DNA of 64,000 nucleotides, taken from positions 11,732-75,731 of the forward strand of contig CAWDPF010000012.1 in the NCBI GenBank assembly GCA_963804125.1, written 5' to 3'. Shown one piece after another: positions 1 to 64,000 of the stretch. The notes below the pieces were generated by a model. That model was not told the DNA's origin. It did no database searches and worked only from the letters and a program-made list of their open reading frames with translations. Position 1 is the first letter of the stretch; every line of letters starts with the position of its first letter. The position numbers and the translations under genes are program-made. Origin of the DNA: an uncultured Gemmatimonadales bacterium. Lineage in GTDB: Bacteria > Gemmatimonadota > Gemmatimonadetes > Gemmatimonadales > GWC2-71-9.

Positions 1-340
1 GGCGCTCGAGGCCACCAAGCAGTGCGGCGCCGCGTGGGCGGTCGAGGTCGACGCGCCGGCCGCGCTCGCGGCATTCATTGAGCGGAACGAGATCGAGCGG
101 AACGAGCCGGGTCTCCGCTGGCTGGCCGATGCCGCCGGCGAAGCCCCGCCGGCCGCGCTCGACGGCGTCGGCGGTCACGATCGTAATCGGGCCCGAGGGC
201 GGCCTGGAAGACCAGGAGCGCGCCGCCCTCCGCGACGCCGGCTTCCGCCCGCTGGCCCTGGCCGCCCACACGCTCCGCTTCGAGACCGCCGCGCTGGCCG
301 CGGCGGCGGCGGTCGACGACCGCCAGACTCAGGGGGACCC

Positions 341-350
<10 letters not shown>
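1..350 (+). CDS. rsmE: 16S rRNA (uracil-1498-N3)-methyltransferase RsmE, 3' part
   Basis: C-terminal SPOUT motif IVIGPEGGL...LRFETAALAA in ORF 78..398; 5' end outside window; exact stop uncertain. Confidence 0.85.
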
Positions 351-1159
<809 letters not shown>

Positions 1160-1240
1160 CTCTCAACTCTATCACCTTGAACCTTCCTGACCCCAATCAC
1201 TTACCGGCGGCTCGTGACATTCCTCCGCCCCGTGGGCCAA

Positions 1241-1316
1241 CTCGCCCGCTCTCCGCCTTACCGTCCTTCCGTCTTTCCGTCCTTCCGTCTTTCAGTCCTT
1301 CCGTCCTTCCGTCTCT
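1241..1316 (+). repeat. Pyrimidine-rich octamer tandem array (CCGTCCTT-like, 8 units)
   Basis: ccgcctta ccgtcctt ccgtcttt ccgtcctt ccgtcttt cagtcctt ccgtcctt ccgtctct at 1253-1316. Confidence 0.85.
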
Positions 1317-1416
1317 AAACACCATCCCGCTTGCCCACGCTCCTCCCCCCTCCCTAAATTCCCCAACTTATTCCGCTTACTGCCCTTAACCGGGCTCGAG
1401 AGGGGTGAGACAGCGA

Positions 1417-1614
1417 ATGCCAGAAGTCATCATCCACGATGACGAGAGCTTCGAGCGGGCGCTCAAGCGGTTCAAGAAGAAGTGCGAGAAGGCCGGGATC
1501 CTTTCGGATCTCCGCAAGCACCGGCACTTCGAGAAGCCGAGCGAGAAGCGAAAGCGGAAGTTGAACGCCGCAGTGCGCAAGACTCGTCGTGGACCCCGTG
1601 TCTCCAGAGCCTAG
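1417..1614 (+). CDS. rpsU: 30S ribosomal protein S21
   Basis: [33 protein letters not shown]. Confidence 0.96.
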
Positions 1615-2047
1615 TATCGGTGAGGCCCTGCGGGCGGCGATGAATGCCGCCCGCAGGGCCCAGGACAAGGATCGGACGCTCGTGCTGGGAACGATCCTCG
1701 CGAACCTGAAGAACCGGGAGATCGAGCTCCGGCGCCCCACCACCGATGACGACGTCGTGGATGTGCTGCGGAAGGGGATCAAGACCCGCCGGGAGTCGGT
1801 CGAGCAGTACACCGCCGCCAACCGGACCGACCTGGCCGAGAACGAGCGGTCGCAGATCAAGGTGCTCGAGGAATTCCTGCCACCGGAGATCGATCCCGAA
1901 GAGATCCGCGGCGCGGTGCGGGCCGCCATCGCCGGCGGCGCCACGGACATCGGCAAGGTCATGGGCCAGGTGATGCCGAAGTTCAAGGGCCGGGCCGACG
2001 GCAAGGTCATCAACCAGATCGTCCGCGAGGAGCTGCAGGCAGGCTGA
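1589..2047 (+). CDS. GatB/YqeY domain protein
   Basis: [21 protein letters not shown]-terminus; typical position after rpsU. Confidence 0.9.
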
Positions 2048-4501
2048 TGTCGTCGTCCCCACTCGTTTCTCCCCACGGGGTGCCGGCCCACGCACAGGGC
2101 GGCACCCCGTCGCCTTTGCCCCCGGGTCAGAGCGCCGACGCGCTCGAGACGATCGAGTTCGGCCAGGTGGTCGAGCTCGTCGCCGGGCGCGCCGTGGGCC
2201 CGCTCGGCGCGGCGCGCGTGCGCGCGCGCCGGCCCACCGACGACCTCGCGTGGATCACGGGCGAGCTCGCGCGCGTGGGCGAGGTGGCCGGGCTGTTCCG
2301 CCGGGGCGACGCGCTCCTGGCCGAGCCGATTCCCGACGTGGGCCGCGCGCTGGGACGGCTCCGGATCGAGGGCAGCGTGCTCGAGGGCGTGGACCTCGCG
2401 GCGCTCCAGCGCGTGCTGGTGGCCGCGCGGCTCATGCAGGCCGATCTGCGTCGCGTGGCCGATACGGCGCCCCTCGCCGGCGCGCTGGCCCGGCCGCTGC
2501 CCGACAAGGCGCTCGAGCGGCGGCTGGAGCAGTCGGTCGATACGGACGGCACGCTGCTCGACACCGCGAGCCCGCGCCTCGCCGCGGCGCGGCGCGAGGT
2601 GCACGCGGCCCGCCAGCGGCTCATCCGGAAGCTCGAGTCGCTGCTCCGCGGGCTCGACGCCACGAGCGCGCCGGTCGACGCCAGCGTGACCGTGCGTGGC
2701 GGCCGCTACGTGATCCCCGTGCGGCGCGACTCGCGGAGCCGGCCGGGCGGGATCATCCACGACGAGAGCGGCAGCGCCGGCACGCTCTTCATCGAGCCCG
2801 CCGAGGCGATCGAGCTCGGCAACGCGCTCCGCGAGGCGGAGGTCGACGAGGAGCGCGAGGCGCTTCGCGTCCTGCGCGAGCTCACCGACCTGCTCCGGCC
2901 CGAGCTGCCGGCGCTCCGCGAGCTGGTCGAGATGTGCGTGGCGGTCGACGATCTCGTCGCCCGCGCGCGCTACGCGGTGGCGGTGGAGGGCGAGGTGCCC
3001 GAGGTGGCGCCGGCGCCGGCCGATCTCGTCGTGGTCAACGGCCGCCACCCGCTGCTGCTCGCGGGCGCGGAGCCGGTGATCCCGTTCGACCTGAATCTCC
3101 CCGCCGGCGAGCGGACGCTGCTCATCAGCGGCCCCAACACCGGCGGCAAGACCGTGCTCCTCAAGGCGGTGGGTCTCGCCGCCGCCCTCGCGCAGAGCGG
3201 GATCGTGCCGCCGGTCGGGCCCGGCAGCCGGCTCCCGGTCTTCCGCCGCTTCTACGCCGACATCGGCGACCGCCAGAGTATCGCCGCCAGCCTGTCGACC
3301 TTCAGCGCGCACGTGCGGATGCTGCGCCGGATCCTCGACGACGCGGACGACGCGACGCTCGTGCTGCTCGACGAGGTCGGAAGCGGCACCGATCCGGCGG
3401 AAGGCGCGGCGCTTGCCGCCGCGGCGCTCGTGAGCCTGACCGCCCGCGGCGCGCTCACGCTCGCCACCACCCACCTGGGCTCGCTCAAGGACGTGGCGAG
3501 CCACACGCCGGGGGTGGTGAACGCCTCGCTCCAGTTCGATGCGGCCACGCTTACGCCCACATACCGTTTCCTCAAGGGCGTGCCGGGGCGCTCCTACGGC
3601 CTCGCCATCGCGCGCCGCCTGGGCGTGTCGCCCGACATCGTGGCTGACGCGGAGGCGCGCGTGCCGGACGCGGAGCGGAGCCTCGATGCGCTGCTCGCCG
3701 CGGTCGAGGAGCGGCAGCGCGACCTGGCCGCGGCCCGGGCCGCGCTCGCCGAGCGCGAGGTCGAGATCGACACGCTCGGCGCGCGTCTCACGGCCCAGCA
3801 GGAGGCCCAGGCCGCGCGCGAGGCGGAGCTCAAGCGCCGCGAGAAGGACGCCGAGCGCGCCGGTCGCCAGCAGGCGCGCGCCTACCTGCTCGAGGCGCGC
3901 CAGCGGGTGGAGGAGGCCCTCGGCGCCGCCCGCGCCGCCTCCGACGACGCGGCGCGCGAAGCGCGGCGGCTGGTCGAGGAGGGCATCCGGGAGCAGGGCG
4001 TGGAGCTGGAGCGCGTCGAGCGGGCCGAGAAGGTGGAACGAACCGAGCCGGCCGGGGCGGTGGGAGTCGGCGATCGCGTGCGGCTCGCGGGCGGCGGCGC
4101 CGGCCAGGTGCTCGAGATCCGACCCGACGGCAAGCTCGTCGTGGCCATCGGCGCGATGAAGATGGTCGTGGAGGCCGACCAGGCCACCCGCACCGCCGCG
4201 TGAAAGTTCCCAGGCCGCGGCGAGCCCGCCGCATCCGGCGCCCGCGGCCACCGACTCGCTCCTGGAGATCGACCTCCGCGGCATGACGGGCGACGAGGCG
4301 GAGATGGCCACGGTCGCCGCGGTGGACGCGGCCGTGCTGGCGGAGCAGCCGTACCTGCGCATCATTCATGGCATGGGTACCGGGGTGGTGCGGGAGCGCG
4401 TGCGGCGGGTGGTCTCGGGCGACCGGCGCGTCGCGCGCTTCGGCTTCGCGCCGCGCAACCAGGGCGGCACCGGCGTCACGATCGTGGAGTTCCCGGCGTG
4501 A
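2047..4501 (+). CDS. mutS2: Endonuclease MutS2 with C-terminal Smr domain (frameshift near 4200)
   Basis: ISGPNTGGKT Walker A, LSTFSAH, LLDEVGSGTDP; Smr motif IIHGMGTG in ORF 4283..4501. Confidence 0.92.
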
Positions 4502-4503
4502 GC

Positions 4504-6385
4504 ATGATTCCCGACGAGATCGTCGAGCAGGTGCGCGACAGCGCGGACCTGGTCGGGATCATCGGGGAGGCGGTCGAGCTCAAGCGCACCGGCTCCGACT
4601 ACCGCGGGCCCTGTCCCTTCCACGGCGGCACCCACCGCAACTTCTCCGTCATCCCGAAGAAGGGGCGCTACTACTGCTTCGTCTGCCACGAGAGCGGCGA
4701 CGTCTTCTCATGGCTGATGAAGCGGCTCGGCATGGACTACCCCACCGCGGTGCGGGAGGTGGCGCGGCGCGTCGGCATCGTGATTCCCGAGCGGGCGGCG
4801 CGGGCGGGTCCCGATCCGCTGGAGCCGCTGTTCGGTGCGGTGGCGGTGGCGCAGGATTGGTTCACGCGCCAGTTGCTGGAGTCGGCGGAGGCGAAGGGCG
4901 CGCGCGACTATCTCGAGGGCCGCGAGATCTCGCTCGACACCGCGGCGCTGTACGGCCTGGGCTACGCTCCGCCCGGGAAGGCCTTCCTCGCGGCGATGAC
5001 GGAGCTCGGGCTCGAGACCCGGGTGCTGCTCGATGCCGGCGTCGCCGCCACGCGCGACGACGGGAGCATCGTGCCCCGCTTCCGGTCGCGCCTGCTGTTC
5101 CCGATCCACGATCTGCGCGGCCGGGCCTGCGGCTTCGGCGGCCGGCTCCTCGGGCCCGGCGAGCCCAAGTACCTCAACTCGCCCGAGAACCAGATCTTCC
5201 ACAAGGGCCGCCAGCTCTACAACCTGCACCAGGCCAAGGGCGCCATCCGGAAGGAAGAGACCGTCATCCTGGTCGAGGGCTACTTCGACGTGCTTCGGCT
5301 GGTCCTCGCCGGGATCGAGCACGTGGTGGCACCGCTCGGCACCTCGCTCACGTCCGACCAGGCGACGCTGCTCCGCCGTTTCGCGCCCGCCGCCATCCTG
5401 CTCTACGACAGCGACCAGGCCGGCCTCCGCGCCACCTTCCGCGCCGGCGACGAGCTGCTCCGCCACAGCGTCCGGGTCCGGGTCGCCACGATGCCCGCCG
5501 GCGAGGATCCCGACACGCTCGTGCGCCGGGGCGGCGCCGCCGCGCTCGAGCCGATCCTTGGCGACGCCATCGACCTGCTCGAGCGCAAGGTGCAGCTCCT
5601 CGAGCAGAAGGGCTGGTTCGAGGGCGTGGATCACCAGCGCGAGGCGCTCGACCGCCTCCTGCCCACGCTCCGCGCGGCGGCCGACCCGATCACGCGCGAT
5701 CTCTACGTCAAGGAAGTCTCCGAGCGCACCGGCGTGACCCGCGAAGTGCTCCTGCAGCAGGTGACCGCGCGGCCCGACCCGGCCTATGCCCGGGTGCCCG
5801 AGGGCCGCACGCGCTCGTCGAGCGACGGCCCCGGCGCGCGCGACGATATTCCGTCGCCGGACGGGCGGGACTCGGCCGGCCGCCCCGTGCGGCGCGCCGG
5901 GACGGGCGCGCCGGGTCGACGCGGCCGAGCGCGAGCTGCTGCGCGTGCTCATGCGGGAGCCCGCCTGGCTCGCCCGCGCGGCGACCGAGGTGCCGCCCGA
6001 GTGGTTCGAGACCACGGAGCTTCGCGAGGTGTACGAGGCGTTGCTCCGCAGTCCCGAAAACGCCGGGTCCCCGATATTCTTGGAACAGTTGTCTCCGGGC
6101 GGCCGTCGCGCGTGGGCGTGGCTCGACAGCATCGAGGCGAAGTACGGCGTGCCGGATCCGGACCGGACCTATGTGGACGCGTGCCGGACGCTGGAAGTGC
6201 GGCCACTCCGCCGGCAGCTCGCCGCGCTCAACCGCGAGATCCGCGGGCGCGAGCGGGCGATGACGTCCGAAGATTTCGACGCGCTCGTGCTGGAGCGCGC
6301 CCGGTTGAACCGGGAGATCGCCACGCGGTTCCCCGAGGAAATGTTGAAACGCTCCATGCGAAGAGGCGACGTCGATGCACGCTGA
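4504..6385 (+). CDS. dnaG: DNA primase (frameshift near 5900)
   Basis: CPFH zinc finger, KYLNSPE, VEGYFD and YDSD TOPRIM motifs. Confidence 0.95.
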
Positions 6386-7094
6386 CCTGGTGAAGCTCCT
6401 CGACCTGCAATCCAAGGATGCCGCGATCGATGACATCGACCGCAGGCTCCGGGAGCTTCAGGGGGAAGTCGGGGCCCTCGACCGCGCGGTCCAGCGCGCG
6501 CGGGACGCGCTCGACAGCGCCCGCCGGGCCGCCGCCGACGGGGCGCGCCGCCGGGACGAGCTCGAGGCCAAGGTGGACAGCTACCGGATCCTCCAGGACC
6601 GGCGGGTGCAGCGGCTCGAGACGGTGCGGAACCCGAAGGAGGCGTCGACGCTCATGGCGGAGCTCGAGCTCGCCCGATCGGTGATGGCCAAGGAGGAGAC
6701 CGAGTGGGTCCGGAGCGCGGAGGCCGTCACCGGGCTCGAGCGCAAGGTCTCCGAGGAGGAGAGCAAGGTGGCCGCCGCCGATCTCGAGCAGGCGCCCGAG
6801 CGCGCGCGGCTCGAGGAGCGGAGGCTGGATCTCGTCGCCGAGCGCGAGGCGGCGGTGCGGGACCGGGAAGCGAGCGCCGACCAGATCGACAAGCCGCTCC
6901 GGACGCGCTACGACCGCCTGCGGCGCTCGCGCGCGAAGGATGTCGTGGTCCCGCTCGTCGGCGGCACCTGCGGCGCCTGCCACACTTCCATCCCCCTCAA
7001 CCGCCGCAGCCAGATCCGGAGCGGCGCCATCATCGACGGCTGCGAGGGGTGCGGCGCGATTCTGTACCCGGCGGAGCCGGCAGGATCGGCATGA
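6375..7094 (+). CDS. Coiled-coil protein with C4 zinc ribbon (DUF164-like)
   Basis: long coiled coil then CGAC...CEGC. Confidence 0.85.
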   Translation: MHADLVKLLDLQSKDAAIDDIDRRLRELQGEVGALDRAVQRARDALDSARRAAADGARRRDELEAKVDSYRILQDRRVQRLETVRNPKEASTLMAELELARSVMAKEETEWVRSAEAVTGLERKVSEEESKVAAADLEQAPERARLEERRLDLVAEREAAVRDREASADQIDKPLRTRYDRLRRSRAKDVVVPLVGGTCGACHTSIPLNRRSQIRSGAIIDGCEGCGAILYPAEPAGSA

Positions 7095-8845
7095 AGCCCG
7101 GGGTGGAGGGTACCCTCCCGCTGGTGAGCGTCTTCCCGGCGCCGGTGCTCCGGTGGATGATGGTGCCGCCGCCCGATCCGGCCGTGGTCGACCGGCTCGC
7201 GCGGGCGCTCGGCATTCCCGCCGCGCTCGCGGCGCTGCTGGTGCAGCGCGGCCAGGCCACCGAGGCGGACGCGCGCACGTTCCTTCGCCCCGCCGTGACC
7301 GGGCTGTCGGACCCCGGCGCGCTCGCCGGCATGAGCGAGGCGGTCGAGGCCATCGCCGCCGCCGTGCGGGCCGGCGGCACCATCCTCGTGCACGGCGACT
7401 ACGACGTCGACGGCCAGTGCGCCACGGCGCTGCTCACCCGGGCGCTCCGCGCGGCGGGCGCGGACGTCGTGGGATTCGTGCCGCACCGGCTGCGCGACGG
7501 CTACGACTTCGGGCCCGCCGGCCTGGCCGCGGCGCAGCGAGCCGGCGCCTCGCTGGTCGTCACCTGCGACTGCGGCATCACCGCCGTGGACACGGTGCGC
7601 GCGGCGCGGGCTGCCGGCATCGGGGTCGTCGTCACCGACCACCACCTGCCCGGCGCCGAGCTGCCGCCGGCGCTCGCCGTCGTCGATCCGCAGCGCGCGG
7701 ACGACACCTCGGGCGCGACGGGCGCTCTGCGGCACCGGCATCGCCTTCAAGCTGGTGCAGGCGCTGGTTCCCGCGCTCGGCCTCCCGCCCAACCTGCCGT
7801 ACCACCTGCTCGACCTGGTGGCGCTGGCCACGGTGGCCGACGTCGTGCCGCTCGTCGGCGAGAACCGCATCCTGGTCCGCCACGGGCTCCGGCTCCTGGC
7901 CGACAGCCGGTGGCCGGGGCTCCGGGCGCTCGTCGCGGCCAGCGGACTGGAAGGGAAGGAGCTCCGCGCCGGACACATGGGCTACATCCTCGGCCCGCGG
8001 CTCAACGCGGCGGGTCGGGTCGGGGATGCGGCCGAGGGTCTCCGGCTCCTGCTGACCGACGATCCGGCCGAGGCCGCCGAGCTGGCGCGGCGGCTGGAGG
8101 GGCTCAACGTCGAGCGCCAGTCGCTCGATCAGCGGATGCTGGAGGAGGCGCTCGCGCAGGTGGAGCAGGCCGGCGATCCCGAGCGGGACGCCAGCTTCGT
8201 GCTCGCGGGCGACGGCTGGCATCCGGGCGTGGTGGGGATCGTGGCGTCGCGCGTCGTCGAGCGGTACGGGCGGCCGGCGTTTCTCATCGCCTTCGACGGC
8301 GACATCGGCAAGGGCTCGGGGCGGAGCATCTCGCGGTTCGACCTGCACGCGGCACTCCTGGCCTGCGGCGACCTGCTCGAGCGCTACGGCGGCCACCAGA
8401 TGGCGGCGGGACTCACCATCCGGCGCGACCGGCTGGACGAGTTCCGCGAGCGGTTCGGCGGGATCGCCCGGGAGCGCTGGGGCCGGACGACCTCGGGCCG
8501 GAGCAGCGGGTGGACCTCGAGCTGGCGCTCCGCGAGGCCACGCCCGAGCTCGAGCGGATGTGCCGCCACCTGGAGCCGTGCGGGTCGGGGAACGCGAGCC
8601 CCGTGTTCGGGGTGCGCGGCGTGCGGCTCACCGGCCGCTCGCGCGTCGGCAGCGGCCACCTCAAGGGCACGCTGGACGACGGCACCACGCGGCTCCCCGC
8701 GATCGGCTTCCAGTGGGCCGACCGGGTGCCGTGGCTGGCCGATGGCCTGGTGGACGCGGCGTTCCGGCTGGAGCCGAACGAGTGGAACGGGCACACGACG
8801 CTGCAGGCGCGGCTGTGCGCGCTCTCGCCGCACGGGGGATCGTGA
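7091..8845 (+). CDS. recJ: ssDNA exonuclease RecJ (frameshifted in assembly)
   Basis: HGDYDVDG, VTDHH, PRLNAAGR, GSGRS and GGHQMAAG motifs. Confidence 0.93.
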   Translation: MKPGVEGTLPLVSVFPAPVLRWMMVPPPDPAVVDRLARALGIPAALAALLVQRGQATEADARTFLRPAVTGLSDPGALAGMSEAVEAIAAAVRAGGTILVHGDYDVDGQCATALLTRALRAAGADVVGFVPHRLRDGYDFGPAGLAAAQRAGASLVVTCDCGITAVDTVRAARAAGIGVVVTDHHLPGAELPPALAVVDPQRADDTSGATGALRHRHRLQAGAGAGSRARPPAQPAVPPARPGGAGHGGRRRAARRREPHPGPPRAPAPGRQPVAGAPGARRGQRTGREGAPRRTHGLHPRPAAQRGGSGRGCGRGSPAPADRRSGRGRRAGAAAGGAQRRAPVARSADAGGGARAGGAGRRSRAGRQLRARGRRLASGRGGDRGVARRRAVRAAGVSHRLRRRHRQGLGAEHLAVRPARGTPGLRRPARALRRPPDGGGTHHPARPAGRVPRAVRRDRPGALGPDDLGPEQRVDLELALREATPELERMCRHLEPCGSGNASPVFGVRGVRLTGRSRVGSGHLKGTLDDGTTRLPAIGFQWADRVPWLADGLVDAAFRLEPNEWNGHTTLQARLCALSPHGGS

Positions 8846-8855
8846 TCTCCCTGCT

Positions 8856-8925
8856 GAGTCACCCTGAGCGCAGCGAAGGGGGCATGACCCGAATCATGCC
8901 CCCTTCGCTGCGCTCAGGGTGACTC
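8856..8925. repeat. REP-like palindrome (perfect hairpin)
   Basis: gagtcaccctgagcgcagcgaagggggcatga...tcatgcccccttcgctgcgctcagggtgactc. Confidence 0.9.
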
Positions 8926-8944
8926 GCGCTGGCAGACCCGGCTC

Positions 8945-9460
8945 GTGCGCATCGTCGCCGGCGAGTTCGGCGGCCGACGGCTCAGCAGGCCGAAGGACGC
9001 CCGCGTCCGCCCCACCGCCGACCGCGTGCGCGAGGCGTGGATGAGCATCCTGGCCGACGCGATCCCGGGCGCCAGGGTGCTCGACCTCTACGCCGGCAGC
9101 GGCGCGCTCGGCCTCGAGGCGCTCTCGCGCGGCGCCGCCTCGGCCACGTTCGTCGAGCTCAATCCGCCGTCGCTCCGGGCACTTCAGGCCAACGTCGCGG
9201 CGCTCGGCGTCGCCGACCGCGCCACGGTGCATCGCGGCGACGCGCTCCGCTACGTGGAGGGCCTCCCGGCCGGCGCGTTCGACGTCGCGCTGGCCGATCC
9301 CCCCTACGCCCGGGACGACGCCGCGCGGCTGGTGGCACTCTTCCGCTCGACCCCATTCGCCCGCATTCTTTCCGTCGAGCACAGCGCCGCCGAGCGGCTG
9401 GACGGGGACAGCACCCGCCGGTACGGCGACACCGCCCTCACCTTCTTCCACGCCCCATGA
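8945..9460 (+). CDS. rsmD: 16S rRNA (guanine-966-N2)-methyltransferase RsmD
   Basis: RPTADRVREA, LDLYAGSGALGLEALSRG, DPPY. Confidence 0.93.
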   Translation: MRIVAGEFGGRRLSRPKDARVRPTADRVREAWMSILADAIPGARVLDLYAGSGALGLEALSRGAASATFVELNPPSLRALQANVAALGVADRATVHRGDALRYVEGLPAGAFDVALADPPYARDDAARLVALFRSTPFARILSVEHSAAERLDGDSTRRYGDTALTFFHAP

Positions 9461-9939
9461 CCCGAACCGCGATCTACCCGGGCTCGTTCGACCCGCTGAC
9501 GAAGGGCCACGAGGACCTGATCCGCCGGAGCCTGTCGCTCGCCGACCGGGTCATCGTCGCGGTGGCGGTGAACCCGTCGAAGCAGCCGCTGTTTCCCGTG
9601 GCCGAGCGGCTCGCGTTGCTGCAGGCGGCGGTGGGCGACGATCCGCGGGTGGCCTTCGAGTCGTTCGACGGCCTGCTGGCCGAGTTCGCCAAGAAGGTCG
9701 GCGCCTCGATCGTGGTCCGCGGGCTCCGCGCCGTGAGCGACTTCGAGTACGAGTTCCAGATGGCGCTGATGAACCGCCAGCTGCATCCCTCGCTGGAGAC
9801 CGTCTTCCTCGTGCCGGCCGTGGACCTCACGTATCTGAGCTCCAGCCTCGTGCGCGAGGTCGCCCGGTACGGCGGCGACGTGAGCGCGCTGGTCCATCCG
9901 GCGGTGGCGGCGGCGCTGGCCCGGCGGTATGGCCGATGA
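9457..9939 (+). CDS. coaD: Phosphopantetheine adenylyltransferase
   Basis: YPGSFDPLTKGH, RGLRAVSDFEYE, SSSLVRE. Confidence 0.96.
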   Translation: MTRTAIYPGSFDPLTKGHEDLIRRSLSLADRVIVAVAVNPSKQPLFPVAERLALLQAAVGDDPRVAFESFDGLLAEFAKKVGASIVVRGLRAVSDFEYEFQMALMNRQLHPSLETVFLVPAVDLTYLSSSLVREVARYGGDVSALVHPAVAAALARRYGR

Positions 9940-10863
9940 GCTTTCGCCAGTCGCTGCGGGAGCGCGCGGCCAAGCGTCCGGAAGCGGATCGTGCTGTGCG
10001 AGGGCGACGATGCCCGCGTCCGCGCCGCGGCCGAGCGCATCCGCGCCGAGCGGATCGCCGAGCCGATCGTGCTCGGCGGCGACGGCATCCGGCCGGCGGA
10101 CGATCCGCGCCTGGCGCGCATCGCGCAGTTTCTCCGCGACCGCCGGCCCGACCGGATCGTGGACGGCGTGCACGCGCTCGACCTGGCCGTCGATGCCGGT
10201 CAACTTCGGCGCGGCGCTCGTGGCCCTGGGCGAGGCCGACGCGGCGGTGGCCGGCGCCGTCGGCCCGACGCGGGACACGATCCGCGCCGCGCTCTGGGCC
10301 ATCGGCACCGCGTCCGGCGTGGATCTCGTGAGCTCGGCGTTCTACATGGTCCTCCCGGGCGACGAGGTGCTCACCTTCACCGACTGCGCCGTGGTGCCCG
10401 AGCCCACGCCGGAGCAGCTCGCGATGATCGCGCTCGCGCGCCGCGCGCGACCGCCCGCGCCTGGTGGGCGACTCGCCGCGGGTCGCCTTCCTCTCCTACA
10501 GCACCAACGGGAGCGCCGAGGGGCCGCGGGTGGCGCGCGTGCGCGAGGCGGCGCGCGCGGTTCCGCGAGCTGGCGCCCAACATCGTCTCCGACGGCGAGG
10601 TGCAGGCCGACGCCGCGCTCGTGGCCGAGGTGATGGAGCGGAAGGCGCCGGGCTCGGCCCTCGCGGGGCGCGCCAACGTGCTCGTCTTCCCGGACCTCGA
10701 CGCCGGCAACATCGCCTACAAGCTGGTCCAGCGGCTGGCCGGCGCCGCGGCCATCGGGCCGATGCTGCAGGGACTCGCCCGGCCGATGGCCGACCTGTCG
10801 CGCGGGGCCACGGCCGACGATATTGTCGAGGTGGCCGCCATGGTGGCGCTGCAGTGCGACTGA
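9936..10863 (+). CDS. pta: Phosphate acetyltransferase (frameshifted in assembly)
   Basis: [33 protein letters not shown]. Confidence 0.88.
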
Positions 10864-10875
10864 GACTGGGAGAGG

Positions 10876-11214
10876 ATGATGAGCTTCAGCCAGACCAAGG
10901 ACGCGAGCGGAGTGGCGGTGGTGCAGGTGGAAGGGCAGTTGATCGTCGGCAACCGCCAGGAGCTCAAGGAGCTGGTGCAGGCCGCGCTGGATCAGGGCGA
11001 GCGCCGGCTGCTGATCGACTTCTCGCGCACCGGCTACATCGACTCGTCGGGGCTCGGCGCGCTGGTGTCGATCTCCAAGAAGATCCGCGAGGCGGGCGGC
11101 GAGCTCCGGCTCTCGGGGCTCAACGAGGATCTCCGCTCCCTGTTCGAGCTCACCAAGCTCGACACGCTCTTCGCCATCGCCGAGACGCCCCAGCAGGCCC
11201 TCGCGAGCTTCTAG
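10876..11214 (+). CDS. STAS-domain anti-sigma factor antagonist (RsbV-like)
   Basis: YIDSSGLGALV phosphorylation motif. Confidence 0.92.
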   Translation: MMSFSQTKDASGVAVVQVEGQLIVGNRQELKELVQAALDQGERRLLIDFSRTGYIDSSGLGALVSISKKIREAGGELRLSGLNEDLRSLFELTKLDTLFAIAETPQQALASF

Positions 11215-11223
11215 CCCCGTCCG

Positions 11224-11690
11224 ATGCCGTCGCCGCTCCGCCTCTGCGTTCGCCGCTCGCCGGCCACGGAGGGAAGCGGCGCCGCGCACGCTGGTGACGC
11301 TCCGTCTCCCGAGCGAGGTGGAGTGCATCGAGGAAGCGGTCGAGCTGGTGACGCGCCACTGCCTCGCCGGCCACGACGCTCCGCACAAGACCCGGTTCCG
11401 GCTCCAGGTGGTGCTCTCCGAGGCGCTCAGCAACGCCATCATGCGCGGCAACCGCGAGGACCGCGGCAAGTGGGTGCACATCCGGGCCGAGCTCGGGCCC
11501 GGAGGCCATCCAGCTCGTCGTCACCGACGAGGGCGCCGGGTTCGATCCCGCCGCGGTGCCCGAGCCGATCCGCCCCGAGCAGCTCGACGAGGCCAATGGG
11601 CGGGGCCTCTATCTCATCCGGAAGCTCGTGGACGAGGTCAGCTTCAACGAGCAAGGGAACTCCATCTGCATGACACTGCGCCGTCCGTAG
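11224..11690 (+). CDS. Anti-sigma factor Ser kinase, RsbW-like (frameshifted)
   Basis: LSEALSNAIMRG N-box; DEGAGFD and GRGLYLI boxes in the shifted frame. Confidence 0.85.
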
Positions 11691-13271
11691 GACGGCTCGA
11701 TCTCGTGGTCGACGGCCTCGGGGCACTCGTCCACGGACGCGTGCGCCTGTGGCGCTACGACGGGCGCGTCCTCCGCCTGGCCGCCGGGGCCGATCCCGGG
11801 CATCGCGCCGGCGGTGCCGCGGACGGCCGGGCTCACGTCCACGCCCGGCGGCACCGTGTGGCTCGAGCCCGTGAGCGAGGTCGAGGGCTTCTGGCTCGAG
11901 GTCTCCGGTCCGGCCGAGGACGAGCTGCCCGCGGCGGCCGCGGCGCTGCTGCCGCTGGTCGGGGCGCTGCTGGAGGCGGAGCGGCAGCGCGCGTTCCTGA
12001 GCGAGGAGCTCACCAGCCGCTACGAGGAGATCGACCTCCTCTACGCGATCAGCGAGATCCTGGGGCAGACGGTGCAGCTCGAGGAGGCCACGCAGACGAT
12101 CGCCCGCGAGGTGAGCACGGTCGTCGGCGCGCGGCGGGCCTCGATCATGGTGTTCGACGAGGCGGCCGGCGTGCTCCGGACGGTGGCGGCCCGCGGGTTC
12201 GGCGTCGACGGCCTCACGCCGGTGTCGGTGGACGACGAGATGCTCGATCGCGGCCCGGGTCTACCGCGAGCGGCGGGTCGTGGCGTACGACCCGTCGCAA
12301 CCGGACGTCGTCGCCACCGATTGCGGCGAGCCGCGCGGCTATCGCGGGCAGGCGTTCCTGAGCGTGCCGATCTGCTACGGCGCGCCGGGCTCGCCGCTCC
12401 GCTGCGTGGGGGTGATCAACCTGACCGACCGCCTGGGCGGCGACCGGTTCACGCTGAGCGACCGGAAGCTGGTGACCGCGGTCGCCAACCAGATCGGCGC
12501 CGCGGTGGAGAACTCCCGCCTGGTGGCGCGCGACCGCACCCAGCAGCGGCTCCGCTACGAGCTCGAGCTGGCGCACGACCTCCAGCTCAAGCTGCTCCCG
12601 GCGCCCAGCGTGCTGCAGGGCGACGCCGAAGTGGCGGCGCGATGCCTGCCGGCCGACTCGGTCGGCGGCGACTTCTACACCTTCTCCCGGCTCGGCCGCG
12701 GCCGCGTGGGCATCATGCTGGGCGACGTGGCCTCGCACGGCTTCTCGGCGGCGCTGGTGATGGCGCTCGTGATGTCGGCGGCGGGCATCCACGCGGCGGC
12801 ATCGATCACGCCCGACGAGGCGCTGAGCGCGCTGCTCGACAGCCTCTCGACCGAGCTGGCGACCACGGAGATGTACTTCAGCGTCTTCTACGGCGTGCTC
12901 GATCCGCTCACCGGCCGGCTCTCCTACGCCAACGCGGGCCATCCGTATGCGTTTCGCGTCCCCCGGTTCGGCGAGCCCGAGCGGCTCGAGGCCACCGCGC
13001 CGCCGCTCGGGCTCGCGACGGCCGGCAAGCATTCAGCGGCGGCAGGTGCCGTGGTCGATCGATCACGACCTGCTGGTGCTCTGGACCGACGGCCTGGTGG
13101 ACGCGCGGAACGCCGACGGCGAGCCGTTCGGCGAGCAGCGGCTGCTGGCCGAGGTGCTGCCGGCTCCGGACCGAGTCGCCCGAGGTGATCGTCGAGGCGG
13201 TGCTGGCGGAGGCGGAGGCGTTCGGCTCGCAGCCAATCGACGACCGCACGCTGCTCGTCCTCCGGATCTAG
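11690..13271 (+). CDS. GAF + SpoIIE/PP2C phosphatase, RsbU-like (frameshifted, start uncertain)
   Basis: VGGDFY, GDVASHG, YANAGHP, WTDGL and DDRTLLV motifs. Confidence 0.88.
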
Positions 13272-13273
13272 CG

Positions 13274-14069
13274 GTGCCCCGGGCCAAGCGCCGGCTGGGG
13301 CAGCATTTTCTCACCGATCCCCGACTCCTCGGCCGCATCGCCGACGCCCTCGGCGCCGGCCCCGACGACACCGTGCTCGAGATCGGCCCCGGGCCCGGCG
13401 GGCTCACCGCCGCGCTCGCCGAGCGGGCCGGCCGGCTGGTGGCGATCGAGAAGGACGCGGACCTGGTGCCCGCGCTGCGCGCAGCGATTCCCGTCCGCCA
13501 CGATCGTCGAGGGCGATGCGCTCGAGACCGACTGGCCGGCGGTGGCCGGGCCGCGGTTCCTGGTCGCCGGCAACATTCCCTACAACATCACCTCGCCGCT
13601 GATCGACAAGGCGCTCGACCCGCCGCGACCGGTGCGCATCGTCTTCCTGGTCCAGAAGGAAGTGGCCGACCGGGTGACGGCCCGCGCGGGCGAGCCGGCC
13701 TACGGCGCGCTCAGCGTGGGCGTGCAGTCGGTCGCCCTGGCCGAGCGGCTCTTCACCGTGCCGGCCGGCGCCTTCCACCCGCGGCCGAAGGTCGATTCCG
13801 CCGTGCTCCGGCTGACGCCCCTCGCCGAGCCGCTGGTCGATCCGGCGGAGCAGTGGAGCTTCCGCCGGCTGGTGGTGGGGCTGTTCGGCTTTCGGCGGAA
13901 GCAGATCGCGCGCGGGCTCCGTGAGCTGACGGGGTGGGAGCCGGCACGAGTGGGCGAAGTGCTTGACCGGATCGGCGTGCCGCCGGCGTCGCGACCCGAG
14001 GTGGTGGCGCCCGCGACGTTCGCCGCGCTGCATCGCGCGCTCGTTGACGGAGGGTGGACGGCGCGGTAG
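13274..14069 (+). CDS. rsmA: 16S rRNA dimethyladenosine transferase KsgA (frameshift near 13490)
   Basis: KRRLGQHFL, LEIGPGPG, GNIPYNIT, FHPRPKVDS. Confidence 0.94.
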
Positions 14070-14070
14070 C

Positions 14071-14090
14071 TTTGTGAAATGTTTCACAAA
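14071..14090. promoter_or_regulatory. Rex operator
   Basis: TTTGTGAAATGTTTCACAAA matches TTGTGAA-N4-TTCACAA, 10 bp upstream of rex. Confidence 0.9.
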
Positions 14091-14100
14091 AATGCCGGCC

Positions 14101-14721
14101 ATGCGTAAAGTCGCGGAGTCCACCGTTCGGCGGCTCTCGCTCTACCTGCGCTTTCTCGAGGAATTCGAGGGGCAGGGGGTGGAGACGGTCAGCTCCGGCG
14201 CCCTGGCGTCACGCGGGGGCACGACGTCGGCGCAGGTGCGGAAGGACCTCTCGTTCTTCGGCTCGTTCGGCAAGCGGGGGCTCGGCTATCCGGTGCCCGA
14301 GCTGGCCGACCGGCTCCGGGAGATCCTCGGGCTCAAGCAGCGCTACCAGGTGGGCATGATCGGCGCGGGCAAGATCGGAAGCGCCCTGGTGCAGTATCGC
14401 GGCTTCAAGCAGCGCGGCTTCGACATCGTGGCCATCTTCGACAGCGACCCGGCCAAGATCGGCAAGCAGTGGAACGGGCTCACCATCCAGGACATCGCCA
14501 CGCTCGAGGCCGAATTCGCCCGCCGCCCGCTCGGCATGGCGGTGCTGGTGACCCCGGCCGACGCGGCGCAGCCGGTGACCGACCGGCTGGTGGCGCTCGG
14601 CGTCAAGGCGGTGCTCAACTTCGCGCCGGTGCAGCTGGTGGTGCCGGACGACGTGGTGGTGAAGACGGTGAATCTGGCGCTGGAGCTCGAGACGCTCAGC
14701 TACGCGCTGGCGAATCGGTAG
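14101..14721 (+). CDS. rex: Redox-sensing transcriptional repressor Rex
   Basis: RRLSLYLR, QVRKDLSFFG, GAGKIGSAL, LNFAP. Confidence 0.96.
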   Translation: MRKVAESTVRRLSLYLRFLEEFEGQGVETVSSGALASRGGTTSAQVRKDLSFFGSFGKRGLGYPVPELADRLREILGLKQRYQVGMIGAGKIGSALVQYRGFKQRGFDIVAIFDSDPAKIGKQWNGLTIQDIATLEAEFARRPLGMAVLVTPADAAQPVTDRLVALGVKAVLNFAPVQLVVPDDVVVKTVNLALELETLSYALANR

Positions 14722-14753
14722 TGTGGGAAGGTACGTCGTCGAGCGGAACCCTT

Positions 14754-14821
14754 CGTCATCCTGAGCGAAGCGAAGGAGCCATGCTTCCGGTGTTGGCTCC
14801 TTCGCTTCGCTCAGGATGACG
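14754..14821. repeat. REP-like palindrome
   Basis: cgtcatcctgagcgaagcgaaggagcc...ggctccttcgcttcgctcaggatgacg. Confidence 0.9.
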
Positions 14822-14866
14822 GCCCTTTTTCTGCCCAGCCCCCTATCAGCCCACACCGAGGCCCAT

Positions 14867-16583
14867 GTGCGTCTCCCGCTTCTCGCCTCCGCCTCAGCCG
14901 ACGTCGTCCTCACGCTCTGTCTCATCCTCACGCCCGTCTCCCTCCGCGCCCAGACCGACTCCTTCGACGTCGTCATCCGCCACGGCCGCATCATCGACGG
15001 CACCGGCTCGCCCTGGTACGCGGGCGACATCGGCATCCGGGCCGGGCGGATCGCCGCGATCGGCCGGCTGGACAGCGTGGCCGCCCGGCAGACCATCGAC
15101 GCCGCCGGCCAGGTCGTCGCCCCGGGCTTCATCGACATGCTGGGCCAGTCGGAGCTGACGCTGCTCGTCGCGCCCAGCCTGCCGTCCAAGATCTTCCAGG
15201 GCATCACCACCGAGATCAGCGGCGAGGGCGGCTCGGCGGGGCCGCTCAACGACTCGATCATCGCCGCCGACCGTCCGGACTACGACCACTACAAGGTGAC
15301 GCCCGACTGGCGCACGCTCGGCGAGTACTTCGCCCGGCTCGAGAAGCAGGGGATCGGGATCAACTTCGCGAGCTACGTCGGCGCCACCCAGGTGCGCCGC
15401 ATGGTCCTGGGCGACGGCGACCGGACGCCCACGGCGGAGGAGCTCGATCGGATGAAGGCGCTCGTCCGCGACGCCATGCGGGAGGGCGCGGTCGGCGTCT
15501 CGACCTCGCTTCAGTATCCACCCGCGCCCTATGCCCACACCGATGAGCTCGTCGCGCTGGCCAGCCGAGGCCTCGGCGCTCGGGGGCATGTACGCGACGC
15601 ACATGCGCTCGGAGGGCGCCGACATCGACGCCGCGCTGGACGAGGCGATCACGATCGGCCGCGAGGCGCGGATCCCGGTGGAGATCTGGCATCTCAAGGT
15701 GGCCGGCAAGCGCAACTGGGGCCGCATGCCGCAGGTGATCGCCAAGATCGACTCGGCGCGCCGCGCCGGCGTGGACATCGCGGCCGACACATACGCCTAT
15801 CCGGCCTGGTTCAACTCGATGTCGGCCTTCGTGCCGCCCTGGGCGCACGACGGCGGCGACGTCAAGCTGGTCGAGCGGCTGCGGGACCCCGCGGCCAGGC
15901 GCCGCATCCGCCGGGACATGCTGAACCCCAAGGGGACCTGGGACAACGAGTGGCAGGAGATTCCGGGCCCGTCGTCGGTGCTGATCGGCGTGGTCCAGAA
16001 CCCGGCGCTGAAGGAATACCAGGGAAAGACGCTGGCGCAGGTGGCGGCGCTCCGCCATACGGACGCGATCGACGCGCTGCTCGACGTCCTGGCCGAGGAC
16101 AAGGCCTACACCTACGTGGCGGTGTTCGGGATGGCGGAGTCGGACATCACGCTCGCGCTCCGGCAGCCGTGGGTCTCGATCAACAACGACTCCCAGGGCA
16201 CCACGCCCGACGGGCCGCTGGGCCAGGAGCACCCGCACCCGCGAGCGTACGGCACCTTTCCGCGGATCCTGCGGAAGTACGTGCGCGAGGAGCGACGACT
16301 CACGCTGGAGGACGCGATCCGGAAGTTCACCTCCCTCCCGGCGCAGCGGATGCGCCTCGGCGACCGTGGCGTGCTCAAGGTGGGGATGTGGGCGGACGTG
16401 GTCGTGTTCGACCCCGCGAAGGTGCGCGACCGGGCGACCTTCGCGGAGCCGAACCAGCTGTCGGAGGGGATGCAGTGGGTGCTGGTGAACGGCGTGCCGG
16501 TGATCGCGGACGGCCGGGCGACGGGGGCGCTGCCGGGGCGGGTGCTGCGGGGGGCGGGGTGGAGGGGGGCGGCTAGTCATTAG
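14867..16583 (+). CDS. N-acyl-D-amino-acid deacylase family amidohydrolase, probably secreted (frameshift near 15565)
   Basis: DVVIRHGRIIDGTG, APGFID, HPRAYGTFPR, GMWADVVVFD. Confidence 0.88.
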
Positions 16584-16611
16584 CCCGAACCGGCATCCCG
16601 AAGCCCGAAGC

Positions 16612-16695
16612 CGTCATCCCGAGCGAAGCGAGGGACCTCCTCGGGCCGAGTTCGAACCCCGTGTGAGTAGGTCCCTCGCTTCGCTCGGGATGACG
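16612..16695. repeat. REP-like palindrome
   Basis: cgtcatcccgagcgaagcgagggacct...aggtccctcgcttcgctcgggatgacg. Confidence 0.88.
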
Positions 16696-16766
16696 AACAT
16701 TCGACGAACGCCTATGGCCCCTCCATCCCCCTAGCCCCACCCGCGCCGACCCCGATAGTTTCCCGT

Positions 16767-17996
16767 ATGCCCGTCGACGTCACCTCCGAAATCGGCCAGC
16801 TCGAGACCGTGCTGGTGCACACGCCCGGCCCCGAGCTGCTGGCGGTGACGCCCGGGAACCGCGAAGACTACCTCTACGACGACATCATCGACCTCGAGAT
16901 CGCCCAGCGCGAGCACCGGCAGTTCGTCTCCGTGCTTCGGCGGTTCGCGCGCGTGTTCCAGGTGCGCGAGCTGCTCGCCGAGATCCTGGCCCAGCCCGCG
17001 GCCCGCGAGTTCCTGATCACCAAGACGATGGACGTGGTCGCGTCGGACGAGCTGACCCAGCGGCTCGGCACGCTGCCGCCGGCCCAGATCGTCGAGATGC
17101 TGATCGAGGGTACCCGCGAGGAGACCGGCCCGATCGCGCGGGCGCTCAACGAGGAAGGGTTCGCCTTTCCGCCGCTGCCCAACCTCTTCTTCCCCCGGGA
17201 CATCGGCATCGTGCTCGGCCGGCGGGTCGTGGTCGGCTCGATGCGCTACGACGTCCGCTGGACCGAAGAGCTGCTCATCAAGGCGCTGTTCACCTTTCAT
17301 CCCGAGCTCGCCAACGAGGGCCTGCTGTACGACGGGTCGGAGGAGCGCCGGAGCAACTACAGCCTCGAAGGCGGCGACGTGCACTACCTCCGCCCCGACC
17401 TGCTGGTGGTGGGGTTCAGCGAGCGGAGCTCGCCCGCGGCGCTCGACGAGCTGTGCGACACGATGTTCGCCCAGGGCACCGTGACCGACGTCATCGTGGT
17501 CGTGATGCCCAAGGCGCCCACCGCGATCCACCTCGACATGATCTTCACCCAGGTGGACCGCGATCTCTGCGTGATCTATCCGCCGTACTTCGTGGGTCCC
17601 GAGCGGCTGGCCGTGCTGCACCGGCGGAAGGGTGAAGCGGGCGTGCACGAGCGGGCCGGCTTCTTCGAGGCTCTCCGCGAGGTCGGGCTGCCGATGGACG
17701 CGATCTTCGCCGGCGGGCAGCACCGCACCAGCCAGGAGCGCGAGCAGTGGAGCTCGGCATGCAACTTCCTGGCGATGCGGCCCGGCACCATCCTCAGCTA
17801 CCGGCGGAACGATCAGACCCTGTGCGAGCTCCAGGGGGCGGGCTTCCGGATCGTGCCGGCCGTCAACTTCCTGGCCTTCGACGACTGGACCGACGCCAAG
17901 CACCGCACCGTGATCACCGTCGACGGCGCCGAGCTGGCCCGGGGCGGCGGCGGGCCGCGCTGCATGTCGCTGCCGCTCCGGCGGGCCCCGCTGTGA
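16767..17996 (+). CDS. arcA: Arginine deiminase family protein
   Basis: SEIGQL, PLPNLFFPRD, LEGGD, IHLD, GGGPRCMS catalytic motifs. Confidence 0.85.
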   Translation: MPVDVTSEIGQLETVLVHTPGPELLAVTPGNREDYLYDDIIDLEIAQREHRQFVSVLRRFARVFQVRELLAEILAQPAAREFLITKTMDVVASDELTQRLGTLPPAQIVEMLIEGTREETGPIARALNEEGFAFPPLPNLFFPRDIGIVLGRRVVVGSMRYDVRWTEELLIKALFTFHPELANEGLLYDGSEERRSNYSLEGGDVHYLRPDLLVVGFSERSSPAALDELCDTMFAQGTVTDVIVVVMPKAPTAIHLDMIFTQVDRDLCVIYPPYFVGPERLAVLHRRKGEAGVHERAGFFEALREVGLPMDAIFAGGQHRTSQEREQWSSACNFLAMRPGTILSYRRNDQTLCELQGAGFRIVPAVNFLAFDDWTDAKHRTVITVDGAELARGGGGPRCMSLPLRRAPL

Positions 17997-18870
17997 TGGG
18001 GCTCTCGGCCCATCCGGAAAGCACGCTGCTCGACCGGGTGCTCGCGGTGCTGAGAGACGGTCCGCGACCGGCCGGGACGCTGTGCAACGGCGTGATCGGC
18101 CTGGCCGGGGCGTCGGACGCGGTGTGCGAGCGGATCGCGATCGCGCTGCTCGGCGCCGACCCCAGGGTCCGCCAGCTCACCGATGGGCGCTGGGGTCTGG
18201 TGCCGGAGGCGCAGGGGTCGCCGCTGCTGGACGACTGCGCCTTCGCGGTGGTCGACGTCGAGACGACGGGCATGCGGGCCGGCGGCGGCGACCGCATCAC
18301 CGAGATCGCGGTGGTGGTGGTGCACGGCGGCCGGCGCGAGGTGGTCGTCGACTCGCTGGTCAATCCGGGCCGTCCGATCCCGCCGGCGATCTGCGCCATC
18401 ACCAACATCACCAATGCCATGGTGCGGGACGCGCCGACCTTCGCCGAGGTGGTGGACCAGGTCGTGGCCGCGCTTGGCCGGCCGGGTGTTCGTGGCGCAC
18501 AACGCGCGGTTCGACTGGGGGTTCGTGAGCGCCGAGGTGCGGCGGGCGCGCGACCTGGCGCTCGACGGCCCGCAGCTCTGCACGGTGCGGCTGGCCCGCC
18601 GCCTGGTGAAGGGGGTCCGCTCGTGCGGGCTCGACAACCTGACGCAGCACTTCGGCTTCGACAACCCGGCCCGGCACCGCGCCGCCGGAGACGCGCTGGT
18701 CACCGCGGACCTGCTGGCCCGGCTGCTGTGGCTGGCCCGGGAAGAGGGCGCGCACACGCTGCAGGACCTGAGCGCGATCGCGCTCCGGCCGAGGAGGCGG
18801 GTCCCCGCGGAAGCGGCTGGCCATGCCGACCGAGCCGAGGGCGGACTCGCTCCCGGAACAGGCGGGGTAA
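17996..18870 (+). CDS. DEDDh 3'-5' exonuclease (DnaQ-like; frameshifted)
   Basis: VVDVETTG, FVAHNARFD, HRAAGDA. Confidence 0.87.
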
Positions 18871-18877
18871 GGGCGAC

Positions 18878-19795
18878 ATGTCGCTCGCGCAGACGTTTCG
18901 GATCGGTGGCCTTCGCTGCCACACCCTGGAGGGCGGTCTCCAGCGCCTCGACGGCGGCGCCATGTTCGGCGTGGTGCCGCGGACGCTCTGGAGCACGCGC
19001 GTGGCGCCCGACGAGCGCCACCGCATTCCGCTCGCCATGCGCTGCCTGCTGGTCGAGCACCCCGACGGCCTGGTGCTCATCGACACCGCGCTCGGCAACA
19101 AGGAGGAGCGGAAGTTCCTCGACATCTACGGGGTCGAGAACGCCGGGCTGGAGGGCGCCACCCAGCTCGAGGACGCGCTCGCGGCCGCCGGCTTCCTCCC
19201 GGCCGACGTCCGGTGGGTCATCAACACCCACCTGCACTTCGACCACGCGGGCGGCAACACCACGCTGGATCCCGAGCTGGAAAACGATCCGCGCCGGCAC
19301 GTCCGCCCGACCTTCCCCAACGCCACCTACGTGGTCCAGCGCGGCGACCTCGAGTTCGCGCGCCACACCAACGAGCGCACGCGGGCGAGCTATCTGCCTC
19401 ACAACTTCGAGCCGATCGCGGCGGCGGGCCGCTGGCGGCTGCTCGAGGGCGACGGCGAGGTGCTGCCGGGCATCTCGGTGCGCCTCACCCCGGGCCACGT
19501 GCCCTGGCACCAGGCGGTGCTGGTCCAGGACCGGGGCGAGACGGCCGCCTTCATCGCCGATCTGATCCCGACGGTCGCCCACCTGCCGCTGCCCTGGATC
19601 ATGGGGTACGACCTCGAGCCGCTTCGGACGCTCGAGAGCAAGCGGGCGCTGCTCCGGGACGCGGCGGAAGGCGGGTGGCGGGTGGTGTTCGAGCACGACC
19701 CCGGGATCGCGAGCGGGGTGCTGGTGGCGGAGGGGAAGGGGTTCGGGCTGCGGGAGGTGGCGGCGGCGGGGGTGCCCGCGGCCGTGTCATCCTGA
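18878..19795 (+). CDS. MBL-fold metallo-hydrolase
   Basis: LDGGAMFGVVP, THLHFDHAGG, TPGH, FEHD. Confidence 0.92.
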   Translation: MSLAQTFRIGGLRCHTLEGGLQRLDGGAMFGVVPRTLWSTRVAPDERHRIPLAMRCLLVEHPDGLVLIDTALGNKEERKFLDIYGVENAGLEGATQLEDALAAAGFLPADVRWVINTHLHFDHAGGNTTLDPELENDPRRHVRPTFPNATYVVQRGDLEFARHTNERTRASYLPHNFEPIAAAGRWRLLEGDGEVLPGISVRLTPGHVPWHQAVLVQDRGETAAFIADLIPTVAHLPLPWIMGYDLEPLRTLESKRALLRDAAEGGWRVVFEHDPGIASGVLVAEGKGFGLREVAAAGVPAAVSS

Positions 19796-19887
19796 GCGGG
19801 CCGTGTCATCCTGAGCGGAGCGAAGGAGGCATCACCTGATGCATGGCTCCTTCGCTGCGCTCAGGATGACGAGCTCGTCAGGATGAC
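19786..19887. repeat. REP-like palindrome with duplicated arm fragments
   Basis: gtcatcctgagcg occurs twice on the left and tcaggatgac twice on the right; the first copy supplies the TGA of the MBL gene. Confidence 0.85.
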
Positions 19888-19896
19888 GATGCGCCG

Positions 19897-19925
19897 TTGA
19901 CACTTACCCCTCCCTCCGCTAGCTT
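19897..19925 (+). promoter_or_regulatory. Sigma70-type promoter for infC-rpmI-rplT
   Basis: TTGACA, 17 bp spacer, TAGCTT. Confidence 0.7.
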
Positions 19926-19931
19926 GCCCAC

Positions 19932-20092
19932 CTCGTAGAAGCGGGGAGGAGACTCCCCCACCCTCAGCCTGCCGGCCCCGGTGCCGCAGCGCACCCGGGT
20001 CCCGGTATCGCCGCCGATGGCGGGCCAACTGGCCGCCGCGGCTCATGGCATCGCGGGCACCCGGTCGTTCGAGAGGGTGCCCGTTTTCTTTT
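19932..20092 (+). ncRNA. Structured infC 5' leader (L20-leader-like) ending in an intrinsic terminator-like hairpin
   Basis: AGAAGCGGGGAGAGACTCCCC start; CGGGCACCC/GGGTGCCCG stem followed by TTTTCTTTT; lies upstream of infC-rpmI-rplT. Confidence 0.5.
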
Positions 20093-20112
20093 GGCCCAGG
20101 GAGGCACGCCCA

Positions 20113-20634
20113 CTGTCCACGAACGACCGCGACAAGCGAGTCCGCGTCAATCGCATGATCCGCATCAGCCCGGTGCGGGTGATCACGGGCGATGGCGAGC
20201 AATTGGGAGTCCTGCCCATCGAAGAAGCGCTCGCCGCGGCGCTGGAACGCGGGCTGGACCTCGTGGAAGTGGCGCCGACGGCGCGCCCGCCCGTCGTCAA
20301 GATCATGGACTACGGGAAGTTCAAGTTCGAAGAGGCCAAGGCGGCGCGCGCGGCCAAGAAGAAGCAGCACATCATCCAGCTCAAGGAAGTGAAGTACCGT
20401 CCCGGCATCGACGACCACGACTTCGACTTCAAGACCCGCCACGCGCGGGAATTCCTCGGAGACGGGAACAAGGTGAAGGTGACGATGATGTTCCGCGGGC
20501 GGCAGATCGCCCACCTCGAGCTGGGCAGGGCCGTGCTGGACCGCGTGGCCGCGAGCCTGGCCGACGTCGGGAAGATCGAGGCCGACGCGAAGCTCGAAGG
20601 GCGCAACATGACGATGGTCCTCGCCCCCAAGTAG
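20113..20634 (+). CDS. infC: Translation initiation factor IF-3 (probable CTG start)
   Basis: RVNRMI, LDLVEVAP, IMDYGKFKFE, DHDFDFK; GGAGG 8 nt before in-frame CTG. Confidence 0.95.
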   Translation: MSTNDRDKRVRVNRMIRISPVRVITGDGEQLGVLPIEEALAAALERGLDLVEVAPTARPPVVKIMDYGKFKFEEAKAARAAKKKQHIIQLKEVKYRPGIDDHDFDFKTRHAREFLGDGNKVKVTMMFRGRQIAHLELGRAVLDRVAASLADVGKIEADAKLEGRNMTMVLAPK

Positions 20635-20692
20635 GACGGAGACGACGGAGTAGACGGAGAGACTGGCTCTCCGTCGCCACCATGGGAGTACC

Positions 20693-20887
20693 ATGCCGAA
20701 GCAGAAGACGAAGCGCGCCGCAATGAAGCGCTTCAAAAAGACCGGGACTGGGAAGCTCAAGCGTTGGCATGCCAACCACACCCACATCCTGACCAAGAAG
20801 ACGCGCAAGCGGAAGAACCGGCTCAAGAAGGGCGACCTCGTGAGCTCGGCCGATTTCCCGCGCGTCAGCCGCCTCCTCCAGGCCTAA
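20693..20887 (+). CDS. rpmI: 50S ribosomal protein L35
   Basis: [21 protein letters not shown]. Confidence 0.97.
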
Positions 20888-20896
20888 GGAGCCACC

Positions 20897-21250
20897 ATGC
20901 CTCGCGTCAAGAATGGTGTGGCCCACCACGCCCGGAAAAAGAAGATCATGGAGGCCGCCAAGGGTGCGCGCGGCGGCCGGAGCAAGCTGTACAAGGCGGC
21001 CAAGGAGACGGCCGAGCGCGCCATGCGGTACGCGTACCGCGACCGGCGCAAGAAGAAGGGCGAGTTCCGCGCGCTCTGGATCACGCGCATCAACGCGGCA
21101 GCCCGCATCCACGGCCTGAGCTACAGCCGGCTCGTGGCGGGGCTCAAGAAGGGCGGCGTCGAGATCAACCGCAAGGTGCTCGCCGACCTCGCCGTGCGGG
21201 ACGCGGACGCCTTCGGCCGGCTGGCCGAGGTGGCCAAGAACAACCAGTAG
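20897..21250 (+). CDS. rplT: 50S ribosomal protein L20
   Basis: MPRVK...YAYRDRR...LWITRINAA. Confidence 0.97.
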
Positions 21251-21274
21251 CGTCGCCGGCACCCGATTCATGCC

Positions 21275-21311
21275 CAATGGGGCCGTTCGCGCTCGGCGGG
21301 CGGCCCCATTG
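21275..21311 (+). terminator. Hairpin after rplT
   Basis: caatggggccg...cggccccattg inverted repeat; no strong U-tract. Confidence 0.45.
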
Positions 21312-21328
21312 ATTACCCCGGCCATCTG

Positions 21329-22411
21329 ATGAGCGAACCCACCGGCTACCCCGATCTCGACGCGCTCCTCCCGCGACTGGACGCCGTCCCGATGCTCGCG
21401 GCCGACGCGCTCGACGCCGAGCGCACCGCGGTGCTGGGCCGGAAGAGCGGCGTGCTCACCGCGGCGCTCCGGACGCTCGCGTCGCGGCCGGTCGAGGAGC
21501 GCAAGCGCTACGGCGCCGCGCTCAACCGGCTCAAGGAGCGGTTCGAGGCGGCGTTCGATGCGCGGGTGGAGGCGCTCGAGGCCGAGCGGCGCCGGCGCGA
21601 GGGCACCGGCATCGACCTCACGATGCCGGGCCGCCGCCACTGGGTCGGGGCGGAGCACCCGGTGACGAAGGTGGTGGACGAGATCGTCGGGATCTTCCGC
21701 GAGCTCGGCTTCGCCGTGGCCACCGGCCCCGAGGTCGAGACCGAGTGGTACAACTTCCTCGCGCTCAACTTCCCGGCCGACCATCCGGCGATGGACATGC
21801 ACGACACGCTCTACCTCGACGCGCCGCCGGCCGAGGGCGAGCCGGCGGGGCGGCTGCTGCTCCGGACGCACACCTCGCCGGTGCAGATCCGGACGATGCT
21901 GGCGGCGCCGCCGCCGGTGCGGGTGGTGATCCCCGGCATGGTCTACCGCAACGACGCCATGGACGCCTCGCACCTGCCGGCCTTCTCGCAGATCGAGGGG
22001 CTCGCGGTGGACGAGGGGATCTCGTTCGTGGATCTCAAGGCGACGCTCACCCACTTCGCCCACCGGTTCTTCTCGCCCGCGACGAAGACGCGGTTCCGGC
22101 CGTCGTTCTTCCCCTTCACCGAGCCGTCCGCCGAGATGGACGTCGAGTGCCAGCTCTGCCACGGGAGCGGCTGTCCGGCGTGCAAGGGAACGGGCTGGAT
22201 GGAGATCCTCGGCTGCGGGATGGTGCACGAGGCGGTGCTCGAGAACGTGCATCTCGATCCGGAGCGCTATACCGGGTGGGCCTTCGGGATGGGGCCGCAC
22301 CGGATCGCGCTGCTGCGCTACGGCGTGCCGGATATCCGGCTGCTGCTGGGTGGAGACATGCGGTTTCTGGAGGCGGTCGGACGGCCGGGGGTGGCGGGGG
22401 GTGGGGAATGA
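21329..22411 (+). CDS. pheS: Phenylalanine-tRNA ligase alpha subunit
   Basis: LLRTHTSPVQ, FRPSFFPFTEPS, GWAFGMG. Confidence 0.97.
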   Translation: MSEPTGYPDLDALLPRLDAVPMLAADALDAERTAVLGRKSGVLTAALRTLASRPVEERKRYGAALNRLKERFEAAFDARVEALEAERRRREGTGIDLTMPGRRHWVGAEHPVTKVVDEIVGIFRELGFAVATGPEVETEWYNFLALNFPADHPAMDMHDTLYLDAPPAEGEPAGRLLLRTHTSPVQIRTMLAAPPPVRVVIPGMVYRNDAMDASHLPAFSQIEGLAVDEGISFVDLKATLTHFAHRFFSPATKTRFRPSFFPFTEPSAEMDVECQLCHGSGCPACKGTGWMEILGCGMVHEAVLENVHLDPERYTGWAFGMGPHRIALLRYGVPDIRLLLGGDMRFLEAVGRPGVAGGGE

Positions 22412-22435
22412 GCGTGATACGGACGTCCTGCATCC

Positions 22436-22503
22436 CGTCATCCTGAGCGAAGCGAAGGAGCCATGGCCCTGGGCAGTGGCTCCGAGCGCTCGATCAGGGT
22501 GCC
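22436..22503. repeat. REP-like element with degenerate right arm, between pheS and pheT
   Basis: cgtcatcctgagcgaagcgaaggagcca left arm intact. Confidence 0.7.
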
Positions 22504-22543
22504 TCGGCTCGACATCGCTCCGCTCGGAGAGCGAGCGCATGCG

Positions 22544-24947
22544 ATGAACATCTCCCTCCGCTGGCTCCAGGACTTCCTCCGCCGCGATCTCGACGCCGCG
22601 GACGTCACTGCGCGCCTCACCATGCTCGGCGCCCCCGTCGACGCCGTCGAGCCGCTGCACGCCGAGCTGTCGCCGTTCGTCGTCGCCCGGGTGCTCGAGG
22701 TCGGCCCGCATCCCGATCCCAAGGCCACCAAGGTCCGCCTCACCCGGGTGGACGACGGCACGCGGCGAGCCCCTGGCCGTCGTCTGCGGCGCGCCCAACG
22801 TCGCCGCGGGGAAGAGCTACCCGTTCGCCCGGCTCGGCACCCAGATGCCCGGGCCCAAGGGGTTCCGCATCGAGGCGCGCCCGATCCGCGGCGTCGTGAG
22901 CCAGGGGATGCTCTGCTCCGCGCGCGAGCTCGGCCTCGGCGAGGAGCACGACGGCATCCTCGAGCTCGCCACCGACGCCGCGCCGGGAACGCCGCTGCTC
23001 GACGTGCTCCCGCTGGCCGACACGCGGCTCGTCGTGGACGTCACTCCCAACCGGCCCGACCTCCTGTGCCACAAGGGCGTCGCGCGCGAGCTCTCGGCGT
23101 CGTACGGGACGCCGTTCCGCCTGCCGCAGATCCCCGGCGCCGAGTCGATCGACGTGCCGCCCGCCCGCCGCGCCGGCGCGAGCGACACGGTCGGCGGCAT
23201 CCGGATCTCGATCGAGGACGTCGAGTCGTGCCCGCGGTTCCACGCCGCCGTGATCCGCGGCGCCGCCGTGGGCCCGTCGCCCGCGTGGCTCCGGCGGCGG
23301 CTCGAGGCGGTGGGCGTGCGCTCGATCAACAACGTCGTGGACGCCACGAATTACGTGATGTTCGAGCTCAACCAGCCGATGCACGTCTACGATCTGGCCC
23401 GGCTCCGCGGCGCCGCGGTGATCGTGCGCCGCGCGCGGAGCGGCGAGCGGGTCGTGACCCTCGACGACGTCGAGCGCCCGCTCACCGCGGAGGCGGTGGC
23501 GATCGCCGACGCCGAGGGCGTGATCGGGATCGCCGGCATCATGGGCGGCGCGGGCACGGAAGTGGGCCCCGAGAGCCGGGACATCCTGCTCGAGGCCGCG
23601 TGGTGGGATCCGAGACGGACCCGCCACACCCGGCGCGATCTCAACCTCAGCACCGAGGCCAGCTACCGCTTCGAGCGGGGCATCGACCGCTGGGGCGGCG
23701 AGGCCGCGATGCGGCGCTGCATCGAGCTGGTGCTGGCGACGGCGGGCGGGACGCTGGCGGAGACCCCGCTCGACCTCTGGCCCGTGCCCACGCACCCGCC
23801 GCGGATCTTCCTCCGCCCGGCTCGGGTGGCCCAGGTGCTCGGCGTCGAGCTGCCCTGGCACGCGCTCGAGCGGCACCTGGTGGCCATCGGCGCCACCGTG
23901 GTGAGCAAGCCGGACGACGGCCGGATCGCGGTCGACGTCCCCGGCTGGCGGCCCGACCTCGTGCGCGAGATCGACCTGGTCGAGGAGATCGCCCGGCTGC
24001 ACGGCTACGACGCGTTCCCGTCGGACCTCCGGCCGTTCCGGGTCGGCAGCCTGCCGGATGCCCCGGAGGAGGCGGCCACCGCCGCGGTCCGCCGCGGGCT
24101 CGTGGCCGAAGGGTTCTACGAGGTCGTGAGCCTCCCCATGGGGCCGGCGCACGAGCCGGACAGCGTCCGCCTGCTCAACCCGCTCGCCGCCGACGACGCC
24201 TGGCTCCGTCGCCGGCTGTTGCCGGGCCTGGTCCGGCTGGTCGAGGCCAACTGGGCCAACCGGGTCGCCGATGTGCGCCTGTTCGAGATCGGCACCGCCT
24301 TCGCGTCCGGCGCTCCCGGCGAGCGGCCGCGGGAGGAGCGCCGGGTGGCCGCGGTCCTGACCGGCAGGCACGAGCCCGCGCACTGGACGGGCACGGGCCA
24401 GGGGCGATTCGATATCTGGGATCTCAAGGGCCGGCTCGAGGCCGCCGTCGCTCTGGCGATTCCAGGGGCCGAAGTGCAGGTTGGAGGACAGGCCTGGGTG
24501 GTCCGGGACCGCGCGGGCCGGGTGGTCGGCGAGGGCGGCCCGCTCGCCGCCGACGCGCCGCCCTGGGCCGCGCCGCTGTTCGGCTTCGAGCTGCTCGTCG
24601 ACGCGGCGCCCCGCCGTCCGGCCCCCTTCGCGCCGTTGCCCACGACACCGTCGTCCGAGCGGGTCCTTGCCCTCCTCCTGCCGGAGGGGGTGCGCGCGCG
24701 GGAGGTGGAGCTGCTGCTCCGCCAAACCGGCGCCCCGTTGCTCGAGCGGATCGACGTGGAGAGCGATTACCGGGGTCCCGAGCTCCCATCGGGCACGCGG
24801 AGCGTGGCGTTCCGGCTCGGGTTCCGTGCCCCGGACCGCACGCTCCGTGACAGCGAGGTGGACGAGGTCGAAGCGCGGCTCCTGGCCGCGCTCGCCGAGG
24901 AGTTGGGCATCCAGCGACGGGACGGCGGGTCCCGCACCGGAGAGTGA
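22544..24947 (+). CDS. pheT: Phenylalanine-tRNA ligase beta subunit (frameshift near 22765)
   Basis: VCGAPNV, SQGMLCS, TPNRPD, INNVVDATNY, RFERG, DLVEEIAR. Confidence 0.95.
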
Positions 24948-25261
24948 CTGTGGCATACACCTATGACCGTCCGGATCTGCCGGCGCTGGCCGAGCTCGAG
25001 CGGATCCTTGCGAGCCTCACCGAGGAGCTGGCCGCGTGGCGCCGCCGGAGCCTCAAGGCCGAGGCGGAATTGAAGGAAGCGCAGGCGAGCGGCGGCGTGG
25101 TGGCGGGCACCGAGCTCAAGGAATCGCGCCAGCGGGTGATCGAGCTGGAGACCGAGAACCAGTCGCTCCGCCAGCGGATCGACGGCGCCAAGGAGCGGCT
25201 CCGGGTGCTGGCTGCCCGGCTCGCGTTCCTGGAGCAGCACGGCGGAGGCACGGCGGCATGA
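24944..25261 (+). CDS. Coiled-coil protein (ZapB-like position)
   Basis: Heptad-rich 105 aa ORF between pheT and zapA. Confidence 0.6.
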   Translation: MTVAYTYDRPDLPALAELERILASLTEELAAWRRRSLKAEAELKEAQASGGVVAGTELKESRQRVIELETENQSLRQRIDGAKERLRVLAARLAFLEQHGGGTAA

Positions 25262-25569
25262 GCCAGGCGAAGAACGCGGTGAAGGTGACGATCGGCGGCG
25301 AGGAGTTCACCGTCCGCTCGGAGTTCCCGCCCGAGTACACCCGCGAGGTCGCGACGTACCTCGACGCCGCGCTCAAGCGCGTGCGCGACTCGATGCCGAT
25401 GGTCGAGACCCACAAGGCCGCCATCCTGGCCGCGCTGGCGATCACCGACGAGCTGTTCCAGGCCCGCCGAGGCGACCGCCAGGTCGCGGATCGGCTCATC
25501 CGGATGGCCGACGAGTACACCCGACTGCTGCCGCCGTCGAAGCGCGGCTCCAGGTCGGCCGCCTCCTAG
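25258..25569 (+). CDS. zapA: Cell division protein ZapA
   Basis: VKVTIGGEEFTVR...AAILAALAITDELF. Confidence 0.88.
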   Translation: MSQAKNAVKVTIGGEEFTVRSEFPPEYTREVATYLDAALKRVRDSMPMVETHKAAILAALAITDELFQARRGDRQVADRLIRMADEYTRLLPPSKRGSRSAAS

Positions 25570-25580
25570 CGGAGATCCCC

Positions 25581-27162
25581 ATGCCCCAGAACCTCCTGCT
25601 GCCCGCGCTGGTGGGCGTGGTGGCCGGCCTGATCGTTGCCTTTGCCGTGATCGCCGTGAACACTCACCGGCAGCGGTCGGCCGCCGACGGCATCCTCGGC
25701 GCCGCGCGCGGCGAGGCCGAGCGGCTCCGCACCGACGCGGCGCGCGAAGGGGAGGCGGCGAAGCAGGAGGTGCTGGTCGCGGCCAAGATGGAGGCGCTCA
25801 AGCAGCGCGAGGACCTCGACCGCGAGGTCCAGCGCCGGCGCGAGGAGTGGGAGCGGCTCGAGCGCCGGGCCGACGAGCGCGCCCGCTCGCAGGAGCGGAA
25901 GGTCGAGGAGCTCGAGGCGCGCGACCGCGCGCTGGCCAAGCGGGACGAGGCGCTCACCGGGCGGGAGCAGGCGCTCCGGGCGCGCGAAGGCGAGGCCGAC
26001 CGGCTGGCGCAGGAGCAGCGCGTCAAGCTCGAGCGGATCGCCGGCCTGAGCGCCGAGGACGCGCGCCGCGAGATCCTGCAGCGTACGGAGGACGAGTCGC
26101 GCGCCCAGGCGCAGGCCCTCGCGCGCGACATCAAGGAGCAGGCCAAGCGCGGCGCCGATCGCGAGGCCCGGCGCATCATCTCCATGGCGATCCAGCGCCT
26201 GGCCGCCGAGCACACGGCCGAGAGCACCGTGGCCGCCGTGGCGCTCCCCAGCGAAGAAATGAAAGGCCGGATCATCGGCCGCGAGGGCCGGAACATCCGC
26301 GCCTTCGAGACCGCGACCGGCGTCGACGTCATCATCGACGACACGCCGGACACGGTGAGCGTGAGCTGCTTCGACCCGATCCGGCGCGAAGTCGCCCGCC
26401 GCTCGCTCGAGGCGCTGATCCTGGACGGCCGGATCCATCCGGGCCGGATCGAGGAGATCGTCCTCAAGGCCCAGAAGGAGCTCGAGGGCCAGCTCGTCGA
26501 GCTCGGCGAGCAGGCGGCCTACGACACCGGCATCCACGGGCTCCACCCCGAGATGATCAAGCTCATCGGCCGGATGCGCTACCGCACGTCCTACGGCCAG
26601 AACATCTACGATCACTCGAAGGAAGTGGCGTGGCTCGCCGGGATGATGGCGGCCGAGCTGCACCTCGACGTGATGCTGGCCAAGCGGGGCGGGCTGCTGC
26701 ACGACGTCGGGCAAGGTGCTGACCCACGAGAACGAAGGCACCCACGTCGAGCTGGGCGTGGAGGTGGCGCGGCGCTACGGCGAGACCGGGCCGGTCATCA
26801 ACTGCATCCAGGCCCACCACGACGACGTGCCGCACGAGAGCGCCGAGTCGGTGCTGGTGCAGGCCGCCGACGCGATCAGCGGCGCCCGGCCTGGCGCCCG
26901 GCGCGAGGCGTTCGAGACGTACGTCAAGCGGCTCACACGGCTCGAGGAGATCGCCAACGCGTTCCCCGGGGTGGAGAAGAGCAACGTCATCCAGGCGGGG
27001 CGCGAGGTGCGCGTGGTGGTGACGCCGGAGCGGATCGACGACGGGGCGGCGGCCCTGCTCTCGGAGACCATCGCCCGCAAGATCGAGCTCGAGCTTCAGT
27101 ACCCAGGCCAGATCAAGGTCGTCGTCATCCGGGAGACCAGGTCCGTGGACTATGCACGATGA
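25581..27162 (+). CDS. rny: Ribonuclease Y (frameshift near 26712)
   Basis: N-terminal TM, coiled coil, KH MKGRIIGREGRNIR, LLHD, ADAISGARPGARRE. Confidence 0.96.
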
Positions 27163-28044
27163 GCGCCCGTATTCTCGATGGAGTGCCCCTCGCCAACGCC
27201 ATCCGCGGCGAGGTGGCGGAGGCGGTGAAGCGATACGCCGGTAGCGGAAAGAAGCCCGGCCTCGCGGTCGTGATCGTCGGCGAGAACCCGGCGAGCCAGG
27301 TTTACGTGAAGGCCAAGGGGAAGGCGTGCGAAGAGGCTGGGATGCACTCGGAGACGGTCCGGCTGCCCGAGCAGGCCACCGAGGCCGAGCTGCTCGCGGT
27401 GGTCGAGCGGCTGAACCAGGATCCGGAAATCCATGGGTTCCTGGTGCAGCTGCCGCTGCCGAAGCACATCAACAGCGAGCGGGTGCTCAACGCGGTCAAC
27501 CCGGCGAAGGACGTCGACGGGTTCCATCCGGTCAACGTCGGCAAGCTGAGCATCGGCGACCCGACGGCGCTCAAGCCGGCCACGCCCTTCGGCGTGCAGC
27601 AGATGCTGATCCGGTCGGGGATCGAGACCCGGGGCGCCAACGCGGTCATCGTCGGCCGGTCGAACATCGTGGGCAAGCCGATGGCGAGCCTGCTGATCCA
27701 GCCCGGGAAGGGCGGGGACGCGACGGTCACCATCTGCCACTCCAAGTCGCGCGACCTGCCGGCCGTCTGCCGCTCGGCGGACATCCTGGTGGTGGCGATG
27801 GGGAAGCCCGAGTTCGTAACCGCCGACATGGTCCGTCCCGGCGCCACCGTCATCGATGTCGGCATCAACCGGGTCGACGACTCCGACGCAACCGAAGGGC
27901 TACCGCATCGTGGGCGACGTGGCCTATGCTCCGGTAGCGGAGGTCGCGGGCGCCATCACGCCTGTGCCTGGTGGCGTGGGAAGGATGACGATCGCGATGC
28001 TGCTGCAGAATACATTGCAGGCGTTTCAGCAGGCGGCGGGCTGA
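27159..28044 (+). CDS. folD: Methylene-THF dehydrogenase/cyclohydrolase (frameshift near 27885)
   Basis: [32 protein letters not shown]. Confidence 0.95.
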
Positions 28045-28055
28045 ACTGAACAGCA

Positions 28056-28163
28056 CACCACAGAGGCGCAGAGGACACAGAGAACTGCCACGGAGAACAA
28101 AAAAAGAATGGTGTTGACTCCGTACGCTTTCCGATCCTCTGTGCCCTCTGTGCCTCTGTGGTG
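28056..28163. repeat. CACAGAG-type inverted-repeat element
   Basis: caccacagaggcgcagaggacacagag...ctctgtgccctctgtgcctctgtggtg; diverged second copy at ~28933-29035. Confidence 0.8.
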
Positions 28164-28224
28164 AATCACCACCCTCGCCGAGCCACGATCTTCAGCGATT
28201 TCGAGCCCTAGCCCAACCGGTCTG

Positions 28225-28752
28225 ATGGCCCTCTCCCTGTTCTCCGATCTGATCACCCCCACCGACGACGTCTGGTCGGTCACCCAGCTCACGACCGCGG
28301 CCAAGCGCATCGTCGAGGGCTCGTTCGAGCGTCCCCTCTGGATCCGGGGCGAGGTCGTCGGTTGCAAGGCGTGGCCGAGCGGGCACTGGTACTTCAATCT
28401 CCGCGACGCCGCCAGCCAGGTGCGCTGCTGCCTTTGGAAGCGAGATGTCGTTCCCGGCAGCAAGCCGCCAGCCGACGGTACCGAGGTCTTCGTGCTCGCG
28501 CGGCCGGGGATGTACGAGGCCAAGGGCGAGTTTCAGCTCAATGTCGTGCGCATGCTCCCCACCGCCGACATCGGCCAGGCGCAGCGGGAGCTCGAGCGGG
28601 TGAGGCTGCTGCTCCAGAAGGAGGGCTTCCTCGACCCCGCCCGCAAGCGGCTGCTCCCGGCGTACGTCGCCACGCTGGCGGTGGTCACCAGCACGGCCGG
28701 CGCGGCAATCCGGGACATCATCACCGTCGCCCGCCGGCGCTGGCCCGGGGTG
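28225..28752 (+). pseudogene. xseA: Partial xseA copy (5' ~175 codons) joined to a duplicated folD 3' end
   Basis: Near-identical to 29090-29615; followed by a folD tail copy at ~28760-28920. Confidence 0.75.
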
Positions 28753-29089
28753 GCGTCTGGTGACGACCGGACGCAACCGAAGGGCTACGCATCGTGGGCG
28801 ACGTGGCCTATGCTCCGGTAGCGGAGGTCGCGGGCGCATACCCTGTGCTGGTGGCGTGGGAAGGATGACGATCGCGATGCTGCTGCAGAATACTTGCAGG
28901 CGTTTGAACAGGCGCGGGTGAAGTGAACAGCCCCACGGAGGCACGGAGGACACAGAGAACTGCCACGTGCCCACAAAAGTCTGTGTGGGGGGCGCGCGCT
29001 TTGTGGTCCTCCGTGCCCTCTGTGCCTTCGTGGTGAAAAGATGCCGAGCCACGATCTCTCCGCGTTCGAGCCCTCAATCCAACGGTCTG

Positions 29090-30248
29090 ATGGCCCTGTC
29101 CCTGTTCTCCGATCTGATGACCCCCGGCGACGACGTCTGGTCGGTCACCCAGCTCACGACCGCGGCCAAGCGGATCGTCGAGGGCTCGTTCGAGCGCCCG
29201 CTCTGGATCCGGGGCGAGGTCGTCGGCTGCAAGGCGTGGCCGAGCGGGCACTGGTACTTCAATCTCCGCGACGCCGCCAGCCAGGTGCGCTGCTGCCTCT
29301 GGAAGCGGGATGTCGTTCGCGGCGCCAAGCCGCCGGCCGACGGCACCGAGGTGTTCGTCCTCGCGCGGCCGGGGATGTACGAGGCCAAGGGCGAGTTTCA
29401 GCTCAACGTCGTGCGGATGCTCCCGACCGCCGCCATCGGCCAGGCGCAGCGGGAGCTCGAGCGGGTGAGGCTGCTGCTGAAGAAGGAGGGCCTCTTCGAC
29501 CCCGCTCGCAAGCGGCCGCTCCCGGCGTACGTCGCCACGCTGGCGGTGGTGACCAGCACGGCCGGCGCGGCGCTCCGGGACATCATCACCGTCGCCCGCC
29601 GGCGCTGGCCCGGCGTGCGCGTCCTGGTGGTCGGCGCGCGGGTTCAGGGCGATGGCGCGGTGGGGGAGCTGGTGCGCGCGCTCCGGCTGGTCAACCGGCT
29701 GCCGGGCGTGGAGGTCTGCATCGTGGGCCGCGGCGGCGGCGACCGAGAGGACCTGGCCGCGTTCAACACCGAGGCGGTCTGTCGCGCGCTCGCCGCGGTG
29801 CGGGTGCCGACCATTTCGGCGGTCGGTCACGAGACCGACATCTCGCTCACCGACCTCGTGGCCGACGTGCGGGCCGCCACGCCGTCGGCCGCGGCGGAGC
29901 TGGCGCTCTCCGATCAGCGCGACGTCCGCCGCGCGCTCGACGATCTCGCGCTCGCGGCTGGCGGGCGGCCTCGCCGGCCGGACCCGGCTCGGGCTCGAGC
30001 GGGTCGAGCGCGCGGGCGACCGGCTGCAGGCCGCGATGGAGGCCGGGCTCGAGCGCCGCCGGCACCACGTCGCGCGGCTCGCGGCCCAGCTCGACGCGCT
30101 GAGCCCGCTCCGCGTGCTCGAGCGCGGCTACGCGGTGCCGAGCGGGCCCGACGGCCGCGTGCTCAAGCGCCGGGCGGAGTTCCGTCCCGGCGAGCCTTTC
30201 ACCCTGCGGGTGGCCGACGGCCGCGTCGACGCCCGCGTGGAGCCCTGA
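29090..30248 (+). CDS. xseA: Exodeoxyribonuclease VII large subunit (frameshift near 29950)
   Basis: SGHWYFNLRD, GRGGG, SAVGHETD, ATPSAAAE, LSPLRVLERGY. Confidence 0.95.
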
Positions 30249-30547
30249 TGTCGACCATCGCCGAGGACCTCACCCGGCTCGAGGAGATCGTCCGCCGGCT
30301 CGAGGCGGACGACGTCGAGCTCGACGCCGCGCTCGCCCTGTTCGAGGAGGGCGTCGCCCGGCTCCGCGCCGCGCGCGAGCGGCTCGCGGCGGCGGATGTC
30401 AAGGTGCAGACGGTGCTCGAGGAGGCGGATGGGGAGCTGCGGGTGCGGGATCTGGATGATAGTGGGTCGCGCTGCCGACCAGGTCAGAGTCACCCTGAGC
30501 CCTTCGCTGCGCGCAAGGGCAGGTGCGAAGGGGCATGCCTCGGGTGA
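30248..30547 (+). CDS. xseB: Exodeoxyribonuclease VII small subunit (true stop probably near 30465)
   Basis: LEEIVRRLE...ALALFEEGV. Confidence 0.88.
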   Translation: MSTIAEDLTRLEEIVRRLEADDVELDAALALFEEGVARLRAARERLAAADVKVQTVLEEADGELRVRDLDDSGSRCRPGQSHPEPFAARKGRCEGACLG

Positions 30548-30574
30548 TGGCTCCTTCGCTTCGCTCAGGATGAC
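30489..30574. repeat. REP-like palindrome
   Basis: gtcaccctgagc...ctccttcgcttcgctcaggatgac. Confidence 0.8.
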
Positions 30575-31485
30575 GAGCGTGGAGCCGCCCCCTTCCGCCG
30601 CCGACCTCCTCACCGAGGCCCGCGAGCGCACCGACGCGCTGCTCGATCGCTGGGCCGAGCGGCTCCAGGCCGAGATCGGCGGACGGCACGGCGAAGCCCT
30701 GGCCTACGCGCTCCGCACCCCCGGCAAGCGGGTGCGCGCCGCGCTGGTGACGGCGGCGTTCCGCTCGGTCGGCGGCCAGGCGCGCCGGCATCGCCGGCGT
30801 GGCCGCGGCGGTCGAGACGGTGCACACCTACTCGCTCGTGCACGACGACCTGCCGTGCATGGACGACGACGACCTCCGGCGCGGCCGCCCGACCACCCAC
30901 CGCCGCTTCGACGTGCCGACCGCCACCCGGGTCGGCTTCCTGCTCGTGCCGGTGGCCGCCCGCGTGCTGGCGGCGGCCTCGGACGAGCTCGCGCTGCCGG
31001 CCGCGGTCCTGAGCCGGATGGCCACGGAGCTGTTCGAGGCCGGCGGCATCGAGGGGATGGTGGGCGGGCAGTGGCTCGACCTCGAGGCCGAGCGGCGGAC
31101 ACTCACCCTGCCGCAGCTCATGGCGGTCCACCGGGGGAAGACCGGGGCACTCATCCGGGCCTCGTGCACCCTGGGCGGCATCGCGGCCGAAGCGGCGCCG
31201 GCCCAGGTCGCGGCCCTCACCGCCTTCGGCGAGGACATCGGCCTCGCCTACCAGATCGCCGACGACGTGCTCGACTGCACCGGCACCAGCGAAGTGCTGG
31301 GCAAGACGGCCGGCCGGGACGCGCAGCTGGCCAAGTCCACGTACGTGGGCCTGCTGGGCGTGGACGGCGCCCGGCGGGAGGCCGACGCGCTGGCCCGGCG
31401 GGCGGTCGAGCACCTCGGCGGGGCGGGGGTGCCGTCGGGGGCACTCGGGGCGTTGGCGGGGTATATTGTGAGCAGGAACTCGTAG
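30570..31485 (+). CDS. ispA: Polyprenyl (farnesyl) diphosphate synthase (frameshift near 30780)
   Basis: GKRVR, SLVHDDLPCMDDDDLRRG, YQIADDVLD. Confidence 0.93.
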
Positions 31486-31523
31486 CGACAGCCGGCGCGC
31501 CGAGCCGCGATGCTCGCCGCCGC

Positions 31524-31612
31524 GAGTCACCGAGCCTGATTGCGCCCGGGGCAGGCTCCGCGAAGGGGACATGCCTCAACGCATGGCCCCTTCGCTTCGC
31601 TCAGGGTGACTC
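31524..31612. repeat. REP-like palindrome (left arm interrupted)
   Basis: gagtcacc...ccccttcgcttcgctcagggtgactc. Confidence 0.75.
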
Positions 31613-31666
31613 CGGCAGGAGGAAGTGCGCCGTCGGTGCCAGATCGAACCGTCAACAGAGTCTCCC

Positions 31667-33566
31667 ATGACGCTCCTCGCGACCATCCAGTCCCCCGCCG
31701 ACCTGAAGCGCCTCCGCCGCGATCAGCTCCCGCAGCTCGCCCAGGAGATCCGCGACCGCCTCATCGAGTGCGTCTCGATGACCGGCGGCCACATCGGCGC
31801 GAGCCTCGGTGTCGTCGAGCTGAGCATCGCGCTCCTCTATGAGTTCGATTCCCCCAGGGACAAGATCGTCTGGGACGTGGGCCACCAGGCGTACGCCTGG
31901 AAGCTGCTCACCGGCCGCAACGACCCGTTCCCGAGCCTCCGGCAGAAGGACGGCATCTCCGGCTTCCTCAAGCGCACCGAGAGCGAGCACGACCAGTTCG
32001 GCGCCGGCCACGCCGGCACCGCCATGTCCGCGGCGCTCGGCATGGCCACGGCGCGCGATCTCAAGGGCGAGGCCCACAAGGTCGTGGCCGTCGTGGGCGA
32101 CGGCGCGCTCACCTGCGGCCTCTCCTACGAGGGGATGAACAACGCCGGCCACAGCGAGCGCGACATCATCCTCATCGTCAACGACAACGGGATGTCGATC
32201 TCGCCCAACGTCGGCGCGATCAGCACGACGCTCGGCCGCATCGTGGCCGACCCCCGGACCAACAAGCTGCGCGAGAAGATCAAGGGCATGACCTTCGCCC
32301 TCGGCGGCGTCTTCGGCGAGGGCGTGGTGGACTTCGCCAAGAACGTCGAGGAGAGCGTCAAGAACCTGTTCTCGCCCGGCATGCTGTTCGAGGAGCTCGG
32401 CTTCCGCTACTTCGGCCCGATCGACGGCCACGATCTCCCCAAGCTGTGCGACACGCTCAAGTTCGTGCGCGGCATGAGCGGCCCCCGCGTCATCCACGTG
32501 ATGACCCAGAAGGGGAAGGGCTTCGGCTTCGCCGAGAGCAACCAGGAGAAGTGGCACGGCCTCGCGGCCTACGACCCCGTCACCGGCGAGGCGCGGAAGA
32601 AGGCGAGCGGCCCGCCCACCTGGACCCAGGTGTTCGGTGACGGCCTCACGGCCCTGGCGGCCGAGCACCCCGAGCTGGTGGCGATCACCGCCGCGATGCC
32701 CAGCGGCACCGGCACCAACATCTTCCAGAAGAAGCATCCCGGGCGGTTCTTCGACGTCGGGATCGCCGAGGGGCACGCGGTCACCTTCGCGGGCGGGCTC
32801 GCCACGCAGGGGATCCGTCCCGTGGTCGCGATCTACAGCACGTTCCTCCAGCGCGCGTACGACAACATCATCCACGACATCGCCGTGCAGCAGCTGCCGG
32901 TGACGTTCTGCATGGACCGCGCGGGCCTGGTGGGCGAGGACGGCCAGACCCACATGGGGCTGTACGACATCGCCTACATGCTGGCGGTGCCGGGCATGAC
33001 GGTGACGGCGCCCAAGGACGGCGACGAGCTCATCGGCCTGCTCCGCACCGCGCTGGCGCACACCGGCGGCCCGTTCTGCACCCGCTACCCGCGCGACAAG
33101 GCGCCCGCCGAACCGCGTCCCGCCGTCCGAGATCCCGGCCGTGCCCTACGGCACCTGGGAGCAGCTCCGGTCCGGCAAGGACGTCGCCATCCTGGCCGTC
33201 GGCACGATGGTGCAGCCGGCGCAGCAGGCGGCCGAGCTCCTCGCCGCCGACGGCATCGGCTGCGCGGTCATCAACGCGCGCTTCCTCAAGCCGCTCGACC
33301 ACGCGATGCTGGAGCTGCTGCTGCAGCAGCACCGGACGCTGGTGACGCTCGAGGAGGGCACGATCGTGAACGGCTTCGGCGCCTACCTGGCCGAGACGCT
33401 GCAGACGACGCATCCCGAAGTGCGGGTCGTCGCCCTCGGCATCCCCGACCGGCTGATCGAGCAGGCGCCGCGCATCGAGCAGCTCGAGGCGTGCGGGCTC
33501 ACCGCCGCCGGGATCGCCCGCCGGATCACCGCGCTGCAGCAAGAGGAGAGCCTCGAAGCGCGATGA
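31667..33566 (+). CDS. dxs: 1-deoxy-D-xylulose-5-phosphate synthase (frameshift near 33125)
   Basis: WDVGHQAY, GDGALT, NDNGMSI, DVGIAEGHAV, YSTFLQRAYD. Confidence 0.96.
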
Positions 33567-34426
33567 AGGTCGGCGTCGTCGGTAATCCCCGCTACCGCGA
33601 CCTGAGGGCCGTGCTCGAGCACGTCGCCCGCCAGGCGCCCTACAAGCAGATCACGCTCTACTCCGAGGAGCGGCTGGCCAGCTTCTGGCCGCGCGACATC
33701 CCGCCGTTCGAGGGGGTCGAGCTCGACGCCATCGTCACCTTCGGCGGCGACGGCACGCTGCTCCGCGGCGCGCGCCTCTGCGGCGGGCGCGAGATCCCGA
33801 TCCTCGGCGTCAACCTGGGCCGAGTCGGGTTCCTCACGACGGCCACCCGCGACACCATCGACCCCGCGCTCGACGCCCTGGTCTCCGGCCGCTACGTCAT
33901 CGAGCGGCGCCAGGCGCTGCAGGCCGCGATCAAGGACTTCGAGGGCAACCACCGGGTGAACCAGCTCGCGGTGAACGACGTCGCCGTGCACAAGGGCGGC
34001 GTGGCCCGCGTGGTGCGCGTCAACGTCTTCATCCAGGGCGAGAACGTCGGCCCCTACAGCGCCGACGGCATCATCGTCGCCACGCCCACCGGCTCGACCG
34101 CGTACAGCCTGAGCGCCGGCGGGCCGATCGTGGTGCCGGGCGTCGAGGCGATCATCGTCACGCCGATCGCGGCGCACACGCTCGCAGTGCGGCCGCTGGT
34201 CGTGCCGGCGACCTACCGGGTCGTCATCGAGCCGATGGCGGGGTGGGCGGATGATCTGCTGGTGTCGTTCGACGGGCAGACCGGGAGCACGCTGGCGCCG
34301 GGGGAGAGCGTGGACGTGCGGCGGGCCGATCATCGGGTGTGCCTGATCCGGCTCGGTGGGGACGGATTCTTCAGCCGGATGCGGCAGAAGCTGCACTGGG
34401 GGGATCTGTCGGAGCGGAGGCGGTGA
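33563..34426 (+). CDS. nadK: NAD kinase
   Basis: GGDGTLL, GVNLGRVGFL, ATPTGSTAYSLSAGGP. Confidence 0.95.
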   Translation: MKVGVVGNPRYRDLRAVLEHVARQAPYKQITLYSEERLASFWPRDIPPFEGVELDAIVTFGGDGTLLRGARLCGGREIPILGVNLGRVGFLTTATRDTIDPALDALVSGRYVIERRQALQAAIKDFEGNHRVNQLAVNDVAVHKGGVARVVRVNVFIQGENVGPYSADGIIVATPTGSTAYSLSAGGPIVVPGVEAIIVTPIAAHTLAVRPLVVPATYRVVIEPMAGWADDLLVSFDGQTGSTLAPGESVDVRRADHRVCLIRLGGDGFFSRMRQKLHWGDLSERRR

Positions 34427-34429
34427 GGT

Positions 34430-34578
34430 GAGGCGGGCGGGCGGCGGCAGTCAGGCGGTCGAGGTCGGACGGTCGCGAGGCTCGTCATCCCGGACGGGTC
34501 TGCCGGGCTCGGAGCAGGCCCTCGACGTCGGATCCGCACGCTCGATCGCGCGACTCTCGCCGACCGCCTGACCGCCTG
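34430..34578. repeat. Intergenic module bracketed by inverted GGCGGTCA/TGACCGCC octamers
   Basis: gtcaggcggtcg (34450-34461) vs cgaccgcctgac (34561-34572); REP-arm remnant cgtcatccc inside. Confidence 0.6.
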
Positions 34579-36249
34579 ATGCTCTCCGAGCTCCGCGTTC
34601 GCGACCTCGCCACCATCGCCGACGTCACCCTCGACCTCGGCCCTGGCCTCAACGTCCTCACCGGCGAGACCGGCGCCGGCAAGTCCATGCTCGTCGACGC
34701 CCTCGCGCTGCTGCTCGGCGAGCGGGCGGCGAGCGGCAGCGTCCGTCCCGGCGCCGCGAAGGCGATCGTCGAAGGCGCCTTCGAGGGCCTCGACGCCCGC
34801 ACCCGGCGCCAGGTCGAAGCCCTCGGCCTCGACGTCGAGGACGCGCGCGTCGTCGTGCGGCGCGAGGTCTCGGCCGAGGGCCGCTCGCGCGCGTGGGTCA
34901 ACGGCAGCCCGACCACCGCCGCGGTCCTCGGCCAGCTCGGCGCCCTCCTGGTGGACCTCCACGGCCAGCACGAGACCCAGTCGCTGCTCCACGCCGACGC
35001 GCAGCGGGACATCCTCGACGCGTTCGCCCACGCGGAGCCGGAGCGGGTGGCGGTGGCCGAGGCGCACGCGGCACTCATCGCGCTCCGCGAGGAGGAGGCG
35101 TCGCTCGCGAGCCGGCGCGACGAGGTGCGCCGGCGGGCCGACTACCTGCGCCACGTCGTGCACGAGATCGAGCAGGCCAGGCTCCAGCCGGGCGAGGACG
35201 CGGCGCTGCAGGTCGAGGCCCGCCGGCTCAGCCAGGCCGGCGCGCTGGGCGAACAGGCGCAGCGCATCGTCGACGCGCTCGAGGGCGACGCGGGCAACGC
35301 GCTCGGCGCGCTGGGCGCGGCCGACCGGGCACTCGCGGGGCTCGAGAAGGTCGACCCCGCCGTCGCCGGCTGGCGGGAGATGCTCGACGCGGCGTACACC
35401 AATCTCTCCGAGCTCGCCCGGCAGGCCGCGTCGTACGCCGGCGAGCTCGAGGAGGATCCCGAGCGGCTGGCCGAAGTCGAGCGCCGGCGCGACCTGCTGT
35501 TCAAGCTCACCGGGAAATACGGCGCCACGCTCGAGGCGGTGCTGGCCACGCGCGACCAGAGCGCCGCCGAGCTCGACCTGCTCGACACCGCCGACGTCGA
35601 CCTCCGCGCCCTCGGCGCGCGCCGCGCCGCCGCCGAGTCGTCGCTCCGGGCGGCCGCGGACGCGCTCTCGGCCAAGCGCAGGGACGCCGCCGACCGGCTC
35701 GCGCGCGGGGTCAACCGGCTGCTGCCGCAGTTGGGGCTGCCGGGCGGCAAGCTGCTGGTCTCGCTGGCGACGCTAGCCGAGCCGGCGTCGCACGGGCAGG
35801 AGGGCGTGCACTTCGACGTGCAGCTCAACGTCGGTCTCGAGGCCAAGCCGCTCGCCCGGGTGGCCTCGGGCGGCGAGCTGTCGCGGCTGATGCTCGCGCT
35901 CAAGGTCGTGCTCGTGCGGCACGACGCGATCGCCACGCTGGTCTTCGACGAGGTGGATCAGGGGATCGGCGGCGAGGTCGGGGCGCAGGTGGGCGCGGCG
36001 CTCGCCGAGGTGGCGGAGCGGCATCAGGTGCTGGTGATCACGCACCTGCCGCAGATCGCCGCGCGGGCCGACCAGCATCTCGTCGTGAGCAAGGAGGCCC
36101 GGGGCGGCATCGCCACGAGCGACGTCCAGCCGATTCATGGGGAGGATCGCGTGGCGGAGCTGGCCCGGATGCTGGGTGACTCGGAGGGCGACGCGGCGCG
36201 GCGGCACGCGCAGGCGCTGCTGCGGAAGGAAGGGAAGGCGCGGCGGTAG
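34579..36249 (+). CDS. recN: DNA repair protein RecN
   Basis: LTGETGAGKS, ASGGELSR, VFDEVDQG, ITHLPQ. Confidence 0.97.
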   Translation: MLSELRVRDLATIADVTLDLGPGLNVLTGETGAGKSMLVDALALLLGERAASGSVRPGAAKAIVEGAFEGLDARTRRQVEALGLDVEDARVVVRREVSAEGRSRAWVNGSPTTAAVLGQLGALLVDLHGQHETQSLLHADAQRDILDAFAHAEPERVAVAEAHAALIALREEEASLASRRDEVRRRADYLRHVVHEIEQARLQPGEDAALQVEARRLSQAGALGEQAQRIVDALEGDAGNALGALGAADRALAGLEKVDPAVAGWREMLDAAYTNLSELARQAASYAGELEEDPERLAEVERRRDLLFKLTGKYGATLEAVLATRDQSAAELDLLDTADVDLRALGARRAAAESSLRAAADALSAKRRDAADRLARGVNRLLPQLGLPGGKLLVSLATLAEPASHGQEGVHFDVQLNVGLEAKPLARVASGGELSRLMLALKVVLVRHDAIATLVFDEVDQGIGGEVGAQVGAALAEVAERHQVLVITHLPQIAARADQHLVVSKEARGGIATSDVQPIHGEDRVAELARMLGDSEGDAARRHAQALLRKEGKARR

Positions 36250-36286
36250 GGCGGACGTCGTCGGACGGGCAGCGGTGCGATCGGAC

Positions 36287-36391
36287 CGTCATCCCGAGCG
36301 GAGCGAGGTGATCGGCCGAAGCATCGCGAGTGACGCGTCGAGCTCTACGACGCACCGCCGACGCCGATCCCTCGCTCCGCTCGGGATGACG
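36287..36391. repeat. REP-like palindrome
   Basis: cgtcatcccgagcggagcgagg...cctcgctccgctcgggatgacg. Confidence 0.85.
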
Positions 36392-36397
36392 ACACAC

Positions 36398-36439
36398 CTG
36401 ACCGCCTGACCGCCCGACCGCCCGACCGCCTGCCCGCCT
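36398..36439 (+). repeat. Octamer tandem array (YGACCGCC-like, about 5 units)
   Basis: ctgaccgcctgaccgcccgaccgcccgaccgcctgcccgcct. Confidence 0.75.
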
Positions 36440-38020
36440 AAAAGATCCCAAAGTACGCCCGAAACCTCGCCCGAAACGTATGCCGGTCCGGCACGATCCC
36501 CCCCGATGTCCGCACGATGCGCTCGTACCCCCAGCTCGCATCGACCGGCAGCCCCCGCCCGCCCTCGCGAAACTTCCCGGCATTGCTGTACGTGATCCCG
36601 ATGCCCAGCACCGTCGCGCTCGCCTTGGTGTCCTGCGCGAGCACCGACGCGTCGACGCCCGGAATCTCGTCGGCCGGCGGTCAGGTAGGAGACCTCGTCT
36701 TCTCCGCGCGACCAGTGCATCGCCGTGCCCTGGATCGCGAACGTCGGCGCCAGCCGGAAGAACGGCCGCACCGCGATCCGCACCACGTCGCCCGGATCGC
36801 GCCGCACCGCGCTCAGCAGATCGAGTCCCGCGAGCGGCTGCGTCGGCGGGGCCACGCGCAGGAGGTAATCCGCCGCGAGCTGCCGATTGTACATCCCCTC
36901 CCCCCGGAGGCCCCAGCGGCCGGCGCCGAGGTCCGCGGTGAGCCGGAGCTCGACGTCGGTCTGCCCGTCGCCGGTGCCCATGGCGAGCACGCGGTCGGGC
37001 CGCGCCAGCTCGCCGGTCGGGAAGCGGACGAGGCCCTCGACCGCCGCGCGAAAGCCGCCGCGACCGCGTGCCCGGTCCCAGCGATCCACCAGCGTGAGCG
37101 CCACGCCCGCCTCCGCGTCGCCGCGGAAGGTGAGCTTGGTCTCGTCCAGCTGCAGCGCGGTCGGTCCCGACGGATCGCCGAGGGCGGCGAGGAGATCGGC
37201 TGTCGTCGCCGGCTCGGTCGGAAGGGTCGGCAGCGTCGCTGAAGCCGGCGACCCCGAAGTCGGACGCGAGCGTGGTCTGGAGCGCGCTCAGGCGCGTGGT
37301 GACGGCGGTGCCGGCGGTGCTGGTGGCGGTGGGCACGAACGAGGAGGCGGTCAGCGGATCGGCGAGGAGCCCGAAGAGGTCGTCGCGGAGCGCGGTCGCG
37401 TCCGAGAGCGTGGACGCGGCGCGGGCCTTGAGCGCGGGGTCGCCGTCGAAGTCGCCGTCGGCGAGCCGCTGGCTCAGCGTCGCCAGCGAAGCGTCGAACT
37501 GGTCGAAGAACGTGGCCTGCGCGTCGGTGCCCGGGCGTGAGGCCGGCGTCGGTGGTGGTTGTCGACGTGAGGGCGTAGGACGTCTGCACCCGGGCGCGGA
37601 CGAGCGGAACGTTGCCGAAGATCGTGATCGCCCGGGTGAGTCCCAGCGCCAGGCCGAGCGAGCCACGGCTTTCGTCGGCCAGCGCGTCGGTGGTGAGCGC
37701 GCCCAGATTGAGGCGGTAGCCCGTCAGGCCCGTGATCCGGCCGATGCGCGCGTCGGCGTCGCTCAGGGAGGGAAGGAGGTCGCTCCCGGCGGCAGGGCTG
37801 GACAGGTCCGTGCCGAGCGGCGCCCGCTCGCCGTCGAGCCAGCGGTGGTCCCAGGTCTCCACCGAGCCGTCGAGGTCCACCCGCAGGACGCCGGCCGGAA
37901 CGCCGACCGGCGCGAGCTGGGCGTACGCCCCCGACGGCGCGAGCAGACCGGCGAGGACCGCCAGACGCCGCGCGCATTGCCCCACAGTCCCTCCCGAGAG
38001 ATGTCGTCCGCCGTGCACAC
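36438..38020 (-). CDS. Hypothetical exported / outer-membrane protein (several frameshifts)
   Basis: Signal-like LAVLAGLLAPSGAYAQ; consecutive minus-frame segments ending ARFRAYFGIF with terminal Phe. Confidence 0.6.
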
Positions 38021-38186
38021 GATGTCGTCCGCGAGACTCGCAACTTCGCAGCATGCGACCAGCTTTGCCACCCGTCCGGCCGTGGTGGCGTCCGTTCCGG
38101 GCGCGTCAATCTGCCCGGGGAGCACGTCGATTGACAACGGCGGGAGGCGCTGCCCGCCGTGGCGGGGTAGATTCCGGGGCCGTCCG

Positions 38187-38270
38187 GCCCGGGTGGCGAA
38201 ACTGGTAGACGCTCGAGACTTAAAATCTCCTGGCCTTCGGGCCGTCCGGGTTCGAGTCCCGGCCCGGGCA
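38187..38270 (+). tRNA. tRNA-Leu (anticodon TAA)
   Basis: GCCCGGG/CCCGGGC acceptor stem, D-loop with GGTA, CT-TAA-AA loop, long variable arm, TTCGAGT T-loop; CCA not encoded. Confidence 0.95.
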
Positions 38271-38420
38271 TCCGCAGGTTTTGTCGCAATCCATCCCTCG
38301 GTGATCCCCGTCACACGCCGCGGCCCGACGCGGTCCTACCTTGCTTACCGCATGAAAGACGTCGTTGGCCTTTGCAAGGCAAACGGCCGATCCCTGTCGA
38401 CTCAGCTTGAAGGAGCCGCT

Positions 38421-38861
38421 GTGGCCGTTCCATTTCCAGCGCCGGGCACCACCATTCTCGTGGTGGATGACGAGCGCATCACCCGCCGCGTTGCCTACCG
38501 CATCCTGAGCGAAGAAGGGTACCGCGTCTTCGAGGCCGCGAGCGCCGACGAGGCGTTGAGCGTGCTCGACATGGCGCACCGGTACATCCACCTCGTCGTG
38601 CTGGACGTCGTCATGCCGGTCGTCGACGGTGTCTCGCTCGGCCGCGAGATCGTCGCGCACTGGCCGGCGCTCAAGCTGCTCTACATGTCGGCCCATCCGG
38701 CCGAGGTGCTCGCGGCACACCGGCTGGACGATCTGCAGGTCCGCTTCCTGGCCAAGCCGTTCACGCGCGACGAGCTGCTGGCAAAGGTGCAGGACGCGCT
38801 CGAACGCCGGCGAGAGCCGCGGGTCTCCGGCAGCACGGAAGGTGTGCCGGATCACGGCTGA
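38421..38861 (+). CDS. Single-domain response regulator receiver
   Basis: ILVVDDE, LDVVMP, YMSA, FLAKPF; AAGGAG RBS before GTG. Confidence 0.9.
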   Translation: MAVPFPAPGTTILVVDDERITRRVAYRILSEEGYRVFEAASADEALSVLDMAHRYIHLVVLDVVMPVVDGVSLGREIVAHWPALKLLYMSAHPAEVLAAHRLDDLQVRFLAKPFTRDELLAKVQDALERRREPRVSGSTEGVPDHG

Positions 38862-38931
38862 TCGCGCGACTTCGTTTCACCGCCTCCGACCGAACCGTCC
38901 CAGGGCTCGACCGTACGTAGTCAGCGCGTTC

Positions 38932-39576
38932 CTAAGGCGATTGGCCCGCACGCCGCGCGGAGTCCGCGGGCGTTGCCGCCCCTCCGCCACCACCAGAGAT
39001 TGAATCGCCGCTCGGCGCGACTGCCTCCGACGGCGTGACTGGCGGCGCGGGGCACGGCACGGGCGACACCTGCTTCACGGGATTCTGGCGGATCAGCTGG
39101 TCCGCGACCACGGTCAGCGGCCCGGCGCCAACCGCAAGCCGCACGTAGTCCTCCCCGTACGGACTGCTCCCCGCGAGCGTGCCGCCGACCGCCTTCGCGG
39201 CCGCGGCGCGGTCGCGCTCGCTCGTTCCCGGCATTGAAGATGACCGCGAGCAGGCCGGGCGCCTCGCTGCCCGCGGGCTCCCCAGCGCAGGCGCGGGCGA
39301 GCGTCGTGTCGGTCGGGTCGGCCGGGCCGACATCCAGCGGGATGGTCGCCGGGTCGGTTTGGATGGATCCCGGGCCGAGCGCCGGCGGGACGCGGTCGGC
39401 GGTCGGGGCGCCGGGAGCGGCCGGGGCGCCGCGCTCCCCCTGTGGCGCGGCGGAGGCTGTCGGCGGGTCCGCGGCGCGAGCGGAGTCGCTGGGCGTCTGC
39501 GCGGTGCCGAGCGTGGAGACGGCCAGCAGGAGCGCCACCACGAGAGTCGGCACACGCAGGGGCCGCAGCTGCCCAT
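38932..39576 (-). CDS. Hypothetical Pro/Ala-rich secreted protein (frameshifted)
   Basis: Hydrophobic LVVALLLAVSTLGTAQ signal-like segment. Confidence 0.45.
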   Translation of the reverse strand: MGSCGPCVCRLSWWRSCWPSPRSAPRRRPATPLAPRTRRQPPPRHRGSAAPRPLPAPRPPTASRRRSARDPSKPTRRPSRWMSARPTRPTRRSPAPALGSPRAARRPACSRSSSMPGTSERDRAAAAKAVGGTLAGSSPYGEDYVRLAVGAGPLTVVADQLIRQNPVKQVSPVPCPAPPVTPSEAVAPSGDSISGGGGGAATPADSARRAGQSP

Positions 39577-39644
39577 GCCGGGTCGTCGCCGTCCGAGCGT
39601 TCGCCGTCCATCCGCGCGTCATCGCCCCGCTCCGCTGCCATGTC

Positions 39645-39964
39645 CTACCCTCCGTCTCCATCTCGCGCACCTCGTAGTGCACCGACCGCGGGTCGTAGCG
39701 CACCAGCAGCGCCCGGGCCTCGGGCGGCACCACCGCGGCCTCGTGATCCTCACCCGCGAACGCGCGCACCGCGTCGAGGGAGTCGAACCGCATGAGGGTG
39801 ACGAACTCGACCTCTTCGCCGGCCGGGCGACGGAAGAGCTCGATGCCGCGATAGCCGGGAATCGCCCGCGATGCGATGCCGCGGAAGATCTCCTCCCGGA
39901 GCAGCCGCTCGTACGCGTCGGCGTCGGCCGGCCGCGTGTACCCATGCCAGAGCCGGGCGATCAT
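39645..39964 (-). CDS. Antibiotic-biosynthesis-monooxygenase-like protein (end approximate)
   Basis: MIARLWHG...FDSLDAVRAFAGED...VHYEV. Confidence 0.8.
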
Positions 39965-40518
39965 GCGCCCCAGTCGCCCGTGTCGCCCGGGTCGCCCGAC
40001 GCCGTTCGGCACGTGTCCACGCCGCTCGGGCCGCCTCCCTCCCCGAACGCCGCGCGGGCGGCAGCCATCCGCTCCTGTTCGACCATCGCGTGCTGAATCA
40101 GCGTCCGGGCCTGCAGCGCCGCGAACGGGTAGCCGCCCAGCCTGGGCTCGTCGGCGGCGACATCCTCGAGTGCCCGGTAGAGCGCGAGCTTGCCCTGGAG
40201 CCCGAGCGCCAGCGATTCGAGGCCCTCGAGCCGGGCAAGCGCCGGGTCCGCCCGCTCCGCGAGCGCCAGGCGCCCGCGGTGCAGCTTCTCGGTGAGCCAG
40301 GCGGTCGCCCGCTTGAGCGAGCTTTCCTCGCCCTCGAGCCGGGCGAGGATCGCCTTGAGTCGTTCCTGCTCCTCGGTCACCTCGTAGTGCAGCCCGCGAA
40401 GCTTCTGCTCGAGCGGCCGCCCGCGCTCGTGATCGGCCAGCGTCTGCATGAGCTGCAGCGCGGCGACCGAGCCGGCGAGATGGTCCTGCAGATAGCGCGT
40501 GAGGGCATTGGTAGGCAT
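39961..40518 (-). CDS. Conserved hypothetical helical protein
   Basis: YLQDHLAGSVAA...LESLALGLQGK. Confidence 0.7.
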   Translation of the reverse strand: MPTNALTRYLQDHLAGSVAALQLMQTLADHERGRPLEQKLRGLHYEVTEEQERLKAILARLEGEESSLKRATAWLTEKLHRGRLALAERADPALARLEGLESLALGLQGKLALYRALEDVAADEPRLGGYPFAALQARTLIQHAMVEQERMAAARAAFGEGGGPSGVDTCRTASGDPGDTGDWGA

Positions 40519-40532
40519 GAGGGCTCCGCCGA

Positions 40533-41059
40533 TCAGGGCGCCGGCGCGGCGCCGAGCCCGCGCACGATCTTGAGCGTCGTGATGAACTGACCGGTATGCC
40601 GCGACGTGTGCTCGGCCGCGTGGACGATGCAGGCCGAGCACGGTCGCCGGCAGCCCGGCGCGGCCGACGGGGCGGATCTCGCCGTATGTCGCGGGCGGCG
40701 TGCGCCCGAGCTGGACGACCGCGCGGTCGATCCCGGCCTGGGCCTCCGCGACGAGCTGGTCGGCACCGACGCCCGGCTCGCCCTCGCGCATGAGTGCCCC
40801 GAGCTGTGACGCCGAGAGCTTCTCTCCCCGAGCGTACGTCAGGAGCCGCTCGAGGCTGCCGGCAAGGTGGCGCAGGTGGAAGCCCGCCGAGGCGGCACCG
40901 CCCGGGCGGGCCCAGAGGTCGTCGTCGCTTGCATCGGCCGCGGCGGCCGCGATGTCCTCGCGCGCCTGGACGAGGGCGTGCGCGACGGGCATCAATGTGG
41001 GGTCGATGCCGGGCAAGGGGCCTCGGAGCCAGACTTCCGGGACGGACGGGGACGCTCAT
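40533..41059 (-). CDS. DinB/YfiT family protein (frameshifted)
   Basis: SAGFHLRHLAGSLERL and HAAEHTSRHTGQ His motifs. Confidence 0.8.
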
Positions 41060-41244
41060 GCTGACAATCTAATGATTCGGGGGCAGGGGATCGGGTGTGG
41101 ATCGCTATCGGGTGGGATCCCTCGGGTGAGGATCCCTGCCGGGTGTGGGTGAGTCCGGGTCCTGATTTCGCGGTGGTCGTCGGCAGGCTAGCTTCGCGTT
41201 TTTTGGCACTATTCGTCGAGACCGATCCTGTCTAGGATCCGACC

Positions 41245-41502
41245 ATGTCCAAAGACCCTGAGCCGACCGCCTCCCCGCGCGCCCCGAAGCTCCTGGACCA
41301 GGCGCGCCAGGCCGTCCGCCTCCGTCACCTCAGCCGCCGGACCGAGGAGAGCTACATCGCGTGGATCCGCCGCTACGTCCGCTTCCATGCGCTTCGCCAC
41401 CCGCGTGAGCTCGGGGCGGCCGACGTCACCCGGTTCCTCGCGTCGCTCGCCGAGGCGGGGCGGCTCAGCGCCTCGAGCCAAACGCAGGCGCTGAGCGCTC
41501 GT
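41245..41502 (+). pseudogene. intI: Integron integrase, N-terminal domain only (truncated)
   Basis: KLLDQARQAVRLRHLSRRTEESYIAWIRRY..HPRELG...SASSQTQALSA, then abrupt loss of similarity; no catalytic domain. Confidence 0.9.
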
Positions 41503-41637
41503 GGCGACTGGCGGCCAGCGGCGATTCACTCTTGGGCGAGACGCGCCTGTTCTTCGACGTCGGCCCGACCGAGTCGGTCGTTGGTGCGGCCTGGGCTCGG
41601 CGAGCCACCTGTGACGCGTAGAGATCTCCCGGCTGCG

Positions 41638-41766
41638 GCCTAACCCGCTAATGCAGCCGCCAAACGCGGGCGGGGGCCGAAGCTCCAGGGCTGTCGACGC
41701 TCCCAGCTGCGACAAAGGATCGTAGGTTATCAGGGTCGTTTGCAGCTGATTAGCCATTCGTTAGGC
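41638..41766 (+). repeat. attC site
   Basis: GCCTAAC...ATGCAGCCG...TGCAGCTGAT...GTTAGGC. Confidence 0.92.
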
Positions 41767-41779
41767 CGTCAGCCCCGGG

Positions 41780-42323
41780 CTATGGTCTGTCACGGCGATA
41801 CTCCAGTCGAGTGACGAGCTGCCAGGTCGTGCCACCATCGGGGGATAGTTCGGTCTCCGTGGTGACCGCATCGCCTGTCAGGACCCGGTACGTCAGTCGA
41901 AGGCGGAGAATGCGGTCCCCCAGGTTCCGGCTCCATTCGAACCGCAGCGGGTGTACCCGAGTATCCGCCTCAAACAGCAGCAGCGCGCCGTGGTCGGAGT
42001 CCTGCCACACCCGCTGTAGAGAGTCGGCGCCAACTGCAGCGATGAGGCTTATCGCGTGAAAGCCACGACCCGAGCGGGTACCCTCAAACCGTTCCAGAAG
42101 TCCGCACCCTCCCGCTGCGGACTCTATGGTGGCTCGGGCTTCTGAGGTGACGTACCGCTCGGGCGCGACTCGGTCGAGCCAAGTAACGCGCCAGCCTCCT
42201 CCCATGATGGCAAGCGGAGCCAGCGCCTGCGGCGGGCACGCTGATGCCTGAGGGACCTGGCCGGAGGCTGGACCCGGAAAGGCAGTCGAACTCAGGGTGG
42301 CGCTGAGCAGATAGATACGCCAT
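41780..42323 (-). CDS. Cassette gene in inverted orientation, DUF1579-like beta protein (5' end frameshifted or uncertain)
   Basis: ORF 41780..42205 ending ELSPDGGTTWQLVTRLEYRR. Confidence 0.6.
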
Positions 42324-42410
42324 AGGGAAGGCAGCGTAAGGCTCTCACCGTTGGGGGCGAAGTCCCTACGAGGACTTGAGTGGGCGGGTGCCAGCGCTCG
42401 GCACGCTGCG

Positions 42411-42551
42411 GCCTAACGCGCGCATGCAGCCGACAGGCCGGTAAGGCCAGAGCTCCTCTCGGGCGGCGAGCTCCCTGTGGCCGGGCAGAGGAAGCGGAGG
42501 TTTGTGCGGGCGCGGGCCGATGGCCTGCAGCTGATGCGCATTTCGTTAGGC
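42411..42551 (+). repeat. attC site
   Basis: GCCTAAC...ATGCAGCCGAC...TGCAGCTGATGCGC...GTTAGGC. Confidence 0.92.
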
Positions 42552-42669
42552 GGCTGCCACCGAATGCGGCGACGCCACGAAGCCTCGTGGTGGCGTGACT
42601 AAGGCTATGCGGGTAAGACCGGCGAGCTTGTCTTTGGGGATTCCAAAGGATTCCAGAGGAGGCACCATT

Positions 42670-43161
42670 ATGGGTGGTCGATCTCGCGGCATCGCGCTGG
42701 CGGGAGTCGGGGCTGTGATCACTGGGATCCTACTGACAGTAGCACTGCAGGGTGAAAGATCGGTCTCGCAGCTCGGAGGGGGACGCCGCGTGATTCGAGC
42801 GGGGCCGAACACGGGAGGCCTTCCCTATAGCCCGGGCATCCTTGTTGGCAACACGCTCTATCTGGCGGGGGCCATAGGAGAGGACGCAGCCAATAACATC
42901 GTTCCCGGTGGAATCCAAGCGGAGACGCGCCAAGCCCTCGCCAACGTGGGCGAAGTGCTGAAGGCCGCCGGTATGAGTTTTCAGGACGTCACGTCCGTGA
43001 CCGTGTACATCACCAGCTTCGATGACTTCGCCGGTTTCAACCAGGTTTACCAAAAGGTCTTTTCGACTAATCCGCCTGCAAGAGCTACCGTGCAGGTTGC
43101 TGCGCTGATTGGTGGAGCAAGGGTCGAATTACAGATGGTCGCTGTAGAACCTCACCCTTAA
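42670..43161 (+). CDS. RidA/YjgF family protein with N-terminal hydrophobic segment
   Basis: PYSPG, TRQALAN, FNQVY, PPARATVQV, VEL. Confidence 0.9.
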   Translation: MGGRSRGIALAGVGAVITGILLTVALQGERSVSQLGGGRRVIRAGPNTGGLPYSPGILVGNTLYLAGAIGEDAANNIVPGGIQAETRQALANVGEVLKAAGMSFQDVTSVTVYITSFDDFAGFNQVYQKVFSTNPPARATVQVAALIGGARVELQMVAVEPHP

Positions 43162-43231
43162 AACGGAATCCTTCGCGCCCCGTGTCGTGCGACGCTGTAA
43201 GCTTCCGGTAGCCGCAGTGCCTCCGGCAGCC

Positions 43232-43360
43232 GCCTAACCCGCTAATGCAGCCGACAAACGCGGGCAGAGCGGCGCTCCTCGGCTGACGGCGCTCCCGGTG
43301 GGGCTGTGGACCATAAGTTTTGCAAGTGGTCGTTTGCAGCTGATTAGCATTTCGTTAGGC
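43232..43360 (+). repeat. attC site
   Basis: GCCTAAC...GTTAGGC with conserved L boxes. Confidence 0.92.
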
Positions 43361-43420
43361 GGACGCGCGAGCATTTTGGTAGGATAAGACACGACTGGCA
43401 TCACTATCGCGGATACGTGC

Positions 43421-43516
43421 ATGCATTCAGGCCAAATCGTTTCTGATTGCGACGGCACCTTGGTCGACAGCAAACCCGGCGCGAACACGGTCTGGCTGGA
43501 AGTCGCTGCCGAGTGA
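43421..43516 (+). pseudogene. 31-codon HAD-hydrolase N-terminal remnant
   Basis: MHSGQIVSDCDGTLVDSK...; its stop overlaps the GTG of the next gene. Confidence 0.55.
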
Positions 43517-44874
43517 CTCATATTCCATTTGCCACCACCGGCGCCTACCCGGTGCGTGCTGGCAATCGCGTCCACCCGCTCATTGATGGCGAGCCTGCAT
43601 TTCGCCGGGTGTGTGATGCCATTGATCAAGCCCAAGCGCGGGTGTGGGTCGCTGTCACGTTTCTCTGGGCCAGCTTTCAGATGCCCGATGGTCGCGGTTC
43701 GTTCTTTGACGTGCTGACACGAGCGCGCCAGCGTGGACTCGACGTCCGGGTGCTATTTTGGCGACCTGACGGGGCGACCGCACATCTGCGGACTAACGCG
43801 TTCTGGGGGTCGCCCGCACATGTCGGGCTGCTGGAGCAGCAGGCATCGGAGATCAGCGTTCGCTGGGATCGCGCGCATCCTGGATTCTGTCAGCATCAAA
43901 AATTCTGGCTCATTGACGTTGGGTTGGAAACGGCCTGTGCATTTGTCGGTGGCATCAATCTCAATCCCCATTCGGTGGTTGCCCCCGGCCATCGTGGCGC
44001 TGAACACAATCACGACATGTATCTCGAGATCAGCGGTTCGGCGGTCACAGACGTCCACCACAACTTTGTGCAACGCTGGAACGAGGCCAGCGAACGGGAC
44101 GAAGCGGACGGTCGGTGGGGACTCGATGCTGATCGCGATCTCACCTTTCCAGACCGGGTAGCGGTGGCACGGGGGCCGACTGTCGCCCAAGTGCAACGGA
44201 CGATCCATCCTGGTCGCTACGCCAACACCCACCCCACTCCCGGCGGGGCTCCGTTTGCCATCGCTGACGGCGAGTTCTCCAATCGCGACCAGTACGTCCA
44301 TGCCATCCGTGCTGCCCGTGAGTATATCTATCTTGAGAACCAAGCCATCAGTGTGCGGCCAATCCTTGAAGAGCTTGTAGCCGCGGTGAAGCGCGGCGTG
44401 GCGGTCGTCCTAGTGTTGCCGACCGTGGCCAGCAGCATCGACGCACCTGCGGATCGCCGCGGTGAGCGGTTCCGTGACGAACGCCGCACGCTGGCGCGCA
44501 CGTCGCATTTCACTCTAGCAGGACTGGCCGGACCAGATGCCAGTGGTGCACGCCAACCCGTTCACGTGCATGCCAAACTTATGATCATTGATGATGTCTG
44601 GGCGACGGTCGGCTCCTGCAACCTCCACCGATATTCCATGTATGGTAACAGTGAGCTCAACATCGCCTTCGCCGATGCGGTGACGGTGCGCGCATTACGC
44701 TGCGAACTCCTAGCGGAGCATCTCGAACAGGACACATCCGCGCTCGATGGTCGATCGGCGCTCTGCGTGTTTCGGACCGTGGCTGAGCAGAATGCGGGTC
44801 GCCGGGACGGTGGAGATCCCGACTGGGAAGGAATCGCCTGCGCGATGGATCCACTTCAGTGGTGGGCAGGCTGA
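43513..44874 (+). CDS. Phospholipase D family protein (two HKD motifs)
   Basis: HQKFWLID and HAKLMIID...GSCN. Confidence 0.9.
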   Translation: MTHIPFATTGAYPVRAGNRVHPLIDGEPAFRRVCDAIDQAQARVWVAVTFLWASFQMPDGRGSFFDVLTRARQRGLDVRVLFWRPDGATAHLRTNAFWGSPAHVGLLEQQASEISVRWDRAHPGFCQHQKFWLIDVGLETACAFVGGINLNPHSVVAPGHRGAEHNHDMYLEISGSAVTDVHHNFVQRWNEASERDEADGRWGLDADRDLTFPDRVAVARGPTVAQVQRTIHPGRYANTHPTPGGAPFAIADGEFSNRDQYVHAIRAAREYIYLENQAISVRPILEELVAAVKRGVAVVLVLPTVASSIDAPADRRGERFRDERRTLARTSHFTLAGLAGPDASGARQPVHVHAKLMIIDDVWATVGSCNLHRYSMYGNSELNIAFADAVTVRALRCELLAEHLEQDTSALDGRSALCVFRTVAEQNAGRRDGGDPDWEGIACAMDPLQWWAG

Positions 44875-44935
44875 ACGGCGCGATCGTCGGCCGGTCAATG
44901 ACAAGGAAGAGAACCCTAATATCTCGAGTGGCGCC

Positions 44936-45077
44936 GCCTAACCCGCAAATGCAGCCGACAGGCCGATCGGCGCGAGGCTCCGCCCGGGCGGCAACATCAC
45001 TGGCTGCGATGAGGAAGCGATAAATTGTGCGGGCGCGGGCAGTGTAGGGCCTGCAGCTGATTTGCATTTCGTTAGGC
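44936..45077 (+). repeat. attC site
   Basis: GCCTAAC...GTTAGGC. Confidence 0.92.
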
Positions 45078-45096
45078 CGACGCCGGAGATCTGGGA

Positions 45097-45531
45097 ATGC
45101 GGCTGTGGACCGTGCACCCGAAGTACCTGGACGCCCTCGGGCTGGTGGCTCTCTGGCGGGAGGCTCTGCTCGCCCGAGCAGTGCTTCGCGGCGGCACCCG
45201 GGGATACCGGCACCACCCCCAACTCACGCGATTCCGGGAGCAGGCGCGTCCAGTCGAGTCGCTGAACCATTACCTGGCTGCGGTGCATGCGGAGGCGTGC
45301 CGTCGCGGGTACGCGTTCGACCACCGGAAGCTCGGGCGTGCCCGCCCGGGCCTGCGCATCACGGAGACAACAGGACAATTGGCGGCCGAGTGGGTGCACC
45401 TGTTGAGTAAACTCCGGCAACGGGCACCGGAGCGTTACCAACAGCTGATGACGACTCGGCATCCGGCCGCTCACCCACTATTCCGCATGGTTCGGGGTCA
45501 TGTGCGTGCCTGGGAGCGCAGCGCGGCCTAA
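45097..45531 (+). CDS. Pyrimidine-dimer DNA glycosylase (DenV-like) family protein
   Basis: MRLWTVHPKYLD...LWREALLA...GYRHHPQL; stop codon lies in attC R''. Confidence 0.85.
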   Translation: MRLWTVHPKYLDALGLVALWREALLARAVLRGGTRGYRHHPQLTRFREQARPVESLNHYLAAVHAEACRRGYAFDHRKLGRARPGLRITETTGQLAAEWVHLLSKLRQRAPERYQQLMTTRHPAAHPLFRMVRGHVRAWERSAA

Positions 45532-45651
45532 CCCGCTAATGCAGCCGAAACGCGGGCGACGCGGGGCGCCACCCGCGTCCGACTCTCCCAGTGGGGGTCT
45601 GGACCATAGGTTGCCACAGGTCGTTTGCAGCTGATTAGCCATTCGTTGGAC
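45526..45651 (+). repeat. attC site
   Basis: GCCTAAC...GTTGGAC. Confidence 0.9.
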
Positions 45652-45684
45652 GGCAGGGCCACGATCCTCGAAGGGCGAGATACG

Positions 45685-46101
45685 ATGGTCGAGTTCAAGA
45701 GTCCTGAACGCCTCCCGGCGAGCGTCAAACTGGCAGCAGCGCTGTTCGTCGCGTACGGCCTAGCGGTGGTCCTCAACGCGACCGTGATGCAAGCGGCGGG
45801 CGGGTGGGGCGCGGCGCGCGACTTCCCGCGAGCGATTCTGCGACTGATCGGGACTGGCATCATCGCGTGGGGCCTGCTCCGACGGGCGCGGTGGGCTTGG
45901 TGGTTGGGACTCGTTTTGGCCGTGTTCTGGCTCTCGGCTGGGGCGCTCGCCGTCCTCGTTCTGGAACGAGGGGATGTCTACTGGCTGTCGCCCAGTGGTT
46001 TTCAGACGTTTCTCGTGGTGTCGCTCGTATGTCTCGGCGCGGCGGTGGCGTTGCTCATCTCGCCCTCGGCGCGCGCGGTGTTCCGGCGGCCTGCCGTCTA
46101 A
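45685..46101 (+). CDS. Hypothetical membrane protein (about 4 TM)
   Basis: Hydrophobic ORF with stop in attC R''. Confidence 0.75.
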   Translation: MVEFKSPERLPASVKLAAALFVAYGLAVVLNATVMQAAGGWGAARDFPRAILRLIGTGIIAWGLLRRARWAWWLGLVLAVFWLSAGALAVLVLERGDVYWLSPSGFQTFLVVSLVCLGAAVALLISPSARAVFRRPAV

Positions 46102-46216
46102 CCCGCCAATGCAGCCGACAAACGCGGATGAGAGCCAAGCTCCGCACGTGTCCAGTCCTTCCAGCGGCGACAAAGGACCGTAGGTTCTCGCAGGTCGTTT
46201 GCAGCTGCTTGGCGCC
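46096..46216 (+). repeat. attC site lacking R' end
   Basis: GTCTAAC...TGCAGCTG with no following GTTRRRY. Confidence 0.75.
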
Positions 46217-46315
46217 GAGGTCACGGTGGGCGAGGCGATGAGCGGCTGGGTCTGGGCGACCAATCCGGATGGGCAGGCGGGTTGGATCCCGACGACATGC
46301 ATCACTCCAGTGTGA
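46214..46315 (+). pseudogene. 3' remnant of an SH3-like domain cassette gene
   Basis: AEVTVGEAMSGWVWATNPDGQAGWIP. Confidence 0.5.
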
Positions 46316-46329
46316 AGGCGGGCGGTGCC

Positions 46330-46467
46330 GCCTGGCCCGCGCATGCAGCCGCCGGGCCGGTCGGGCACGGGCTGCCGTGCGGGCGGCGCCATCCGGTGGA
46401 GCCGTTAGGGAGGCGTAGGCTCGGGCAGGCGCGGGCACGATGGCCCGCAGCTGATGCTGAGGTCCAG
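46330..46467 (+). repeat. Degenerate attC site
   Basis: gcctggcccgcgcatgcagccg...cgcagctgatgc; both core sites mutated. Confidence 0.7.
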
Positions 46468-47142
46468 ATGGATTTCGATACCAACATCCGGCTGGCGGTC
46501 TACCAGCACTTCGTGAGTACAGGGCGGGCGCCCCTGGTTGCCCACGTTGCCGCCGAATGCGCTTGTTCTACGGAGGATGTTCGAGCAAGCTATGCCCGCT
46601 TGCGGGTGAATCGCGTTCTGCTCCTTGACCTGGACGGCACGACCATTCGCATGGCTCCACCCTTTTCCGGAGTACCCACGCCGCACACGGTGGAGCTGGG
46701 GCGGCGAACGTACTTCGCCAACTGCGCCTGGGACGCACTGGGCATTCCGGCCGCCTTGCATCAAGAGGCGGTCGTGCACTCGCGCTGCGGGCAGTCGGGC
46801 ACCACTCTCCGTCTCCGCGTCGGTCTAAGGGGGCCGGAGCCCAGCCAATGGCTCTTCCACTGCCAAGTCCCAGCGGCGCGCTGGTGGGCGGACCTGGTCT
46901 TCACCTGAAGCACGATGCTCTTCTTCCGGTCGGAAGAACTCGTGAATGCGTGGTGCCAAGCGCGCGACATTGCCCGGCGACCGCTGGTGACCATGGAGCA
47001 GCTGTGGCAACTGGCGGTCACCTGGTACGACAGTCGGCTATCGCCGGAGGCGAGGCGCCCAGGTCCAGACGAGATGCGACGGATCTTTGCTGGGATTGGG
47101 TTGGACGATCCGTTCTGGGATCCACAGGCCGACAGTTTCTAG
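46468..47142 (+). CDS. merB: MerB-like organomercurial lyase, probable selenoprotein (in-frame TGA at 46906-46908)
   Basis: HTH N-terminus, YFANCAWDALG motif, WADLVFT-TGA-STMLFFRSEE continuing in frame; SECIS-like hairpin downstream. Confidence 0.8.
46909..46944 (+). promoter_or_regulatory. Bacterial SECIS-like element
   Basis: CACGA..TTCTTCC-GGTC-GGAAGAA.TCGTG hairpin; loop starts 19 nt after the UGA. Confidence 0.72.
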
Positions 47143-48376
47143 GTTGAGCGTCTCAGGTGTTGGGTAACAGGTGTTATCACCTGACAGGTGACAGGTGACA
47201 GGTGGCGTTCGCGTTGGCTGCGGCCGCGGCGGTCGTGAATCCGGTAGTCGCGTTCGTCGAGCCAGCCGAGGTGGATCGGTCCAAAGAACACATTCCAGGT
47301 GCCGCTCGCCAGGGGTTCGAGCGCGACCGGCAGCGTCGCCAGGATGTGCGAGACGTTCACCCAGCGTTTCTGCCACCGAATGCCACCGTTGGTCGACACG
47401 CGCCGGATCTCGAAGTGCTCCGGGTAGCCGATCGGCCGGAGGCGTGGCACGTAGAGTCGATCGGACGGCGTATAGAGCGCCGCGGGCCGCCGCTGGCGGA
47501 GCGCCTCATGCGGGCGGACCTCGTTGTAGATCCGGCGGAAGGTGTCGAAGCGCCGCTGCTGGGCACCGAAGGAGGCCGCGGCGGCGGGCCGCGTGGTCTC
47601 GGCCTTGAGATCGCGATGCATGCGCTTGTGCCGCCCGTTCTGCTGGGGGTGGGCCGGCTCGATGAGCTCGGGGCGGATGCCGAGCCGGAGCCACCAGACG
47701 CTGAGCTGGGACAGGCGGCCGAGCGCACAGGAGGCGAAGGGCTGCCCATGGTCCGAGCGGATGCGCTCGGGGAGCCCGTAGGTGCGAAAGAGTCGGCGAA
47801 AGACCTGCTGCGTGGGCGCGAGCAGCGGACCCTCGAGGCCCTCGCAGGCGAGCAGATAGCGGAATAGGCGTCCTGGACGGTGAGCGGGTAGCAGTACCGG
47901 CCGGTGCCCAGCTTGAACTGGCCCTTGAAGTCGACCGACCAGACCACATTGGGGCCGGTAATCGGCGTCTGCGGGCGGCCAGGATGGGCGCGCACGCGGG
48001 AGCGCCGACGGCGACGGACCCGCCCGTGCCGCACGAGAATGCGGTGAATGGTCGGGATGGCCGGCACCGGCTCCCCGGGATGCGCCTCGCAGAGCAGCTC
48101 GTAGAGCTTGCGGGCGCCCCAGCGCCAGGTGCGGCGCAGCGCGAGGATCTCGCGGATCACGGCCGGCGCGGTGGCATGGGGACAGGCCGCGGGCCGATGG
48201 GAGCGATCGATCAGACTGTCGGGGCCGAGCCGAGCGTAGCGGTCGAGCCACTTGTACCCGGTCTTGCGGCTGATGCCGTAGCGCCGGCAGAGCTCGGCGA
48301 AGGCGGCGGAGGTGTGCTCGGCATCGAGCACGAAACGCTGGCGCTCGTACATGGGTGACGTGACTCTCCACGGCAT
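47139..48376 (-). CDS. IS481-family DDE transposase (frameshift near 47865)
   Basis: MPW start, GISRKTGYKW, WSVDFKG, IRSDHGQPF, PQQNGRHKRMHR, YNEVRPHEAL. Confidence 0.9.
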
Positions 48377-48461
48377 CGGAGCCTCCTCTGAGGCTCCTAG
48401 GTTATGGGAGTGTCACCCATCAGGTGATAACAACCTGTCACCCATCAGCTGAGACTGTACC
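47143..48461 (-). mobile_element. IS481-family insertion sequence
   Basis: About 45 bp imperfect terminal inverted repeats (gtctcaggtgttgggtaacagg... / ...cctgtcacccatcagctgagac). Confidence 0.85.
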
Positions 48462-48469
48462 GGTTCGCA

Positions 48470-48605
48470 GCCTAACCCGCGCATGCAGCCGACAAGCGCT
48501 TCCGGGTATGGCTCCGGTGTCCGCCACCCGCCGCCGGCGGGCGACGGAACGCAGGATAGTGCATGAGCGAGCGAGTCGCTGCAGCTGATGCGCAAGTCGT
48601 TAGGC
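48470..48605 (+). repeat. attC site (of the merB cassette)
   Basis: GCCTAAC...GTTAGGC. Confidence 0.92.
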
Positions 48606-48631
48606 CGACTCCACCCGAGATCGGAGACCTT

Positions 48632-48880
48632 GTGGCTACTCGAGAGGGACTCCGGGTCATCGCGACCCTGATCGGAGGAGGCGTCCTGGCCTACGCCGCC
48701 CTGGTGGTCGTTCGAGGAACGCTCTATGACGTGGACGACGGGCGCGTCGACCGGAGCGCCCGCCCGGTGACCTTCTGGCTCTTGGTGGGAGGGATAACGC
48801 TCCTCGGGTTGTCAATCATAGGTGTGGGTTGGGGGTGGCCGCTGGTGAGTGCGGTGGGCTCGGCTCCTGACCCGCCCTGA
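48632..48880 (+). CDS. Small membrane protein
   Basis: Two hydrophobic segments; GGAG RBS. Confidence 0.6.
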   Translation: MATREGLRVIATLIGGGVLAYAALVVVRGTLYDVDDGRVDRSARPVTFWLLVGGITLLGLSIIGVGWGWPLVSAVGSAPDPP

Positions 48881-48983
48881 AGCGAGCTTCGGGCTGCGCG
48901 ATGCTCCGCCCGCCGGTGCGCGCCGAGGGCTGCCAGCGGAACGAAGGTGTTCTCAAGTTGCCACTCCAAGGGAGGATCGCCCC

Positions 48984-49457
48984 ATGCGCTGCTTCCCGCT
49001 GCTTGCCGGTGGGCTCCTGAGTCTCGTAGACGCCTCGGCAACCCATGCACAGAGATCCGACACCCTGCCAGTCCGAGTGGTCGAGCGGATGTTGGACGCC
49101 TTCGACCGCGGCGATGTGACGGCCCGGAGCACGCTGTACGATTCGGTCTACTACTTCCAAGATCTCATGGTGCCGCACCGAGGAGATCCCAATCGGCCGC
49201 CGGCGATGTCGGCCTCGGAGCGCGCTCGCGCGTGGCAGGCCGATATCGCCAAGATGGGGTCGGATCTACCACGTCGCTCCCGAAAGGTCTTGCAGCGCAT
49301 GGTCGCCGGCCGATTCGTAGTCTATCACATCGCCGTACTCTTCGAGCCACCCCACGAGGACCAAACCTTCGAAAAGCTTGAGGTCTACGAGGTGAAGAAC
49401 GGGAAGATCGTCGCCGAGTACGATGGGCAGGGCGTTGCCAGCGGACGTCCTCAGTAG
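48984..49457 (+). CDS. Secreted NTF2/SnoaL-like protein
   Basis: Signal peptide, VVERMLDAFDRGD, VYEVKNGKIV. Confidence 0.75.
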   Translation: MRCFPLLAGGLLSLVDASATHAQRSDTLPVRVVERMLDAFDRGDVTARSTLYDSVYYFQDLMVPHRGDPNRPPAMSASERARAWQADIAKMGSDLPRRSRKVLQRMVAGRFVVYHIAVLFEPPHEDQTFEKLEVYEVKNGKIVAEYDGQGVASGRPQ

Positions 49458-49489
49458 GATGGCGGCCAGTAGCTTGTCGCAGCCGCGCC

Positions 49490-49585
49490 ACCTAACCCGC
49501 GCATGCAGTCGACAAGCGCGCCCGGGGGCGGCTGCCGACGAATGCGGCCCTCCGGTGTGGAGCGTGGGTTGCCGCCCGGTTAAGA
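49490..49585 (+). repeat. attC site with internal deletion (L' missing)
   Basis: ACCTAACCCGCGCATGCAGTCGAC...GTTAAGA. Confidence 0.65.
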
Positions 49586-49604
49586 CACGATGGGGAGGAC
49601 AGCG

Positions 49605-49880
49605 ATGCACGCCGCACTTATGCACTTGACCATTGACCCGGCGCTAGCACCCGCGGCGGCCGCTGCGTTTACCGATGAGCTATTACCTCGGGTGCGGACG
49701 GCACCGGGCTTCGTAGCCGGTTACTGGGTGGATCCGGTCGACCGCCAAGGCTTCGGGTTTGTGCTCTTCGAGACGGAGGGGCAAGCCCTCAAAGCAACGC
49801 CGCCAGCCACCAGCTGGTCAGCGCCCGGAGTGGTAGTCGTACGAGTAGATGTCCGACGGGTCGCGGTCGCCATACCGTAA
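49605..49880 (+). CDS. Dimeric alpha/beta-barrel (ABM-like) protein
   Basis: LPRVRTAPGFVAGYW. Confidence 0.65.
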   Translation: MHAALMHLTIDPALAPAAAAAFTDELLPRVRTAPGFVAGYWVDPVDRQGFGFVLFETEGQALKATPPATSWSAPGVVVVRVDVRRVAVAIP

Positions 49881-49902
49881 TGTGAGTGGCGGACCACATG
49901 AC

Positions 49903-50046
49903 GCCTGACCCACGCATGCAGCCGCCAGGCCGGGGTGGGCCAGGGGCTCCCCGCGGGCGCGTGGCTCATTGAGGCCAAGTAGCGCAAGCATTGATTTGTG
50001 CGGCCGCGAGCATGATCGCCTGCAGCTGATGCGCCATTCGTTAGGC
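49903..50046 (+). repeat. attC site
   Basis: GCCTGAC...TGCAGCTGATGCGCCATTC-GTTAGGC. Confidence 0.85.
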
Positions 50047-50148
50047 GGACGATCATGTCCACAGACTCGAGCGGCTCACTTTGTGGTACCGATTAAGGAC
50101 CAACAGGGAGCTCATCGAGTGTCTGAAACGCAACGTCAGGAGCCTATC

Positions 50149-50538
50149 ATGAAGCTCAGGGCAGTGCTGACAGTTTCGGCGATTTACCAGGCTATTATTG
50201 GCGTCGGGATGATGCTCGTTCCCCGGCAGTTCGGTATCGGTGCCGTCCCGCCGGACGCCTCCCCCGCGCTGGTCCACTTCCTCCGAATCTTCGGCGGTCC
50301 CATGCTTGGGATTGCAGTGCTGAACTGGATCGGTCGGAACGCGGAGCCTTCCACAGCGCGAAACGCCATTGTCCTTGCCAATATCGTGGGGTTTGGTTGC
50401 GTAGCTCTCGTGGACGTATGGGGTGTGTTCAGCGGTGGCGCGCGCCCGATTGCGAAACTGTTCCTTGTCATTCATCTGCTTTTGACTGCCGCCTTTGTCG
50501 TTGCATGGCGGACCAACATGCGGACCCCGCGCGGTTAG
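50149..50538 (+). CDS. Hypothetical membrane protein (about 4 TM)
   Basis: AGGAG RBS; hydrophobic ORF. Confidence 0.75.
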   Translation: MKLRAVLTVSAIYQAIIGVGMMLVPRQFGIGAVPPDASPALVHFLRIFGGPMLGIAVLNWIGRNAEPSTARNAIVLANIVGFGCVALVDVWGVFSGGARPIAKLFLVIHLLLTAAFVVAWRTNMRTPRG

Positions 50539-50565
50539 GTTAGACCGTTAGACGGTAAAGGCACC

Positions 50566-51012
50566 ATGTTCACGATTCTGTCCCGTTTCGAGATCGCCGT
50601 CACCGTTGGCGTGCTCGGTGCGATCGGGCTGGTGGGAATCGGTCGGTCCCTTGCTCCGCGCCGCGAGTTGCTTGTGTACGGCGTCGGCCTCGGCATCACC
50701 GCCGTCGCCTACCTTGTGCACGGCGTGCAACGCGAGGCTCCAGCGAGCCATCTCGGCCTGGAGCTAGTCGGCGCGGGGATCTTTGGCATTGCTGCCGTCC
50801 TTGGCACCAGGCGGTGGCCCGCTCTCTTGGCGCTTGGCTATACGGCCCACGTGGCATGGGACCTCTTCTTCCACTATGCGAGAGGTCTGGCATTCGCGCC
50901 GGCCTGGTACCCGTGGTTTTGCGTCGGCTTCGACCTCTTCATCGGAGGGTATGTCGCGGGCCTGGTCGCAGCCAGACAACACGTCTCTGCTACCGAGCCG
51001 CCCGCCACCTAA
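50566..51012 (+). CDS. Membrane protein (DUF6010-like)
   Basis: HVAWDLFFH...PAWYPWFCVGFD. Confidence 0.7.
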   Translation: MFTILSRFEIAVTVGVLGAIGLVGIGRSLAPRRELLVYGVGLGITAVAYLVHGVQREAPASHLGLELVGAGIFGIAAVLGTRRWPALLALGYTAHVAWDLFFHYARGLAFAPAWYPWFCVGFDLFIGGYVAGLVAARQHVSATEPPAT

Positions 51013-51068
51013 CGCATTCGCTAGCTGGGCTATTCGACATGGCATTCCGGCAGGAGACTCGGCGGAAG

Positions 51069-51629
51069 ATGGAGCATAAACCGACGAAGACTGAGATCGC
51101 GGCTGCGGTCGGAAAAACGGTCCCGGATTTGATCGCTCCCGGACTGGCCGTCCTCTTCTGCGGCATCAACCCTGGGCTGTACTCAGGTGCTACCGGTCAT
51201 CACTTCGCTCGACCGGGCAACCGATTCTGGCCTACTCTTCATGCAGCCGGCTTTACGGACCACCCGGTACGGCCATGGGAAGAGAGACGGCTCTTGGGGT
51301 ATGGCTTGGGTATCACGAATCTCGTAGCCCGAGCGACAGCAACCGCGGCAGAACTCGAACCCGACGAACTGCGGGCCGGGCGAGCGCGGCTCGAGCGGAA
51401 GGTCCGTCGCTTCCGTCCGCAAGCGGTGGCGGTGCTGGGGATCGGCGCATATCGGTTGGCTTTCAACCTCCCCAGGGCTCCCGTCGGCCGCCAGTCGGCG
51501 TCGCTGGGCCCAGCCGAGCTTTGGGTGCTGCCCAACCCAAGCGGACTCAATGCGAGCCACCAGCTTCGTGATCTCGTGCGAGCCTTTGGGGAGCTCCGGG
51601 CGCTTCTAGACAGGCGCCGGGCGGGCTAG
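51069..51629 (+). CDS. mug: G/U mismatch-specific DNA glycosylase
   Basis: FCGINPG, HHFARPGNRFW, LPNPSGLN. Confidence 0.92.
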   Translation: MEHKPTKTEIAAAVGKTVPDLIAPGLAVLFCGINPGLYSGATGHHFARPGNRFWPTLHAAGFTDHPVRPWEERRLLGYGLGITNLVARATATAAELEPDELRAGRARLERKVRRFRPQAVAVLGIGAYRLAFNLPRAPVGRQSASLGPAELWVLPNPSGLNASHQLRDLVRAFGELRALLDRRRAG

Positions 51630-51631
51630 CC

Positions 51632-51697
51632 GCCTAACAAGCGTATGCAGCCGACGGACCGGAGGTGTCCCGAGCTCCGCTCAGGCGCTTCGTCGCC
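51632..51697 (+). repeat. attC left half
   Basis: GCCTAACAAGCGTATGCAGCCGAC; next R' (GTTAGGC) only at 52582-52588. Confidence 0.75.
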
Positions 51698-52468
51698 TCA
51701 TGCCCTCAACAGCGGAAGGAGCACGCCGATCAGCACGCTCGCACCATCCATTAGGGCATGCGCAATCGCCAACGGAACCAGCCGGCGAAGTCGCAGATAC
51801 ACACACGTTAGGAACACCGAGTACGGCACCGCCGATAACAGCCGAAAAGCCATGAACCTCGCATCAAAGGTCAATGGCATGAAAGCGTGCTGCAACGACC
51901 AGACGAATGCCACAATTGCGATCGCCAGACTCGCACTCCGGCAAAGAACTTGGAAGCGGGGCAGCAGATAGCCATTGTAGGTCATCTGCTCGGTCAGCCC
52001 CCAGATGAACGGGAACACCAGCACGCCATAGAGAGCGGCCGGCAATGGCAGGGCCCCGAAGAGGTACGGCCCCGTGAGCGTCCCGTACAACAGCCAACCG
52101 GCCCCATAGGTGCCACCAAGAATGAATACGAGGCTGGCAGGGATGAGCGCGAGGCCGAGAAGTACATCGCGGCCGAGACGCGTCCGCTCGAAGCCGACAA
52201 GATCGAACAGCCGGATGCCCTCGCGGCGTGTGAGCCGCCACAGCAACGCCAGGCATCCGGCATCGACCAAGGTCCCGTACACCGGCAGCCATGGCTCAGC
52301 GTCATGCCATGGAGTCGGCGACGATCGCAGGGCGAGGACGGCTGCGACCACGGCTTGTGCACCCACGGCACAAGCTGCGCGTGCAAACAGCATCAGTGCC
52401 GGGCCGCGCCATGTAAGCGCTCCTTTGTTCAGCCGGCGAAGGAGGGCCTCGTAGGAATTCGGGTCCAT
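51698..52468 (-). CDS. CPBP (CAAX protease / Abi) family intramembrane protein
   Basis: TEQMTYNGYL (EExxxR variant), FVWSLQH, AHALMD. Confidence 0.78.
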   Translation of the reverse strand: MDPNSYEALLRRLNKGALTWRGPALMLFARAACAVGAQAVVAAVLALRSSPTPWHDAEPWLPVYGTLVDAGCLALLWRLTRREGIRLFDLVGFERTRLGRDVLLGLALIPASLVFILGGTYGAGWLLYGTLTGPYLFGALPLPAALYGVLVFPFIWGLTEQMTYNGYLLPRFQVLCRSASLAIAIVAFVWSLQHAFMPLTFDARFMAFRLLSAVPYSVFLTCVYLRLRRLVPLAIAHALMDGASVLIGVLLPLLRA

Positions 52469-52475
52469 CGTGCCA

Positions 52476-52518
52476 ATTGTAGTATCCTAAGAAAACCGTG
52501 CACAAGTGACTCTTGTGC
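52476..52518 (-). promoter_or_regulatory. Putative leaderless promoter with overlapping inverted repeat
   Basis: TTGTGC, 18 bp spacer, TACAAT, 7 bp, ATG; GCACAAG-N5-CTTGTGC palindrome. Confidence 0.5.
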
Positions 52519-52622
52519 GAGCCCTCGAACGAGTCAGGCGTGATTGTTGTTCTGCTATGTGGCTGAAGAAACCGCCGCTTCGTTAGGCGGCACCGTGGAG
52601 TTCCTCCCTCGACGAGGATACG

Positions 52623-53086
52623 ATGGGTTCTCGGACGCGGTACGTTCAGTTCGTGATCTCCGCACTCCTCCTGGTCGTTGGCACTAACAGCGCCGTGTCC
52701 CAGCAGCCGGCGGATTCGGGCGCGAGCGCCGCGACGGCGGTCGTTGAGGGCTACCTCGCCGCCTACAACCGCCATGATGCGCCGGGCCTCCGCCGCTGGC
52801 TGGCCGATACCTTGTGCTCGGCGGGGTGCCCGCCGGGCCGTCGGATGAGTGGCTCATCCCAGGCACCTTGGTGCGCCGCCTTCAGGGGGTATTCGAGCAC
52901 TCGCCCGACCTGCGGGCCCACCTGCTGGGGCGGCTCAGCCAAGGTGGCGATGTCGTGGACCGCTATAGGATCACATTCGGGAAGAAGACCGTGTTCGAGT
53001 TGTTCATCTATCGTGTCAAGGCAGGCCGTATCACGGGGATGTGGGAGTTTCGCGCGGACTCCGCTGCGGTCACCAAGAAGGGGTAG
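52623..53086 (+). CDS. Secreted NTF2/SnoaL-like protein (frameshift near 52815)
   Basis: VVEGYLAAYNRHD; IYRVKAGRI. Confidence 0.7.
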
Positions 53087-53115
53087 ATTTCGGCGGCGCG
53101 CCGCATAATCAGCAA

Positions 53116-53427
53116 ATGCAGCCGACAGACGAGCATCTCGCGATCGTCAGCTGGCTTCGCTTGGATAAGGAAGGCAGGCCTGACTTGCCGCACGCCTTGC
53201 GGTACACCGGCATCAGCCGGTTCGATACCGATGGCGCAGAGTGGCCGGACGGAGCATACAGCGTGGTCTGTGCGTTCGCGGAGCCCTTGTCGGAACATGG
53301 AAGTCCGATTGAGGCGAAAGTCAAATTCCTCGTTGACAACGCCCCGCACGAGCGCTTAGCCGCGGGAGTAAAGTTTCGCCTGTATGAGGGGCCACATGAA
53401 GTCGCCCGGGTCGAGGTCCTTTGGTGA
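53116..53427 (+). CDS. Hypothetical protein (EF-Tu C-terminal-like beta fold possible)
   Basis: ORF ending FLVDNAPHERLAAGVKFRLYEGPHEVARVEVL; ATG lies in an attC L'' box. Confidence 0.6.
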   Translation: MQPTDEHLAIVSWLRLDKEGRPDLPHALRYTGISRFDTDGAEWPDGAYSVVCAFAEPLSEHGSPIEAKVKFLVDNAPHERLAAGVKFRLYEGPHEVARVEVLW

Positions 53428-53515
53428 GCGGCCGTAGGTCTTCACCAGTCGTTGCAGCCGATTACCATTTCCTTAGACATGCAGGCCACTGGCATCTGAG
53501 TCATACGGAGGGCGC

Positions 53516-53737
53516 ATGCCCGACGTGTCGCACCCGTTGCGGCGCTCCAGGACAAATCGACAGATCGCCGGAGTTGTCGGCGGCCTCGCCGAATACTTCC
53601 GGGTAGACGCTACGTTGCTGCGTGTTATCTACGTCGTGGGCTCGATCGTCTCAGCGGCGTTCCCAGGCGTGCTTGTCTACCTCTTGCTCTGGCTACTGAT
53701 ACCGGAGGCTGAGGGTACAGCGGGGCCTGACGCCTGA
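53516..53737 (+). CDS. pspC: PspC domain protein
   Basis: LRRSRTNRQIAGVVGGLAEYF...YLLLWLLIP. Confidence 0.9.
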   Translation: MPDVSHPLRRSRTNRQIAGVVGGLAEYFRVDATLLRVIYVVGSIVSAAFPGVLVYLLLWLLIPEAEGTAGPDA

Positions 53738-53855
53738 CCCTGAATGCACGTCAAGCGCGGATACGGCGACGCGCCTGAGCTAACCACCTCCCAGCGGGTC
53801 TGTCGACCATGAGGTTGTAAGCGGTCGTTTGCAGCCGATTGGCATTTCGTTAGGC
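53732..53855 (+). repeat. attC site (partly diverged)
   Basis: GCCTGAC...TGCAGCCGATTGGCATTTC-GTTAGGC. Confidence 0.8.
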
Positions 53856-53958
53856 GGACGTCACATTGATCGGAGACGGTTGAGTCTGCTCCACCAGCAG
53901 GTCGGGCGAGGACGCCCGCTAGGTGCTTCGCCGCCTCCATGAGAGGAGAAGTGGCATC

Positions 53959-54330
53959 ATGGAATGCCCGAAGTGTCAGGCACACATGGAAGTGGTGCGG
54001 TTCGAAGCGACCGATGTGGATCGCTGTGTGCGCTGCGGCGGTCTGTGGTTTGACCGCTCGGAAGCGGAGGAGCTGCGCGGCCGGGCCGGTTCCGAGGTGA
54101 TCGATAGCGGGCCCGCATGGCAGGCTCCAATGCACAACGAGCAAGGGAAAGTGCTTTGCCCCGTGGATGGGACGCTGATGGTCCGGATGGTCGACCCGGC
54201 TTACCCGCAGTTCTGGCTGGAGTCCTGCCCGAAGTGCCAGGGCAACTTTTTCGATGCGGGTGAGTTCACAGACTTCAAGGAGCACGAGGTCGGCGAGTTC
54301 CTCCGGCGCCGGAGCGGGCGCGCATCGTAG
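53959..54330 (+). CDS. Tandem zf-TFIIB-like zinc ribbon protein
   Basis: CPKC...CVRCGGLWFD; CPVD...CPKCQGNFFDAGE. Confidence 0.85.
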   Translation: MECPKCQAHMEVVRFEATDVDRCVRCGGLWFDRSEAEELRGRAGSEVIDSGPAWQAPMHNEQGKVLCPVDGTLMVRMVDPAYPQFWLESCPKCQGNFFDAGEFTDFKEHEVGEFLRRRSGRAS

Positions 54331-54390
54331 GTGGGAGGCGGACAGCTCCAGCTGCTTGCATGGATTTACCGCGGATCAATTGGAGACCAA

Positions 54391-54651
54391 GTGACCGAGC
54401 GCTCATGGGTCGGTGCCGACGGTCGGACGTGGAGGTTTCGGCCTCGCCCGGACGTCCGGAAGGATGAGACGGAAACGCATGTGGTCCTGCTGATGGAGTC
54501 ATTGGGGGAGACCAGGATTGTCTCATGCCTGCGCGAAGAGTGGGAGAGGGCCGACCCCGACTGGGCCGCCCTAGTCGCCCGATCGCTGCCCGAGGGTGGT
54601 TCACGCAGCATCGGCCCGTCGCGCGCACGTTCGGGCCCGCAGTCGTTCTGA
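54391..54651 (+). CDS. Hypothetical protein
   Basis: GGAG RBS and GTG start; ORF 54331..54651. Confidence 0.55.
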   Translation: MTERSWVGADGRTWRFRPRPDVRKDETETHVVLLMESLGETRIVSCLREEWERADPDWAALVARSLPEGGSRSIGPSRARSGPQSF

Positions 54652-54679
54652 CGAGCATTTTCAGGCGCCTGGATCGTGG

Positions 54680-55513
54680 ATGATCGCCTCTGAGAAGCCC
54701 CGAGGGGGCCGACATCTGGACCCTGCGAGCCTGCTCACCGATGCGCGAGTACGCGCGGTACCCTGGCACGATCTCGTGCCCTTGCGCCCGGCCGAGCGCC
54801 TGCAGGAGCTGTTCCTTCCCGTGCCCTGGCTCCTGGTTGCGCTCCTAGCTGCCCATTACGGCGCATGGATCCTCGCCCTCCTGGGGTCCTTTTACTTCTT
54901 TCTCACCGGCCTCCGGCTGGTCCATGATACCTTCCACGGCAATCTCGGGCTCCGAGCCAGGGTCAATGATGTGATCCTGCTGGTGTTGAGCGCACTGATG
55001 CTGGGCTCGATGCACGCCGTGCGCCTCACACACCTGCAGCATCACCGCGAGTGTCTGGGAGCCAATGACGTGGAGGGCGCCTCGGCTCGGCGGAGCGCGG
55101 CCGGCGCTTTGCTCTGGGGTATCATCTTCCCCGTCCAGCTGCACCTCGCTGCCCTGCGGCTAGCAAGCCCGCGCCAGGTGCGATGGATTCTCGCGGAGCT
55201 CGCGCTGACCTGTGGGTGGATCGCAGTGGTAGTTACCTCGGAGTACCGTCTCGTCTGGTACCATGTCGCCACAATGGCGTTAGGGCAAACGCTCACGGGG
55301 TTCTTCGCGGTATGGACGGTCCATCATGACTGCGATCGATGGCAGCAGATCGCCCGCACGCTGCGACACCGGTTGAAGAGCGCTGTCGCCTGCAACATGT
55401 TCTATCATCTCGAGCATCATCTCTACCCCCGGGTGCCGACGTGCCACCTGCCCACGCTCGCTGAGCGGCTCGACGAGACAGTGCCCGAGCTTGCCCATAA
55501 GCAGGTGTTCTAA
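54680..55513 (+). CDS. Fatty acid desaturase family protein
   Basis: His boxes HDTFH, HLQHH, HLEHH. Confidence 0.88.
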   Translation: MIASEKPRGGRHLDPASLLTDARVRAVPWHDLVPLRPAERLQELFLPVPWLLVALLAAHYGAWILALLGSFYFFLTGLRLVHDTFHGNLGLRARVNDVILLVLSALMLGSMHAVRLTHLQHHRECLGANDVEGASARRSAAGALLWGIIFPVQLHLAALRLASPRQVRWILAELALTCGWIAVVVTSEYRLVWYHVATMALGQTLTGFFAVWTVHHDCDRWQQIARTLRHRLKSAVACNMFYHLEHHLYPRVPTCHLPTLAERLDETVPELAHKQVF

Positions 55514-55525
55514 CGTGCGCTGTGA

Positions 55526-55560
55526 GGCCTAACCCGCCAAGGCAGCCGACCGACCATCCA
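55526..55560 (+). repeat. attC left-half remnant
   Basis: GCCTAACCCGCCAAGGCAGCCGAC. Confidence 0.65.
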
Positions 55561-55677
55561 GAATCGGCCAGCCGTGTCGGGGGAGTCTTTCGTTCGCTTA
55601 TCGTTGGTATAGGTTGAAGTCGAGAGTCGTATCTCCTACTCCCCATGGCGCGCCAGTTGTTCTGGCCTGGAGTCCCT

Positions 55678-55881
55678 ATGTCCGTCGCCAAGATCACCGA
55701 GATCCAATCCTCTTCGACCAAGAGCTTCGAGGACGCGATTCAGAAGGGTATTGCCCGGGCCGATAAGACCCTTCGCAACCTCAGCGGTGCATGGATCAAG
55801 AGTCAGAAGGTCGTGATCGAGAAAGGGAAGATCACGGAATATCGGGTGCTGTTGAAGGTCACCTTCGTCTTGCAGGACTAG
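55678..55881 (+). CDS. Dodecin family flavin-binding protein
   Basis: SVAKITEI.SSS.KSFEDAI...YRVLLKVTF. Confidence 0.9.
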   Translation: MSVAKITEIQSSSTKSFEDAIQKGIARADKTLRNLSGAWIKSQKVVIEKGKITEYRVLLKVTFVLQD

Positions 55882-55917
55882 CGCTTACCGCCAAGTTCCC
55901 GGGTCGTGAGCGCCTCC

Positions 55918-56325
55918 ATGGATCTCGAACGCGAGCGCAAGCGCCTGCTCCAGCGGGATGCCGAGTGGGCCGCTCTGTCGTCAAGCGGCCAGGACGTCGA
56001 CCGTATCCTTTCCTTCTGGACCGAGGACGCCCGCGTGTTTGCGCCAGGAATGCCCGCGTTCAGCGGAAAGGCGGCGCTTCGAAGCTACGTCGAGGGCGCC
56101 TTGGCCATCCCCGGCTTTCACATCACTTGGACCACGTCGGAGGCGAGCCTCTCGCCGGACGGCCAGCTGGCGTATCTGCTGAGCACAAACAGCGTCACGA
56201 TGGCAGGGCCGGACGGCCAGCCAGTGACGACCCGTGGTCGCGCGGTAACCGTGTGGCGCCGAGAGGCGGACGGCAACTGGCGGTGCGCAGTAGACATCTG
56301 GAACGATGAACCGGTCGGGCGCTGA
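55918..56325 (+). CDS. DUF4440/SnoaL-like protein
   Basis: VTVWRREADGNWRCAVDIWN. Confidence 0.8.
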   Translation: MDLERERKRLLQRDAEWAALSSSGQDVDRILSFWTEDARVFAPGMPAFSGKAALRSYVEGALAIPGFHITWTTSEASLSPDGQLAYLLSTNSVTMAGPDGQPVTTRGRAVTVWRREADGNWRCAVDIWNDEPVGR

Positions 56326-56737
56326 GGCTGGGCGCGCCCCAACGCCTTCCACACGGGTGCTTCGTACCCTCGGCGCTGTTTTCGGGGGCTACCTCATCTT
56401 CGCCCTCTCAGCCGTAGTCCTATACAAGGTGACCGGCCGCGACCCTCATGCTCCGCAACCACTCTGGTTCATGGTGGCATCAGTCGCTTACGGCATGGGG
56501 TTCGCGGGGCTGGGCGGATTCGTCGCAGCCCGGCTTGCCCCGACACGATCTCTGCTGCATGCGGGTAGCGTGGGTGTCGTCCTGGCATTGGGCGCCGGCG
56601 TTTCACTCGTCGCCAGCCCTGGTGGAAGCGCGACGTGGTCACAATGGGCAGCGCTCGCCCTGATGGCCCCGAGTGCCTACGTCGGTGGGTACCTCGCGTC
56701 GCGCTCCTTGGCGGGCACCCAAGGGAGATCGCCATGA
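56306..56737 (+). CDS. Hypothetical membrane protein
   Basis: About 4 hydrophobic segments. Confidence 0.7.
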   Translation: MNRSGAEAGRAPTPSTRVLRTLGAVFGGYLIFALSAVVLYKVTGRDPHAPQPLWFMVASVAYGMGFAGLGGFVAARLAPTRSLLHAGSVGVVLALGAGVSLVASPGGSATWSQWAALALMAPSAYVGGYLASRSLAGTQGRSP

Positions 56738-57057
56738 GGCCGAAAAACCTCTATCTGGGGCTTTGCCTGCTCGGCACCGTGCTTCCGTACTCGCAGTTTG
56801 TTCCTTTCCTGCGCGAGAATGGGTTGGACGGGCGAGCGTTCCTCGCCCAGTTGTTTGCGACCCATATCGGGGCCTTCTTCGGCTGGGACGTGATCGTCTC
56901 CTCGGTTGTTCTCTGGGTCATGGTCAGCGTAGAGGGCCGGCGCGCTGGCGTGGGCCATCGGTGGGTTCCGATCGTGGCCAACCTGGTGGTGGGCGTGTCG
57001 CTGGCGCTGCCGCTGTTTCTCTACATGCGGGAAGCACAGCGCGAGCTGGCGGTCTGA
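56734..57057 (+). CDS. DUF2834-like membrane protein
   Basis: FFGWDVIVSS...VGVSLALPLFLYMRE. Confidence 0.8.
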   Translation: MRPKNLYLGLCLLGTVLPYSQFVPFLRENGLDGRAFLAQLFATHIGAFFGWDVIVSSVVLWVMVSVEGRRAGVGHRWVPIVANLVVGVSLALPLFLYMREAQRELAV

Positions 57058-57132
57058 CGGGGCAACGCGGGCGGATCGGGTGCCACCCACTCCCGAGCGT
57101 CCCGGCGGCGGCACCAGGCCATCGGGGGAACA

Positions 57133-57618
57133 ATGCAGCCGACCATCTATCAGTTCGTCGTGGGCGGGGCGATGCTGGCCAATGCCATCATCGGTCACTT
57201 CCTGTATCGGGCCGCCTTTAGTGATGCCGGCCATGAACCCGTACTTGCCGCCACCGCCCTGGCGGTCGGCGTCGCCGGCATAGCCGTCCAGATCCTCGTG
57301 AAGCCCGTCTCCTGGGCGCTGGATCTTGCGCGGGGAGCAGCCGTTGGCATGCTGCTGGGCCTGGTGGCCATCGGCCTGCTCGCCTTCGTGGCGGCCAACT
57401 TCGAAAGCGGACTCTCTCGGGATGGGCTCGGAAGCGTGGTGGCGCTGATGCTTGGCCTGCTCGTCGCTCAACTGGCTATTCTCTTCGGGAGCGCACGCAT
57501 CGAAGGTCTCGACGTCGGAGGTTCAGCTGCTTCCATAGCCCGCGGTGCGTTCCAGTTCTGGTTGGTCGTACTCGGCGTCTCTTTCGGCGCTCAGATCCTC
57601 GAAAGCTTTCTGCCGTAG
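57133..57618 (+). CDS. Hypothetical membrane protein
   Basis: Hydrophobic ORF; start lies in an attC-like ATGCAGCCGAC. Confidence 0.65.
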   Translation: MQPTIYQFVVGGAMLANAIIGHFLYRAAFSDAGHEPVLAATALAVGVAGIAVQILVKPVSWALDLARGAAVGMLLGLVAIGLLAFVAANFESGLSRDGLGSVVALMLGLLVAQLAILFGSARIEGLDVGGSAASIARGAFQFWLVVLGVSFGAQILESFLP

Positions 57619-57671
57619 CTGAGCCTCCGACCTTTGCCCCGGCAGCCGCCTAAGCCGCGAGGAAGGATCGC

Positions 57672-58076
57672 ATGTCGAACGTGGCATCACCGGCGCTCAC
57701 GCCGGAACAGTGGGAGGCGCGGGACTATCGTCAAGTCGCCCGAGAGCTCGACAGCTGGGCCAAGAGCCAGGACGGCTCGGCCGAGGATGACACGACCGAA
57801 TACGTTGCCAAGCTGGGCCTCAGTGGGAGCGGCTCGGTGATCGTGATGAATCGGGCTCACGACCGTGTCCTGGTCCCACCGCCGGCGCGGGCACCGTTGG
57901 CAGCGCTCGCCCTGGCCGAGCAGCCCTTTGGATTCACGGCAGCCGACGTCCGGGCCGTGATGCAAGCTGCCGAGCGGGCCGAAGGCGAGGGTGCCGCGGC
58001 CGGACTGCGGGACCTTGGACAGCGGATCCAGTCGCTCCTCCCGTCGGCGCGCAGCCAACACGAGCCTCCAGGGTGA
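57672..58076 (+). CDS. Hypothetical protein
   Basis: AAGGA RBS; 134 aa ORF. Confidence 0.65.
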   Translation: MSNVASPALTPEQWEARDYRQVARELDSWAKSQDGSAEDDTTEYVAKLGLSGSGSVIVMNRAHDRVLVPPPARAPLAALALAEQPFGFTAADVRAVMQAAERAEGEGAAAGLRDLGQRIQSLLPSARSQHEPPG

Positions 58077-58480
58077 TCTTCCGAGCGGTAGCCGTGTGGG
58101 CCTCCCTGCTGATGCTCGCCGTAGTCAATGGCGGGGTGCGGGACACCTGGCTCTCGCCCTGGCTGGGCGACACCCTGGGCCGGGCGCTCAGCACGGTGCT
58201 GCTGTGCGGGCTGATCATCCTCGTGGCCTGGTGGACGACCGGCTGGATCCGACCCGTGACCGCCCGGAAGGCGCTCAGCGTCGGCACGCTGTGGCTCGCC
58301 CTGACGCTGGCCTTCGAGTTCGGAGTCGGGCACTACGGCTTTGGGAAAGCGTGGTCGGAGCTGCTGGCCGATTACGATCTGCGCCACGGGCGCACCTGGA
58401 TCGCCGTTCTGGTGGTCACATTGCTGGCGCCCCTGTGGACGGTGTGGGTCCGGCAGACGCGGGCGCGGCGGGATCCCTAG
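58073..58480 (+). CDS. Hypothetical membrane protein
   Basis: LTLAFEFGVGHY..WSELLADYD motif. Confidence 0.72.
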   Translation: MIFRAVAVWASLLMLAVVNGGVRDTWLSPWLGDTLGRALSTVLLCGLIILVAWWTTGWIRPVTARKALSVGTLWLALTLAFEFGVGHYGFGKAWSELLADYDLRHGRTWIAVLVVTLLAPLWTVWVRQTRARRDP

Positions 58481-58519
58481 GCCGACGATGCCCGACCCTT
58501 CTTGCCTGCGTGAGGGTTA

Positions 58520-58795
58520 ATGGAGTTCCTCATTCCTTTGATGCCCTTCCTGGGAGCGCTGCCCATCGCGGTGGCCGCCATCGTCATCGCCCGGATGTGG
58601 CGCGGGCACCGCGACCGCCCGTTGGCCGACCTCGAGTCCCAGAATGAGCAGTTGCAGGCGGAGATGAACACGATCCGGGAGGAGCTACGCGAAGCGCAGG
58701 AGCGCTTGGACTTCACGGAACGAGTGCTCGCCCAGCAACGTCGTGTCGAGCCCCTTCCACCCGGGGTTGAGCCACGCGCGGACCAGAATGGGTAA
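58520..58795 (+). CDS. TM + coiled-coil protein (PspB-like architecture)
   Basis: N-terminal TM then QERLDFTERVL. Confidence 0.7.
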   Translation: MEFLIPLMPFLGALPIAVAAIVIARMWRGHRDRPLADLESQNEQLQAEMNTIREELREAQERLDFTERVLAQQRRVEPLPPGVEPRADQNG

Positions 58796-58906
58796 GCCGC
58801 GCGGCCGCTGATTGGCCTTCGCTGTGCCATCTGGCGCACAGCTCGCTGCTGGGACAGTCTTCGATGGCGGCAGCAGCCAGGCTGCCCCTTCCCAAGGAGG
58901 TTCCCA

Positions 58907-59140
58907 ATGGCCGCCTGTGAAGTCTGCGGCAACGAGTATTACCTGTCCTTTCAGGTCGTCGCCGCGGGCCAGACGCATACTTTTGACAGCTTCGAATGTG
59001 CCATCCATCGCCTGGCGCCTGTGTGCGATCACTGCGGATGCAAGATTGTAGGGCACGGGATCGAGGCGAACAGGACGTTTTACTGTTGTGCGCACTGCGC
59101 CCGCAAGCAGGGCGTAACGGCCGTCGCGGATCGCGCCTGA
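58907..59140 (+). CDS. Cys-rich metallothionein-like protein
   Basis: CEVC, FDSFECAI, CDHCGC, YCCAHC. Confidence 0.8.
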   Translation: MAACEVCGNEYYLSFQVVAAGQTHTFDSFECAIHRLAPVCDHCGCKIVGHGIEANRTFYCCAHCARKQGVTAVADRA

Positions 59141-59246
59141 GGGATCGTGAGGGGGCCGCACCTGGGAGACCTCCGTTCGGGCTTGAGCGGGATCGTCAGG
59201 TGACGTCCCGACGAGCCGACCTCCACTACGGCATGCCGAGGGGCTG

Positions 59247-59690
59247 ATGCCAGGGGACCATCTGCACCGGCGACGACTGGATGTCGTCTTCGGCCTGTTC
59301 CTCACCAGCGGCGTCATGGTGGGCGCCTACTTCCTGTGGGCCGTCGCCGACTGGATCCACTCCCAGGGCGAAGGGGCCTTCGGCCTCTACTACCTCGGTG
59401 TGCTCTCGTTCGTACCCAGCCTCTTGGCGGGCTTGGCCGGCGGCGCTCACATGCTCATGGCGCCCGGGAATCGCGACGTACGCCTCGGCGTGGTGCTGAC
59501 CGCCGTCCACTTGGCGTGGTGGGTTGTCGTGATCGGCATCGAGCTGTTGCGCGAAGATCCGACGTGGGGCTGGGTGATGAGAATCGTCACGATTGGAGAG
59601 CCCGGCCTCTATGCGGCGGTGGTCACATGGGTGGCCGTCCGCTGGTTCTGGTGGCGGCGAGCTCACGGGGCCGGGCGGACTGCGGCCTGA
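59247..59690 (+). CDS. Hypothetical membrane protein
   Basis: About 4 TM; stop in attC-like GCCTGAC. Confidence 0.65.
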   Translation: MPGDHLHRRRLDVVFGLFLTSGVMVGAYFLWAVADWIHSQGEGAFGLYYLGVLSFVPSLLAGLAGGAHMLMAPGNRDVRLGVVLTAVHLAWWVVVIGIELLREDPTWGWVMRIVTIGEPGLYAAVVTWVAVRWFWWRRAHGAGRTAA

Positions 59691-59731
59691 CCCGCCCATG
59701 CAGCCGACTGAACTATTGCCTCGAGGTCCCA

Positions 59732-60184
59732 ATGGCTCGACGTCGCTTCCTGGCCCGACTCGCAGCTTGGCCACTCGCCGCCTTTCTCCCCGGCGCAGCC
59801 TTCGCATCGGCGCGAGCACTCCCGCTCAAGATCATGATAAAGAGCGCGTGGGGCTCGGACGACCCCACGAAGGCCGCCTTTCCCTTCTCGCATGGTCACG
59901 CGCTGGCCGAGGCCGGGCATGAAGTGCGGATCTTTCTGCTCGGCGAGGCCGTCGTGCTTATGCGCCGCTCCGTGGCCGAGGCCGTGGTGCCGGTCGGCTG
60001 GCCTCCGGTATCAGAGGCTCTCGGCAAGGTGGCGGCACGCAAGATCCCGATCTACGCCTGCGGGACGTGCGCCCGAGCTCGCGGCGTCACGGAGGAGGAC
60101 CTCGCGAACTGGGGTGCCACATTCGGCAGTCCGAAGATCTTCGTGTCACTGGTGGAGTGGGCCGACCGGGTGATCACGGAGTAG
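59732..60184 (+). CDS. DsrE family protein with Tat-like signal
   Basis: MARRRFL; IFLLGEAV; ACGTCARARG. Confidence 0.82.
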   Translation: MARRRFLARLAAWPLAAFLPGAAFASARALPLKIMIKSAWGSDDPTKAAFPFSHGHALAEAGHEVRIFLLGEAVVLMRRSVAEAVVPVGWPPVSEALGKVAARKIPIYACGTCARARGVTEEDLANWGATFGSPKIFVSLVEWADRVITE

Positions 60185-60208
60185 GCCGCCGGCAGACCAG
60201 GATCCCGA

Positions 60209-60379
60209 ATGTTCGAATCAGCGGACGACGACGCAGACGACGCCGAAGTCACTCTCCCGAGCGCGCAACGGGTAGCTCAGCGGGCGCTGGTGCTCGCGAC
60301 CGTCGCTTGCGTAGGCCGTTCGCAGTTTGCTCGACAACTAGCGCACGGGGCGATACCATCTATTCGACCTCAGTATTGA
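60209..60379 (+). pseudogene. Possible truncated DUF4272-like N-terminal remnant
   Basis: acidic run then PSAQRVAQRALVLATVAC, followed by an early stop. Confidence 0.35.
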
Positions 60380-60444
60380 CCTGTGCCCCCGCTGCCGGCG
60401 ACGTCCTCGCTCCAGCCATTCGACGCCCTACCCTCGGAGGTCAC

Positions 60445-61071
60445 ATGCAGGACATCAAGTGCCGCGGCGGCCACCGGCGCCTCGCCTGGACGGCGGTCCA
60501 TTGGGTAGTTGTTCTGTTGACGCCCATCGCCGCACGGCCGGTCCAGGGTCAGACCAAGCCGGAGCCAGACCTGTCGCGGGTCCGATCGGCGCTCGAGAAG
60601 TACAAGGACCCGTACGTCGCCGTCCATGATGGATACTTCTCAACGGTCGGCTGCGTCGAATTCGATCGCCCCGGCGCTGCCGGGCACGTTCCCTACCTGC
60701 CGGGTGGTATGGGGATCCATTTTCTCAATATCGGTCTCGTCGGGCCCGTTCCCGATCCCGCCAAGCCCCCGGTGCTCATTTACGAACCCGACGGCGACAA
60801 GCTGCGGCTGGTTGGCGCCGAGTGGTTCATCCCGTTGTCCACTGGTGTGAAGCAACGACCCACGCTCTGGGGCCGGCCCTTCGACGGTCCGATGACCGGA
60901 CATCCCCCGTTGCTCCCGATGGAGGTGAGTCACTACGACCTTCACGTGTGGCTCTACAAACCGAACCCCTTGGGAACCTTCGCACCGACCAACCCGGACG
61001 TGAAGTGCGCGGGTCACCCGTATCGCCTGGTCGAGGAGGCGCCGGAGCTGGTTCCGGAGCCGAAGCCCTGA
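60445..61071 (+). CDS. Secreted His-containing hypothetical protein
   Basis: GGMGIHFLN, PVLIYEP, HYDLHVW, FAPTNP. Confidence 0.75.
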   Translation: MQDIKCRGGHRRLAWTAVHWVVVLLTPIAARPVQGQTKPEPDLSRVRSALEKYKDPYVAVHDGYFSTVGCVEFDRPGAAGHVPYLPGGMGIHFLNIGLVGPVPDPAKPPVLIYEPDGDKLRLVGAEWFIPLSTGVKQRPTLWGRPFDGPMTGHPPLLPMEVSHYDLHVWLYKPNPLGTFAPTNPDVKCAGHPYRLVEEAPELVPEPKP

Positions 61072-61429
61072 CTCCGCACATGCCAGTACTCCACGTAGCT
61101 GCGGGGCGACTCGTTTGCGACAGGGTGCACGGGAAAGACTGTCGCATCCCAGCGGATTGTGGCCCAGTTTCCCCCTGGTCCGCGTCACCGATCCTGCGTA
61201 GCATCAAGGCACCCCTGATTGCCATCTGTTGGGCGGACCACGACCAGCCCCGAGGTAAGCGTGAAGCGGCTGTCTGCGATGCTCCTTGCTTGGGTCGGTG
61301 GCACGAGCGGGGGGCTTCATGTCCAGACGGGTGATTCCGCCGGCGTCGCCGTTGCGGCCGCCCAGACAGCTTCGGCCGGAGTAGGCGGCATCGCAATGCG
61401 CCGTTCGTTCGACACCGAGAGGAGATAGC

Positions 61430-61711
61430 ATGTCGCCCCGGCCCACGAAGAAGGACGAGCTCCAGGCACTGCCGGGCATCGGGCCCAGCCTTGCCGGTGA
61501 CCTGCGGGCCCTTGGGGTCCGCCGAGCAGCCGATCTCAAGCGTCGCGATCCAGAACGGCTCTATGCCCAACTGAACCGGATCCGCGGCCAGCGCCAGGAC
61601 CCGTGCGTGCTCTATGCGTTCCGTTGCGCGGCCTACTCCGTTCGGACCCCTCGACCCAGGCCAGAGCTGCTCAAGTGGTGGAACTGGAAGGATCGCTCGG
61701 TGCACCGTTGA
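61430..61711 (+). CDS. Helix-hairpin-helix (Cdd1/TfoX-C-like) protein
   Basis: LQALPGIGP...DPCVLYAFRCA...WWNW. Confidence 0.82.
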   Translation: MSPRPTKKDELQALPGIGPSLAGDLRALGVRRAADLKRRDPERLYAQLNRIRGQRQDPCVLYAFRCAAYSVRTPRPRPELLKWWNWKDRSVHR

Positions 61712-61719
61712 GGCCTGAT

Positions 61720-62412
61720 ATGATTGACGTCGTCCTCGCGTGGAGTGGCGGCAAGGACAGCGCGCTCGCCCTGGCCGCGCTCCGTGCCGATCCGCGGTAC
61801 CGGCTCGTCGCGCTCCTCACCTCCGTCACACGCGAGTACGACCGCATCAGCATCCATGGTGTGCGCCGCGCGGTGCTCGAGGCCCAGACTGCCGCCCTGG
61901 GCTTGCCGCTGATTGAGGTCTCCATCCCGTCGGGCGCCAGCAACACAGAATACGAAGCGGCCTTCGCCCAGGCGTTACGCACCGCCCAGGAGCGTTGGCC
62001 CGGACTGCGCCACATCGCCTTCGGTGACCTCTTTCTCACGGACGTTCGCGCTTACCGCGAGGCGCTGCTGGGCGCCCTGGGCTGGACCGGCGTGTTCCCA
62101 CTTTGGGGCGAGGACACGGCGGCCCTGTCCCGCCAGTTTGTCCAGAGCGGCTATCGGGCGATTCTCACGTGCGTCGACACGACCCAGCTGGGGCCGGAGT
62201 TCGCCGGGCGAGAGTTCGATGCCTGCTTCCTCGCGGGCTTGCCGGGGACCGTCGATCCGTGTGGCGAGCGGGGCGAGTTCCACACCTGTGTGTATGCGGG
62301 ACCGCTCTTCACGCGCCCGCTGCCGCTGGTCACAGGTGAGCGGCTGCGCCGGGAGGCCCGCTTCGAGTACTGTGACGTGCTGCTCGCGCCGGTCGAGTCA
62401 TCGGCCGCCTAG
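61720..62412 (+). CDS. PP-loop ATPase (diphthine-ammonia ligase-like family)
   Basis: WSGGKDS, FGDLF, DPCGERGEFHT. Confidence 0.88.
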   Translation: MIDVVLAWSGGKDSALALAALRADPRYRLVALLTSVTREYDRISIHGVRRAVLEAQTAALGLPLIEVSIPSGASNTEYEAAFAQALRTAQERWPGLRHIAFGDLFLTDVRAYREALLGALGWTGVFPLWGEDTAALSRQFVQSGYRAILTCVDTTQLGPEFAGREFDACFLAGLPGTVDPCGERGEFHTCVYAGPLFTRPLPLVTGERLRREARFEYCDVLLAPVESSAA

Positions 62413-62497
62413 GCCTCAAGGGGCCGTCGAACGCGAGCTTTCACAGGTCGTTTGGCGCTGGTCAGCCTTCCTCAGGCAGCTTACTCGGGAGGCCCAC

Positions 62498-62860
62498 ATG
62501 TCGGCTCGCGGCGCGCCTCGAACTGGGCTGTACCTTTTTTGTACCGCGTGTGGTCTGTTCGCCACGGGCTACGGTGCGCTCGACGTGGTGCCGGCGCCGG
62601 GCATGGCCTTCCTGTTGGGGTGGGGACCGGCGATCGCCGTGGCGTGGTGGCTCTCCGAAGACAGCAAGCGGACTCGGACCGTCGAGGCATTCGACTCGGG
62701 CTTGTTCTTCTATTTGACATGGCCGCTGACGCTCCCGTGGTACGCGCTCCGGACGAGGGGACGCGCGGGGTGGGCCCTCGCGGCTCAGCTCTACGGGCTG
62801 GCGTTGGTCGGACCGCTGGGGTTCATCTGGGGCGCCACTCTGCGCCTCTTCATCTCCTGA
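62498..62860 (+). CDS. Hypothetical membrane protein
   Basis: GGAGG RBS; hydrophobic ORF. Confidence 0.65.
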   Translation: MSARGAPRTGLYLFCTACGLFATGYGALDVVPAPGMAFLLGWGPAIAVAWWLSEDSKRTRTVEAFDSGLFFYLTWPLTLPWYALRTRGRAGWALAAQLYGLALVGPLGFIWGATLRLFIS

Positions 62861-62967
62861 GCGGATCAACGCGGGCGTACCTGGTCGTTCGCACCTGATT
62901 GGCGTTCCGCAAGGCAGCCGCCCCAACGCTCGAAGCATGGGCGAGTCCTGCAACAGCTGGAGTCACC

Positions 62968-63258
62968 ATGGATAAGCAGGTCGTTGCACTGTTCATTCCG
63001 ATCGTAGCGCTGGCCATTCCCCTCGCGGCTATCATCTTCTATGGGCTTCTAAGGGTCGCGCGGATGCGGCTCGAGGAGGCACGAGTCCACGCAGGCGTGC
63101 TGGACAAGGGGAGCGAGGCTGAGATCGCGACGCTTCGGGATGAGGTCGGTGAAATACGACGCGAGCTGAGCGAAGTGCAGGAACGGCTCGATTTCGCCGA
63201 GCGGCTGCTCAGTCAGGCGCGCGAAGTCGACCGGCTTCCCGGCCCCCACGAGACCTAA
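62968..63258 (+). CDS. TM + coiled-coil protein (paralogue of 58520..58795)
   Basis: N-terminal TM then QERLDFAERLL. Confidence 0.72.
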   Translation: MDKQVVALFIPIVALAIPLAAIIFYGLLRVARMRLEEARVHAGVLDKGSEAEIATLRDEVGEIRRELSEVQERLDFAERLLSQAREVDRLPGPHET

Positions 63259-63521
63259 TGGCACTTCCCCGAGGGCGAACGTGGTGGACGCGGGTGTTAG
63301 GCAGCCTCGGGGCAGGGCTGGGGAGTGCGCTGCTCGTCGCCATGGCGCTCACGGTGGTCGATCTCTATCAGGCGGGCCACGGCCGGATGCTCCTGAGTCG
63401 GCCCTGGCTGGATGTGGAGAGGCTGGGTGTGCACCTCAGCAGAGCCGACGCCGTGTGCTTGCTCGCTGCGGTCGTCGGGACGGCGCTCACGTGGCGCGGA
63501 ACTGCGCCGGGGAGTGCCTGA
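63258..63521 (+). CDS. Small membrane protein
   Basis: 2 TM; translationally coupled to the previous gene. Confidence 0.6.
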   Translation: MALPRGRTWWTRVLGSLGAGLGSALLVAMALTVVDLYQAGHGRMLLSRPWLDVERLGVHLSRADAVCLLAAVVGTALTWRGTAPGSA

Positions 63522-63583
63522 CGGGAAGGACGGCCTGCGAATCCTCCGCCTCGTGCCCAGCGTTTGCCAAGGAGCTTAGTGCC

Positions 63584-63841
63584 ATGTCGATCATGCCGAC
63601 TCCGCTCGCGCTGCTGAGCATAGCGCTTCTCCACGGCTGTGCCGCCGCCACCCAGCCGTCCCCTGCTGCGCAGCGGCTCGAGCCCGACTGCTCGTTCCGG
63701 TCCCCTTCAACCTGCTGGCCGGTGGCTGGCCGGTTTCCTCCCCGGCCCCCAAAGTCTGCAGTCCCGAAACCGGATGATATCCGAGACCTCTCGCCTATCA
63801 CGGTAGCAAGCAAAGCCGATTCCGCCCGAGGCAGTCATTAG
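63584..63841 (+). CDS. Putative lipoprotein
   Basis: AAGGAG RBS; lipobox-like LLHGC. Confidence 0.55.
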   Translation: MSIMPTPLALLSIALLHGCAAATQPSPAAQRLEPDCSFRSPSTCWPVAGRFPPRPPKSAVPKPDDIRDLSPITVASKADSARGSH

Positions 63842-64000
63842 GCGCACGCGTTCCTTCCGGAGCATCCAATGCCTCGCCTGCCTCGCGTCTCCGCGCTGAT
63901 CCTGCTCGCCTGGCTGACTGATTGCGGTTCTCCCGGGAGCCATGCCCAGAGCCGGGAAGGGGTGGTCGGCCAGGACACGGGCTTCGGCCGGCCGGCCGTC

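Follow-up and report, generated by a model that had tools for sequence, protein, structure and literature searches.

The reading frame at positions 46468-47142 of a 64,000-nt stretch of Gemmatimonadales DNA (the whole stretch is called the window below) raises the question of whether its single in-frame TGA at 46906-46908 ends a gene or is decoded as selenocysteine (Sec) and, in the latter case, what kind of selenoprotein would be made and how its gene relates to the integron cassettes around it. The preliminary description of the locus had proposed a Sec-containing MerB-like lyase carried as an integron cassette.

Gene Layout

The layout on the + strand is as described before: ORF 46282..46908 terminates at the TGA, AGC ACG follows, and an ORF in the same frame opens at ATG 46915, such that only TGA-AGC-ACG separates the two. 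Read through from ATG 46468, the frame encodes the expected 224 residues and ends at TAG 47140-47142. The gene starts at ATG 46468 and not at TTG 46282, because homologues begin MDFDT... and a GAGG motif lies at 46459-46462. The leader GCTGAGGTCCAGATG also precedes the gene of locus L020, which is 89% identical to the window gene. The features discussed in the following are:

46459..46462, + strand: GAGG, Shine-Dalgarno-like, 5 nt ahead of ATG 46468
46468..47142, + strand: predicted MerB-like selenoprotein gene (Pfam MerB), 224 codons plus TAG, with one in-frame UGA
46723..46725, + strand: TGC, Cys86, equivalent of MerB Cys96 in the MerB/MerB2 alignment; invariant in the 51-sequence alignment A3
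46732..46734, + strand: GAC, Asp89, equivalent of MerB Asp99 in the MerB/MerB2 alignment
46906..46908, + strand: UGA, predicted to be read as Sec147, equivalent of MerB Cys159, from TGA conservation and Cys in relatives
46911..46944, + strand: local lower-stem extension CACGA/TCGTG, taken from the fold; not family-wide
46921..46938, + strand: candidate SECIS core, 7-bp stem UUCUUCC/GGAAGAA with GGUC loop, marked by synonymous constraint and covariation

A MerB Fold with Predicted Selenocysteine at the Distal Catalytic Position

The read-through protein belongs to the MerB family, with a match to Pfam MerB (PF03243) of 107.7 bits (cut-off 27; E 5.2e-31) over residues 66-187. Its structure model has a pLDDT of 96.4 and forms one MerB domain that runs across the UGA junction at pLDDT 96-98. 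All 11 PDB fold matches with E<=0.001 were MerB or MerB2 (best 5c17, E 1.3e-11, TM 0.65/0.70), the fold alignment to MerB spanning about 190-200 columns. The protein thus shares with MerB/MerB2 (PDB 3F0P, 3F2F, 5C17) the Pfam family, the fold (TM 0.57-0.70) and an aligned Cys-x-x-Asp motif plus distal catalytic position. It differs from them in having Sec instead of the distal Cys, in a fold-alignment identity of about 20-22%, in the lack of a mer operon around the gene and in scores far under the cut-offs of the NCBIfam MerB equivalogs (54.5 bits vs 193 and 49.2 vs 200; NF009710 / NF033555).

The NCAWD motif, earlier suggested to hold the MerB Cys/Asp pair, does so in the alignment, where C86 and D89 coincide with Cys96 and Asp99; the third member of the catalytic triad is a UGA (Sec) and not a Cys codon, U147 aligning with the catalytic Cys of MerB and MerB2 (Cys159 position), which bears out the earlier placement of Sec at the distal Cys. 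NCAWD was found in 80/80 genome loci, the Asp position being variable in Cys-form relatives, and the Cys-Asp-(Se)Cys triad was complete in all Sec forms examined.

Conservation of the UGA and Its Exchange with Cys

We inspected the best 80 of 315 genome loci and the best 80 of 116 metagenome loci. The TGA was kept in 161/161 sequences including the window, i.e. in 81/81 for the window plus genome loci, which cover at least 10 phyla, and in 80/80 metagenome loci; the window and all 80 genome loci also share the motif F-T-U. A sample of 401 genomes of the phylum yielded 57 matches, 53 with exactly one TGA, three full-length without a stop and one partial. Among forms that were fetched, the TGA was present in 17/17 distant ones (31-47% identity), and the no-stop forms had TGC in 3/3. 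Cys occupied the UGA column in 43 of 150 cluster representatives, while 70 ended exactly at residue 146. Likewise, among the best 120 of 3828 database relatives, 117 stop at residue ~146, so that gene callers do split the gene as anticipated.

The column is therefore UGA or Cys nearly throughout. A non-Cys residue, named beforehand as an observation that would speak against Sec, turned up as a rare Trp, namely in 1/120 of the best database relatives and in 3/150 cluster representatives, all of these being protein entries. Since the sequence surrounding the Trp is of the Sec type, such entries are most simply explained as a TGA rendered as W by the gene caller. A metagenome scan with one full-length relative bearing W at the column (P0002) did not return the contig of P0002 itself among its matches.

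Positions C86 and C147 (the UGA column) are two of only four invariant columns in A3. Downstream of the UGA, conservation in the same alignment is 90% or more at F153, W162, Y187, G211, L212, F216 and W217, which argues that coding continues past the UGA. UGA still serves as a stop in these organisms, as the MerB-like gene itself ends with TGA in 27/79 loci. Public sequencing runs each shared at most 0.14 of the words of the stretch, with no RNA run among those listed. Contigs of four soil runs, placed at 85% likeness, cover 46882-46950 and list no alternative letter between 46881 and 47001; they belong to relatives and not to the source sample. Taken together, the comparative data indicate that the in-frame UGA almost certainly encodes Sec.

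The Hairpin Downstream of the UGA

Bacterial SECIS elements are usually judged by their distance from the UGA and by their loop, and we applied these criteria here. As the preliminary description pointed out, the E. coli fdhF SECIS has a GGUC-containing loop at a similar spacing. In the window, the TGA is separated by 19 nt (46909-46927) from the loop GGTC (46928-46931), which is flanked by the stem strands TTCTTCC (46921-46927) and GGAAGAA (46932-46938). The window sequence alone folds at -18.8 kcal/mol (z -1.85), and 12/200 shuffles fold equally well; this only mildly beats shuffles and by itself does not set the hairpin apart from chance. The comparative data do set it apart. In an alignment of 37 sequences (A2), the upper stem is 98.1% paired, whereas the lower stem CACGA 46911-46915 / TCGTG 46940-46944 reaches 55.1% of cells. 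Hence, of the hairpin initially drawn, the upper stem, the GGTC loop and the spacing are conserved, but the lower stem is not. With distant forms included, the upper stem remains 92.1% paired with compensatory changes at 3 pairs; stems slid along the alignment as controls were only 47-64% paired. Changes on both sides of a pair occur in 16 cells versus 4.7 in shuffles, and 0/500 shuffles reach 16. At the codon level, the hairpin Arg codon is CGG in 80/81 and the hairpin Ser codon TCG in 80/81 sequences, while other nearby Arg codons use 4-5 synonyms in the same 81 sequences. Such extreme synonymous-site constraint and the compensatory base changes indicate that the hairpin is under selection. 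UGA-carrying homologues keep it, 3/17 distant UGA forms with another loop (two GGGA-type, one GUGC-type).

An Rfam search of 46700-47200 at E<=10 returned no SECIS family and only a chance miRNA match inside the IS repeat. When the whole genome was scanned for a TGA with a GGTC tetraloop on a stem of 6 bp or longer behind it, four candidates emerged, of which only the MerB-like gene looked protein-like; the scan passed over the formate dehydrogenase-type gene FdhA of the host because the FdhA loop comprises 5 nt. This host FdhA (G000 C2:235184-237064) has one in-frame TGA and resembles the MerB-like gene in carrying a stem of 7 bp right behind the UGA and an apical loop that starts with GGUC, 18 nt downstream in FdhA and 19 nt in the MerB-like gene. 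The two differ in their stem sequences and in the loop, which is 4 nt in the MerB-like gene and 5 nt (GGUCU) in FdhA.

Selenocysteine Machinery of the Host

The genes that a check of the host had been meant to find are all there: the source genome contains selA, selB, selD and a tRNA-Sec (anticodon TCA). In this assembly selA occupies two frames and selD four, and these breaks fit genuine frameshifts and assembly errors alike. Other frame-split genes of the assembly include a MerA-like oxidoreductase, a transposase and many more; a search for rpoB as a gauge of gene breakage gave no match in this incomplete genome. SelA was found in 52/52 phylum genomes with the UGA form versus 324/401 overall (matched by eye), a weak test of co-occurrence because SelA is common (81%) across the phylum. 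It was also present in 24/24 genomes of the same genus and in 4/5 genomes of other phyla with the UGA form, the exception being a member of the Verrucomicrobiae with no SelA match in its assembly.

Cassette Context and Mobility

The window gene lies within an attC array with the following features:

41245..41643, + strand: integron integrase (intI) remnant, N-terminal SAM-like domain only (TIGR02249, Phage_int_SAM_4)
41638..53855, + strand: attC cassette array with 10 attC-model matches, starting at 41638, 42411, 43232, 44936, 45526, 46096, 46330, 48470, 49903 and 53732
46096..46221, + strand: attC with degenerate R' end (model R1, 59 bits, E 5e-13)
46330..46469, + strand: degenerate attC directly upstream of the MerB-like gene (R1, 40.9 bits, E 3.8e-8)
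47152..48453 (ends approximate), - strand: IS481-family element between the MerB-like stop codon and the next attC
48470..48605, + strand: closing attC, GCCTAAC ... GTTAGGC, with paired R''/R' and L''/L' (R1, 98.5 bits)

The array resembles chromosomal integron arrays in its R''/L''...L'/R' sites, which have an extrahelical base and show compensatory changes (the attC structure is 93.5% paired, with compensatory change at 10 pairs), and in having one short ORF per cassette with mixed, mostly accessory functions, here including RidA, PLD-like, Pyr_excise, SnoaL_2 and UDG (Pfam). Unlike such arrays, its intI is cut down to the N-terminal domain (TIGR02249 positions 1-70, 64.4 bits; Pfam Phage_int_SAM_4, E 1.8e-20) and shares the strand of the cassettes; another contig carries a second partial intI-like match. 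The window copy also departs from usual cassettes at both ends. Its 5' site (46330-46469) has R'' = GCCTGGC and no GTTRRRY R' box left, the 5' crossover thus not being intact, whereas L020 retains GTTAGGC ahead of the shared leader. At the 3' end, an IS of about 1.3 kb, with inverted repeats at 47172-47193 / 48411-48432 and a transposase in two frames (Pfam LZ_Tnp_IS481, HTH_32, rve_3), separates the gene from the attC at 48470-48605. Given the degenerate 5' attC and the IS within the 3' end, this copy is probably no longer excisable as a cassette. Of the cassette origin proposed at the outset, the attC array is real, but the copy itself has evidently decayed at its borders.

Relatives with flanking attC sites occur in several phyla. 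In L025, L039, L070, L088 and L096 an attC begins about 7-9 nt past the stop (E<=0.001), and weaker matches (E 0.014-0.15) occupy the same place in L021, L092, L068, L028 and L073. On the + strand, attCs at E<=0.01 were found in 12/80 genome loci and 9/80 metagenome loci, counts that are lower bounds because the covariance model R1 was built mostly from Gemmatimonadota attCs. The MerB-like gene thus recurs as a one-gene integron cassette. The covariance model replaced three other approaches: a scanner that accepted only sites with R''/R' boxes paired in the minimum-energy fold proved too stringent (2 sites downstream and 2 upstream in 80 loci), a second one based on arm alignment detected 7/80 loci (controls 0/385 and 4/400) and scored the known attCs of the window low, and nhmmer with attC half-sites had poor sensitivity. 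The literature searched contains no description of a selenoprotein gene as an integron cassette, the papers focused on integrons mentioning only selenocysteine lyase.

Discussion

Our data are best explained by a gene for a 224-residue MerB-family selenoprotein that would carry Sec147 in a MerB-type site, would likely act in carbon-metal protonolysis and would be cassette-borne, a reading that we hold with considerable confidence. SelB carrying Sec-tRNA(Sec) would bind the hairpin UUCUUCC-GGUC-GGAAGAA, which starts 13 nt past the UGA, so that UGA 46906-46908 would be read as Sec and not as a stop. Sec147 (Cys159), Cys86 (Cys96) and Asp89 (Asp99) would together form the MerB-type site, and its most likely chemistry would be protonolysis of a carbon-metal bond, whether of an organomercurial or of some other organometal, in which S and Se would hold the metal between them. 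An Hg-Se bond could impede product release. This copy is part of a chromosomal attC array with a truncated intI next to it; the 5' attC of the copy has decayed, and an IS481-family element is inserted past the stop codon.

That the TGA is a true stop, leaving two products, one N-terminal with 146 residues and one of 75 residues that begins at ATG 46915, or else a pseudogene, is how gene callers annotate the locus, and an ATG three codons past the TGA is indeed present in 80/81 sequences. Yet a nonsense codon would then sit at the exact catalytic Cys column in 161/161 sequences and also in relatives as distant as about 31% identity; Cys-containing relatives are single chains; the structure model forms one MerB domain across the junction, and the synonymous constraint and covariation of the hairpin would be left unexplained. 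We regard this view as highly improbable. We give as little credence to decoding of the UGA as a standard amino acid (Trp, Cys, Gly), be it by an altered code or by hairpin-stimulated near-cognate read-through. The W at this column in a few database translations would fit, but TGA also terminates the same gene in 27/79 loci, the carriers belong to soil phyla of high GC content whose Sec machinery is complete (52/52 with SelA), and the hairpin is similar to that of the host FdhA.

More weight attaches to two views that accept the selenoprotein. One of them, which we consider unlikely, holds that the family is genuine while the window copy is a passenger, either silent or in decay; this view overlaps with our preferred explanation and concerns activity here rather than identity. 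The intI remnant reaches model positions 1-70 only, the upstream attC is degenerate, the IS481 element occupies about 47152-48453, and selA and selD lie in two and four frames, respectively. Neither a promoter nor a terminator emerged from a scan of 45900-47300, and with no sigma-70-like promoter upstream and several cassettes between the gene and the intI remnant, the MerB-like gene may be silent in this host. Against decay, the ORF is unbroken and shares 89% identity with that of L020, with the catalytic positions and the hairpin all retained and the IS outside the ORF; indel errors are plausible in an assembly with many frame-split genes, and SelA is present in 24/24 same-genus genomes. The other view, which strikes us as quite possible if still short of probable, grants the MerB fold and the Sec but assigns a role other than organomercurial cleavage, directed at another organometal or metalloid or at soft-metal binding and hand-over via the Cys/Sec pair. 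Neighbour clustering of 79 loci found no conserved neighbour gene and no adjoining merA, merR or merT/P, and this 65%-complete genome holds no MerA above cut-off, which agrees with the earlier remark that no mer operon is nearby and leaves a mercury-detoxification role unsupported by context. The NCBIfam MerB equivalog scores (54.5 vs 193, 49.2 vs 200) point the same way, as does the argument, in the SaoL preprint (10.1101/2022.07.06.499078), that Sec at the metal site may alter substrate range and that MerB is able to bind other metals. On the other side stand the Cys-Asp-(Se)Cys triad, kept in all Sec forms, and a MerB fold over about 190-200 columns.

Sec-containing MerB-like proteins had been said to be reported already. 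This holds for SaoL, the MerB-like 'selenocysteine-assisted organometallic lyase' of Haft and Gwadz (10.1101/2022.07.06.499078), which is listed in reviews PMC9312934 and PMC13188914; but SaoL is a different family. We rejected SaoL identity (NF040728) for the window protein, as it scores 43.6 bits where the cut-off is 140, only residues 7-118 match and the motif differs. Both have the MerB-family fold, Sec at the Cys159-equivalent, truncated database gene calls and an uncertain substrate. The SaoL metal site is a CU (Cys-Sec) dipeptide, whereas the window protein has F-T-U; SaoL has a conserved nine-gene SAO neighbourhood, whereas the flanks here are unrelated cassettes, with no common neighbour in 79 loci; and, unlike SaoL, the window family is often an integron cassette. 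SaoL is confined to anaerobes according to the preprint (10.1101/2022.07.06.499078), and hosts of the window family are Gemmatimonadota, Acidobacteriota, Verrucomicrobiota, Chloroflexota and others from soil metagenomes. By these comparisons the window family is separate from SaoL and makes up a large clade of mainly soil bacteria.

That Sec would occupy the metal-binding Cys159 position in a second MerB-type lineage, independent of the first, suggests that Se-metal chemistry is a repeated solution for handling carbon-metal bonds. Thousands of database entries of this family are cut at residue ~146, and annotations of common soil phyla therefore lack the catalytic residue as well as the final third of the protein. 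Because bacterial SECIS elements sit inside the ORF, a selenoprotein gene can move as a single-gene cassette, and how useful it is then depends on the Sec machinery of the recipient. One might go further and see in the clade a mer-independent, selenium-dependent lyase of organometals such as methylmercury, and in its gene the first selenoprotein gene cassette, moving between abundant soil phyla and serving Sec-competent hosts only. We rate this as rather unlikely; if true, non-mer demethylation of methylmercury in soils, so far poorly explained, would have a candidate in this clade. Common in Gemmatimonadota, Acidobacteriota and Verrucomicrobiota and without mer partners, the MerB-like family offers a testable candidate for organometal turnover in soil.

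The in-frame UGA

The MerB-like gene (46468–47142, + strand) is a single frame running from ATG 46468 to TAG 47140–47142, with TGA 46906–46908 as its sole interruption; the codons AGC ACG ATG CTC TTC TTC CGG TCG GAA GAA follow. The layout given in the preliminary description, two same-frame ORFs parted by TGA-AGC-ACG that form one read-through frame, is seen as such in the window sequence. Since homologues begin with MDFDT and a GAGG lies 5 nt upstream of ATG 46468, we place the start here rather than at TTG 46282 of the mechanical ORF. That gene callers would split the gene proved correct, as 117 of the 120 best database relatives cover just 64–65% of the query, and those aligned from these matches stop at ...LVFT. 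Of the 150 best cluster representatives (50% identity), 70 stop precisely at query residue 146, column 147 is Cys in 43 and Trp in three, and the remaining ones are fragments or frame-shifted calls. The Trp residues, known from protein entries alone, stand in Sec-type sequence contexts and would most simply reflect a gene caller rendering TGA as W.

It had been proposed that the UGA occupies the position of the distal MerB Cys, and the column indeed has Cys in the 43 representatives mentioned and TGA in the window, in 80/80 species-representative genome loci (best 80 of 315; Gemmatimonadota, Acidobacteriota, Verrucomicrobiota, Chloroflexota, Eisenbacteria, Planctomycetota and others), in 80/80 metagenome loci (best 80 of 116) and in 17/17 distant UGA forms (listed at 31–47% identity). 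In the window's phylum, 56 of 401 evenly sampled genomes had a relative; of the 57 matches, 53 have exactly one TGA, three are full-length without a stop, all with TGC at the aligned column, and one is partial. In a 51-sequence protein alignment, C86 and column 147 are two of just four invariant columns, and protein conservation persists 3' of the UGA, where seven positions are at least 90% conserved. TGA is the ordinary terminator of the MerB-like gene itself in 27 of 79 loci, which argues that the genetic code is unchanged in the carriers. Every comparative test run favours the predicted reading of the UGA as Sec.

Two metagenome copies (L135, 601–1272; L150, 601–1209) have Ser in place of the otherwise invariant Cys86 (FANS[AT]WD) while retaining TGA and hairpin. 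To judge by their contig names they may come from related data sets, and they could be errors or inactive variants.

The candidate SECIS hairpin

Downstream of the TGA, TTCTTCC (46921–46927) pairs with GGAAGAA (46932–46938) around a GGTC loop that begins 19 nt from the TGA. Folding of the window sequence alone gave this hairpin a slight advantage over shuffled sequences (z −1.85; 12 of 200 shuffles equally stable), and the case for it therefore rests on relatives. Across 81 sequences, the hairpin codons are near-frozen at synonymous sites (Phe TTC 80/80 and 80/81, Arg CGG 80/81, Ser TCG 80/81), whereas slightly further 3' Arg is encoded by four or five different codons, and 5' of the UGA codon choice for Val, Phe and Thr varies freely. 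RNAalifold predicted the 7-bp stem with its GGUC loop as the sole structure. As expected if UGA homologues keep the hairpin, stem pairing reaches 98.1% across 37 sequences. The longer hairpin originally described was thus sustained in its upper part, but its lower stem (CACGA/TCGTG), just 55.1% paired in the same sequences, is a local feature.

Once distant forms are added, covariation of the hairpin is real. Pair 26–41 is U-A in 20 and C-G in 7 sequences, pair 25–42 is C-G in 9 and U-A in 7, and both-side changes number 16 cells versus 4.7 ± 2.4 in shuffles, with none of 500 shuffles reaching 16. Pairing of the stem is 92.1% in this alignment compared with 47–64% when the partners are slid. 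CC-GGUC-GG is kept in 14 of the 17 distant UGA forms; the three others (L204, L205 and L212, ~40% identical) keep the stem but have CGGGAC (two forms) or CGUGCA (one) as the loop, which may point to a second type of SECIS loop within the family. A 7-bp hairpin with a GCAC loop also lies at the equivalent place in the TGC form L217, whose genome (G203) is not among the SelA-positive genomes listed; it may be left over from a Sec ancestor or have arisen by chance. Rfam contained no family matching the hairpin.

Selenocysteine machinery of the host and other carriers

The host assembly (20 contigs, 2.95 Mb, rated 65% complete) was searched for the selA/selB/selC/selD set on which the proposal depended. 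All were present: selA in two frames and selD in four, SelB as a winged-helix domain, and selC as a tRNA-SeC (anticodon TCA). The assembly also encodes a formate dehydrogenase alpha subunit (contig C2:235184–237064, − strand) with one in-frame TGA (...CNRT-U-HAPS...), followed by a 7-bp hairpin whose GGUCU loop starts 18 nt past the UGA, nearly matching that of the MerB-like gene in geometry and loop motif. This would be a second selenoprotein gene of the genome, and by its gene content the host is predicted to be able to decode the UGA of the MerB-like gene.

SelA was found in 24/24 same-genus genomes and, in the phylum sample, in 52/52 UGA-form genomes versus 324/401 overall, a comparison paired by eye among relatives that are not independent. 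Two of the genomes behind the 56/401 and 324/401 tallies bear an unpublished flag (G157, G057); the MerB-like gene is absent from both. Outside the phylum, SelA was found in four of five carriers, and the fifth, a Verrucomicrobiae genome, gave no match.

Several host genes are split over two to four frames: selA (C16:199277–200363), selD (C9:13977–14903) and a MerA-like oxidoreductase (C2:251839–253195). The IS transposase in the window is likewise split. This reflects either an assembly rich in indels or the decay of several genes.

Cassette carriage

On the + strand, repeats opening with GCCTAAC and closing with GTTAGGC extend over 41.6–53.9 kb. Twelve sites share the attC structure, R''/R' and L''/L' helices plus an unpaired base (93.5% paired versus 16–45% when slid), with compensatory changes at ten pairs; a search of the window with a covariance model of these sites gave 10 matches. 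The array begins directly past an integron integrase remnant that abuts the first attC, and the proteins encoded in neighbouring cassettes resemble RidA, PLD, pyrimidine-dimer glycosylase, SnoaL and UDG. Another partial intI-like match is found on a separate contig (C3:115392–115565).

Features of the array around the MerB-like gene
41245–41643, + (cassette strand): integron integrase remnant, N-terminal SAM-like domain only
46096–46221, +: degenerate attC 5' of the MerB-like gene, 59 bits
46330–46469, +: degenerate attC 5' of the MerB-like gene, no R' box, 40.9 bits
~47152–48453: IS481-family element between the MerB-like stop codon and the next attC, transposase in two frames
48470–48605, +: closing attC past the IS481-family element

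Among relatives, an attC starts ~7–9 nt past the gene stop in L025, L039, L070, L088 and L096 (E ≤ 0.001), with weaker matches at the equivalent position in five further loci. At E ≤ 0.01, + strand attCs accompany 12/80 genome loci (best 80 of 315) and 9/80 metagenome loci (best 80 of 116), and L074 alone has an independent minus-strand match; these counts are lower bounds, as the model is biased to Gemmatimonadota-type attCs. The attC-flanked carriers include Gemmatimonadota, Acidobacteriota and a Verrucomicrobia bin, and no neighbour gene is common to more than 4 of 79 loci. In the gene tree, phyla cluster beyond chance, yet 23 label changes are needed versus a minimum of 10, and the attC-flanked Verrucomicrobia copy L039 is nested in a Gemmatimonadota clade. 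Binning errors could contribute to this mixing.

The cassette reading thus holds for the family and the array, but the window copy itself, described earlier as an integron cassette, has no 5' crossover site and an IS before its 3' attC. The leader GCTGAGGTCCAGATG is common to this copy and the 89%-identical L020, where GTTAGGC precedes it, which argues that the window copy has lost the site; it looks fixed in place. The ~108 nt between the two degenerate attCs (46222–46329), with no notable ORF, may represent a cassette that is empty or has decayed. The inserted element has LZ_Tnp_IS481, HTH and rve_3 domains, and the inverted repeats at its ends seem to be nested or duplicated. As a similar CACCTGATGGGTAACA string lies beside the R' box 5' of the gene in L020, IS481-type elements may favour attC-proximal sites.

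Relation to MerB and SaoL

The 224-aa read-through product matches Pfam MerB at residues 66–187 (107.7 bits, cut-off 27), and scores far short of the cut-offs for both NCBIfam MerB models (54.5 versus 193 and 49.2 versus 200 bits). Its closest solved relatives are MerB2 (5c17, E 2.5e-9) and MerB. Residue 147 aligns with their distal catalytic Cys, and C86/D89, the Cys/Asp pair noted at the outset, fall on the CxxD motif. An AlphaFold model from the 51-sequence alignment (pLDDT 96.4, pTM 0.92) retrieved MerB or MerB2 chains in all 11 Foldseek matches at E ≤ 0.001.

The earlier statement that Sec-containing MerB-like proteins are on record was accurate: SaoL, described in the available text of Haft & Gwadz (bioRxiv 10.1101/2022.07.06.499078) and listed in that of two reviews (PMC9312934, PMC13188914), is the sole one found in print. 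According to the same preprint text, SaoL likewise has Sec on the Cys159 position, but with a CU motif, a nine-gene SAO locus and anaerobe hosts, while our product has FTU. Identity with SaoL was rejected (43.6 bits, far below the cut-off of 140; FTU instead of CU). In the accessible text of the literature on selenoproteins (including those of Gemmatimonadota), organomercurial lyases and integron cassettes, neither the clade nor any selenoprotein cassette turned up; supplementary tables may list more candidates.

A role in mercury resistance lacks support from the genomic context. From the conserved triad and the predicted fold we infer that the protein may perform organometal lyase chemistry, and, as judged from comparison of its relatives, the gene is a genuine and complete member of a large clade of putative MerB-family selenoproteins that has been mis-annotated.
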